From: Candidatus Pacearchaeota archaeon
Lineage (GTDB): Archaea; Nanobdellota; Nanobdellia; Pacearchaeales; GW2011-AR1
Length of the DNA stretch: 40,932 nucleotides
Direction of reading: 5' to 3'
NCBI GenBank assembly: GCA_018304055.1
Contig: JAGVWY010000036.1
Coordinates: 1 to 40,932 of the forward strand
Shown here: piece after piece, positions 1-40,932 of the stretch
Numbering within the stretch: position 1 is the stretch's first letter
Layout of the letters: every line of letters begins with the position of its first letter
The notes under the pieces: model-generated
Told to the model about the DNA's origin: nothing
Database searches by the model: none
Seen by the model: the letters and a program-made list of their open reading frames with translations, nothing else
Position numbers and translations under genes: made by a program

Positions 1-1641
1 GAAAGTTTTGATTATTGTGGTTCTGATGGAAAAACTTTGTATGAAGCTGTTTGTGTTTATGCAGACAAAAGTTACACTAGTACTAGTTCATATATAACTT
101 GGGATTGTAACATTGATGGAAGGATATGCAGAGATGGGGCGTGTGTTAAAAGTGATGAATGTGTTGTAGTAGCTTCTGAAACAAAAGAAATTAGCGAGGG
201 AAGTTCTGGGATTGTGAATGGCTTAACAGTTTTTGTTGATAATGCTGATGAATCACCTTCATGGTTATCTACAACTATAAAGACGGGCAATTACTTATTT
301 GATTTGAATAGTTCTTATCCAACTAATGAGATTACATTGAATAAAGCTGTATATAAATTTGAATTAATATCTGCTACCGATACCTCTGCAACTATAAAAG
401 TTACACTTAAAAGTTGTCCGTCCTCTGATACCTGTACTGATAGTGATGGTGGACTGAATTATAATGTGAAAGGAAGTGTTAATCAAACTTATGGTGGCAT
501 TAAACTTTATAATGATGATGTATGTTTTAATGAAAAAACTGTAAAAGAATTTTATTGTGATCCCTCTGGAATTTATAATGATGCTGATTTTGATTTAGAA
601 CCTTGTCCAAATGGCTGCAAAGATGGAGCATGTGTAAGTGGAGGCAGCGTAAACACAGAAATAATTTCGATTAATAATGTAGGAAATGATAAAATGGAGA
701 TAAATTTTACAGTTCATAGAAAAACACTTTTAAAAACAGTATTTGCACGAGCAACTGATAACTCACAGATATATCTTATGTATGATGATGATGGACGTAA
801 TATTAGTGTTAGAGAAATGGAAGTTTTACATTATCTGGACCGCGTTGTTGTTGGCAATGAAGATGAAGGATATTTATTAAAATTAACAGGGGTAAAAAAT
901 TCATCTGATACTAGTGCATCTGGTACTTTTGGGGATAGAGTTGAATTTACCGACGCATCTTCAGGAGCAGTTTACAAAACAACATGGACATCAGATGGGG
1001 TTGGTACTCTAGTTGTAGGTGGAAAAACTTATACTGTTTATCTGTCAGGAAATGCAAATAATGCAACTGAAGAATATAAAGTACAGTTAGATTACCCTGA
1101 TAGTAATAATATCGGTGAAAGAATAGCGTATCCTACTATACAAACTTCGTTGGGAGCGAAGGTAATGTTTTATGAACCATTAGAAATTAAAAATCCTAAT
1201 GACTTTTCAGTTGCTCAATTATTAATTCCAGATGGAGACGGATATACGCCATTAAACCTAGATAGAGGAACGGATAATACTTTTACATTTATTAAAAAAA
1301 TAGGGGAGCTTTATTTTGCTGTTGAAGCAGTGAAAGGCGATAATTCAAGAAAAGTATATTTAAAAAATGGTCTTAATGGAGAATTAATTAAGAATCCCGC
1401 AATAGTTATTTTAGAAGAAAAAAATAGTAATGCAGAATACAATGCTTTAGTTGTATCTCTTGAACCAGGATTTACTAATGACGATGGAATAGGCGTTGAT
1501 AAAGTGCATAGTACCTCTTCATTGACTCAATTAAGCAGCGATAGATTTAAAGATGTGTGGGGAAGTATAATAACCTATAATAGAGTAGATTCAGATCAGG
1601 TTAAGGTAACGATTATTTATCCAGACAGCCAAACTCAATAA
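1..1641 (+). CDS. 5'-partial Cys-rich surface protein with CTDSDGG-type repeat and S-layer-like C-terminal region
   Basis: Frame open from base 1; CTDSDGG..CPNGCKDGAC motif common in DPANN secreted proteins; C-terminal half (YPTIQT..AKVMFYEP, DVWGSIIT, DQV..IIYPDSQ) resembles archaeal S-layer proteins. Confidence 0.6.
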   Translation, partial: ESFDYCGSDGKTLYEAVCVYADKSYTSTSSYITWDCNIDGRICRDGACVKSDECVVVASETKEISEGSSGIVNGLTVFVDNADESPSWLSTTIKTGNYLFDLNSSYPTNEITLNKAVYKFELISATDTSATIKVTLKSCPSSDTCTDSDGGLNYNVKGSVNQTYGGIKLYNDDVCFNEKTVKEFYCDPSGIYNDADFDLEPCPNGCKDGACVSGGSVNTEIISINNVGNDKMEINFTVHRKTLLKTVFARATDNSQIYLMYDDDGRNISVREMEVLHYLDRVVVGNEDEGYLLKLTGVKNSSDTSASGTFGDRVEFTDASSGAVYKTTWTSDGVGTLVVGGKTYTVYLSGNANNATEEYKVQLDYPDSNNIGERIAYPTIQTSLGAKVMFYEPLEIKNPNDFSVAQLLIPDGDGYTPLNLDRGTDNTFTFIKKIGELYFAVEAVKGDNSRKVYLKNGLNGELIKNPAIVILEEKNSNAEYNALVVSLEPGFTNDDGIGVDKVHSTSSLTQLSSDRFKDVWGSIITYNRVDSDQVKVTIIYPDSQTQ

Positions 1642-1883
1642 TCTATACATTCTAATTTTAGGGAAATAACTTAATTACTTTTCACAACATATAAGAAATT
1701 ATTAATAAGAATTATAGACAATTCTTGAGAACTAGGAACATCTAAGTAGTACAAAAATAGTATAAAATTTAATATGAATGAGATAATTAAAACCAAATCC
1801 ATTTATGGAAATGGTTATTAGCTTAAAGCAGACAAACAAAAATTCATAGAAAATTTATAAATAGGGTTATATTAATATAATCT

Positions 1884-2104
1884 ATGATAGAATTAAAATC
1901 ACGTTTAAGAAGATGGGGAAGGAGTTTTGGTATAGTGTGCCTATGGAAAAAATAAAAGAAGAGAACTTTTCAGAAAATGAAATTGTTAGAATATTCATAG
2001 CAAAAAAAAGAAATCCGCTTAAAGAGACTTTTGGTGTTTTTAAATTTAAAAGACCTATAAAGGAAATTTTAGATGAAGGGGACAAAGAAAGTTGGGATGA
2101 ATGA
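1884..2104 (+). pseudogene. Frameshifted AbrB/MazE-type antitoxin
   Basis: ATG 1884 gives MIELKSRLRRWGRSFGIV; continuation VPMEKIKEENF..KETFG lies in another frame; one base missing near 1936. Confidence 0.7.
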
Positions 2105-2129
2105 AAATTAAAATTTTGCTCCAACAATT

Positions 2130-3353
2130 TTAAAAAACATGAAATAAAATTGTCGGTATTATCAATGCTCCCATTAAATGAATTCTTTTTATTCCGCTTA
2201 AAATAGTAAAAATTCCTAAAGAGGTAGAGGTTATAAAAACAGTTAAAGCAATTATTTTTCCTTGAATAGTGAAATCAGAAAATAAAAAAATAACTATTAT
2301 AAGAAATATTATAATAAAAAAAGATAATTTTTCATATTTTATTTTGTTAATGTTTTTTGCAGTAAATTTTGCGAGCGCAATAGTGAGAAAAAAAGAGATA
2401 ATTCCTGATGAGATTATGATAGTTAAGATAAGGATTAGATTAGATGTTGTTAACTCTGGCATTAGTTGAGAAACTGCTACTGCTGCTCCGGTTCTTGTTT
2501 TATTTATTGAATACAAGGTTATGAAGGAAAGTCCCATTACTATTGTATTAATTGCTCCTAAAAGAAAAAGAAATTGTTTTTGATCTTTTATATTAAAAAG
2601 TTGCTTTCCTATTATAGCTGACTGACTTGAACCTAAACCTGGAAGAAAAGAAGTAAATGGAGCTGAAAAAACAGAGGCACAAAAACCCTTAACCATATCT
2701 GTTTTGTTTAAGATAATATATTTAATAGGCATAATTTTTTGTTCAGGTATTTTAGTTTTTTGTTTAATACTTATAATTAACGTACTAGCTCCAAATAATC
2801 CAGTTAACAAAGGAAGTAAAGGCTCTTTTATATTAAGAGTGAGAGAAGCAATTCCTAAAAATCCGGATAAGATAAATATTATTAAAGAGGCAAGTTTCTT
2901 TTCTTCTGATAGAATGAGAAACAAAGAAACTAAGATTAAAATAATTCCTATACTTTTTTGAATTAGAGAATAAAAAGAAGGAAGAAAACCGAGAAATAAA
3001 GGTGTAAGTAATAAAATAATAAACAAAGCTATAATGCTTCCATATGCAGTATAAACTACTGCATCATAGCCCTTTCCTTCTAATAATAATTGATGTCCTG
3101 GGAGAATAGAGAGAAAAGAATCTTCTTCAGGGGCACCTAGGAAAATAGAAGGAATAAAATCAACAAATGTGTGAGTAACTGCCATTGATATTATGAATAC
3201 TGCGAAAAGAGTAGGAGGAAAAGAATTTGTTGAAGTGTAAACATAAGACAACAACATGACAGAAATAAGATTTATATGGATTCCGGGAGTTAAGCCAGTT
3301 AGAGTTCCTGCTAAAATGCCAACTAGTAAAGCTACTATTAGTTCGAGTATCAA
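2130..3353 (-). CDS. TctA-family (tripartite tricarboxylate transporter, DUF112-like) membrane protein
   Basis: GTLTGLTPGIHIN, HTFVDFIPSIFLGAP, LPGH motifs; many TM helices. Confidence 0.85.
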   Translation of the reverse strand: MILELIVALLVGILAGTLTGLTPGIHINLISVMLLSYVYTSTNSFPPTLFAVFIISMAVTHTFVDFIPSIFLGAPEEDSFLSILPGHQLLLEGKGYDAVVYTAYGSIIALFIILLLTPLFLGFLPSFYSLIQKSIGIILILVSLFLILSEEKKLASLIIFILSGFLGIASLTLNIKEPLLPLLTGLFGASTLIISIKQKTKIPEQKIMPIKYIILNKTDMVKGFCASVFSAPFTSFLPGLGSSQSAIIGKQLFNIKDQKQFLFLLGAINTIVMGLSFITLYSINKTRTGAAVAVSQLMPELTTSNLILILTIIISSGIISFFLTIALAKFTAKNINKIKYEKLSFFIIIFLIIVIFLFSDFTIQGKIIALTVFITSTSLGIFTILSGIKRIHLMGALIIPTILFHVF

Positions 3354-3692
3354 ATTTATTTCACCATTTATTATTTTATACTATTGAAGACATTATCCTT
3401 TTTAGTTACAATTATTAATATCCTCCCTTTTTTATATTTCTCATGACTAACGAAGAAAATAAGTTTTGGAAGAGTTGCTGAAAATCCTTTTTAAATAGCC
3501 CTAAAAATTAGCTAATAACTATCTTCAATCGAGAGTAAATTAGAAGTATATCTTTCACCAAAAAGTTCGTATAATCTTATAATTTCATTAAAATTTGGAG
3601 ATTTTATCGACTATAAAATTGTATTTATAAGTAAAATTCGGCAACTCTAGAGTTTTAGAAAACCTTTTATATTATTATTGGTTATTCATTTT

Positions 3693-4220
3693 ATGAAAAA
3701 TAAACATTCAGCTCATGAAGGAATGAAGCCAGAAATTATTACTCCTTATATTCCAGATGCCACTGAAAAAAAGCGATTATATGAGCTGGCTTTAAAAGAG
3801 ATACATGAGAGAGTCAAAGGAGTTGATAGCCTTGTTCCACGAATGGCAACAGTATCTTCTATTTTAAAAAATATCATACCTTATTATTCTTGGTGCGGAT
3901 TTTATTTTGCTGAAGAGAATGAAATGATTGTAGGGCCTTATCAAGGAACTGCAGCATGTGCGAATATTGCTTATTCAGGTGTTTGCGGAACTGCAGCTAA
4001 GAATAAGAAAACAGTAGTTGTTCCGAATGTTCATGAATTTCCAGGGCATATAACATGCGATACTAGATCAAATTCTGAAATCGTCGTCCCTATTATTGAG
4101 GATAATATGGTTATTGCAGTGTTGGATGTTGACTCTGTATTATTAAACGCATTTGATGACATTGATAAGAAATTTTTAGAAGAAAAAATAATACCTATTT
4201 TACTAGAGGCAACTAATTAA
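3693..4220 (+). CDS. msrC: GAF-domain protein, free methionine-R-sulfoxide reductase-like
   Basis: WCGFY, GPYQG..AC, GVCGTAA, VHEFPGHITCD, SEIVVP, VLDVDS motifs; ATG 3693 preferred over TTG 3678. Confidence 0.8.
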   Translation: MKNKHSAHEGMKPEIITPYIPDATEKKRLYELALKEIHERVKGVDSLVPRMATVSSILKNIIPYYSWCGFYFAEENEMIVGPYQGTAACANIAYSGVCGTAAKNKKTVVVPNVHEFPGHITCDTRSNSEIVVPIIEDNMVIAVLDVDSVLLNAFDDIDKKFLEEKIIPILLEATN

Positions 4221-4222
4221 AC
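4208..4222 (+). repeat. Target-site duplication, left copy (GGCAACTAATTAAAC); right copy 5169-5183
   Basis: Exact 15-bp direct repeat abutting both IS ends. Confidence 0.9.
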
Positions 4223-5168
4223 TGTCTTATCCCGAAATTATTTCATAAGGACAATATAATTGTTCCTATGAAACTGACAAGATCTAAGTTAATTGAGACG
4301 CTTAGAAAGCTAAATAATGGAGAAACAGTTTACCAAGCAAGAAAGATAGCTGGTGTAAGCGTGAGAAGAGTTTATCAAGTGAAGGAGGCATTTGAAAACA
4401 AAGGGGAGATTCTAGAAATAGGAAATAACGTCGGAAGGCCATTGATACCATTTGAAAATTGGGAGATTGAAATAGTAAAAGAAGCTTACGATAGATACAG
4501 AGTTTCAGCAGACACTTTAGAAAGATTAATTGACAGGGACTACAAAAGGCATATAGGTCATAACAGGATTCATAAGATTCTTGTATATCTTGATTATGCC
4601 AAGAAAAAGTCGTTCAAAGACATCAGAAAAAAGAAATGGAAGAGATATGAAAGAAGGCATTCTTTAACTGCCGTTCATATTGATTGGCATTATTTCAGGG
4701 GAAATTGGGTTTTTGGTGTTGAAGATGATGCGAGTAGAAAACTTCTTGCTATGATTGAGTCTAAAAACGAATCAACTGACAATTCAATTTCAGAAATGGA
4801 AATTGCTCTGAAACACGGGCCAATAAAACAATGTATAAGTGATCATGGCTCAACATTCACAAGCAATTTTGTCAACGCTAAATCAAGATTTAGAGAGTAT
4901 TTAATATTAAAAGGGATAAAACCAATACTTTGCAGAGTTCGCCATCCAAGGAGTAATGGAAAAATAGAGAAATGGTTCCAAGCTTACAACAAACATCGCG
5001 AAGCTTTTAAAACAACTGAAGAATTTTTGTTTTGGTACAATGATTTAAAACCACATAAAGCTTTAAAATTTGATGAACTTGAAACTCCATCACAAGCTTT
5101 CATAAGAAAACTCAGAAAATGAAAACTCGAAATAAATCAGCGTTAGGAAATATTAATGGGATACAACA
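4223..5168 (+). mobile_element. IS481-family insertion sequence (946 bp)
   Basis: TGT...ACA ends; imperfect terminal IRs (TGTCTTATCCCGAAATTATTTC vs revcomp TGTTGTATCCCATTAATATTTC); 15-bp flanking direct repeat. Confidence 0.9.
4268..5122 (+). CDS. IS481-family transposase (HTH + rve integrase core)
   Basis: HIDW, DDASR, SDHG, NGKIEKW DDE motifs. Confidence 0.9.
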   Translation: MKLTRSKLIETLRKLNNGETVYQARKIAGVSVRRVYQVKEAFENKGEILEIGNNVGRPLIPFENWEIEIVKEAYDRYRVSADTLERLIDRDYKRHIGHNRIHKILVYLDYAKKKSFKDIRKKKWKRYERRHSLTAVHIDWHYFRGNWVFGVEDDASRKLLAMIESKNESTDNSISEMEIALKHGPIKQCISDHGSTFTSNFVNAKSRFREYLILKGIKPILCRVRHPRSNGKIEKWFQAYNKHREAFKTTEEFLFWYNDLKPHKALKFDELETPSQAFIRKLRK

Positions 5169-5218
5169 GGCAACTAATTAAACAATAGTTTTATAAAGAA
5201 ATTATTCTTATAATTTTC

Positions 5219-7297
5219 ATGAAAGGAAGAGGTGTTCATTTATTTTTGATTTTATTGTTAGTGATTTTTATAGCTGGCGTGATGTATGCAGGAGTAATCG
5301 CACAGGAAAATGTTTCAACTGGAGAAACCCCTTCTGATGAGGATATTGAATCTTCAGAAACAGGGGGAAGTCAAGAAACCTTAACAAAAGAATTCGAGGG
5401 AACTGAGGAGGTTGATGAAGAACCTCTTGAAGAAGAATTTTCTAATGAAATCGAGGAGATTGAGGAAATTGATGGCGAAGAAAGTGAGGAGGAAGATTTA
5501 GGTGATATTGATACTGGCGAATTAGATGCAGGAATAACTCCTGATAGTTTTTTTTATTTTATAGATGAATTTTTTGATAGATTTGGAAGTTGTGTTGAGA
5601 ATCGGGAAGAAAAGATAGCTGAAATCAAAGCAATGGTTGAGGAAGGTAAGATAGATGATGCTAAAAAAGCTTTAGAACGATACGAACACTGCGCAGAGAA
5701 TGTAGAAAAAGAAGCAAGCCCCGGGGAAAAAGAAAGAATAGAAAAGGGATCTAAGATAATTAAGAAAGCCATAAGAAATATTAAAGATAAAATTCCTGAA
5801 GAGGATAGAAAGGATTTTGAGGATATAATTGATAAAGAAGAGAGGATTGAAAAAGCAGTTAAAATTGCCTCGAAAATTAAAGATTTATGTGAAGAATTAT
5901 CTAAATTAGATCCTTTAGAATATTCTAGAGTATGTAAGATTGATGATAAAGTTCCAGAATGGAGAAAGGTTCATGATAAAAAATTAACTGAAGAACAAAG
6001 AAAAGAAGCAAAAGAGTTTGGCGAAATCATGAGAGAGTGTATGAGAACTTCTGGAAAAGAATGTAGGTGCGAGGAAATTGATTTTGTTCCAATGTCTAAT
6101 ATGTGTAGTACAGCAAAGCCTCTAGCCATTAAATGCGATGATGGAGATGAAACTTCCTGCGAAGAATTGAATAATTTGGAATTTCCAGAAATGCCTGATT
6201 ATTTATTAGAGGTTATGGATAATATTGAAAGAAATGTTAAAGTAGATCAATTTGAAAAACATATGCCTAGAGAGTGCATTGAAGAAGGCGCAGATAACTC
6301 TCAAAAATGCATTGAATTAATGTTTAGAAGAAATGCTCCTGGGCCATGTCTTAATGCATTAGACCGAGGAGAAATTAGTTTTAAAAATGAAAGAGAGGCG
6401 AGAGAAGCATGCGAAAAAATCATGTTTGAAGAAAATGCTCCTGAAGAATGTATCGAAGCTGGATTAAGAGATCCTAAAGAATGTGGGAAATTAATGTTCC
6501 AAAGAAATGCTCCTGAAGAATGTATCGAAGCTGGATTAACAGGAGAGCATAAAGATGATCCTAGGAAGTGCGAGAAATTAATGAGAGAAAAAGGGGATTT
6601 TGGACCTCCTGATCATGCAGTTGCTGCTGGATTTAGATGTAAGAATATTGAAAATTCAGATGAAAGATTAAAATGTTTTGATGAAGCTCTTAAATCAGTT
6701 GAGGGAAGGGGAAAAGAGCATTATGATTATAGTAATGAACAAAGAGGCCCTCCTGGAGGATGGCCTGAGCCTTGTGAAAGAACTGGCGCAAGAACTAGAG
6801 AAAGCTGCGAGAAAATAATGAGAGCAGAAGGAGATAGAAGATTTGAAGAGACAAAAGAAGGAGAAAGAGCATGTGTAGAACAATGCAGCAGTGAAGGAAA
6901 AGCTTGGGATTTCTCTAATGGAGAATGTAAATGTAGAGAAGGAGAAAGAAGAGATTATCAAGAGTTTTATAAACAAGGAGAAGATTTGTTTAAACAAAGA
7001 CAGGATTATGAGAGAAATTTTGCAGAAGAATGTAGTAGCAGAGGAGGACGATGGGATTGCAGTAATGGTCAGTGTAATTGTGTAGTTGAGAATGTAGAAC
7101 AACAACCTTCAACAACTCCTACACCTTCAGAAGAGCCTACAACAACTCAAGAACAGCCTTCTACAACCACTACTCAAGAAAGTGGAACTTCTGGGGAAAG
7201 TGGAGGCAGTTCAGGAAGCAGTGATTCAGGCAGTGAGGGAGGAATTACAGGAGGAGTTATTTTTGATAATGAGTTCTTAGATTATTACTATAGGTAA
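5219..7297 (+). CDS. Secreted/membrane-anchored acidic Cys-rich protein with DUF5667-like helical domain
   Basis: N-terminal hydrophobic signal; AGITPDSFFYF motif; repeated P.ECIEAG..ECGKLMF units; S/T/G-rich tail ending GGITGGVI. Confidence 0.7.
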   Translation: MKGRGVHLFLILLLVIFIAGVMYAGVIAQENVSTGETPSDEDIESSETGGSQETLTKEFEGTEEVDEEPLEEEFSNEIEEIEEIDGEESEEEDLGDIDTGELDAGITPDSFFYFIDEFFDRFGSCVENREEKIAEIKAMVEEGKIDDAKKALERYEHCAENVEKEASPGEKERIEKGSKIIKKAIRNIKDKIPEEDRKDFEDIIDKEERIEKAVKIASKIKDLCEELSKLDPLEYSRVCKIDDKVPEWRKVHDKKLTEEQRKEAKEFGEIMRECMRTSGKECRCEEIDFVPMSNMCSTAKPLAIKCDDGDETSCEELNNLEFPEMPDYLLEVMDNIERNVKVDQFEKHMPRECIEEGADNSQKCIELMFRRNAPGPCLNALDRGEISFKNEREAREACEKIMFEENAPEECIEAGLRDPKECGKLMFQRNAPEECIEAGLTGEHKDDPRKCEKLMREKGDFGPPDHAVAAGFRCKNIENSDERLKCFDEALKSVEGRGKEHYDYSNEQRGPPGGWPEPCERTGARTRESCEKIMRAEGDRRFEETKEGERACVEQCSSEGKAWDFSNGECKCREGERRDYQEFYKQGEDLFKQRQDYERNFAEECSSRGGRWDCSNGQCNCVVENVEQQPSTTPTPSEEPTTTQEQPSTTTTQESGTSGESGGSSGSSDSGSEGGITGGVIFDNEFLDYYYR

Positions 7298-7356
7298 CAA
7301 GGATTTTTTTGGAATGATAAACGAAAAGTTTTATTAAGAAAGATTGGCAAGTATTG

Positions 7357-7575
7357 TTATCTAAAATAATGATTTTCTAAATATTCTCTTAAAGGAGTAC
7401 AACATCCTTCACATCCACCACAATAACAACACCGAGTTTCATCTTCAGTTAATTGATATCCTTGAGAGGACCTATTGAGAGATCGCATTTTCCACACACA
7501 TGTCTTACCTTTTAATAAATTTTCTCTATCTATATTTAGTAATTTTTCTATTGCGACCATTAACATAATAACCAT
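7357..7575 (-). CDS. Small Cys-rich hypothetical protein
   Basis: 72-aa ORF with CCYCGGCEGCC cluster; start uncertain, overlaps transposase read-through tail. Confidence 0.4.
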   Translation of the reverse strand: MVIMLMVAIEKLLNIDRENLLKGKTCVWKMRSLNRSSQGYQLTEDETRCCYCGGCEGCCTPLREYLENHYFR

Positions 7576-8455
7576 AAAAATATTTAAATTTATCTTCTGT
7601 TTGAGCGTGTCTAATAATTAGCACGTCTATGATTATAATTTTATTATTACATCTTATTAATAGCTTAATTTGATAACTAATAATCCTGCTAAGGACTCTT
7701 GCTTGTAAGGATTGTTCATTTCTTGCATGTAACCTGTCTCCAAATTCATTTGTTAGACTTCCAAATACACTTTCACCTCTGCCCCTATGCCTATATCCTC
7801 GTCGATTAACAGGCATTCTATATAACTTTCTTGCTTTTTTTCTCCAGTGACCTTTCCATCTGTTTTTGTTAGGACAAACAATCGGATAGTAACCTTTTTC
7901 AAATAAAACTTTGATTGTTTTATTATCATCATATCCAGCATCAGCATATACTCTTCCATATCCTGAAGGCAATGCTTCGTTTGTAGGATCTCTTATATTC
8001 TTTTTAAGAAAACTTACTCCAATTGGATAAACTGTTTCTTGTGCTATTCTGTTTGCAACATGAATCTGTACTTCTTCAATAGTCCATGTTGTGAACTTTG
8101 TTGCATCAATAAAGCTAAATATTTTCCTTAGATATTTATCTAGAATCCTTCCAGCTCTTGATATTACTATCTGCATACATCTCGTAATTTCTGGTTTATT
8201 TTCCCAATAAGCAATGACTGAATGATCCACTCTCTCACCAACGACAAATTCACTCAATCTCACTTCAGCCTTTCTCAAGCTTAAAGTATCACAAAACTCT
8301 TTAAGAACTATCAATTGTACATATTCAACAGGATTATGTTTTGGTGGTCTTCCTCTTTTTTCCTCCTTTTTTCTTATTAATCTTTGTGTTAAACGCTTAA
8401 TTTCATTAAGCGCAAAATTTAAATCATGTATCTCCGTTATCCATCTAGATAGCAT
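7526..8455 (-). CDS. DDE transposase (IS5/IS4 superfamily)
   Basis: RGRPP, IDATKF, YADAGYD, YRHRGRGESVFGSL motifs; SD AGGAGGTGA before ATG 8455; stop lies outside the element. Confidence 0.85.
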   Translation of the reverse strand: MLSRWITEIHDLNFALNEIKRLTQRLIRKKEEKRGRPPKHNPVEYVQLIVLKEFCDTLSLRKAEVRLSEFVVGERVDHSVIAYWENKPEITRCMQIVISRAGRILDKYLRKIFSFIDATKFTTWTIEEVQIHVANRIAQETVYPIGVSFLKKNIRDPTNEALPSGYGRVYADAGYDDNKTIKVLFEKGYYPIVCPNKNRWKGHWRKKARKLYRMPVNRRGYRHRGRGESVFGSLTNEFGDRLHARNEQSLQARVLSRIISYQIKLLIRCNNKIIIIDVLIIRHAQTEDKFKYFYGYYVNGRNRKITKYR

Positions 8456-8526
8456 GGTGTTCACCTCCTTTTTAATTAAATAAATGAGGTGAAACACCTT
8501 TAAAGAATTATTTTTTAGACACGCTC
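7603..8526 (-). mobile_element. IS5-like (DDE_Tnp_1) insertion sequence (924 bp)
   Basis: Terminal IR GAGCGTGTCTAA (7603-7614) / TTAGACACGCTC (8515-8526); 9-bp TSD CTTCTGTTT at 7594-7602 and 8527-8535. Confidence 0.9.
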
Positions 8527-8759
8527 CTTCTGTTTGAAACTTTTAATGATAAAATCTGTTTTGGGCAGTTTAATTATAACCATGGATTATAGTACAAGTT
8601 CGATTACCGATATTTTGAAAATATCAGAAATATTTAAAAACAATAGTTTTTATTTTATATAACGTGAGAATTAAATCTTCAATTATTATTTAATTCTCCC
8701 GAACATAGCAAAAGCTTACAAATACTTCAAGCATTTGCTATACATTGGTGATTTAAAAA

Positions 8760-9836
8760 ATGCCATTTGATGAACGAACAAGGAAATTAGCTGAAATTGC
8801 TGTCAGGTATTCAATAAATGTTAAACCTCAAGAAAAAATTATTATTTCTGGAGGAAGCGAGGCAATTCCATTTTTAGTTGAGTTATATAAGCAGATTATA
8901 TTAGTAGGAGGGATTCCTATTGTTAGGGTAAATCTCCCCAATGTTAGCGATTTTTTTTATAAACATGCAAATGATAACCAGTTAGAACATTTTCCAGACT
9001 ATTGGTTTGACACTGTTAAACAAGCTCAGGGATATATAGGCATTAACAGCGATTTAAATACAAGAGAATTAACTAATACAGATCCTAAAAAAGTTGCATT
9101 AAGACAAAAGATTTTACATAAAATTAGCGATTATATTGTGAACACTCCTGATAAAATAAGGAGAGTTACTATTGCTTATCCTTGCTTAGCTCTAGCCCAG
9201 GACGCTGAAATGTCTTTAGATGAGTATGAAGAATATGTTTATAGGGCATGTCTAATAGACTGGAAAAAATTTGGGAAAGAATTAGATAAAATAAACAAAG
9301 TGTTTGAAAAAGGCAATGAAGTTAAGTTGATTGGAGAAGGTGTTGAGCTAACTTTCTCTATCAAAGGGAGAAATTGCATTCCTGATAAAGGAGAAGAAAA
9401 CATGCCTGGAGGAGAGGTTTTTATGGCTCCTGTAAAAGAGAGCTTACAAGGATGGATTAAATTTGATTATCCTAGAATAGTAAGTGGAAAACAAATTTCT
9501 GGAGTTTATTTGAAATTTGATAAAGGAAAAATTGTTGAATATAGAGCTGAAAAAGGAAAAGAATTTTTAGGAGAGTTATTGAAGACAGATGAAAATGCAA
9601 GTTATATTGGAGAATTTGGCGTTGGTTGTAATCCCATGATTAATAGATATACCAATGATTTGTTATTTGATGAAAAGATATTTGGGACTATTCATTTAGC
9701 TTTAGGAATGGCTTATACGCAAAATGGAGGGGGAAATGATTCAAGTATACATGTTGATATTGTTAAAGATATGAAGCAAGGAAAAATAATTGTTGATGGG
9801 AAAATTATCCAGGAGAGGGGTAAGTGGAAGATATAA
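8760..9836 (+). CDS. M29-family aminopeptidase (AmpS/AmpT-like)
   Basis: NMPGGEVF, IGEFGVG, LFDEKI.GTIHLALG, SSIHVD motifs. Confidence 0.92.
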   Translation: MPFDERTRKLAEIAVRYSINVKPQEKIIISGGSEAIPFLVELYKQIILVGGIPIVRVNLPNVSDFFYKHANDNQLEHFPDYWFDTVKQAQGYIGINSDLNTRELTNTDPKKVALRQKILHKISDYIVNTPDKIRRVTIAYPCLALAQDAEMSLDEYEEYVYRACLIDWKKFGKELDKINKVFEKGNEVKLIGEGVELTFSIKGRNCIPDKGEENMPGGEVFMAPVKESLQGWIKFDYPRIVSGKQISGVYLKFDKGKIVEYRAEKGKEFLGELLKTDENASYIGEFGVGCNPMINRYTNDLLFDEKIFGTIHLALGMAYTQNGGGNDSSIHVDIVKDMKQGKIIVDGKIIQERGKWKI

Positions 9837-10152
9837 TTTCTGCGTTTATTTGAATATTTTCTTTGTATATTGATACTTTGCCTATGACCCCTATATTTTG
9901 ATTTTTGGATATATTTTGTTTCTCATCTACTACGACATCAATAATATTATTATTCTCTTCAATAGTAAGTATCTGGAAGTTATCATAATTTTTTATAGAG
10001 ATTATAGTTCCTTGAATTCTAACTTTTTTATTTAGATATTCTGCATTTATTTCAGAAATCTGGATAAGACGAGGAGATGAGAAATACGAAATGGACAGTA
10101 AAAGAAATATTCCCAGAATAGAGGTAATCAAAACTATTTTTTTAGTGTCCAT
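9805..10152 (-). CDS. Membrane-anchored OB-fold protein
   Basis: N-terminal TM, then KVRIQGTI..VIGKV..YK..IQINAE OB-fold pattern. Confidence 0.7.
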   Translation of the reverse strand: MDTKKIVLITSILGIFLLLSISYFSSPRLIQISEINAEYLNKKVRIQGTIISIKNYDNFQILTIEENNNIIDVVVDEKQNISKNQNIGVIGKVSIYKENIQINAEIISSTYPSPG

Positions 10153-10200
10153 TATTTTTTAAAAGATAAAGTTTATATATTTGTTTTGATTACCTTAGTT

Positions 10201-10608
10201 ATGTTGGAAAAAGAGTTTGAAAGTGAAAGAATACCTGTTCCTATAATTGAAAGACATTATTTAGATATCCCTTATCCTAATTCTGAAACTATTAAGGAAG
10301 AGGATATAGTTATAGGATTACGGGAAGGAAGAGAGCATTTATATGATGTAGCGAGAGTTATAGCCTTTAATGATTATGGACTTATATATGATATTATGAG
10401 AAAAGATGGAGGATATGATAGAGATGGCTCTTCATTTGATTATCTTGCTAAAAAGCCAGTAGTTTTTCTTAGAGAAGATAATGGGAAATTAGAGGTTGTT
10501 GCTGCGACCGGGGATATTACTGAAGGGCTTGATAAGTTGTTTGAAACTTATTTAATTGAAATTTCTGAAAAAGCCATGATGAGAAGATTTGGTATTGCTA
10601 TAAATTAA
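10201..10608 (+). CDS. Hypothetical protein
   Basis: ORF with normal codon usage; TTTATATA about 25 nt upstream of ATG 10201. Confidence 0.6.
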   Translation: MLEKEFESERIPVPIIERHYLDIPYPNSETIKEEDIVIGLREGREHLYDVARVIAFNDYGLIYDIMRKDGGYDRDGSSFDYLAKKPVVFLREDNGKLEVVAATGDITEGLDKLFETYLIEISEKAMMRRFGIAIN

Positions 10609-10658
10609 TAATGAACTTTTATAGAAACCTTTATTAAATAATTTTATCTTTTTTAATT

Positions 10659-11678
10659 ATGAATTTAGAAGAAAAATTTAAACTTGTTAAAAGAAATACT
10701 GTAGAAATAATAACTGAAGAAGAATTGAAAAAGTTATTAAAAGAAAAGAAAAAACCTAGCGTTTATTTGGGAACTGCGATTACTGGGAAACCCCACTTAG
10801 CATATTTTGCATGGATTATAAAGTTAGCTGATTTTTTGAAAGCTGGATTTAAAGTTAAAGTTCTTTTAGCAGATATTCATGGAGCTTTAGATAATACTCC
10901 TTGGAATATTTTAGAAGAAAGATATAAATATTATGAACTTGCTATCAAGGACATGTTTTCTAAAGTTGGAATGGAAACAAAAAACGTAGAAATAATCAAA
11001 GGAAGTAGTTTTCAGTTAAAGAAAGAATATATCATGGATTTATTAAAGCTTTCAAGCTTTGTTTCAGTTCATGATGCTAGAAAATCAGCAAGTGATGTCG
11101 TTAAAAATATCGAGGGAGAACAAGCAAAATTATCAGGATTAATTTATCCTTTAATGCAAGCTTTAGATGAAGAACATTTAAATGTAGACATTCAATATGG
11201 AGGAATTGATCAGAGAAAAATTTTTGTTTTTGCTCGAGAAAATCTGCCGAAAGTGGGATATAAACCGAGGATAGAAGTTATGACTCCTTTATTACAAGGT
11301 TTAACTGAAACAGGGAAAATGTCAGCGAGTATATCAAAATCAAAAGTTGATTTAACCGACAGCGATGAAGAAATTAAGGATAAGATTAAATCTGCTTATT
11401 GTTTAGAAGGAGATGCTAGAAATGGGGTTATGGATTTTTTAAAATATGTAATAATGGTAATAAAAGAGGATAGAAATGAAAAATTTATAGTAAAGAGAGA
11501 TAAAAAATATGGAGGAGATATAAGTTATAAAAATTATAAGGAAATTGAAAAAGATTTTATTGATAAAAAACTCCATCCACAAGATCTAAAAAATGCAGTT
11601 GTCGAAGAAATAATAAAATTATTAAGTAAGATTGATAAGAAGAAACTGATAAAAATTGGAGAAGTGGCGTATTCTTGA
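10659..11678 (+). CDS. tyrS: Tyrosine--tRNA ligase, archaeal type
   Basis: TGKPHLAY (HIGH), IYPLMQALD, GGIDQRK, KMSAS motifs. Confidence 0.95.
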   Translation: MNLEEKFKLVKRNTVEIITEEELKKLLKEKKKPSVYLGTAITGKPHLAYFAWIIKLADFLKAGFKVKVLLADIHGALDNTPWNILEERYKYYELAIKDMFSKVGMETKNVEIIKGSSFQLKKEYIMDLLKLSSFVSVHDARKSASDVVKNIEGEQAKLSGLIYPLMQALDEEHLNVDIQYGGIDQRKIFVFARENLPKVGYKPRIEVMTPLLQGLTETGKMSASISKSKVDLTDSDEEIKDKIKSAYCLEGDARNGVMDFLKYVIMVIKEDRNEKFIVKRDKKYGGDISYKNYKEIEKDFIDKKLHPQDLKNAVVEEIIKLLSKIDKKKLIKIGEVAYS

Positions 11679-11700
11679 GTGATTTGATTTTTTTTGACAA

Positions 11701-12435
11701 ATGGAAAAAGCTATTTTTAAAAATTCTCAAGGATTAAACCTTATTGGAAATTTTTATCCTCATGAGAGGAATAAAGGGATTATTTTTTGTCATGGATTTA
11801 CTGGCGATAGACATGAATGGGGGCACTTTGACATCATCGCTGAAAAATTAAGCAAGCATTTTAATGTTTTAGCTTTTGACTTTTCCGGACATGGCGAAAG
11901 TGATAATGATGCAATTTCAGTTGAAAAAGAGATTGATGATTTAAAATCCGCTATTGATTTTTTCAGGAAAAAAGGAATTCAAAAGATTGGAATATTGGGA
12001 TTAAGTTTAGGAGGATTAATTGCTTTAAAAAATTATTCACTGGTTGAAAGCTTAGTTTTGTTGGCACCAGTTACCCATTCAGTAAAAGATTATGAGAAGA
12101 AATTAATTTCTGATAACAGAATTCGGGAAGAAAAAGGATTTTTTATTAAGAGAAGATTGGAGAATGTTAAACGAAAAGAAATTGTTATTGATCCGATTAT
12201 TGTTTCGGAAAGAGCTTCAGTGAATCCAAAAAAATTATTATCAAAAATTAATTACCCTGCCCTAGTAATTCATGGTACTCATGATGAAGTGATTCCTTTA
12301 GATGACTCAAAAATGGCAGTACAATATTTGCCAAAAGGAGAACTAGAAATTATCGATGGCGCTGGTCATATTTTCAATAGATATGTAGATAAGGTAGCAG
12401 AAATTTCTTTAAATTGGTTTAAAAAATATTTATGA
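11701..12435 (+). CDS. Alpha/beta hydrolase
   Basis: HGFTG, GHGES, GLSLGG nucleophile elbow, HGTHDEVIP, GAGH. Confidence 0.9.
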   Translation: MEKAIFKNSQGLNLIGNFYPHERNKGIIFCHGFTGDRHEWGHFDIIAEKLSKHFNVLAFDFSGHGESDNDAISVEKEIDDLKSAIDFFRKKGIQKIGILGLSLGGLIALKNYSLVESLVLLAPVTHSVKDYEKKLISDNRIREEKGFFIKRRLENVKRKEIVIDPIIVSERASVNPKKLLSKINYPALVIHGTHDEVIPLDDSKMAVQYLPKGELEIIDGAGHIFNRYVDKVAEISLNWFKKYL

Positions 12436-12534
12436 AAAGAAAATTGTTTTTATTATAAAATAAGCAAGCGCCAATGCAGTGATTATTGTAATCCATTTCA
12501 ATAAATCTTTTTCTGTGAAACCTTTTTTATTCAT
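12430..12534 (-). CDS. 34-aa single-TM microprotein (MNKKGFTEKD...)
   Basis: Translated by hand; basic N-terminus ending KKG, then hydrophobic helix. Confidence 0.5.
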   Translation of the reverse strand: MNKKGFTEKDLLKWITIITALALAYFIIKTIFFS

Positions 12535-12549
12535 TTTCAACTCTCTTTT

Positions 12550-12660
12550 TTATACTGTAGATAGTAAATCCTTAATAATAATAAATCCTATTATAACTGC
12601 TATAATTATTTTTATTTTCTCTAAAACGTCTTCAGATGTTATTCTTGCTTTTCCCCCCAT
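12550..12660 (-). CDS. 36-aa single-TM microprotein (MGGKARITSED...)
   Basis: Translated by hand; similar layout to the neighbouring microprotein. Confidence 0.5.
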   Translation of the reverse strand: MGGKARITSEDVLEKIKIIIAVIIGFIIIKDLLSTV

Positions 12661-12929
12661 TTTTTCCTTAATAAAATTAATTTTAATGCATTAATATCAC
12701 TCTTTATATCTGTAAGTTCATCGGTTCTTTTAAACTATTGTTCAATAATTTTTATTCTTCTTTTTATCATAGACATATAATAAATAATTATCGATATAAA
12801 CCCTATTAAAAGAAATAGAGAGAGTATGGCTAAACCTTCAATCAAGCTTATAGTTTTATAAAAAATAGCTATGAGACTTAAAAATGCCACTCCTATAACA
12901 TTTGAAAGGTACTTTAAAAACTCTGGCAT
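12639..12929 (-). pseudogene. Two-TM plus coiled-coil protein with probable premature TAG (12735-12737)
   Basis: Frame continues past TAG as FKRTDELTDIKSDINALKLILLRKK to TAA at 12639. Confidence 0.45.
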
Positions 12930-12978
12930 TATTTTAAAGTTTTATTGCCTTTAAATCAATTGTTGAATTTGAGGATAT

Positions 12979-13887
12979 TTATTCAGTCACAAATTCTACA
13001 ATATCTTTATCTTTAACAACATGCTTTAATCCAACTTTTTGATTTGGGAATTTTGATGAAGGGCCTGTAACTTTTGCGTATTTTACTTTTTTACTATATC
13101 CATGAAGAATTTTCTCTGCAACATCTCCTAATGTTGAATGTGGATGAAGGATAACTGGAATATCTTTATTTTTTTCTTTTCCTTTATGAGTTGTATATAC
13201 TCTTATTATATCAAAAGAATTCAAAATTTTTTCTTTTAACTCCTCAATTCCTTCTTGTGTGAAAGTAGAGGTAAGGACAAAATTATATCTTTTTGATTTT
13301 AGTGTTTCTGAAATTTTTCTTTTAGTTTCATTATCATAATTATCTGCTTTGTTAAAAACAATGATTTTTTTAGCATCTGTTTTTCTAATAGCTTCTAGAA
13401 CTGATTTAATTTCATCAATTTTTTCTATGACAATTAATAGAGTATCAGTGTTGTTGATAATTCCTTTATCAAAATTTTCAGAAGCAATAGGGGGCATATC
13501 TATCATCTGGATATTGCATCCTTGATGATGGAGCATTCCAATGATAGGTTCTGATGTTGAAAAACCGTAACTTGCTATTTTAGGTTGAGCATTAGTGAGA
13601 ACTTTAAGAAGAGAAGATTTCCCTGAATTAGTTAATCCTATTAAAACAGCTTGCATTTCTGCTTTTTTTATGCCTTTTTTAGCTTTTTGTTTTTTTGTTT
13701 TTTTGAATAACTCTTCTTTAAGTTTTTTGTATCGTGTTTTTAGGTTTTTTCTTAATGCCTCGGCCGATTTATGTTTAGGCATGTATCTAAGCATTTCTTC
13801 TAATGCTTTTAACTTTTCTTTATCAGTAGTTGCACGATGGTATTCTTGCTCTGCTTTTAGATATTCTGGGTGGGCATTGATTGGCAT
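12979..13887 (-). CDS. OBG/DRG-family GTPase with TGS domain
   Basis: GLTNSGKS, DMPP, NKAD, IIRVYT, QKVGLKHVVKDKDIVE. Confidence 0.9.
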   Translation of the reverse strand: MPINAHPEYLKAEQEYHRATTDKEKLKALEEMLRYMPKHKSAEALRKNLKTRYKKLKEELFKKTKKQKAKKGIKKAEMQAVLIGLTNSGKSSLLKVLTNAQPKIASYGFSTSEPIIGMLHHQGCNIQMIDMPPIASENFDKGIINNTDTLLIVIEKIDEIKSVLEAIRKTDAKKIIVFNKADNYDNETKRKISETLKSKRYNFVLTSTFTQEGIEELKEKILNSFDIIRVYTTHKGKEKNKDIPVILHPHSTLGDVAEKILHGYSKKVKYAKVTGPSSKFPNQKVGLKHVVKDKDIVEFVTE

Positions 13888-13888
13888 T

Positions 13889-14137
13889 TTAAATTTCTCT
13901 TCTTTTCTTGAAATCAGACCAAAGAATAGATTGTTTAATTTTTATAGGGGTTATTTCTTTGTTAAGCCTTGATTCTAATCTTATAAGTTCTATTAAAATT
14001 CCTCCTAAAATAATTTCAGTTATAGGCGGGGAACTTATAATTCCTAGTAATTTTAAAACAAAAGCAATTATTGCAAATAAAATCAATCCCCATGCCACTA
14101 TTCCCAGTACTTTTATAATTAATTCTTTGATTCTCAT
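13889..14137 (-). CDS. Small membrane protein
   Basis: Hydrophobic 82-aa ORF tightly coupled to the GTPase. Confidence 0.65.
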   Translation of the reverse strand: MRIKELIIKVLGIVAWGLILFAIIAFVLKLLGIISSPPITEIILGGILIELIRLESRLNKEITPIKIKQSILWSDFKKRREI

Positions 14138-14292
14138 TTAATTTTATTAACAATTAATCCTATGATTATTCCCAGTATTATTGAGATAACCAAACTTACG
14201 GCTAAATTTAATTTTAAAAAAATATTTAGCAATGTTAATGCGATTGCCATCATAACTGCCCCAGATATGATAACAATGGCCTCATTTTCCAT
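14134..14292 (-). CDS. 52-aa two-TM microprotein (MENEAIVIISG...)
   Basis: Translated by hand; ATGA overlap with next gene; TATA-like TTTATATA upstream. Confidence 0.6.
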   Translation of the reverse strand: MENEAIVIISGAVMMAIALTLLNIFLKLNLAVSLVISIILGIIIGLIVNKIK

Positions 14293-14331
14293 AATAATTA
14301 TAAATGGTTTTATTATATAAATATTGGGAAT

Positions 14332-14949
14332 ATGAATCAGGAATTTTTTAATAGAAGCGCGGATAAAGTGGCGAAGGAATTATTGGGGAAGATTATAGTA
14401 AGAAAGATAAATGAAAATGAATTAAAAGCTCGGATAGTTGAGACAGAAGCTTATTTTGATGAGAACGATCCTGCATCACGAGCATGTCAAAATGGAGATC
14501 TAAGATTAACTATGATGATGAGAGCAGGGACAATACTTGTATACGGTGTTCACAATAACTGGCTGGTTAATATTGTGACTGATGGGGAAGGCAAGGCAAG
14601 TACTGTTTTAATTAGAGCAGTTGAGCCATTAAATTTTATTGGAAAATGTAATGGACCTGGATTATTAACTAAAGCTTTATTGATTGATAAGACATTTCAT
14701 AAGAAAAATATTATTGATAATAATGAGATTTGGATTGAGGATAATGGTAACTTACAAGATTATATATTAAAGAGGGTTCTAGAGGGCAAGGTAAGTTTAG
14801 CTAGAAAAGAGAGTGAAAGTAGGGAGAATCTTACATTAAATACCAAGAAATTTGAAATTGTCTCAAGTTTCAGAATTGGAGTAAAAAAAGATCTTCCAAG
14901 AAAATTAAGGTTTTATATTAAAAATAATGAATTTGTGAGTAGGAGATGA
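14332..14949 (+). CDS. DNA-3-methyladenine glycosylase (MPG/AAG family)
   Basis: VAKELLGK, IVETEAY, DPAS, VLIRAVEP, NGPG, RIGV, LRFY motifs. Confidence 0.9.
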   Translation: MNQEFFNRSADKVAKELLGKIIVRKINENELKARIVETEAYFDENDPASRACQNGDLRLTMMMRAGTILVYGVHNNWLVNIVTDGEGKASTVLIRAVEPLNFIGKCNGPGLLTKALLIDKTFHKKNIIDNNEIWIEDNGNLQDYILKRVLEGKVSLARKESESRENLTLNTKKFEIVSSFRIGVKKDLPRKLRFYIKNNEFVSRR

Positions 14950-15071
14950 AATTTGGGAAGATTAATATAAATTAACTAAAACATAAACTTGGAATTTTAT
15001 TTTGATTTCGTAACTTCTAAATAAAGGTAACAGATAGAAAGATTTAAAAAATCTTATTTACTTATTAAATC

Positions 15072-15761
15072 ATGGAAGATCATTATATAAGATTGATACC
15101 CAAAGAAATTAGAGAATTAGGATTTCCAATAGCTAGATTTCTTTCTGAGGAAGAACAAGCAAAGTATGAAGAATCAATAAAACAATTTTCTGGAAATGCG
15201 TATGATTCTTTAAACATTCTTAGAAAGGGTTCCAATCTTTGGAAAGTCCTTTTTCTTAATCAAATAGGAATTAGAACCCCCACACTTCCAGAGTTAGAAA
15301 TTGCATTAGAAAACGGTATGCCTTTAAGTGAACATTATGTAAATGGAAGAGAAGTTATATTAAGAAGTAGAGGGGATAGTTATCAGCGAAATAATTATCT
15401 TGCTGAAACTTTGGCAGATAAATTAAAATTAAAATCCTTTAAACATCCTTATATTATTAGAGGATTAGGGATAAAACAGAGTGAAACACCAAAAGTAATT
15501 GATTGCGATGGATTAGAGTTTTTAACAGATGATACAGAAGTTAAAGAAGCACCTGATTTTAATCATGAAAATCATGGAAAAAAATTCAGAAGAATTAATG
15601 AGGATTATTCAATTGAATGGGATGAAAAAGGATCAAGGACTTTTTATGCTAGAAAAGATGGTTTGTCTAGGTTGTTCCTGAGCTGGGGCTTGGATCTGGG
15701 CTCGGACAACGAGCGTCTTGCGGGCTCGGGTGGCTATAGTCGGGTGGTTGTGATTAGCTGA
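15072..15761 (+). CDS. Putative DGR target protein (CLec-like fold) with C-terminal variable region
   Basis: RTPTLPE motif; terminal GLSRLFLSWGLDLGSDNERLAGSGGYSRVVV encoded by A-depleted DNA. Confidence 0.7.
   Translation: MEDHYIRLIPKEIRELGFPIARFLSEEEQAKYEESIKQFSGNAYDSLNILRKGSNLWKVLFLNQIGIRTPTLPELEIALENGMPLSEHYVNGREVILRSRGDSYQRNNYLAETLADKLKLKSFKHPYIIRGLGIKQSETPKVIDCDGLEFLTDDTEVKEAPDFNHENHGKKFRRINEDYSIEWDEKGSRTFYARKDGLSRLFLSWGLDLGSDNERLAGSGGYSRVVVIS
15661..15758 (+). other. Putative DGR variable region (VR)
   Basis: Hand count 57/98 GC and 11/98 A; no sense codon ends in A. Confidence 0.7.
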
Positions 15762-15824
15762 AACAATTTGCATTAGATTTTTCTTTTTAATTTTTCTTTT
15801 TAAATTTGCAAATGCAAATTGTTT
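15761..15824. repeat. Palindromic element with 14-bp arms AAACAATTTGCATT/AATGCAAATTGTTT
   Basis: Perfect inverted repeat around a T-rich loop. Confidence 0.8.
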
Positions 15825-16131
15825 GCGAAGCCACGCAAAAAAATTTAGAAGAATACATTTCACAATTAAGAGTAGAAACCGAGAGGCAAAAAGCAGTAAT
15901 TGAGCAAAGATTTGCAGAATCTCTAAAATATCTTCAGACTGGAAAATTATAAAAAGCCCTATTTCTACAGGGTACGCAAACAATTTGGAAATATTATTAA
16001 ACAATTAAATTATATGTTTTTATGAAACTCGGCGTTTTATTTTCAGAAAAATTTTCTTATAAAGAAACTTTTATTAAAGAATTAACTTTTATGATAAAAG
16101 TTAAATCAAAATCCCTTCAAATAAAATTAAA

Positions 16132-16800
16132 ATGAAACTCGGCGTTTTATTTTCAGGTGGAAAAGACAGCACTTTTGCGTGTTATTTGGCAAAGAAACAA
16201 GGATATGAAATAAGTTGTTTAATTAGTATTTTTAGCGAGAATAAAGAAAGCTGGATGTTTCATACACCTTCTATAGAACAAGTTAAAAAACAAGCAGAAG
16301 TTATGAATATTCCTTTAATAATTGTAGAAACAAAAGGAGAAAAAGAAAAAGAACTTTTGGATTTAGAAAAAGGAATTAAAAAAGCTATTGAAAATTATAA
16401 AATTGAAGGCGTTGTTACAGGAGCTGTGGAAAGTGTTTATCAAAGTTCTAGAATACAGAATATATGCAACAAATTGGATATTGAATGTTTTAATCCTTTA
16501 TGGTTAAAAGTTCAGGAAGAACTTTTAAAAGATATAATAAAAAATAAATTCGAGGTTATTATTACGGGGGTTTTTGCTTTTCCTTTCGGTAAAGAATGGC
16601 TTGGAAGAAAAATTGATAAAAATTTCATTAAAGATATTAAAAAACTGTATGATAAATATAGTATATCAATAAGTGGAGAAGGAGGAGAGACAGAAAGTTT
16701 TGTTGTTAATTGTACTTTATTTAAAAGAAAATTAAGAATAATTAATTATAAGGATTTTGGCTCTGGAAATTCGTGGAGGAGAGAGCTTATTGTAGGATGA
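16132..16800 (+). CDS. Diphthine--ammonia ligase-like PP-loop ATPase (Dph6 family)
   Basis: LFSGGKDS, SWMFH, TGAVESVYQ, PLW, GEGGETES. Confidence 0.9.
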   Translation: MKLGVLFSGGKDSTFACYLAKKQGYEISCLISIFSENKESWMFHTPSIEQVKKQAEVMNIPLIIVETKGEKEKELLDLEKGIKKAIENYKIEGVVTGAVESVYQSSRIQNICNKLDIECFNPLWLKVQEELLKDIIKNKFEVIITGVFAFPFGKEWLGRKIDKNFIKDIKKLYDKYSISISGEGGETESFVVNCTLFKRKLRIINYKDFGSGNSWRRELIVG

Positions 16801-16809
16801 AACTAGAAA

Positions 16810-17091
16810 ATGAAAAAGAAAATATACGCTGAAATAGGATTTGGAAATGAAAGTTTTTTATCAACAGAAATAGAGGAGGGTAATAAGGAATATAGGATTG
16901 ACAGATTTATTATACCTCGGAAAATACAGGGTTTTTATGTTAGAATTTGGATATTAAGAAACGTTTTTGTATTATCAAGTGAGAATGGGTTTAGCATAAC
17001 TAAGAAAAATAAAAATAAATTAAAGATTCTTTTTGGAATTTCTGGAAATAATAAAGATGATAGAAAAAATTTTAATCATAAACATTTGTAA
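16810..17091 (+). CDS. DUF3977-like protein
   Basis: YAEIGFGN..STEIE, YVRIWI, KILFGI pattern. Confidence 0.65.
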   Translation: MKKKIYAEIGFGNESFLSTEIEEGNKEYRIDRFIIPRKIQGFYVRIWILRNVFVLSSENGFSITKKNKNKLKILFGISGNNKDDRKNFNHKHL

Positions 17092-17638
17092 AGAGAAATT
17101 ACATTATTGTGAATTTGTTAAGCCTGTTGAGGATATTGTTGTTAGTTTAAAATTAAAATATTTTACTAAACACTATAAAGAATTAAATAAAAAAGATTTA
17201 GAAGAAAGTGATAAGATAATTATTTGTGGGACTAGTCTAAAAGATAATGAATTTTTAGAAAATATTAATAAATTTAAATGGCTTATGAATTTTAAGAAAC
17301 CTGTTATTGGAATTTGTGGAGGAATGGAAATTATAGGAGCAGTTTTTGGTGGAAAATTGAAAAAGAAAACCGAAGAAAGCAAGGGTTTTCTTAAAAAGAA
17401 AACCGAGATAGGATTTTATAAAGAAGCATTTAAGAAGAAATTTTTAGGATTTAAGGAAGGAGAAGTTTATCATTTGCATAATTATTATGTTGAGTTTGAT
17501 AAGAGGTTTGAGATTTTGTCTAGCAATAAAGTTGTTCAGGCTGTAAAGCATAAGAAAAAAGAGATATATGGGTTATTATTTCATCCTGAGGTGAGGAATA
17601 AAGAGATAATTAAAAATTTTGTAAGGAACATTTATTAA
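17057..17638 (+). CDS. Class I glutamine amidotransferase
   Basis: GICGGME nucleophile, FHPE catalytic dyad; ATG 17057. Confidence 0.85.
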   Translation: MIEKILIINICKEKLHYCEFVKPVEDIVVSLKLKYFTKHYKELNKKDLEESDKIIICGTSLKDNEFLENINKFKWLMNFKKPVIGICGGMEIIGAVFGGKLKKKTEESKGFLKKKTEIGFYKEAFKKKFLGFKEGEVYHLHNYYVEFDKRFEILSSNKVVQAVKHKKKEIYGLLFHPEVRNKEIIKNFVRNIY

Positions 17639-17672
17639 TGGTTATTTCTTAAATTTTAAAAAGAAGTATAAA

Positions 17673-18872
17673 ATGAAAGAGCCAGAATTTTACCGGAAAA
17701 AATTGGATAATGGAATAACTGTTTTATTTGAGAAAAGAGAAGTTCCTGTTGTTGCTACAGCAACAAGCATTAGGTTTGGAGCTCAATATGAACCTGAAGA
17801 TATCAAGGGCATAAGTCATTTTATTGAGCATTTGGTTTTTAAGGGAACGAAGAAAAGGAAAGTAGATGAGATTCCTAGGGAAATAGAAAGTAAAGGAGGA
17901 ATTATTAATGCCTTTACTTCAGAAGAAATAACTTGTTATTGGAACAAGCTTCCTAGTAAGCATTTTAGTTTAGGCGCAGATGTTTCTCGAGATTTAGTAC
18001 TACATCCTCTTTTTGAAAAAAATGCGTTAGAAAGAGAGAGAAAAGTTATTTTGGAGGAAATAAAAATGTATCATGATAATCCTCCTTATTATGTTTTGGA
18101 AAAAATAAAAGAGTTTTTATATGAAAAGCCTTTTAATTTGCCGGTTTCAGGAAGTTTAGAGAGTGTTTCACGTCTCTCTCGGGAAAGGGTAATTGATTTA
18201 TACAAACAGATTTATTCTACAAACAATCTTATCTTTAGTGCTGTTGGAAATGTTTCTTGGGAAGAGGTTTTAGAAGAAGCAAGTAAATTCCCTGAAAATA
18301 AAAAGGTTATTGGCAATGTAGCTATAAAAAAAAGATTTGGAACTTCTATAGAAAAAAGAAAAGGAATAGACCAAACTCATTTAGTTATTGGATTTCACAT
18401 GCCTCATTTAAGTGATAAACAAAGATATAGCGCAGAAATATTTGATAATATTCTAGGAGGAGGAATGAGCAGCAGACTTTTTCAAGAGATCCGGGAAAAA
18501 AAAGGACTAGGATATAGTGTGAGAAGTAATTTAGAGCAGTCAAGAGATTATGCTTATGAAATAATCTATGTTGGGACCTTAAAAGAAAAAATGAATGAAG
18601 TTAAGAGAATTATTTTAAAAGAAATAAAAAAAATGAATGAATTGAAACAAAGAGATTTGAGTGAAGCAAAAGAAAGGCTTATCGGACTAAGAGAAATAAG
18701 CAAAGAAAAATGCGATTCTACTATGGTAGATTTGTTGCATGAGGAAATAGCTGGAAATGCCGAGAATTATTATAATTATGAGGATAGTATAAATAAGGTT
18801 CCTTTAAAAGAAGTTAGAGAGCTAAGCAAGCTAAAAGGATATAGTTTCTTTGCTTTAATTCCGCATAACTAA
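17673..18872 (+). CDS. M16-family zinc peptidase
   Basis: GISHFIEHLVFKGT, NAFTS, SSRLFQEIREKKGLGY. Confidence 0.93.
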   Translation: MKEPEFYRKKLDNGITVLFEKREVPVVATATSIRFGAQYEPEDIKGISHFIEHLVFKGTKKRKVDEIPREIESKGGIINAFTSEEITCYWNKLPSKHFSLGADVSRDLVLHPLFEKNALERERKVILEEIKMYHDNPPYYVLEKIKEFLYEKPFNLPVSGSLESVSRLSRERVIDLYKQIYSTNNLIFSAVGNVSWEEVLEEASKFPENKKVIGNVAIKKRFGTSIEKRKGIDQTHLVIGFHMPHLSDKQRYSAEIFDNILGGGMSSRLFQEIREKKGLGYSVRSNLEQSRDYAYEIIYVGTLKEKMNEVKRIILKEIKKMNELKQRDLSEAKERLIGLREISKEKCDSTMVDLLHEEIAGNAENYYNYEDSINKVPLKEVRELSKLKGYSFFALIPHN

Positions 18873-18930
18873 TTAAATAAAACACAAGAGTTCAATTACA
18901 AAATATAATTAATAATAAAAAAATAAACTT

Positions 18931-19074
18931 TTATTTCATTGCTGCCCAAATTCCAAATATAATAGCAACAACGCCTCCTAGTTGAGCTCCCCAACTTTGG
19001 ATTTGAGTTACGTAAGGAGTTGCAAGAGCTATTAATCCTCCAAGAGCAGCTACCCATCCAGTCCAGTTTCCCAT
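18931..19074 (-). CDS. 47-aa two-TM microprotein (MGNWTGWVAALGG...)
   Basis: Translated by hand; strong SD AGGAGGT upstream. Confidence 0.7.
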   Translation of the reverse strand: MGNWTGWVAALGGLIALATPYVTQIQSWGAQLGGVVAIIFGIWAAMK

Positions 19075-19152
19075 TTTCTTACCTCCTTTCTTATTATTAT
19101 AATTTACAGGAAAAAGCTATTTAAATATGTTTTGTTGATATAATTTAAGGAT

Positions 19153-19935
19153 ATGGAAATTATTCGAGTAAGATTTATTGAGAAAGCAGAATCTGAAGGA
19201 TGCGAAAGTGCTCCTACAGAGATCTTAAAACATTTCAAAAATATTGAATGTAAGGAAAACGGGGATAGAATAGAAAAAGAAAAAATAACCTTCGAGGAAA
19301 TTCACGTTGACCTAGGCAATCAAAAAGAATCAGAGCATCTTATTTTTGAAAACTCTAAGGAGTCTTTTGAAAAAAATTTTAGAACTTTTTTTATAGGAGG
19401 GGACACAAGCATTAATTTTCCTCTTATAAACGCCTTTTTTACGACAGAAAAAAATCCTTTAGTCCTTGTTTTTGATGCTCATTGCGGATGTTCTAACAGC
19501 GAACTTATGAATAAAAATTGGATTAAAAGAATTATTAATGAAGGAGAGGATGGAAGAAAAATTGTTCTTATTGGGCCTAGATGTTTTGAAGATGGTGAAA
19601 AAGATTTTTTAAAAGAACATAATATTTTGTGTATTACTAATAACTTTTTAGGAGAGGATTTAGAGGGTATATGCGATTCTCTTATGGAAAGATCTAGAAA
19701 TTCAAGCGGATTTTTGATCATTTTAGATATGGATTTTATTGACCCTGCTTTTGCTCCTGGAGTTAATAAAGTTGAGCCAGGGGGATTAAGCACAAGAGAA
19801 ATGATATATTTTGTAAAAAGATTGAGAAAACTAGAAAATTTTAGAGGAGCAGGCATTCTAGGTATTAATCCAAGTAAAGACCTAAATAATATAACTACAA
19901 GTTTAGGAGCTAGAGTTTTAGCTGAATTTTTGTAA
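19153..19935 (+). CDS. Arginase/agmatinase-family protein with degenerate metal site
   Basis: GGDTS, FDAH, DMDFIDPAFAPG, EPGGLS motifs. Confidence 0.85.
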   Translation: MEIIRVRFIEKAESEGCESAPTEILKHFKNIECKENGDRIEKEKITFEEIHVDLGNQKESEHLIFENSKESFEKNFRTFFIGGDTSINFPLINAFFTTEKNPLVLVFDAHCGCSNSELMNKNWIKRIINEGEDGRKIVLIGPRCFEDGEKDFLKEHNILCITNNFLGEDLEGICDSLMERSRNSSGFLIILDMDFIDPAFAPGVNKVEPGGLSTREMIYFVKRLRKLENFRGAGILGINPSKDLNNITTSLGARVLAEFL

Positions 19936-19936
19936 G

Positions 19937-20683
19937 ATGAAAACAAGAGCTTTTATTGCTTTAGACCTTCCAGAAGAGGCTATTAATGAAATAAAACAGA
20001 TACAGGAAAATATTAAAAGAAAGTTTATTTTTACAGAAATTTCTTCTATAAATAAAGAGAATTTTGAAAAACTTAAGAAATCAAAATTCTCTAAGAAGAA
20101 ATCAGAGAACAAGTTCTCTGATACATTCAAAATCAAAGATTTTGAAGTCTTTGATGAATTTTCCTTAGGAAAATTGGATTATTCAAAGTTCTCTAAAAAA
20201 ATTTCTGTTCCAAAAACTTTGAATGATAGAAATAAAGTTTTTGTTAGAGGTAAATATACAGAGCTTGAAAATTTACATTTAACTTTAAAATTTTTAGGAG
20301 AGATAAATAATGAAAAATTAGAAAAAGTTAAAAAAAGACTTTCAGAATTAAAATTTGAAGAATTTACAGCAAAGCTTGATAAGATAGGTATATTTTCAGG
20401 AAAAACACCAAGAGTTCTGTGGATAAAATTAAAAGGAGCAGATATATTGCAGAGAGAAATAGATAATGTGTTAGAAGATTTATTTGAAAAAGAAAAGAGG
20501 TTTATGGGGCATATAACAATAGCAAGAATTAAATATATTAAAGAAAAAAAAGAGCTTATAGAATATCTAAAAAAAATAAAAACAGATATCCGATTTACAG
20601 TAGACAAATTTTATTTAAAAAAATCCACTTTACTTCCAGAGGGTCCTATTTATGAAGTTATTGAAGAATATCCTTTAAAATAA
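19937..20683 (+). CDS. thpR: RNA 2',3'-cyclic phosphodiesterase (2'-5' RNA ligase) with ~70-aa insertion
   Basis: RAFIAL, LHLTLKFLGE, PRVLW, HITIAR, GPIY; two HxT motifs. Confidence 0.9.
   Translation: MKTRAFIALDLPEEAINEIKQIQENIKRKFIFTEISSINKENFEKLKKSKFSKKKSENKFSDTFKIKDFEVFDEFSLGKLDYSKFSKKISVPKTLNDRNKVFVRGKYTELENLHLTLKFLGEINNEKLEKVKKRLSELKFEEFTAKLDKIGIFSGKTPRVLWIKLKGADILQREIDNVLEDLFEKEKRFMGHITIARIKYIKEKKELIEYLKKIKTDIRFTVDKFYLKKSTLLPEGPIYEVIEEYPLK
20033..20243. repeat. In-frame nested palindromic cassette inside thpR
   Basis: At least six inverted-repeat pairs of 9-12 bp. Confidence 0.8.
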
Positions 20684-20777
20684 AATATTTACAATAAAAA
20701 GCATTTGTTAGTTTAAATATTTTTAGTATGGAATATCTATTTTTCACCATGCACTACTTTAAAAATTTCTATTTTGT

Positions 20778-21137
20778 GTGATTATTTTAATGGAGACATT
20801 AAAAAAAGAGAGGCATCAAAAAGAGAGGAAAGACCTTACTAGTAATATTATAGAAAAATCTGAAAGAGTTGCAGAACATCTGTCTGAAAGAGTTGCAGAA
20901 CATCTTAGACAATATCCTGATAAAATTCCTCCTGAAATTTCTTTATATAATGCAGATGCTAATATTTTAGAACAGGTTAGAGATTTTTTGCAAGAGTCTT
21001 TAAGAAATAAAGGATTAAAATATAAAAGACCTGATAGAGATGAGGATATTAAAGTTGTTATAGGTTATAAAGAAGAGGAGTATAATGTGGATGTAGGTTA
21101 TTATCTACGAACTTACGACTCTTTAAGAAATAAATAA
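20778..21137 (+). CDS. Hypothetical protein with tandem SERVAEHL duplication
   Basis: ORF; 23-bp repeat at 20859-20881 and 20883-20905. Confidence 0.55.
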   Translation: MIILMETLKKERHQKERKDLTSNIIEKSERVAEHLSERVAEHLRQYPDKIPPEISLYNADANILEQVRDFLQESLRNKGLKYKRPDRDEDIKVVIGYKEEEYNVDVGYYLRTYDSLRNK

Positions 21138-21169
21138 GAGTTTAAAAGGTTCTTAAATTCAGTAATAGG

Positions 21170-21835
21170 TCAAGAATTTAATAAATTCTTGAATTCACCT
21201 GCTTTGCTTTTCAATATATCTTTAAGTTCTTCTTCTGATGCATTGAAAATAGATAATAAGTTAGGGAGTTTTTCCAGCAATTTTTCTGATTTTTTAGGAC
21301 CGATTCCTGGAAATGCTTCTAGAACATATTTTTTTTGTTCTTCTTTTGTTTTAGGGATTCGCGAATGCAAGGAAATTGGGCTTTTGGTTTTTTTCTGTTG
21401 TTTTGCTAAAGTTATCAAGTATTGCGCAGTATCTTTGCAATCTTCACTAAACAACAAAGGCATTTGATAGTTCATTAAAAGAGATATAATAAAACCTCTC
21501 AATGCCCCAGAAATATCTGAATTTTCCTTGTAAACCTGGTTAATATCCCCTTCAATAATCAATAATTTTTTAGGATATTCTTGCATTTGTTTTAATTGCT
21601 GAATTAATCTTTTGCTAATCATTGAAGAGATGAAATCTGAAATAGTTTTTCTCTCTATTATGTTTGTACCTATCACATAGTCTGCTATTTTTAGTGAGCT
21701 TATCTCCAATATAATTTCTTTGGAAGAAATTAATTCTGATAAAACAAGAGAATTTTTTTCGTGAATATCCGCTATTATCAATGGCTTTTCTTTTATTTTT
21801 TCTTTGCCTCTTTTTTTGAAAATATTGTGGAGCAT
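21170..21835 (-). CDS. ERCC4/XPF-type nuclease with HhH domain
   Basis: ADIHE, ADY, IERKT..DF, IIEGD, FPGIGPK. Confidence 0.9.
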   Translation of the reverse strand: MLHNIFKKRGKEKIKEKPLIIADIHEKNSLVLSELISSKEIILEISSLKIADYVIGTNIIERKTISDFISSMISKRLIQQLKQMQEYPKKLLIIEGDINQVYKENSDISGALRGFIISLLMNYQMPLLFSEDCKDTAQYLITLAKQQKKTKSPISLHSRIPKTKEEQKKYVLEAFPGIGPKKSEKLLEKLPNLLSIFNASEEELKDILKSKAGEFKNLLNS

Positions 21836-21844
21836 TTTTTATTT

Positions 21845-21972
21845 ATGTCAGAAAAATAAACTGCACCTTTTAAGGTGCAGACAGTCGTAAACAACTGTCA
21901 GATTTTTCTGAGCATCCAAAAAACTCACAAACCACACACTTTAGTGTGTGGTAAACTCAGAGAGTTTTTTTG
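21845..21972. repeat. Intergenic multi-hairpin cassette
   Basis: Arms TCAGAAAAAT/ATTTTTCTGA, CTGCACCTT/AAGGTGCAG, GACAGT/ACTGTC, AAAAAACTC/GAGTTTTTT, ACCACACACT/AGTGTGTGGT. Confidence 0.8.
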
Positions 21973-21975
21973 ATT

Positions 21976-23427
21976 TTAAAACAGCTTTTTTTGCTCTTTA
22001 TTATCTATTAAAATTTTTCCGTCATTTAAATCTTTTTTTATGTTTTCAATTGTTCGGTACATTCTTTTTTCTCTGCTTCTAGATGCATAATAAAATATTT
22101 CATCTAATGTATCAATGGTTAAAAGGATTATTAGCTCGCCTTTCATTAATCTTGCAGTCCTACCAGCTCTCTGTATTTTTCTTATTGCAGAAGGAATTGG
22201 CTCATAGAAAATTACTGTATTAACTTCAGGGATGTCTAGTCCTTCCTCACCAATTGATGTCGCAACTATAAGATTTATTTCACCGGTTCTAAACTTTTCA
22301 ATTAATTCTTGTTGTTCTTTTTGACTTAACCCCATTCCTGATTTTTTTGCTTGACCAACAAAAACTTTTGCTCTTATTCCTTCAATATTAGTTAATTGTT
22401 CACAGATTTTCTTGGCTGTATCTCTGTATTGCGTGAAAATAATAAATTTATTTTTTTTATTCTTTTTGATAAGATCGTCAACTAGAGAGCTTAATTCTAA
22501 AAGTTTTGGATGCTCTAATTTTTTTGAAATAAGCTCATTGATTTTTATATAAACTTTATTAAAATCTTGGTTTTTTGTTATTTGCTGAACAGCTTTTGAT
22601 TGTTTTTGAGAAGCTTGTTCAAACATGGATTTAATATAATTTAATGATGAAAAGAGAGTTTGTGTTTCTAATAACTCAATTAAATGCGATAATTTGATAG
22701 CTTGTGCACATGCGGAAGCTCCAGATAAAATATTAAAATTTCTATTTCCGGAATGAATTTGAGCCATTATTTTATTTTGTAATTTTAAAATGTTTGTTTT
22801 AGTTGGAGGCTCAAATAATAATTTTCTATTTTTTAGTTCTTCGATTTTTTTATTATAAAGGTTTTTTATTAGAGAAGTAATTTCTTTAAATTCTTTAGGA
22901 AATTCTACTTTGATAATTTTAAATTCTAATTCTTTTAAATAAGACTTTACATCTTCAGATTCACGAGTTCTAATTTCAATAGTTTCAATTCCAAGATTTT
23001 TTGCTATCTGCTCAATTGTTTTTCTATCTGTTCCTGGCGAAGCAGTAAGTCCTAGAACCTTTTTATTAATTGCTTGTTCTTTATATTTCTCAGCAACAGA
23101 GGTATAGGCGTAATTTTTTAAGCATCTATGAGATTCATCAATTATTAATAAAGAAACATTTTCTAAGTTATATAGATTATTTATAAGATCATTTTTTAAA
23201 CATTGCGGAGTAGAAAATATGATATCAGAAGATTCCCATAATTCTTTTCGTTTATCTGCGTTTATTTTTCCAGTAAACAAAACAAATTCAGCAAATAATT
23301 CTGGAAGATGTTTTTTGAAATAAGTTAAATGTTGTTCTGCTAATGGCCTTGTGGGAGCTAGGAATAAAGTTTTTGTTCCAGGGAATGAACGTTGTGTGTG
23401 GACTGAAAGCATCAATGCAATAAGTTA
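21976..23427 (-). pseudogene. Hef/FANCM-like SF2 helicase, 5'-truncated
   Basis: LAPTRPL, DESH, TASPG, ATSIGEEGLDIP, QRAGRTAR present; Q-motif and Walker A absent, in-frame TAA directly before LIALML. Confidence 0.75.
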
Positions 23428-23494
23428 GAAAAACTAAACTAAAGGTTATAAGGTTTGTTAATTTTATTAGGATAATCTAATTTATCTAATTCTT

Positions 23495-24223
23495 TTATAT
23501 AAAGAGGATAATTAATCCTATTAGATATAATAAAGTTAATACAGCCCATATCCCATTAGTTCCGAAGAAAATCTTTGCTCCGTCTAGATTGCTTATGGGA
23601 AGGAGATTCCATAATCCATAATAAAGTGAGTAAAGAGCAAGCTGTTCGCCTAAAGAGATTCCAAACAAACTTAAGATATATCCTATAATAGCTATTATTA
23701 ATAGAATCCAGATTCCTGCTGATGCAGTGTTAGCTACATCTGTTTCATGAGCAAATTCTTTTCTTAATCCTCTTTTCCATCCTCGGTCTTTTACGAGCCT
23801 TCTAGAGGTTATTTCTTCATAATCAAACTGGAAAAAGGAAAAAGGCTTTATTGTTCCAAGAGAGAAAATAGCAAGAAAAAAAGGAAAAATTATTCCTAAA
23901 GGAATAGGTTTTTTATAAGAAGATTCTTTAGCGAACCAAAATGTTTTCAATTCCCATATAGAATGCTCGATTTTTAACGCATGTTTTTTTCCTATTATTT
24001 TCTTTGCGTAAAATGAGGAAGTAATTATAATAAGGAAGATGAAAAGAGTAGTTATGATTTTTATTGGCTCACTCGGAATTATTGGAATAAAACTTATAAA
24101 TGAAGCTATAATGGAAAATAGTAGGATAAGCACTATTTCTTTTTTTGATAGTCTATGATAATATTTTTTGGAAAGTTTTCTTTTGCTCTTTTTCGGAAGT
24201 TCGTACCTTATTTTCATAATCAT
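23495..24223 (-). CDS. M50 (site-2 protease)-like membrane protein lacking HExxH
   Basis: ASAG...NLLPISNLDGAKI motif; multiple TMs. Confidence 0.65.
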   Translation of the reverse strand: MIMKIRYELPKKSKRKLSKKYYHRLSKKEIVLILLFSIIASFISFIPIIPSEPIKIITTLFIFLIIITSSFYAKKIIGKKHALKIEHSIWELKTFWFAKESSYKKPIPLGIIFPFFLAIFSLGTIKPFSFFQFDYEEITSRRLVKDRGWKRGLRKEFAHETDVANTASAGIWILLIIAIIGYILSLFGISLGEQLALYSLYYGLWNLLPISNLDGAKIFFGTNGIWAVLTLLYLIGLIILFI

Positions 24224-24274
24224 AAAAGAAGGATAATTTATTTAAAGGTTTAGTTCGTTATTATTTAACAAAAA

Positions 24275-25099
24275 ATGAAAAAAGGAGAGACAATTAAGAT
24301 TTCATTCGGAAATTTCAAGAAACATTTTAAGAAAGTTATTTTTCTTATATTTATTGTTATCATACTTTTTAGTAGCTTTTATACTGTAGATGCTGGAGAG
24401 AGAGCAGTGGTTTTGACTCTTGGAAAAATGTCTCTTATTCCTAGCAAGCCTGGTTTTCATTTTAAAATTCCCTTGGTACAGAAGGTAGTAAAGATGGATG
24501 TGAGAACCCAGAAATATTCTGCAGAAGCAAGTGCTGCTTCTCGGGATTTGCAAGACGTATTTACTGAAGTAACTGTAAACTATCACTTATCTCCTGATGA
24601 AACTCCTTCAGTTTATACAGATTTAAAGTTAGCATACGAAGACAGAATTATTCAACCAAGCGTTCAAGAAGTAGTTAAAGCTGTTACTGCTCAATATACT
24701 GCAGAAGAATTAATAACGCGGAGGGCTTTTGTTAAAGATGCTATACAAGTTCAATTGGGCGAAAGACTTCAAAGATGGAATATTGTGCTGGATGATGTAT
24801 CTATAACTGAATTTAAATTCAGTGCTGAATTTACTAAGGCTATTGAAGCTAAAGTTACTGCAGAGCAGCAAAAATTAAAGGCTGAACGGGATTTAGAACG
24901 GATAGAGATAGAAGCTCAGCAAAGAATAGAGCAGGCAAAAGCAGAAGCAGAAGCTTTAAAACTGCAGAAGCAACAACTTACTTCTGAATTGGTTGAGCTT
25001 AGAAAAATTGAAAAAGAAGTTAAAGCAATAGAGAAATGGGATGGAAAACTACCTCAATATGTTGGTGCAGGAGCAACCCCTTTTATTAGTTTAAATTAA
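24275..25099 (+). CDS. Prohibitin/SPFH-family protein
   Basis: PGFHFKIP, SRDLQ, YTAEELIT, EFTKAIEAK, KWDGKLP. Confidence 0.92.
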   Translation: MKKGETIKISFGNFKKHFKKVIFLIFIVIILFSSFYTVDAGERAVVLTLGKMSLIPSKPGFHFKIPLVQKVVKMDVRTQKYSAEASAASRDLQDVFTEVTVNYHLSPDETPSVYTDLKLAYEDRIIQPSVQEVVKAVTAQYTAEELITRRAFVKDAIQVQLGERLQRWNIVLDDVSITEFKFSAEFTKAIEAKVTAEQQKLKAERDLERIEIEAQQRIEQAKAEAEALKLQKQQLTSELVELRKIEKEVKAIEKWDGKLPQYVGAGATPFISLN

Positions 25100-25147
25100 T
25101 ACATACCCAACCACAGAAAAGTATTTAAATAGATTTTTTCTTTTTAG

Positions 25148-25462
25148 ATGATGTTAAGAATAAAGAAGGTAAGCGAAGTCGTTGGAAAGAAAGTTTTTAC
25201 TGACACGGGAGATTTTTTTGGAGATGTTGAAGAGGGTAATTTAGTTGAAAATAAAGTTGATAGTTGGAGAATTAGAGTAGCAAGCAGTATAGGTTCTTTT
25301 TTAGGAGGCGCTAAAGGAGTTATTATACCTCATCAATTTGTGCGAGCTATTGGCGATGTAGTTATTGTAAGCAGATCAAGTTTGCCACTGGAAGAAGGGG
25401 GAGATAGTGTAGGAGAAACTGTTGATTTGCGGGAAGAACGAGGACAAGAAGTTGGCATATAG
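25148..25462 (+). CDS. PRC-barrel domain protein
   Basis: GKKVFTDTG..FGDV, IIP...VRAIGDVVIV. Confidence 0.88.
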   Translation: MMLRIKKVSEVVGKKVFTDTGDFFGDVEEGNLVENKVDSWRIRVASSIGSFLGGAKGVIIPHQFVRAIGDVVIVSRSSLPLEEGGDSVGETVDLREERGQEVGI

Positions 25463-25513
25463 GAAAGTTTTTAAGTAAGTTATTCTATATTTGTTAAAAT
25501 TAAAAGAGGTTTT

Positions 25514-26017
25514 ATGGCAATACCTATACTTTTCGTATCTCCGTTTTTTGTAGAATATATTCTTCCGTTTGTTTTAGTTTTTACAATTGTTTTTGCTGTT
25601 TTGCAAAAAACACAATTATTTGGAGAAGATAAAAGAGCAATTGACACTTTAATTGGATTAGTTATTGGATTAATCTTAATAGGATTTCCTTATGCCCGTT
25701 CATTAATTATTTTGTTAATGCCTTTTTTAGCTTTTTTTGTTGTTTTATTGTTGGTTTTCATGCTTTTGTATGGATTTGCGAGCGGAAAAAAAGATAGTGA
25801 GGGAGGTATATTAAGTTCTGGATGGAAAATAGCGTGGATTGCTTTTATTAGTTTATCTTTAATAACTTATCTTTTAATCATTAGTGGTTATTGGGATTTT
25901 GTTTTAAGCTTATTTTTTGGGACGAGAAGCGGACCTATTTTAAGCACAATAATAATGATAGTTGCAATTATAGCTGTTATTGTAGCAGTAATAAAAGGAG
26001 AGAAAAAAAGTTCATAA
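25514..26017 (+). CDS. Multi-TM membrane protein, paralog 1 of 3
   Basis: ILPFVLVFTIVFAVLQKTQLFG motif. Confidence 0.8.
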   Translation: MAIPILFVSPFFVEYILPFVLVFTIVFAVLQKTQLFGEDKRAIDTLIGLVIGLILIGFPYARSLIILLMPFLAFFVVLLLVFMLLYGFASGKKDSEGGILSSGWKIAWIAFISLSLITYLLIISGYWDFVLSLFFGTRSGPILSTIIMIVAIIAVIVAVIKGEKKSS

Positions 26018-26363
26018 GAACGTAAACTTTTGCATTTTATGTGCAAAATACTGCAAAAGTTTCCGAACTGAACTACAGAAATTAAAAACTCATAAATTAA
26101 AATTTCTGATACTCCAACTTTAAAAAAGTTGAAGTTTTCTGTCTCATTCAACTTTTACAAGTTGAAGATTTTGTTGAATCCCCTTATAAAACACCAAAGT
26201 CCCTCAAGTAAAACGCAAAAGTTCAGAGAACGAAATATATATAAACATAAATTATTTAATTAATACAGCAGACCAACAAAATTGAAAAAATCTGTTGTTC
26301 CGCTGTCTATTAAACCAATAAAACAAATAGAAAAATTAAATTGGTTCAATATAAAAAGAGAAG

Positions 26364-26900
26364 ATGGTTAATCATTTTTTTTATGGATATAGTATTGCTG
26401 ATTTACTGAATAGTTGGGCAAACATGGGAGTATTTGCTTATTTGCTTCCTTTCTTAATGATTTTTGCATTAGTTTATGGAATTCTTTCTCGTACTCAGAT
26501 TTTAGGAGAAAATAAAGGAGTCATGGCTACAATTTCTTTAGCTTTTGGTTTATTAGCTTTACAATTTGATTATGTTTCTGGATTTTATGCAAGTATTTTT
26601 CCATATGCTGGAATGGGATTAGCGGTTCTTTTAGTTGCCATTATTTTAATGGGATTAATTGCTCCTGAAGCTAACTGGGCGCCATTTGTGTGGTTTGGCA
26701 TTGGCGTTGTTATATTTTTATTTGTTCTCTTATCATCTATATCAGATATGTTTTGGCTTGGAGGAACAGCTATAGGATTAGTTAATGCTGCTCCTGCTCT
26801 TTTAGCAGTTGGATTAGTTTTAGGAATCATGGCATTAATTATTTGGGGAGGAGGAAGAGGCGGAGGCGGAGGAGGTGGGGGAGGTAGAAGAACACCATAA
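26364..26900 (+). CDS. Multi-TM membrane protein, paralog 2 of 3, poly-Gly tail
   Basis: LLPFLMIFALVYGILSRTQILG motif. Confidence 0.8.
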   Translation: MVNHFFYGYSIADLLNSWANMGVFAYLLPFLMIFALVYGILSRTQILGENKGVMATISLAFGLLALQFDYVSGFYASIFPYAGMGLAVLLVAIILMGLIAPEANWAPFVWFGIGVVIFLFVLLSSISDMFWLGGTAIGLVNAAPALLAVGLVLGIMALIIWGGGRGGGGGGGGGRRTP

Positions 26901-26901
26901 T

Positions 26902-27411
26902 ATGGCAATAGATATTTCAGGAATATTTGTATTCATGCCTGTATTTAGTTTTTTACTCATCTTTTTAGTAGTTTATTCTGTTCTTGCAAAAACAACAGTT
27001 TTAGGAGAAAGCGGCTGGATTAACATTTTTATTTCATTTACCATGGCTATTATTTTTCTTAGCTTTTCTTCCTTAGAATTGTATGTTTTAACTATTGTTC
27101 CTTGGGCTATTGTTCTTCTTATCTCAACATTTTTAATTTTATTGATAGGAGGATTTGCAAGCGGAAAGTTAGAGATAATCATGAACAAAGGATTTGGATG
27201 GGTTATAGTTGGATTTTTAATCGCTATTTTTTTAATTGCAGCAATTTATGTGTTTAATCCTGTGTTTCATCCTGATTTAATCATTGCTTCTGGAGAAGGA
27301 ACAAGTTTCGCGCGACAAATTTTTTCAGGAGATAATGGAAGAGTTTTCGGAACTATTTTATTAATTATTATTGCTGCGGTTGTTTCTCTTGTGTTAGCGA
27401 AAAGCAAATAA
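26902..27411 (+). CDS. Multi-TM membrane protein, paralog 3 of 3
   Basis: FSFLLIFLVVYSVLAKTTVLG motif; ATG 26902. Confidence 0.8.
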   Translation: MAIDISGIFVFMPVFSFLLIFLVVYSVLAKTTVLGESGWINIFISFTMAIIFLSFSSLELYVLTIVPWAIVLLISTFLILLIGGFASGKLEIIMNKGFGWVIVGFLIAIFLIAAIYVFNPVFHPDLIIASGEGTSFARQIFSGDNGRVFGTILLIIIAAVVSLVLAKSK

Positions 27412-28248
27412 TTATCTTAGATAATCTTCAAATTCTTTATTTTTCTTGTTTTTTGTTTTATGAGGCTCTGAATCTCTGATATTATCCACGATAGGATTCA
27501 CCATTTTTGAAAATGAATCCTGGGTTGCTTTTAGCTCATCTGAAATAGTTTTTATGTCTTCTCCATATTCTCCAACTTTTTTGATAATAGCAAGTTGTAA
27601 TTCATTAAGTGTATTCTCTATTTTATCAATTCTATTATTTATTCTCTTAATATCCTCTGAAATTGCTTTTTTAGATTTTATTAAAGATAAGATTTCCTTT
27701 TTTGTCTTCATCATTTTTTCTTCTATTATTTGGTTAGTAAGGTCAGAAACAGCTTCGAAATCAATTGTTTGTGGAGAGGTATATTCTGGATAATATTGTT
27801 GTGAGTATTCTTGCTGGTCTTGAGGTTCTGTTAATTGTTGTTCTGGATATCCTTGATATTCTTGATAAGGAGAAACTGGAGGTAGTTGCTCTGGCGTTTG
27901 ATATGGTTGTTCGAATGTTTGAGGTGATTGTTCGAATTCTTGCGGAACATTTAAATAGCTGGTTTCTTCCCGTGAAGTTTCTTCCTGGTCTTGAGGTTCT
28001 TCTTGAGTAGGTTGTTGAGTAGCAAGAGTTCTTGTATCCATTGATGGTTGTAAATCTGATGGATGGTTTTTGTAAGTTGGTCTAGGAAAGTTTTCTGGAT
28101 ATTTTGTTAATTCTGATTTTATTTCTGATTGAGAAAGCGCTTCATTTATTTCTTTTGGAGAATATCCCTGGCTTTTTAATGAGAAAATTATCTGGCCAGT
28201 AGGCATTCCCTGATTTTTCATCTTCGTAATTTGTTCTATGACTGACAT
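27412..28248 (-). CDS. Hypothetical protein: N-terminal helical domain, Q/P/E/Y-rich linker, coiled coil
   Basis: LKSQGYSPKEINEAL; heptad-like C-terminus. Confidence 0.75.
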   Translation of the reverse strand: MSVIEQITKMKNQGMPTGQIIFSLKSQGYSPKEINEALSQSEIKSELTKYPENFPRPTYKNHPSDLQPSMDTRTLATQQPTQEEPQDQEETSREETSYLNVPQEFEQSPQTFEQPYQTPEQLPPVSPYQEYQGYPEQQLTEPQDQQEYSQQYYPEYTSPQTIDFEAVSDLTNQIIEEKMMKTKKEILSLIKSKKAISEDIKRINNRIDKIENTLNELQLAIIKKVGEYGEDIKTISDELKATQDSFSKMVNPIVDNIRDSEPHKTKNKKNKEFEDYLR

Positions 28249-28253
28249 TTTAA

Positions 28254-28619
28254 TTATTTAATCTTCAATTTATTATTAATCATTTTTTCAACATCTTTCA
28301 TTCTTGCGAATTCTAATGGCTGAAACAACTGGAATTGCCTTTTCAATATATCGAGTTCTGATTTTCTCGCAACATTGCTTAACTCATTTATTATTCTTTG
28401 TTGCATTTGTTTTAGCTCTTTAATCTCAGATTCTAAAGCAGAGATAGTCTTTTTAATTTCAAAATTTTCATTGTCAAATTCTTCTTTTGTAGATATAAGA
28501 TTTTCTCCAATCAATAATGCTCTATCTCTTAAGAGCCTTTGCTTTTCTTCAATCTCATTAAGTCGCGTGCTGAACTCTGATAGAAGAGAATTTACAGAAT
28601 CTTGTATTTGGTCAGCCAT
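28254..28619 (-). CDS. Coiled-coil hypothetical protein
   Basis: Heptad pattern; SD-like AGGTGA upstream. Confidence 0.75.
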   Translation of the reverse strand: MADQIQDSVNSLLSEFSTRLNEIEEKQRLLRDRALLIGENLISTKEEFDNENFEIKKTISALESEIKELKQMQQRIINELSNVARKSELDILKRQFQLFQPLEFARMKDVEKMINNKLKIK

Positions 28620-28753
28620 TTTTCACCTTTTTACTTTAAAAGTAATAATCAAGAGTTTAAATTTGTTTTTGTTTTTAAAAAGGTTGTAGTTATGAATTAA
28701 AATAAGTAACAATATACAATAATCCATATAAACCATTAAAAATAAGTTAGTTT

Positions 28754-29251
28754 ATGTTTATAAGAAAAAATGCAATAAGTGAAAAATTAAGAGATTTTTT
28801 AGAGGGTTCTTTGTTAGATTATTTTAAGTTTGAGTAAGGAGAAGATTTAGATTCTGTTGTTGATGAAGTTTTAAATGACAGAGATTTATTTACGTTTTTA
28901 GCTGTTTATCTAAAACAAAATCAGGGATTAAGATTAGGAGTAACAACAAGGTATCATGGAGATGATCCTCCTATTCCTTATTGTTTACATTATGGATTGA
29001 AATTAGATTTTGAAGTTCCAAGAAGAACTGCTTTGTATTTTTTTGAGAGTAAAGATCCTTCTTATCATTGTGAAGGAAAAAAATCAATAGATAGTCTTAG
29101 ATTGTGTTATGAATTTGGATTAGATGTAAGAAGATGGGTAAGCCCCCAAAAGTTTTGTAAACAAGTTGAAGAGGTTTTAACTAGAGTAGATATTAATAGA
29201 TTTGTTATTGATCTACCATTTGACCAAAAAGAAGATACAAGAAAACCTTAA
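28754..29251 (+). pseudogene. Hypothetical gene with in-frame TAA at 28835-28837
   Basis: ATG 28754 is in frame with the 28997 ORF, with a single stop after codon 27. Confidence 0.6.
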
Positions 29252-29368
29252 ATTCTTCTTTTGTTTATTACCAATATATTTTTAACGTGCAAATTCTTTT
29301 AAAATAAAAAGAAAAATAAAGAGAATTTTGCAAAAATAAGAAAAACAAAGTTCTTTAAAAGAGGGAAA

Positions 29369-31657
29369 ATGGTGTTATTCAAATCAGGAACAGATCTGTA
29401 TGCTTATGAAATTGTAAGAGAAGAAGGGAATAAAGTACTTTATGTAAATTATTTGGGAGCTAATTTTGTTCCGAATATTGCTGATAGTGAAGAAGTTATG
29501 TCACGAGCAATAGATCTGTTAATAGAAGGATCTGGCGTCTCAAGAATTGTTTTTGTTCAACAGAGAAATTACAGCTATAATACTGAACAAACTTTCATGC
29601 TTCAAGAAATAGCTACATTATATGTTTTTTTGACAAGACAAGAAAAGATTTTATCTCCTTCTAAATTATCAATACTTAACTCACAAGAGCTTGGACAGCG
29701 ATATAATGATGTTGCTTATTTGTTAATGAAATTAAAGTCAGATCCTATTGCGTGTTTTATGGAACTGCAGAAAATTCTCGTAAAAGAAAGAGGTAGATTA
29801 GAAAAATCACCAGATAACCTTAGAATAGACTTATTGCATTATGTAAGAATGTTAGAAAAATTTTATAACTTGTTGAAAAATACAGAGCTTATTAGAAAAG
29901 CGCAAAAATTTTTGACTAACTATACTTTTAATAGAACTATTTATCACAATTTTTTTAGGAGTGAAATAATTCCTAATTTCACTTTTACAAGGTTAGTTAG
30001 TACATTGCCAAAAGATGCAGAGATAGTTGACCAGTATGAGATTGGAGAGGAGGTTGATAGCTCGACAGTAACTATATTAAAAAGAGAGAGGGATGCAAAG
30101 TACATCTATCATTTAATGCCGCCTGAATATTCTTTAGAAGAACGAATGCAAGACTTAATAAACTTAGCAAGAAATGTTTTGATAGAACACCAGCCTAAAG
30201 CAGAGGAGTTTACTGACCCTGAAAAAACAAGGCAGGTATTTCTTAATGTTTCTCTTGATTTACTACGAGAATTGGCTGAAAGTAAAAAAATAACCATTGA
30301 TTATATGGAACTAAACAAATTAGCAAGGATTTTAGTAAGGCATACTATAGGATTTGGATTAATAGAAGTTTTGCTTCAGGACAAAAATATTCAAGATATT
30401 GTTTTGAATGCTCCTATTCCTGGCAATAATGTTTTTTTACGACATCAAGAATATGATGAGTGTTCTACAAATATTATTCCCAGTTTGGAAGATGCAGATT
30501 CATGGGCTGCGAAATTTCGAATGATTTCAGGAAGGCCATTAGATGAGGCAAATCCTATTCTTGATACAGATTTATCTTTAGGCAATATACGGGCAAGAAT
30601 TGCAGTTATACAACAACCTTTATCTCCGAATGGTTTGGCTTATGCAATTAGGAGACACAGAGAAAATCCATGGACCTTGCCTTTATTTATAGACAACAAG
30701 ATGATTAACAGCTTTTCTTCCGGGTTACTAAGTTTTTTAATAGATGGGAGCAGAACGCTGCTTGTGGCAGGGACTAGAAGTTCTGGAAAAACATCCCTTT
30801 TAGGAGCTTTAATGTTAGAGATTATGCCTAAATACAGAATTGTAGTTTTAGAAGATACATTAGAACTCCCTGTTGATTCTTTAAGAAAGTTAAGTTATGA
30901 TATATTAAGAATGAAAGTAAGAGGAAGTTTGTTAAAAGAAAGTGTCGAGGTTGGAGCTGATGAAGGAATTAGAACTTCCTTGAGGTTAGGAGATAGTAGT
31001 TTAATAGTGGGGGAGGTGAGATCCAAAGAGGCAAAATCTCTTTACGAAGCAATGAGAGTTGGGGCATTAGCAAATGTTGTAGCTGGAACTATTCATGGAG
31101 CAAGTCCTTATGGAGTTTTTGATAGAGTTGTCAATGATTTAGAAGTTCCTGTAACTAGTTTTAAAGCAACTGATTGTATTCTTGTTGCTAATCCTATTAA
31201 GACTCCTGATGGTTTATCATCTAAAAAAAGAGTTGTTCAACTTACAGAAATAAGGAAACATTGGACAAAAGATCCTGAAGAAGAAGGAGGTTTTGTTGAT
31301 TTGTTAAGATATAATGTTGAAAAAGATGAATTAGAGCCTAGTGACGAATTAATTAATGGAGACTCTGAAATAATAAAAGCTATTGCAGGAGGAGTGAAAG
31401 GTTGGGCAGGAAATTGGGACGCTGTGTATGATAATATCTTATTAAGAGCAAAGATTAAACAAGAAATTGTTAATTTAAGCAGGAAATTAAAAAGGCCTGA
31501 TATCTTAGAAGCAGAATTTAATTCTTTGAGTAATACTATGTTTCACAACTTTTCTGAAGAAGTGCAGAAAGATATTGGCATTCCAGAAGGAAAAAGAGTT
31601 TTTAGTAAATGGCAGGAATGGGCTAAGAAAGAAATAAAAGCAAGGAAAGTTGCTTAG
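29369..31657 (+). CDS. Type II/IV secretion (VirB11/CpaF/FlaI-like) ATPase
   Basis: GTRSSGKT Walker A, LEDTLEL Asp box, LIVGEVR Walker B, GTIHG His box. Confidence 0.92.
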   Translation: MVLFKSGTDLYAYEIVREEGNKVLYVNYLGANFVPNIADSEEVMSRAIDLLIEGSGVSRIVFVQQRNYSYNTEQTFMLQEIATLYVFLTRQEKILSPSKLSILNSQELGQRYNDVAYLLMKLKSDPIACFMELQKILVKERGRLEKSPDNLRIDLLHYVRMLEKFYNLLKNTELIRKAQKFLTNYTFNRTIYHNFFRSEIIPNFTFTRLVSTLPKDAEIVDQYEIGEEVDSSTVTILKRERDAKYIYHLMPPEYSLEERMQDLINLARNVLIEHQPKAEEFTDPEKTRQVFLNVSLDLLRELAESKKITIDYMELNKLARILVRHTIGFGLIEVLLQDKNIQDIVLNAPIPGNNVFLRHQEYDECSTNIIPSLEDADSWAAKFRMISGRPLDEANPILDTDLSLGNIRARIAVIQQPLSPNGLAYAIRRHRENPWTLPLFIDNKMINSFSSGLLSFLIDGSRTLLVAGTRSSGKTSLLGALMLEIMPKYRIVVLEDTLELPVDSLRKLSYDILRMKVRGSLLKESVEVGADEGIRTSLRLGDSSLIVGEVRSKEAKSLYEAMRVGALANVVAGTIHGASPYGVFDRVVNDLEVPVTSFKATDCILVANPIKTPDGLSSKKRVVQLTEIRKHWTKDPEEEGGFVDLLRYNVEKDELEPSDELINGDSEIIKAIAGGVKGWAGNWDAVYDNILLRAKIKQEIVNLSRKLKRPDILEAEFNSLSNTMFHNFSEEVQKDIGIPEGKRVFSKWQEWAKKEIKARKVA

Positions 31658-31761
31658 ATTTATATTTTTAATTCTTTAACAGTTTTATTTTCTTTCTAGG
31701 TTTTATTTCAAAATTTTCATTGCTATAGTGAAAGACATAAATCTTTCCCTAAATAGTTAAC

Positions 31762-31938
31762 CAAACAAAAAGCATTTGCTATCTTTTATTTTATTTACAA
31801 ATGCTTTTTGTTTGCGACAAAACTGAGGAAATGTCAAGAACCATTAAAGTGTATGGCGTGTTATGGTTCTTGAGCACCTCAAAAATTGTTTTTTCTTTCC
31901 CCAGTTAAAACAGGGAGTTTACGAAAAAAACAATTTTT
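31762..31938. repeat. Intergenic multi-hairpin cassette (may also act as terminator)
   Basis: 17-bp IR 31762-31778/31798-31814; 11-bp IR 31834-31844/31863-31873; 14-bp IR 31881-31894/31925-31938. Confidence 0.8.
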
Positions 31939-32153
31939 AATGTATTGAAGTCGTTGATGATATGAGAAATCTAGAAAAATAGATTAAAGCCTTTAGGCAA
32001 TGAAGATTATTAATAAACATTAATTATAATACATTTCGAGGATTACTAAAATCTTCACTAAGCAGACAAAAATATAAATTATCTATTAAAATAATAAAAT
32101 TATATAACAGGAATATATTTAAAGATTATTGTATATGAGGTTACACCACAACC

Positions 32154-35100
32154 ATGGTTTTTAAGAGGTACATAAAAAAAGGAGGAAGGGTTTACGGGCC
32201 TTATTATTATGAATCCTATAGAGATAAGAATGGAGAGGTAAGAAAAAGATATGTTGGAACAAAGCCTTTAAAAAGTGGTGTAAATACTTCTAAAAAATAT
32301 TCTTTGTTATTTCTTTTAGCAGTTGTTTTTGCCATTGTTTTTTTAGTTATTTTGAAAACAGATATTGCTATATCTGGAAAAGTTATAAGTGGTGTAACCC
32401 AAACTCCCTTTTCTTTAGGAGGATTTTCAAAACTTTCTGGATATGTTGTTTCTGAAATAGCTGAAGAAGAGATAGTTGAGGAATTTGAGGTGAGAGAGAA
32501 AAATGCCAAGCTTAAAATAAAAAAACCGAAAGAGGTTTTAGGAAATAAAATATCAAAAAACAAAAATCATAGGATGGAATACGAAAGAATTGGATATGAA
32601 GTAAACGAAGGGTTAATCCTATATTTTGATATGTTGAATTATACAGAGTATATTGATGAATCTGCTTTAGTGATAAGAAAAGAAAATGAAAAAAGTAAAG
32701 GAAAAAATGAAAGTATTAATGAAAGTGAAGAATTGAAAGAAAGCAATTTTACAATTCCTATAAATGAGACATTAATTAATGATACTATAACCAATGAAAC
32801 TGAAAGTAATGAGAGTGAAAATAGCATTAATAATGAAACAATAATTGAAAATCCTGAAATAGGAGACAAAAATGAAACAGATAAAGAGGGAGATAAATTA
32901 AAAGAAGATGAAGAAAAGTTAGATGATAACAAAGGAAAAGAAGAGGATATTAATAAGGAAACTGATGAAAGCAAAAAAGGAAATAAAATAACCGGAATTT
33001 TTGGAGGATTTTTGGGTATTGTGGGAAGAGTTATTGAAAATGTTAATGATGAAAGTAGTGATAAAAATATCAGTTTAGATAAAGAAAAAGGGGTTGATGA
33101 GGATAAAGATAACAAGGAAGATAAGAAAGAAAATAAGAAAGAAATTGATAAAAAAAATGAAAGCGAAGAAAATGATGAAAAGGATAAAGATAATGAAAGC
33201 AAGGAAGGTGTAACAGATGAAGAAAATATTGACAACGAGGAAAAAGAGCAGAAAAGGAATGAGGATGAAAAGGAGAAGGATAATAAGGAGAAAATTAAGG
33301 GGCTTACATTAGAAGAGATAAAAAAAGGATTAGAAAATTTAAGTGAAGAATCGTTAAAAGGAATAGAGGATAAAGCATTAATTGTTTTGAATGATAGTGA
33401 GTTTAATATTACAGTGAATGAAAGTGAAGCTAGAAGATATAATGCTGATTTTAAATGGGGTTACAAAGTAGGATTAAAAGATAAACAATTAATGGCTAAA
33501 ATTGAGGTAACTAGTGAGGAATTAATCAGCATTTATGATAATCATACTCTAAGAGTTGGGAGAAGTCTTCTTTCATTCAAAGATTTGGTTAATTCTGGAT
33601 ATAATGTTAGATTTGAAAGGCCTTCTTTAGATATGGGAATTTATGACAAGAAAATTGTAAATGAAACTATTAATGAAACACTAATTAACGAGACAATTGT
33701 TAACGAGACTTTAGAGAATGTAACGATAATAAATAAGACATTAGTTAACGAAACAATAATAAATGAAACTCTGATAAATAAAACTGTTAATGAGTCATTA
33801 GAGAATGTTACTTCGGTTAATGAAACGATTATCAATGAGACTTTCATTAATGAAACGTTTGCTAACAAAACAATAATAAATGAAACTGAAGAAGAGAAAG
33901 AGATTGGTAAAGAAAAGAAAGAAGAAAAAAAAGAAGAAAAGGAGGAAAAGAAAAATGAAACAATTATCGAGACAATAATAAATGAGACTATTATAGAAGA
34001 AGATAAACAGATAGATAAAAGAAATGAAACTAAAGAGATTGGAGAAGAAATTAAAAAAGATATAGAAAATAAAACTGAAGAGAAAGAAGAAGTGAAAGAG
34101 GGAGAATGTTATGATAATATTACTAGAATATTTACTGACAAAGGATGGAGGTATTTTAAAGATTTAGAAGAAGATGATAAAGTCATGACATTAAATCAAG
34201 AAACTGGAGAACAAGAATGGCAATTGCCTTATGAGAAACAGGATTTTGAGGGAGATAAAGAAATGTATAGTATTAAGACTATTGATAGTAATGGCAGAGA
34301 AGGAGAATTAATTGTTTCAGAGAAGCATAAAGTTTATGTTAATTTGGAGGGAATTGATTCTATTGTAAATCCATCTTCATATAATGTAATTAAATTGCCT
34401 TCAAAATCTTCTGGCTTTATTTCTTTTAATAACCTGGAGAAAGCAGATTTTGACAATTCTAACTTATCTTGGGATATTCTTAACCAGACAACTGAAAATA
34501 TTTTTTCTTTTGGAAAATGCTCAGAGTCAGCAAAATCTTCATCATTGGTTATTAATGCTCTTTGTTCAGATTTTGAGAAGGAAGCTAATTTACCGTTAGC
34601 GAGTCCTTTGGGTTTTGAAACTGTATCAACTCCTTGTTCTTTAATAAATTTCTCAAGTCTTTTATCAACATTTTCATCTGACAGAAATCTAATCGAGCGG
34701 GACGCTGAATTGGACATTGTCTCTACCTCTCATCAAACTGGCTGCATAATGCAAGGCTGCTTTAATATGATTTTCGTTGATAGAGGGGAATGCTTCAAGA
34801 ATCTCTTTAATGGGTATTCCTGCTTCGAGCATTTCCAAAATTTGCCAGACCATAACCCTTGTACCTTTGAAAGTAGGCTTGCCACCACAAATCTCCGTGT
34901 CTGCAACAAGGTACTCATTAATTTCAACTCTCATTGTAATAATAAAAATAGTAAGGAATTATATAAACTTTTCTCCTTACAACCAATAACTGAGGTTTAT
35001 ACAGATTATAGGAATAGAAAAGATATTTATTTCTTAGACGATAAAAATAATCCTATAAAAATTTTAGAAATTGAGAAAGTTCCTTATGATGGAAGAATGT

Positions 35101-38100
35101 ATGATGTTGATGTTGAAAATGATGTGGTTTTAGTTGAAAGAAACGGATTTGTTGTATGGAGCGGGAATAGTGATTTAAAAAAAGAGGAAAAAGCAGAACC
35201 TGTTGAAGAAAAAAAGGAAGAAATAAAAGAAGAAAAGGAGAAAAAACAGGAAGAGAAATCAGAAGAGACAGCAAGTTCATCAGAAGAACCTGATGAACCT
35301 GTAATAACAGGAAATGTTGTTAGATTTTTTGGATTAATAGGAAGAGCTATTACTGGATTTGTAATAGCTAACGAAGTTGAAGATGTTTATTATAATAATA
35401 CGATAACTGTTTACATTGAAAGAGATTTTAGCAATGAAAACGTTAGTGTTGGAGAAACGATTTATTTAGATCCTACATTAATTATAGAGATAACAAAAGC
35501 AGAGCATTTAGATGAAAATAGAAGTTTTATTCGAGATATTTATGATTATGTAAAAGCAAAAGATGATAACTGGACAACTATTCCTCAAAGCCAATTTGTC
35601 CGCGTTACCTTTCAAAAAAATTTAACAAAAAGCAATGATATAACAATTTATGCGAGGTATGCAAATTATAGTAATAATATAAGTAATAATTCTGATAATA
35701 CAAACGAAAGTAATAATACAGGGAATGAAACGAGCAATACAAGTAATGAAATAAATATAAACAATAAAGGTGGAGAGATTATTGTTTATAGATTTAATGA
35801 TACTGAAGAAATTGCACGATTTACAAATATCACAAAAGAAGACTGGTACAAGATTTATTTAACTAATTTAAATGAAAATGAATCATACAATGTTTTTGAT
35901 TTACAGATTATAGGAGACATTGTGATTGGAGAAAATAATTCAGGAAATGAAAGCGGAAATTTAACAGGAAATCAGACAGGAAATGAAACAGGTAATGGAA
36001 CAGCGAATGTAACAGCAGCAGGCATTGAATTTGATTATGTTGTGGATCCTACGAATTATAATATTGTATTGGTTGAATCAACGAATACTGTTGGTTTGTA
36101 TAGTTCCATAGCCATAGATTCTAATGATGGAGTTCATATCTCTCATCATAAAAGCTTAAACGAATTAAGGTACTGCAATAACACTGCATCAGATGGAAGC
36201 TGGAGCTGTACTGTTGCTAAGACAACTAATTTTATAGGATATTATAGTTCTATAGCTATTGATTTAAATAATAAAGTCCATATTTCTCACCAAGACAATT
36301 GGAATTTTGATTTATACTACTGCAATAATACAGCAAGTGATGGCTCTTGGAGCTGTATTGCCATTGAATCAACGAATAATGTTGGATATGATACTTCTAT
36401 AGCCATAGACTCTAATAATAAAATACACATTTCTCATCGAGACACAACTAATAGCAACCTTCGATACTGCAATAATACTGCAAGTGATGGCTCATGGAGC
36501 TGTATTGCAGTTGATTCAGGAGGAATTTATTCTTCTATAGCCATAGATTCTAATAATAAAGTCCATATTTCTCATCATGAGGGTATTGCCGCTGATTTAA
36601 GATACTGCAATAATACTGCAAGTGATGGCTCATGGAGCTGTACTGCTATAGATATCGATTCTGTAGGATATTATTCTTCTATAGCCATAGATTCAAACAA
36701 TAAAGTCCATATCTCTCATCAAGATCCTAGTCCGGTGCTTGACCTTAGATACTGCAATAATACTGCAAGTGATGGTTTATGGAGCTGTATTACCATTGAA
36801 TCAACGAATAATGTTGGTTATTTAACTTCTCTTGCAATAGATTCTAATGATGACATTCACATTTCTCACTACGAGGATATTGCGAGCAGTAGTTCTGATA
36901 GGTTACGCTACTGCAATAATACAGCAAGTGATGGCAGTTGGAGTTGCACTGAAATAGCGAGCAATACTTCAATTACTGCCTCTTCTTTTGGCAGGGGATT
37001 AGCCATAAAAAAAGGAAGATTAATGGATACAACAAGTTATTCTACTTATGTTCATGGAAGTTTTTACAATACCAGCGGAGGAGATTTATACTACTGGAAC
37101 ATGAGCGGAACATGGCCGGCATCTAGTGATTCTATTCCGAAGATTAATTTCACTGAACCAACTCCAGTAAATGCAACTTCAACTGTAAATACAAGTTTTA
37201 TTGTCAATGTTTCAATTGTTGAACCTGATTTAAATGAAGTAATTTATAATTGGAATGGGACGAATTACACTTTGTATAATGATAGCTTGGTATTATTAAT
37301 GAATTTTGATAATGTTTCTGCACTTGGTGAAAATGATACATTAGTCGCTGATCTAAGCGGTTATGGAAATAATGGGACCGGAAATAGTTCCAGCACTGTC
37401 TGGTTATCTACTGGAAAATATGGCGGAGTTTTCAATTTTAGCGGAAATAATAATAGTTTTATAAATATAAGTAATACTACTGCATTTCCTTCTGATAGTA
37501 TAACAGTAGCATTTTGGGTTAATGCAAGCTCAAGCGGAGGTGCGGATGGAATAATTTCTTATGCTGCGTCAAGTGATAATGAATTCCTTTTATTTGATAC
37601 TACAAGTATTGATGTGTATGTAAGTAGCACATCTGCTGCAGGTACTGTAAGCATTAATGATAATCTTTGGCATCATATTACTGTGATTTGGTCTGGCGCT
37701 ACTAATCGTTCATTAACTTATAAAGACGGAATATTAGAAGATAATTTAAGCTTAGCTCCATCAAGCAATATAGGTAGAGATGGTTGTTTAGTACTTGGTC
37801 AGGATCAGGATTCAGTTTGTGGTGGTTTTCAAAATAGTCAGGCATTTTATGGTCACATGGATAATCTCATGATTTTTAATAGAAGCCTTTCTTCAGACGA
37901 AGTCTATCAACTTTATGCTTCAAATTTATATCGTTATAATACAACACAATGGTATCTTTTAGTGAATCAGAGCAAGAATGCAAGTGCAGTATTAGAAGAT
38001 GGAACATATACATATTTTGCATGGGCAAATGATACTTCAGGAAATGATAACATAACAGAAATAAGAACAATATATGTTAATCATAGTGATGTTCCAAAAA

Positions 38101-40427
38101 TATATTTTGTGAATTTACAAAATGTTTCTGTAAATTCTTCTTTTAAAATAAATGAATCCAGATTTGGAAATGGAAGTGAGTTGCAGATTTCTGATCAATT
38201 TGGTATAAGTGTTGCAAACCTTGGAGATTTAGATGGAGATGGAGTACAAGATATTGTTGTTGGAGCGAATGGAGTTGATGATGGAGGAGGTGCTGATGGA
38301 GCTGTCTGGATTTTATTTTTAAACACTTCAGGAGGTGTTAAAAACTCATATAAAATAAACGAATCCAGATTTGGAAATGGAAATGAATTAAGTAGTGATC
38401 AATTTGGACATAGTGTTGCAAACCTTGGAGATTTAGATGGAGATGGAGTACAAGATATTGTTGTTGGAGAATGGTTAAATGATGATGGAGGAACTGATGA
38501 TGGAGCTGTCTGGATTCTTTTCTTAAACACTTCTGGAGGAGTTCAAAACTCCTATAAAATAAACGAGTCTAGTCTCGGAGGTAATGTATTAAGCAGCGAT
38601 GCTTTTGGAAGTGCGGTTGCAAACCTTGGAGATTTAGATGGAGATGGAGTACAAGATATTGTTGTTGGTGAATATGGTAATGATGACGGAGGAAGCAGTA
38701 ACGGAGCTGTCTGGATTTTATTTTTAAACACTTCAGGAGGTGTTAAAAACTCATATAAAATAAACGAATCAAGGTTTGGAAACGGAAATGAGTTAAGTAG
38801 TGATAATTTTGGATATAGAGTTGCAAACCTTGGGGATTTAGATAGAGATGGTGTTAATGATACTATTGTTGGAGAATATCTTGATGATGCTGCTGGTGGA
38901 GTTAATGGAATAGATAACGGAGCTGCATGGATTTTATTTTTAAACACTTCAGGAGGTGTTAAAAACTCATATAAAATAAACGAATCAAGGTTTGGAAACG
39001 GAAATGAATTAAGTAGTGATTTTTTTGGATATAGTATATCAAACCTTGGAGATTTAGATGGAGATGGAGTACAAGATATTGTTGTTGGTGAATATGGTAA
39101 TGATGACGGAGGATCAACCAATGGTGCTGTCTGGCTGTTATTTCTTCAAACTTTTCCTGATTATAGAACTGTAACAAAAAATACAAGTCTAATTGTTAAT
39201 GTAAGCATTGCTGATACAAATTTAAGAGATGTTATTTGGAATTGGAATGGGACGAATTATACGCTTTATAATGATTCTTTAATTATATATTATAATTTTG
39301 ATAATAGAAGTGATCTTGGAGAAAATGACACTTATGTTTTAGATGTTTCAGGAACTGGAAATAATGGGACTGTTCATAATGGAAGTTGGAATGTAAGTGG
39401 TAGATATGGTGGAGCGTTTTATTTTAACTTAAGTAGGTCGCACAGTAATACTTACATTCGTCCACCAGGAGGATATAATATTGTTAATAAAACTGTAACT
39501 GCATGGATCAAAAGAGATAATGCTATTAGTTGGGATCAGATTGCGGGATTATGTAGTGGTAATTGGTATTTTGCTGTTAGATCTGGTGATGATCTTATTA
39601 TCTCGTATAATAATAGAACATTTTCACAAACTACCTGCGCTAAATTTAGTATTACTGATACTAACTGGCATTTTGTTGGAGCAACTGTTTATAATAATGA
39701 GACTGATGGAGTTAATGTAACGCTTTATTTAGATGATAAAATTGCAAGTTGTTCATCTACTACTGGAATTACAGAAACCTCGCAAACAATACAAATTGGC
39801 AGTTTCATAAGTGGTTGCGGAGTAACAGATGCAGTTTTCAATGGAACAATAGATGAATTTATGTTTTGGAATACGACGCTTCCTCCTGAAATTGTTCAGC
39901 AGTTTTACTTTTCAAATCTTTACAAATTTAATACAACACAATGGTATCTTCTTGTTAATCAATCCAAGAATGCAACTAATGGATTAGATGAAGGAAATTA
40001 TAGTTATTTTTCATGGGTTAATGATACTTCAGGAAATACAAACATGACAGAAATTAGATATTTTAGAACTGCAAACCCTTCTGGAAAGAAATTTGCTATA
40101 ACAAATTCTTCGAATGATGTTGTGGCGAGCATTGATGATACAGGAGATTTATTTTTACAAGGAAATATAGCTCAAAGTCAAAGTAGTCTTACTGCTGAAA
40201 AAAATTCATTTATTGTAACTAATTCAACTAATGATGTTGTGAGTTATATTACTAATACAGGATATTTATTTTTACAGGGAATTATTGGAACTGGATCTGT
40301 AACTACTGGAGTGGCTCCAACAAATCTTGAAATTAGAAATTCAACTAATGATATAGTTGCATTTATTAATAATACTGGAAGTTTGCAGATAATTGGAAAT
40401 TATTATGATAATTATGAAGAGCCGTGA
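32154..40427 (+). CDS. Giant membrane-anchored surface glycoprotein/adhesin with intein, beta-propeller, two LamG domains and FG-GAP repeats
   Basis: Single 2757-aa ORF; N-terminal TM; abundant N-x-S/T sequons; recognisable repeat domains. Confidence 0.85.
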   Translation: MVFKRYIKKGGRVYGPYYYESYRDKNGEVRKRYVGTKPLKSGVNTSKKYSLLFLLAVVFAIVFLVILKTDIAISGKVISGVTQTPFSLGGFSKLSGYVVSEIAEEEIVEEFEVREKNAKLKIKKPKEVLGNKISKNKNHRMEYERIGYEVNEGLILYFDMLNYTEYIDESALVIRKENEKSKGKNESINESEELKESNFTIPINETLINDTITNETESNESENSINNETIIENPEIGDKNETDKEGDKLKEDEEKLDDNKGKEEDINKETDESKKGNKITGIFGGFLGIVGRVIENVNDESSDKNISLDKEKGVDEDKDNKEDKKENKKEIDKKNESEENDEKDKDNESKEGVTDEENIDNEEKEQKRNEDEKEKDNKEKIKGLTLEEIKKGLENLSEESLKGIEDKALIVLNDSEFNITVNESEARRYNADFKWGYKVGLKDKQLMAKIEVTSEELISIYDNHTLRVGRSLLSFKDLVNSGYNVRFERPSLDMGIYDKKIVNETINETLINETIVNETLENVTIINKTLVNETIINETLINKTVNESLENVTSVNETIINETFINETFANKTIINETEEEKEIGKEKKEEKKEEKEEKKNETIIETIINETIIEEDKQIDKRNETKEIGEEIKKDIENKTEEKEEVKEGECYDNITRIFTDKGWRYFKDLEEDDKVMTLNQETGEQEWQLPYEKQDFEGDKEMYSIKTIDSNGREGELIVSEKHKVYVNLEGIDSIVNPSSYNVIKLPSKSSGFISFNNLEKADFDNSNLSWDILNQTTENIFSFGKCSESAKSSSLVINALCSDFEKEANLPLASPLGFETVSTPCSLINFSSLLSTFSSDRNLIERDAELDIVSTSHQTGCIMQGCFNMIFVDRGECFKNLFNGYSCFEHFQNLPDHNPCTFESRLATTNLRVCNKVLINFNSHCNNKNSKELYKLFSLQPITEVYTDYRNRKDIYFLDDKNNPIKILEIEKVPYDGRMYDVDVENDVVLVERNGFVVWSGNSDLKKEEKAEPVEEKKEEIKEEKEKKQEEKSEETASSSEEPDEPVITGNVVRFFGLIGRAITGFVIANEVEDVYYNNTITVYIERDFSNENVSVGETIYLDPTLIIEITKAEHLDENRSFIRDIYDYVKAKDDNWTTIPQSQFVRVTFQKNLTKSNDITIYARYANYSNNISNNSDNTNESNNTGNETSNTSNEININNKGGEIIVYRFNDTEEIARFTNITKEDWYKIYLTNLNENESYNVFDLQIIGDIVIGENNSGNESGNLTGNQTGNETGNGTANVTAAGIEFDYVVDPTNYNIVLVESTNTVGLYSSIAIDSNDGVHISHHKSLNELRYCNNTASDGSWSCTVAKTTNFIGYYSSIAIDLNNKVHISHQDNWNFDLYYCNNTASDGSWSCIAIESTNNVGYDTSIAIDSNNKIHISHRDTTNSNLRYCNNTASDGSWSCIAVDSGGIYSSIAIDSNNKVHISHHEGIAADLRYCNNTASDGSWSCTAIDIDSVGYYSSIAIDSNNKVHISHQDPSPVLDLRYCNNTASDGLWSCITIESTNNVGYLTSLAIDSNDDIHISHYEDIASSSSDRLRYCNNTASDGSWSCTEIASNTSITASSFGRGLAIKKGRLMDTTSYSTYVHGSFYNTSGGDLYYWNMSGTWPASSDSIPKINFTEPTPVNATSTVNTSFIVNVSIVEPDLNEVIYNWNGTNYTLYNDSLVLLMNFDNVSALGENDTLVADLSGYGNNGTGNSSSTVWLSTGKYGGVFNFSGNNNSFINISNTTAFPSDSITVAFWVNASSSGGADGIISYAASSDNEFLLFDTTSIDVYVSSTSAAGTVSINDNLWHHITVIWSGATNRSLTYKDGILEDNLSLAPSSNIGRDGCLVLGQDQDSVCGGFQNSQAFYGHMDNLMIFNRSLSSDEVYQLYASNLYRYNTTQWYLLVNQSKNASAVLEDGTYTYFAWANDTSGNDNITEIRTIYVNHSDVPKIYFVNLQNVSVNSSFKINESRFGNGSELQISDQFGISVANLGDLDGDGVQDIVVGANGVDDGGGADGAVWILFLNTSGGVKNSYKINESRFGNGNELSSDQFGHSVANLGDLDGDGVQDIVVGEWLNDDGGTDDGAVWILFLNTSGGVQNSYKINESSLGGNVLSSDAFGSAVANLGDLDGDGVQDIVVGEYGNDDGGSSNGAVWILFLNTSGGVKNSYKINESRFGNGNELSSDNFGYRVANLGDLDRDGVNDTIVGEYLDDAAGGVNGIDNGAAWILFLNTSGGVKNSYKINESRFGNGNELSSDFFGYSISNLGDLDGDGVQDIVVGEYGNDDGGSTNGAVWLLFLQTFPDYRTVTKNTSLIVNVSIADTNLRDVIWNWNGTNYTLYNDSLIIYYNFDNRSDLGENDTYVLDVSGTGNNGTVHNGSWNVSGRYGGAFYFNLSRSHSNTYIRPPGGYNIVNKTVTAWIKRDNAISWDQIAGLCSGNWYFAVRSGDDLIISYNNRTFSQTTCAKFSITDTNWHFVGATVYNNETDGVNVTLYLDDKIASCSSTTGITETSQTIQIGSFISGCGVTDAVFNGTIDEFMFWNTTLPPEIVQQFYFSNLYKFNTTQWYLLVNQSKNATNGLDEGNYSYFSWVNDTSGNTNMTEIRYFRTANPSGKKFAITNSSNDVVASIDDTGDLFLQGNIAQSQSSLTAEKNSFIVTNSTNDVVSYITNTGYLFLQGIIGTGSVTTGVAPTNLEIRNSTNDIVAFINNTGSLQIIGNYYDNYEEP
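34334..34717 (-). CDS. DUF5615 PIN-like toxin (VapC45-like), nested antisense in the intein
   Basis: RFLSDENV and LITNDEDF motifs; 127 aa; overlaps end of DUF433 gene. Confidence 0.85.
   Translation of the reverse strand: MSNSASRSIRFLSDENVDKRLEKFIKEQGVDTVSKPKGLANGKLASFSKSEQRALITNDEDFADSEHFPKEKIFSVVWLRISQDKLELSKSAFSRLLKEIKPEDFEGNLITLYEDGFTIESIPSKLT
34689..34934 (-). CDS. DUF433 antitoxin (VapB45-like), nested antisense in the intein
   Basis: ICGGKPTFKGTRVMVWQILEMLEAG...EILEAFP.I....IKAALHYA signature. Confidence 0.92.
   Translation of the reverse strand: MRVEINEYLVADTEICGGKPTFKGTRVMVWQILEMLEAGIPIKEILEAFPSINENHIKAALHYAASLMRGRDNVQFSVPLD
34951..34980 (-). promoter_or_regulatory. BRE/TATA promoter of the nested TA operon with flanking inverted repeat
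   Basis: Minus strand GAGAAAAG-TTTATATA (TATA 34967-34960) 26 nt before ATG; GTAAGGA (34951-57)/TCCTTAC (34974-80). Confidence 0.65.
36060..37100 (+). repeat. Beta-propeller repeats (SIAIDSNNKVHISH..LRYCNNTASDGSWSC), about 6 units
   Basis: Direct repeats visible in both DNA and protein. Confidence 0.85.
38140..39150 (+). repeat. Five FG-GAP/integrin-alpha repeats, about 200 bp each
   Basis: FG..VANLGDLDGDGVQDIVVG..GAVWILFL; near-identical DNA copies. Confidence 0.9.
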
Positions 40428-40441
40428 TGAAAATGGACATA

Positions 40442-40891
40442 CTATTTAATATTTCTAAGGAGTTTAGCATTAATAGACAGTTTAATTGCAGTTTCATACA
40501 TTTTTTTGTCATCTGTGAAGAGAGTAGAGTTAGTAAGTTTTGCTACTGCAATAAAGATGGAATCAAAGCCGCTGATTTTTGTTTGCGCTGCAATTTTAGC
40601 AGCTTCATTAATAAAGAAAGTATCATAAATAATTTTACTATTTTCTCTGACAAAATTTCTAGCTTCAATACCTTTTTCTTCTTTACCAGTTAGTCTTGCA
40701 CCAACAGCAGCAATTTCAACAAGAGCAATAGAAGGAACAATCAACTTTATTTTTTTATTAGCGACTTGGTCCAGAAGGGAAGAAGCCACTTTATAGATTC
40801 TAATCTGTTCTTCAAGAATGGAATCTTGTTTTCTTCTTCTTGGTTCAATGAACCCTTTAGCAATAACGTTTGTATCAAAAACTCCATCCAT
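40442..40891 (-). CDS. PIN-domain (VapC-like) toxin
   Basis: VFDTNV, ALVEI, FDSIFIAVA, LFTDD motifs; ATG 40891. Confidence 0.88.
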   Translation of the reverse strand: MDGVFDTNVIAKGFIEPRRRKQDSILEEQIRIYKVASSLLDQVANKKIKLIVPSIALVEIAAVGARLTGKEEKGIEARNFVRENSKIIYDTFFINEAAKIAAQTKISGFDSIFIAVAKLTNSTLFTDDKKMYETAIKLSINAKLLRNIK

Positions 40892-40893
40892 AG

Positions 40894-40932
40894 TCAATAT
40901 TCTCTATCACGCATCTTACGTATTAATTCTGT
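40894..40932 (-). CDS. 3' end of probable VapB antitoxin (...TELIRKMRDREY*)
   Basis: Open frame from window edge ending 2 nt before the PIN start; C-terminus typical of archaeal antitoxins. Confidence 0.5.
   Translation of the reverse strand, partial: TELIRKMRDREY

Follow-up and report, generated by a model that had tools for sequence, protein, structure and literature searches.

A Candidatus Pacearchaeota gene that is otherwise rich in adenine ends in about thirty codons that nearly avoid it, which raises the questions of how this end was written and whether it is still being rewritten. The gene is an ORF of 229 amino acids (15072..15761, + strand) in the window, which here means the whole stretch of 40,932 nucleotides analysed. 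An earlier note, made from the letters alone, read the end of the ORF as the variable region (VR) of a diversity-generating retroelement (DGR). It proposed a remote target that is diversified in trans by a reverse transcriptase (RT) and a template repeat (TR) encoded elsewhere. We therefore examined the composition of the tail, the protein family to which it belongs, the templates available in the genome and its relatives, and the sequence just downstream of the VR.

The adenine-poor tail and its protein family

The tail comprises the last 33 codons of the ORF (15660-15758). The earlier estimate of about 58% GC and 11% A agrees with the measured values, which are GC 0.586, A 0.111 and G 0.404 in the tail against GC 0.301 and A 0.406 in the gene body (15072-15659), with a GC content of 0.305 in the window as a whole. 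In a GC profile of the window, the value is 0.56 at 15650-15749. None of the 33 tail codons ends in A, whereas the fraction of codons with A at the third position is 0.459 in the gene body. As a control for chance, 304,854 windows of 30 codons from 1091 crudely defined long ORFs of the whole genome were inspected (mean third-position A, 0.402), and the tail alone combined an absence of third-position A with no more than 12 A in 90 nt. The compositional jump is real and far beyond chance. All the codons named beforehand as scaffold (TTG, CTG, TCG, GCG, CGG and GTG) or as products of mutagenised template codons (AGC, GGC, GAT, GAC, AAC, CGT and TAT) occur in the tail. The ORF is cut off three residues past a GRVVV-type motif, which reads SRVVVIS in the window. 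Housekeeping genes with matches to Pur_DNA_glyco (methylpurine glycosylase) and Diphthami_syn_2 (diphthamide synthase) flank the ORF. A scan for sigma-70 promoters and terminators gave results at chance level, the sigma-70 model being ill-suited to archaea.

Searches of the ORF against Pfam, NCBIfam and PDB sequences returned only sub-threshold noise. Homologues were found in 28 of 151 sampled genomes of the family and in 21 of 49 genomes of the genus, with this genome counted in both. In a large protein collection the homologues are annotated as "hypothetical protein", and some are sourced from Candidatus Pacearchaeota, a DPANN group, in accordance with the DPANN setting suggested earlier. 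An AlphaFold2 model, computed with an alignment of 31 family members as input, had a pLDDT of 91.1 and a pTM of 0.89. We compared this model with known structures using VIA-align, for which Z scores below 8 are middling according to the tool's own note. The first-ranked match was the DGR variable protein TaqVP (5vf4; Z = 7.7, 164 residues aligned), the third was AvpA of Nanoarchaeota (5ioo; Z = 6.8, 147 residues aligned), and the DGR variable protein Mtd (1yu0) was matched with Z = 5.3 over 128 residues. The majority of the 50 rows listed were C-type lectin or FGE/EgtB-type folds. Foldseek against the PDB gave nothing at E ≤ 0.001, its weak rows including C-type lectin domains. The fold expected by the earlier note was thus recovered by structure prediction: the ORF is predicted to adopt a C-type lectin fold in which the VR occupies the C-terminal end, matching AvpA, TaqVP and Mtd. 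Sequence identity to these three proteins is only 8-14%, however, and no PDB chain was matched by sequence.

To relate the tail to DGRs, every fetched locus was searched for ungapped repeat pairs whose mismatches fall on the A of one copy. Genus orthologues share 52-62% identity with the window ORF, and five of the nine closest orthologue loci (L042, L043, L045, L047 and L048) contain a TR that mismatches the VR at 10-13 A and at no other base over 60 nt, directly adjoined by an RT gene in all five cases. Among family loci from other genera, 6 of 29, representing five distinct places, carry TR/VR pairs with 0-1 non-A mismatches. All the VRs have in common the scaffold G-L-S-R-L...L.L..S....L..S...G-R-V-V, and the variable residues correspond to AAC/AAT codons in the TRs. 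The family of the window ORF (hereafter family A) is a DGR target family in its relatives. The window tail is homologous to the TRs and VRs of these proven pairs and is, as had been claimed, a DGR-type VR.

The DGR of contig C1 and the search for a template

The genome assembly (1.23 Mb in 76 contigs, 92.5% complete) has a sole RVT_1 match, which lies on contig C1; the earlier statement that the window lacks an RT was therefore correct. This match is a 352-aa open frame (C1:2293-3351, - strand; RVT_1 E = 7.7e-25 and 4e-24) with the motifs LGNLTSQ and YVDD. The pattern [LIV]GxxxSQ is a mark of DGR RTs. With an A-only TR/VR pair beside this open frame, the genome encodes an RT of the DGR type. 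Its best PDB relative is 8ub7, a 328-aa "Reverse transcriptase" (E = 3.3e-42) that is presumably the Bordetella bRT. The cis target is a 257-aa open frame on the minus strand, a paralogue of the window ORF with 36-39% identity. The TR (C1:3395-3482, - strand) differs internally from the cis VR (C1:3861-3948) at adenines only: mismatches fall on 9 of 28 A, 0 of 18 C, 0 of 21 G and 1 of 21 T, the T being at the repeat edge, and internal non-A mismatches are 0 of 59. This is a textbook pair, and it serves as a positive control for the mismatch method. No avd-sized ORF was found in the target-TR-RT stretch of C1. A complete DGR outside the window, which the earlier note had supposed, therefore exists in the genome. 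Directly upstream of the cis target lies a 446-aa ORF (C1:4596-5936, - strand) with a Walker-A-like motif, GDTGTGKS.

A long simple repeat, either (AG)8-11 or G8-11, often precedes the LGNLTSQ motif by about 60-80 nt in the DGR RT genes of the genus. Thirty RT loci were examined (the RT of this genome is L097), and both motifs could be placed in 28. A frameshift falls exactly at the repeat in 6 of 10 loci with a long repeat (shifted in L116, L118, L121, L123, L124 and L125; in frame in L099, L110, L113 and L120), compared with 1 of the 18 loci lacking one. Splits at residues ~180/~199 occur in many other RT matches in relatives. The pattern resembles ON/OFF switching of the RT by slipped-strand events, assembly error being another possible source of the frameshifts. 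A literature search, the scope of which did not include Paul et al. 2017, found no link between DGRs and such repeats in RT genes.

The window VR (15660..15747, + strand; 88 nt) aligns without gaps to the C1 TR, with mismatches at 20 of 28 A, 6 of 18 C, 2 of 21 G and 5 of 21 T of the TR. The mismatches are significantly concentrated on TR adenines (20/28 versus 13/60 at other bases; Fisher p = 1.2e-5). A TR beside an RT gene with A-enriched mismatches to the VR was thus found as predicted, but the mismatches are not confined to A. Those at non-A positions lie mostly at codon position 3 or between synonymous Leu codons, and they resemble ordinary drift between old paralogues. Foreign TRs showed 14, 15, 15 and 19 non-A mismatches to the window VR, against 13 for the genome's own C1 TR. 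Paul et al. 2015 (PMC4372165) used a criterion of at least 10 A mismatches to the TR for a VR and a cut-off of at most two non-A mismatches per 100 bp, and the survey of Wu et al. 2018 (PMC5758913) gives a maximum of 11 non-A mismatches. Because its 13 non-A mismatches exceed both published limits and the C1 TR is no closer to it than foreign TRs are, the present C1 template is not the source of the window VR.

No better template was found. An A-tolerant ungapped scan of both strands of the 76 contigs revealed no TR for the window VR beyond that of C1, the next-best matches being A-rich tracts with at least 43 A mismatches, and blastn with a word size of 7 on the assembly returned paralogous VRs only and no further TR. 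We also used a degenerate pattern with N at the TR-A positions and the VR base or A elsewhere, which any template or variant allele must fit. The pattern gave no match to a template in metagenome_contigs or in genome_contigs, in which records of the organism's own genome may be masked; as a control, the window VR was matched once. Metagenome_contigs includes the organism's own contigs (L094-L096, 99.9-100% identical to C3 and C25), and the pattern scan therefore covered assemblies of its community. The assembly contains no TR that differs from the window VR at adenines only; the best one, on C1, departs from it at 20 A and 13 other positions over 88 nt. With 13 of 60 non-A positions mismatched to the only TR of the assembly and no matching TR found, the proposal of a remote target diversified in trans was not sustained.

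The window tail has no third-position A (0/33) in a genome where this fraction is 0.40, suggesting little neutral decay since the tail was last written. A comparison is provided by a fourth family-A paralogue (C71:6362-6778, + strand; 39% identity), with an AT-rich tail that lacks the VR scaffold (GC 0.38, third-position A 11/33). This paralogue is a fully decayed or never-targeted copy. The closest paralogous VR, on contig C3, shows eight third-position differences from the window VR, none of which involves A. Such a pattern is expected if the divergence arose within templates that avoid A, and it hints that the two VRs were written fairly recently, each by a template of its own. A single hidden template for both was considered and rejected: every one of the 27 positions at which the VRs differ would have to be A in it, giving two AAA codons and A at many third positions. 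The C3 VR additionally differs at scaffold codons.

A-poor and GC-rich tails were also observed in two other families of the same genome, namely family B (C25:6411-7157, - strand; C3:1313-2026, - strand) and family C (C1:179-832, - strand; C47:3311-4063, - strand; C60:5569-6384, + strand). Both families are DGR targets in relatives, where TR/VR pairs with 0-2 non-A mismatches were found at 5 of 20 loci of family B and 4 of 20 loci of family C. An A-tolerant scan of the assembly for family B and C templates found none. Therefore, a matching TR is present for only one of at least eight VR-type tails in the genome.

Sequence data from the environment allowed the allele to be compared between samples. 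Most of the window was present in nine sequencing runs. In each of the four runs compared, which came from three studies, a contig crosses the VR with 0-2 differences along 1.2 kb or more, and no difference fell within 15638-15879 among the matches listed. At the contig level the four runs thus have the same VR allele and, among these matches, show no excision of the insert described below. Since contigs hide rare variants, the identical allele is weak evidence for a frozen VR, and low-level diversification is possible. The family-B VR on C25 is identical in this genome and in two metagenome assemblies (L095 and L096), and is a second orphan VR whose allele is shared between different assemblies.

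The downstream hairpin and its insert

The 3′ end of the window VR (CGGGTGG..., 15741..15752, + strand) is IMH-like according to an alignment with eight TRs and many VRs of relatives. All eight aligned TRs end in a G/CAATGG-type sequence at this position (..GAATGG, ..AAATGG or ..GAATAG), which differs from the window IMH. In continuous homologues, the sequence 18-25 nt past GGGTGG forms a GC-rich hairpin, whose 3-nt loop is usually GAA and is read as G-E-A. A perfect stem of at least 4 bp around a 3-nt loop was found in 12 of 22 motif-bearing homologues (23 references given), with covariation of the stem sequences. Beyond the hairpin, most genus orthologues continue in frame into an amphipathic C-terminal helix.

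Comparison with the continuous homologues revealed an AT-rich insert of 65 nt in the window (15759..15823), with 13-nt inverted-repeat arms at 15761-15773 and 15812-15824. The insert replaces the left arm of the hairpin and supplies both the TGA that terminates the ORF and the ATG (15812) at which the next small ORF starts. With its left arm gone, no complete hairpin follows the window VR; the remnant (15825..15836, + strand), recognised by comparison with the family hairpin, retains the loop and right arm (GCGAAGCCAC, 15825-15834). The small ORF (15812..15952, + strand; 46 aa) corresponds to the detached C-terminal helix. Its translation aligns to residues 219-262 of the continuous 263-aa L011 homologue with 41% identity (E = 1e-9). 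Just past this ORF, at 15975-15987, there is an inverted 13-nt partial third copy of the arm plus GCG, so that the helix ORF is bracketed by the motif.

The same element, 51-52 nt long in these copies, lies at the same junction behind three other VR-like tails of the genome, belonging to two protein families (C3 ~7985-8047, C3 ~1249-1308 and C25 ~6345-6408), at the same position after the VR tails. All four copies are thus located exactly at the VR/hairpin junction in two variable-protein families, and none of the four VRs has a matching template. The element was not seen at the homologous position in relatives' loci among 48 loci examined, a number that counts eight from this genome, nor was it found by exact pattern in species-representative genomes. 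The fold energy of the inverted repeat is ordinary compared with shuffled sequences (DNA -14.1 kcal/mol, z = -1.13; RNA z = -1.34), which gives no support for a function, although the repeat itself is real. A bulge-helix-bulge intron was considered and rejected, since the RNA folds into a single long hairpin that has a 2-nt bulge on one side instead of two 3-nt bulges separated by a 4-bp helix, and since in two of the four copies the ORF stop codon already lies upstream of the element. The element was also compared with a MITE, which would have terminal inverted repeats, a target-site duplication and copies at unrelated sites. It has 13-nt inverted arms and a possible TG/TG duplication, but all four full copies are at one homologous position after VRs and have the same flanks, and spread by recombination is therefore equally possible. 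It is also conceivable, though we think it improbable, that the element recognises the DGR hairpin with its GC stem and GAA loop, inserts into the left arm, and thereby uncouples the VR from retrohoming, freezes the allele, while the C-terminal helix becomes a small protein with a start of its own.

Another observation concerns the paralogue on C3. The 3′ module of the window gene (15641-15955), consisting of the VR, the insert and the small helix ORF, has 70% DNA identity over 356 columns with C3:~7800-8162 (- strand). The N-terminal bodies of the two genes have little in common (31% over 108 aa, E = 0.32), and the body of the C3 paralogue is nearer to the C1 target (41%, E = 5e-27). This suggests exchange of the module by recombination. 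The C3 copy is frameshifted at an A7 run just before its VR.

Origin of the variable region and relation to known systems

We consider that the window VR is probably (at roughly 60%) a stranded orphan that has become fixed after the template which last wrote it was lost or left behind. The last ~30 codons of the tail would have been written by adenine-specific mutagenic retrohoming from a TR of the family type. Copying of the A-avoiding TR scaffold and conversion of former AAC/AAT codons mostly to G would explain the composition of the tail. The template and the RT responsible would then have disappeared from the locus and be absent from the assembly. The DGR of C1 serves a different paralogue, which would leave the window VR orphan and frozen. 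The 65-nt insert has replaced the left arm of the homing hairpin, ended the ORF and detached the C-terminal helix. Homing appears to have stopped, and the insert may have contributed to this. With respect to the earlier reading as a whole, the DGR-type VR, the lectin fold and an RT and TR elsewhere in the genome are retained, while diversification in trans is not.

Several features hint against a stranded VR, namely the undecayed third positions, the A-free differences to the C3 VR, the intact IMH-like end, and an incomplete genome in 76 contigs. The window ORF might instead be an active remote target of a second DGR with its own TR and RT, encoded by the organism or by its virus or mobile element and missing from the 92%-complete assembly. 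A tail with no third-position A, synonymous differences from the C3 paralogue that are all free of A, and the intact IMH-like end would all be consistent with recent writing by such a system. In addition, the assembly lacks a TR for at least seven VR-like tails of three families, which may indicate that sequence is missing, and many relatives have multiple RT genes per genome. Repeats often remain unassembled or unbinned. It is accepted that DGRs can act on remote targets (Wu et al., PMC5758913), and Roux et al. state that such targets are missed by their own method. However, the genome has a single RVT_1 match, and no TR emerged from the A-tolerant, blastn and pattern scans, including the scan of the collection that holds contigs of the same organism. 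The hairpin past the VR is disrupted by the insert, and the same allele was found in four runs. A second DGR is the main alternative, one that we take seriously but judge unlikely.

Diversification in trans by the C1 DGR, with low-fidelity copying that also altered non-A positions, would account for the 88-nt gapless alignment and its A-biased mismatches, and Wu et al. (PMC5758913) report that DGRs of CPR and DPANN often have several non-A-to-N substitutions. The same TR, however, has no internal non-A mismatch (0/59) to its cis VR, against 13/60 to the window VR. The latter number exceeds both the maximum of Wu et al. and the cut-off of Paul et al. 2015, foreign TRs are equally near, and the third-position bias of the non-A mismatches is what ordinary drift of paralogues gives. 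These results make the C1 DGR a very improbable writer of the window VR. The tail might also have an origin unrelated to DGRs: a structured RNA gene could overlap it, the patch could be GC-rich DNA of foreign origin, or its composition could simply follow from the amino acids encoded. In AT-rich genomes, genes for structured RNAs stand out as islands of high GC, and Gly, Ser, Leu and Arg are abundant in the tail. Nevertheless, tRNA and Rfam scans of the window gave no match, the choice of codons itself shuns third-position A, and the stretch shares homology with the TRs and VRs of proven pairs, so that an origin of this kind is scarcely credible.

The window VR has its closest parallel in the DUSEL4 fragments of Nanoarchaeota, for which Paul et al. 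2015 (PMC4372165) described VRs without an RT but with a history of A-mutagenesis, interpreted as fossils or remote targets. In both cases there is a target gene with an A-mutagenised VR and no RT beside it. Likewise, the window IMH has GGG where the TR has GAA, comparable to the TGGGGT/TGGAAT pair of Nanoarchaeota, and the GRA-triloop hairpin inside the target gene reported there is matched by the hairpin of the window family. Unlike the DUSEL4 fragments, the window comes from a different DPANN lineage, with homologues in Candidatus Pacearchaeota, and from a different protein family. A DGR with a paralogous target in the same genome also allowed use in trans to be tested here, and this failed. 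Moreover, the window hairpin is interrupted by an inverted-repeat insert, and this hairpin-site insert is the one feature for which we found no precedent, in literature searches that were not aimed at it specifically.

Scattered paralogous targets with a single RT also recall the Treponema denticola DGR and the remote targets of Wu et al. 2018 (PMC5758913). Those targets were assigned on the basis of A-to-N-only differences, and the window VR, having 13 non-A mismatches, would not be assigned in that way. The BPP-1 DGR (mtd-avd-TR-brt; PMC8632793) provides a parallel for A-specific transfer from TR to VR, for IMH/IMH*, and for a stem-loop downstream of the VR. It differs from the system described here in that the present host is archaeal, the loop has three nucleotides, and no avd-sized ORF lies among the C1 target, TR and RT. 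According to the same review, DGRs are the main RT type in DPANN archaea. They are reported to be prevalent in Pacearchaeota, and their presumed role is to diversify the surface proteins with which these cells attach to their hosts (PMC6349945).

As Paul et al. 2015 already described this class, the window VR is an orphan of a known type, and the general knowledge of DGRs is unchanged by it. The side observations, namely the hairpin-site insert and the simple-repeat frameshifts in RT genes, could outweigh the main finding. The window ORF adds an unannotated target family with a predicted lectin fold, without a Pfam or NCBIfam match, to those of DGRs. It also indicates that a live remote target can be distinguished from a stranded one by comparing its non-A mismatches to its own TR with those to foreign TRs.

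Follow-up and report, generated by a model that had tools for sequence, protein, structure and literature searches.

In the 40,932-nucleotide stretch of a Candidatus Pacearchaeota archaeon genome analysed here (the window; contig JAGVWY010000036.1), a giant surface-type protein gene is interrupted by an intein-like domain, and a predicted toxin-antitoxin (TA) operon lies antisense in the slot that an in-frame LAGLIDADG endonuclease occupies in related inteins (Table 1). In all probability, the two constitute a composite selfish element, in which the peculiar codon choice of the antitoxin arises from the demand of the host gene for a frame free of stop codons.

Table 1. Positions of the intein, the antisense cassette and the host gene in the window
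Feature	Positions	Strand	Evidence or remarks
Host gene, 2757-aa giant surface-type protein	32154..40427	+	ORF list; Pfam
Probable intein, 354 aa	34107..35168	+	Cys1 TGT 34107-34109 to terminal Asn AAT 35166-35168; +1 Ser 35169-35171
N-terminal splicing half, blocks A+B, CYDNITRIFTDKGW ... SEKHKVYVN	34107..34343	+	HintN HMM 98.7 bits
Host-frame read-through of the cassette, 214 codons without stop	34344..34985	+	Occupies the homing-endonuclease slot
C-terminal splicing half, blocks F+G, ...GRMYDVDVENDVVLVERNGFVVWSGN	34986..35168	+	HintC HMM 73.9 bits
Cassette as homology unit with the un-nested paralog on contig C51	34327..34950	-	82.9% identity, 624 nt
Predicted toxin, 127 aa, PIN-like DUF5615	34334..34717	-	Pfam DUF5615 6.8e-12, 45.7 bits (cut-off 23.8)
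Predicted antitoxin, 81 aa, DUF433/COG2442	34689..34934	-	Pfam DUF433 8.8e-22, 77.1 bits (cut-off 23.6)
Predicted archaeal TATA box TTTATATA	34960..34967	-	Begins 33 nt 5′ of the antitoxin ATG

The intein and its antisense cargo

The host protein has a membrane anchor at its N-terminus as well as NxT/S-rich repeats, and its recognised domain set, Laminin_G_3/Pentaxin plus FG-GAP, is encoded 3′ of the intein (Pfam Laminin_G_3 8e-28 and FG-GAP 1.6e-23 at host residues 1766-2189). Because the TA genes sit inside the intein and recognisable host domains follow downstream, the host needs an open frame across them. The intein sits in a linker that is rich in K and E and of low complexity, and the protein around it is not conserved, which is unusual for inteins.

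The nucleophile Cys1 and the block-B motif S71-E-K-H74 are present, and C1, W14, H74, G329 and R345 are invariant in an alignment (A1) with LAGLIDADG-bearing inteins. The domain ends in ...VVWSGN|S (35166-35171), and the same ...GN|S/T/C end was found in both TA-bearing and LAGLIDADG-bearing relatives. AF2 modelling with a 21-row alignment gave pLDDT >90 for residues 1-83 and 282-355 and ~30 for residues 84-281. A model of an empty mini-intein (P0069) from its single sequence reached a pLDDT of 33 and was discarded. Owing to the 200-residue insert, Foldseek with the whole model returned half-domain local matches only (best E 9e-4), and a trimmed model was therefore compared by VIA-align instead, yielding a Z of 19.2 and an rmsd of 1.8 Å over 140 residues against the intein 6zgq_B; 85 chains had a Z of at least 8, and the 50 entries listed were all inteins, BIL or hedgehog Hint domains. 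The Pfam Intein_splicing model (PF14890) scored 15.8 bits in the window intein, below the gathering cut-off of 35.8, and passes in relatives (L064 48.5, L019 43.6, L029 80.2, L032 46.0 and L039 63.0 bits), with the matches in L019, L029, L032 and L039 spanning the same antisense cassette. The penultimate block-G residue is Gly, not His; this Gly is common to the whole intein lineage, including the LAGLIDADG inteins of NrdD and other enzymes, and so represents a lineage trait rather than a sign of decay. Inteins without the penultimate His are known to splice. Judged by alignment and fold, the domain is most likely a true intein of class-1 type (Cys1 ... Gly-Asn|Ser) that would be capable of splicing.

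Among the structural matches were PDB 2lwy and 6tmm/6y75, which we take to be BIL-type Hint domains. BIL domains are Hint domains of variable secreted proteins that mostly cleave rather than splice, and they are not known to carry nested genes. The present domain resembles them in residing in a non-conserved surface-type protein at variable positions, sometimes several per protein, but it aligns with true LAGLIDADG inteins and retains the terminal Asn and the +1 Ser. Within this Hint lineage, canonical LAGLIDADG inteins (L051-L075) were found in NrdD, carbamoyltransferase and epimerase/dehydratase of related archaea, with homologous halves (C[YF]D..TE.LT..GWK ... [TS]P.H ... G[KR].Y.V.VPNH...VRRNG...[WF][CS]GN|[STC]) and the same insertion slot; they differ in having an in-frame endonuclease in the slot and conserved enzymes as hosts. 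LAGLIDADG_3 was detected there in 17 of 18 regions, in inteins of NrdD, carbamoyltransferase and epimerase genes. A tblastn search of the own genome with both halves of the window Hint recovered, apart from the window itself, only a 36-aa remnant on contig C75.

On the opposite strand, the antitoxin gene comes first and overlaps the toxin gene by 29 nt, the toxin phase being shifted by one, and the toxin stop codon falls within the host block-B codons. The antitoxin also matched PDB 2ga1 (1.4e-7), and the toxin gave a weak Mut7-C match in Pfam. Across 26 toxin homologs, D14, N16, D59 and F62 are invariant and E15 nearly so. The host frame reads the TATA box as part of E-L-Y-K. Of 18 archaeal cassettes, whether nested or not, 17 have a TATA-like box 23-33 nt 5′ of the ATG, pointing to a predicted promoter that is conserved and belongs to the TA operon itself. 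The similarity to the C51 paralog is confined to the cassette, since blastn of 33900-35400 against the genome gave no homology to it beyond the unit in Table 1.

The toxin-antitoxin model had an ipSAE of 0.89 (best control, 0.00; partner pLDDT 86), the ipSAE mark used being reached by 116 of 157 solved complexes versus 2 of 215 mismatched pairs. At least 98% of the contacts were shared across three runs, and the modelled interface covers toxin residues 14-16 and 58-61. Modelling therefore supports a predicted binding of the toxin by the antitoxin. PIN-COG2442 pairs have been predicted as TA systems (PMC2701414), and one of them, vapBC10 of Synechocystis, is reported to be toxic and neutralisable in E. 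coli (PMC3834315). The cassette appears to be a complete type II TA operon, VapBC-like and of the PIN-COG2442 kind, for which toxicity and rescue are predicted. It shares with these systems a DUF433 antitoxin gene upstream of and overlapping that of a PIN-like toxin, conserved acidic residues and a predicted binding; in contrast, its toxin falls into the DUF5615 branch of PIN-like domains, a branch for which the accessible portions of PMC2701414 and PMC3834315 give no toxin tests, and the operon lies wholly antisense within a presumably translated ORF, with a stop-free reverse strand.

Codon choice and selection on the two strands

The codon boundaries of host and antitoxin ORFs coincide (32154 and 34932 are each divisible by 3), and the first-pass annotation, which had described the antitoxin as codon-for-codon antiparallel to the host frame, was thus correct on the register, as it was on the exact codon list (Leu: CTT, TTG, CTC, CTT, TTG, TTG, CTC; Ser: TCT, AGT, AGC). 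None of these ten codons is TTA, CTA or TCA. In a reference of 865 ORFs (290,585 codons) of the same genome, 51.5% of Leu codons are TTA and 8.9% CTA, and 25.6% of Ser codons are TCA. The probability of 0 of 10, which the annotation had proposed to calculate, amounts to 6.3e-4 under this usage (Leu alone, 1.5e-3; Ser alone, 0.41), and 1,053 of 217,843 81-codon windows of reference genes (0.48%) are devoid of the three codons. Registered-phase antisense runs of at least 150 codons did not occur in the reference ORFs.

The avoidance is frame-specific, as the two remaining antisense frames across the antitoxin contain 3 and 9 stops, and it does not break off where the phase changes from antitoxin to toxin. 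The annotation had cautioned that stops are inherently rarer in the toxin phase, rightly so: antisense stop density is 4.05% per codon genome-wide, versus 7.15% in the registered phase. When synonymous codons were resampled, the toxin part by itself remained stop-free with a probability of 0.17, and the whole cassette with a probability of 4.5e-4. At the toxin residues that carry the risk of a host stop (Q28, Q52, H67, Q83 and Y113), the preceding codon avoids the stop in all five cases.

The dN/dS comparison that had been suggested for both frames yielded 0.04-0.38 for the TA frame and ~0.5-3 for the host frame. Differences between antitoxin copies accumulate at its third codon positions, and amino-acid changes in the antisense frame track the silent sites of the TA genes. 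Purifying selection acts on the TA frame; for the host frame, only a 'no stop' constraint is apparent. Dual coding inflates antisense dN/dS, and a weak constraint on the antisense frame may exist.

Beyond the window, 25 of 39 DUF433 genes, a comparison that included the own-genome locus C75 and left out C59, lack the forbidden codons altogether, in spite of 149 Leu and 93 Ser codons and 80.4 forbidden ones expected from local usage. A toxin ORF was detected at 22 zero-group loci, and 21 of these have no antisense stop over antitoxin plus toxin (simulated means, 1.7-7.1), and 3-14 antisense stops were counted at the closed loci with a toxin ORF (n = 8). Nine of the 25 zero-codon antitoxins lie antisense in recognisable inteins. 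The host frame is open for 1079-2741 codons across the cassette at L016, L017, L018, L019, L021, L022, L029, L032 and L039, and both intein halves were confirmed by HMMs at C32, L016, L018, L021 and L022; L017 has its cassette within an open frame of at least 1460 codons and no recognisable intein. As the annotation had anticipated, no nested relative contains a host-frame stop. With regard to free-standing homologs, its expectation that these would use the three codons stood in part: the 14 more distant DUF433 homologs contain 50 forbidden codons (38.1 expected), whereas 12 close un-nested copies (C51, C73 and C54 in the own genome; L014, L015, L020, L023, L024, L025, L034, L037 and L040) have none either. 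HMMs of both halves detected no Hint remnants beside the un-nested cassettes, a search that fully decayed inteins could escape. Since the un-nested copies are just as free of the three codons, the avoidance characterises a lineage of cassettes that lives in inteins and is not peculiar to this site, which need not have imposed all of it. A constraint from the host gene at the present site fails to account for the un-nested copies, which call either for repeated moves of the cassette into and out of inteins or for a different selection. Nested and un-nested copies are interleaved on the DUF433 tree, with 9-10 changes, the tree being poorly resolved (84 columns, long branches C38/C15). A one-clade origin of the open-frame trait was rejected by the AU test (p 1.8e-5) on this weak tree.

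The absence of TTA, CTA and TCA might alternatively be a compositional accident, with horizontal transfer from a GC-richer donor having left the host frame open by luck. GC content is in line with this (cassette 35%, antitoxin 42%, flanks 27-33%), and A-ending codons at other residues of the antitoxin are somewhat under-used, though not shunned in general (21 of 51, versus 27.9 expected). However, the avoidance is confined to one frame and persists through the phase shift; zero-stop copies occur at a locus GC of 27% to 61%, with P0 from 2.5e-5 to 8e-3 for each of the AT-rich copies; lineages of similar GC (L026-L031, L033 and L036) use the forbidden codons; and TA families of other descent that occupy this intein slot avoid stops too. 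Furthermore, synonymous sites between copies are near saturation (pS 0.48-0.72), so that ancestral codons have been replaced many times. We give this explanation almost no credence.

Another possibility is that the open antisense frame is a separate gene for a third product of the cassette, maintained for a function of its own inside and outside inteins, with the intein context being secondary. Un-nested cassettes retain an antisense frame of 217-261 codons that spans just the cassette, and 53 among the best 150 of 1957 library matches hit the read-through stretch only; 37 of these are 200-400 aa long, so the read-through is often predicted as a protein by gene callers. Against such a product speak the high dN/dS of the frame and its changes that follow the TA silent sites, an AF2 pLDDT of ~30 across it and the lack of any Pfam match in it; moreover, the frame of un-nested copies reaches no more than a few tens of codons beyond the cassette, and no common start was seen among the four own-genome copies inspected. 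A third gene is therefore very improbable. Dual-coding constraint rather than a disruptive insertion, as the annotation had proposed, is supported as the best reading by the frame specificity, the continuation through the phase shift, the persistence at near-saturated synonymous sites and the dN/dS contrast.

Cargo of related inteins and the closest known systems

Among the best 150 of 1957 library matches, 12 of 90 Hint N-C pairs carry the same insert, and many small archaea and bacteria from groundwater show this layout, the hosts belonging to DPANN archaea and CPR/Omnitrophota bacteria. Other TA families were found antisense in related inteins as well: ParE/RelE-type cargo in L046, L048, L060 and L070, PIN_2-type cargo with a weakly VapB-like neighbour in L049 and L050, and a DUF2283 pair in the L021 intein, with RelE_StbE above its cut-off among the antisense cargo. 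In total, at least four TA families serve as antisense cargo, and registered-phase toxins of the other families had P0 values of 0.015, 0.000 and 0.006.

Antisense genes in inteins are already known. Gosselin, Arsenault and Gogarten (bioRxiv 10.1101/2025.01.02.630785) describe antisense LAGLIDADG genes in the inteins of Synechocystis DnaX and a Chloroflexus SpoVR-like protein, and antisense LAGLIDADG and VSR-like genes in actinobacteriophage inteins. These inteins resemble the present one in having an intact opposite-strand gene in the endonuclease slot, an open host frame and an in-frame translation of the slot that lacks a recognisable predicted structure. The cargo here differs, being a two-gene TA operon with a predicted promoter of its own and with products that Pfam and NCBIfam assign to none of the LAGLIDADG, HNH, VSR, GIY-YIG and EndoVII homing-endonuclease families; the hosts differ too, being giant non-conserved surface proteins of DPANN and CPR/Omnitrophota with varying insertion sites, not conserved phage or replication genes. 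The word 'toxin' is absent from the preprint, and no report of TA cargo in inteins was found in a literature search that covered sources other than subscription journals and bioRxiv supplements.

The ShiLan-type element, an out-of-frame HNH gene in phage methylase genes (PMC11855218), is likewise a selfish gene within a host ORF whose frame is kept stop-free across the element. That element is described as lying on the same strand, out of frame, with a nuclease cargo and no splicing domain, whereas here an intein would remove the read-through peptide. The L017 locus, in which no intein was found, may be closer to the ShiLan-type element.

The antisense endonucleases raise the question of whether the nested pair is itself mobility machinery, with the DNA-binding DUF433 protein and the PIN-like nuclease acting as an antisense homing endonuclease under the same codon constraint. 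Besides the precedent of antisense homing-endonuclease genes in the same slot (bioRxiv 10.1101/2025.01.02.630785), the combination of a nuclease-fold with a helix-turn-helix protein would suit such a role. Insertion sites differ among homologous giant proteins, with up to three N-C pairs per protein seen, indicating that the inteins do move; yet varying sites speak against site-specific homing. Pfam and NCBIfam recognised no known homing-endonuclease family in the cargo, giving DUF433, DUF5615 and the weak Mut7-C match only, and the related slots hold ParE/RelE-, PIN_2- and DUF2283-type two-gene modules, which are classical TA architectures. The PIN-COG2442 pair described in PMC3834315 acts as a TA system in E. 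coli, and the modelled antitoxin would cover the conserved acidic residues of the toxin in an inhibitor-like manner. We consider the homing explanation unlikely on balance and retain that of a TA operon.

Proposed mechanism and implications

In the composite element that we favour, a class-1-type intein would interrupt the giant surface-protein gene, and its endonuclease slot would carry on the opposite strand the TATA box, then the DUF433 antitoxin gene and then the PIN-like DUF5615 toxin gene, both strands presumably being expressed. Of the sequencing runs listed as containing this DNA, 13 were metagenomes of DNA type and none was an RNA run. Ribosomes making the host protein would translate the operon in reverse complement over ~214 codons, and the intein would then excise this meaningless stretch by protein splicing, with ...KEGE|SDLKK... 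as the predicted extein junction, so that the absence of stop codons would be the sole demand of the host on it. Selection would purge TA-synonymous variants that make host stops, namely TTA, CTA and TCA in the registered antitoxin and NNY|TAN and NNT|CAN junctions in the phase-shifted toxin, and such purging would produce the codon signature noticed in the first-pass annotation.

As to why a TA operon would be there, the slot may be a safe harbour, since insertion in it is phenotypically silent, and the TA pair may be an addiction module that keeps the endonuclease-less intein or the host allele; we regard the chances for and against this as evenly balanced. A bolder and rather doubtful reading is that these TA modules form a guild of 'ORF-compatible' mobile promoter-antitoxin-toxin cassettes, each devoid of stops on its reverse strand, which shuttle between intergenic sites and intein endonuclease slots and have replaced homing by addiction for intein persistence in DPANN/CPR, selection acting on the cassette lineage. 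If this were true, such selection would explain the open antisense frame in the un-nested copies, and the inteins of giant surface-protein genes would be reservoirs of TA diversity.

In prokaryotes, genes that overlap antisense over a long distance are rare, and they often meet with doubt. In the present case, ~600 nt appear to be read on both strands, with clean and replicated evidence that one strand is constrained in sequence and the other only against stops, and independent TA families repeat the antisense no-stop pattern. Gene callers will miss the nested TA genes or call the antisense read-through as a protein, and intein surveys confined to the in-frame product will score such inteins as carrying an unknown domain. 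The arrangement links two classes of selfish elements, inteins and toxin-antitoxin modules, and suggests a route by which endonuclease-less inteins may persist and TA modules may enter coding DNA harmlessly.

Codon choice in the nested pair and its homologs

In this genome (1.23 Mb, 29.5% GC), where the 40,932-bp window makes up the whole of contig C32, a DUF433 antitoxin gene and a DUF5615 toxin gene overlap by 29 nt and lie antisense within a surface-type host ORF.

Coordinates of the host ORF, the nested toxin-antitoxin (TA) pair and the intein
Feature	Position	Strand	Basis or remark
Host ORF, 2757 aa	32154..40427	+	Spans the nested pair
Antitoxin ORF, 81 aa	34689..34934	-	Pfam DUF433, 8.8e-22
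Toxin ORF, 127 aa	34334..34717	-	Pfam DUF5615 (PIN-like domain), 6.8e-12
Intein	34107-35168	+	Hint alignment and AlphaFold2 model; Ser +1 at 35169-35171

The first-pass annotation had claimed that the antitoxin is registered with the host frame and uses none of the codons TTA, CTA and TCA, each of which would be a host stop. Codon boundaries were common to both frames, and the Leu codons (CTT, TTG, CTC, CTT, TTG, TTG, CTC) and Ser codons (TCT, AGT, AGC) were as claimed, confirming this observation on antitoxin codon choice. Because TTA and CTA account for 51.5% and 8.9% of Leu codons and TCA for 25.6% of Ser codons across a genome reference set of 865 ORFs, the probability of 0/10 forbidden codons under genome usage was 6.3e-4. 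Just 0.48% of 81-codon windows in reference genes lacked all three codons, and the longest registered-phase antisense runs in the reference set were all shorter than 150 codons. At its remaining residues the antitoxin still takes A-ending codons (21/51 versus 27.9 expected), thus the avoidance is specific to the forbidden ones. Host stops within the toxin are possible solely via NNY-TAN or NNT-CAN junctions, and 5/5 risk residues were safe; on resampling, the toxin part remained free of host stops with a probability of 0.17 and the entire cassette with one of 4.5e-4. Elsewhere on the minus strand, three ORFs of 75-198 aa (32216..32563, 32639..33235 and 33641..33868) face K/E- and NET-rich repeats of the host (32216-33868) and have the appearance of low-complexity shadow frames rather than of genes.

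Seven of the eight DUF433 matches in the same genome were analysed together with 32 further loci from a one-genome-per-species scan, 39 genes in total. Among these, 25 contained no forbidden codon in 149 Leu and 93 Ser codons, compared with 80.4 expected from local codon usage, and the remaining 14 had 50 versus 38.1 expected. The 'MRVEINEY' type of this genome (contigs C32, C51, C54, C73 and C75) had zero forbidden codons in 5/5 genes. A second DUF433 type, on C38 and C15, had 8 and 7, nearly all TTA, and provides a natural control within the genome: DUF433 genes are subject to its codon bias. At these two genes (C38:15636-15833 and C15:19841-20074), TTA forms 7/8 and 7/7 of the Leu codons, giving 8 and 7 antisense stops. 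The continuous antisense frame of antitoxin plus toxin was stop-free in 21/22 zero-group loci with a detected toxin ORF (L024 has one stop); eight 'closed' loci with a toxin ORF had 3-14 antisense stops.

Pairwise dN/dS, which had been suggested for both frames, was 0.04-0.38 for the antitoxin versus 0.5-3 for the antisense frame, a contrast that points to the TA genes as the sequence-constrained reading; the host reading would be constrained solely to be stop-free. In the antitoxin frame pS was 0.48-0.72, with differences piling up at third codon positions. Inheritance from a single stop-free ancestor was considered as the cause of the zero stops and rejected, since silent-site turnover is too frequent. 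The dual-coding interpretation is supported, and generalised, by the zero-group deficit, the dN/dS contrast between frames and the recurrence in other TA families; as the mechanism behind the codon bias, it can be held with high confidence.

An intein with an antisense operon in its endonuclease slot

In the host frame the pair is flanked by intein halves, which read GE followed by CYDNITRIFTDKGW...SEKHKVYVN upstream and ...GRMYDVDVENDVVLVERNGFVVWSGN followed by S downstream. Pfam Intein_splicing matched the window weakly (15.8 bits). By using the 'empty' relative P0069 as query, the Hint type of the window was found in 24 of 401 genomes of the phylum and, in 18 of the fetched regions, within ordinary proteins, with the flanking extein named by Pfam in 3/18 (anaerobic ribonucleotide reductase, carbamoyltransferase and epimerase/dehydratase). 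An in-frame LAGLIDADG_3 endonuclease fills the slot between the Hint halves in 17 of these 18 regions. The window intein and its LAGLIDADG_3-bearing relatives have the same unusual end, GN followed by S, T or C, and C1, W14, H74, G329 and R345 were invariant in their alignment. AlphaFold2 (21-row alignment) gave pLDDT >90 for residues 1-83 and 282-355 and about 30 for the TA read-through (residues 84-281). With this low-confidence stretch removed, the model superposed on the solved intein 6zgq_B with Z 19.2 and rmsd 1.8 Å over 140 residues; 85 chains had Z of at least 8, and among the 50 entries listed all were inteins, BIL or hedgehog Hint domains. The intein therefore extends from 34107 to 35168, and its homing-endonuclease slot is occupied by a TA operon encoded antisense to it. 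Laminin_G_3 and FG-GAP, the domains recognisable in the host protein, are located downstream of the intein, so the frame must stay open to make them.

The cassette carries TTTATATA at 34967 to 34960 on the minus strand, 33 bases 5′ of the antitoxin ATG, and a TATA-like box lies 23-33 nt 5′ of the ATG in 17/18 archaeal copies, nested and un-nested alike, a spacing that implies a predicted leaderless or near-leaderless transcript. In the host frame this box (window 34950-34975; same place in L016, L021, C75 and others) reads E-L-[FY]-K (KELYKLF, DELFKSF, QDLYKSF), a stop-free reading of TATTTAAA/TTATATAAA; the residues of the empty mini-intein P0069 that align here are EYDKFRL. The toxin retains D14, N16, D59 and F62, invariant in 26 homologs. 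A model of the toxin-antitoxin complex reached ipSAE 0.89 versus 0.00 for the best control (the ipSAE mark is met by 116/157 solved complexes versus 2/215 mismatches), with at least 98% contact agreement between runs, partner pLDDT 86 and antitoxin contacts at toxin residues 14-16 and 58-61, and supports predicted binding of the two. Searching the PDB by sequence returned no like complex; the toxin had no match and the antitoxin matched 2ga1 only. PIN-COG2442 (DUF433) pairs are listed as predicted TA systems (PMC2701414), and toxicity and neutralisation in E. coli are reported for one such pair (PMC3834315).

Recurrence of the nested layout and other toxin families

The DUF433 scan reached loci of Woesearchaeota, Nanoarchaeota, Altiarchaeota, Parcubacteria and Omnitrophota; none of the conclusions depends on genome G360, which is unpublished. 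The antisense frame was open for 1079-2741 codons, often the entire locus, in L016, L017, L018, L019, L021, L022, L029, L032 and L039. Intein halves were found by HMM on both sides of the cassette in C32, L016, L018, L021 and L022, and Pfam Intein_splicing matched L019, L029, L032 and L039, whose inteins are of the canonical ...HNT type, at 43.6-80.2 bits (cut-off 35.8). At L017 (1511-3760) the frame antisense to the cassette stays open for at least 1460 codons, and neither Hint HMMs nor Pfam found an intein in it; this locus may represent nesting without a splicing domain.

The 355-aa host-frame stretch had 1957 matches among 1.84 billion representative proteins. Within the best 150 of these 1957, 73 proteins held 90 N-C Hint pairs, of which 6 were empty (insert ≤15 aa), 77 (P0045, P0051, P0062, P0070, P0088 and 72 more) had 120-400-aa inserts, and 12 contained the window's antisense-TA stretch; 53 further proteins matched that stretch alone. 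Inserts of most such giant-protein Hint domains are Ser/Leu/Phe/Asn-rich and dissimilar to that of the window, as if further kinds of antisense cargo were being read through.

Among 106 antisense ORFs scanned inside Hint-bearing host frames of relatives, six matched TA toxin families, four of them ParE/RelE-type (L046, L048, L060 and L070) and two PIN_2 (L049 and L050; E values about 2e-21 to 2e-22). A toxin plus a small neighbour ORF lies downstream of the intein N-half in L046, L048, L049, L050 and L070, and the C-half is also present in all of these except L050, which places the pair between the halves in the other four; in L060 a neighbour ORF is present and the C-half is the only Hint match. 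NCBIfam assigned the L046 toxin to RelE_StbE (30.3 bits, cut-off 27.9) and gave a weak VapB match for the L049 neighbour. The Woesearchaeota giant gene L021 has three inteins of the window type in 8.2 kb (464-1411, 3752-4783 and from 7868), one holding DUF433-DUF5615 and another a DUF2283 ORF (8e-11) adjoining a weak BECR-nuclease-like ORF, both antisense. The resampled probability of no antisense stop was 0.015, 0.000 and 0.006 for three codon-registered ParE-type toxins and 0.02-0.4 for PIN_2-type genes in a milder phase. In the toxin-neighbour ORFs of L046 (2016-2300, -), L048 (1007-1306, +), L049 (2199-2420, -) and L050 (1641-1886, -), Tyr, His and Gln, the sole residues able to create host stops in their phase, number just 0-3 of 74-100 residues, which may be amino-acid-level avoidance or simply K/E-rich composition.

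Un-nested copies, cassette movement and role

No long ORF surrounds twelve of the copies (C51, C73, C54, L014, L015, L020, L023, L024, L025, L034, L037 and L040), and HMM searches found no Hint remnant beside them. In 10/12 the antisense frame is open across the cassette and little beyond (217-261 codons stop to stop); in C54 and L023 the open stretch is limited to the antitoxin (about 125 codons). The expectation that free-standing homologs would not show the avoidance thus failed in part, as these un-nested copies avoid the forbidden codons too; the dual-coding reading was otherwise upheld. The similarity of C51 to the window (82.9% identity) is confined to exactly 34327-34950, therefore the cassette moved as a unit. 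In a poorly resolved tree of 84 columns, nested copies were interleaved with un-nested ones (9-10 changes) and the open-frame trait required about five changes. A separate function of the antisense frame is conceivable but improbable. Because silent sites are saturated, we read the un-nested open frames as a sign of selection along a cassette lineage repeatedly residing in inteins. A decayed sister element at C75:4584-5256 (L008 985..2079, +; 364-codon antisense frame) has an intact DUF433-DUF5615 pair (L008 1110..1695, -), a 36-aa block-B intein remnant (..EELVVREKHEVYIS) with the C-terminal half lost, and a broken host, its upstream giant-protein ORF terminating in another frame.

That an intein slot can hold a gene on the antisense strand while the host frame stays open is already known in principle, as the preprint of Gosselin, Arsenault and Gogarten (bioRxiv 10.1101/2025.01.02.630785) describes separate antisense homing-endonuclease genes within inteins; its text traces antisense LAGLIDADG genes to Synechocystis DnaX and a Chloroflexus protein, where they were first noted, and reports antisense VSR-like genes in actinobacteriophage inteins. 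In models of those inteins, as in that of the window, the in-frame stretch is unstructured. Three features differ here: the slot carries two-gene TA operons, drawn from at least four families and equipped with a promoter; the intein lies in giant surface proteins that vary in sequence and belong to DPANN archaea or CPR-type bacteria; and the cassettes are also found on their own, their reverse strand again stop-free. Targeted searches of open-access literature and preprint main texts found no report of TA cargo in inteins. That the pair itself serves the intein as a mobility nuclease seems improbable; a role combining safe harbour with addiction could equally well hold or fail.
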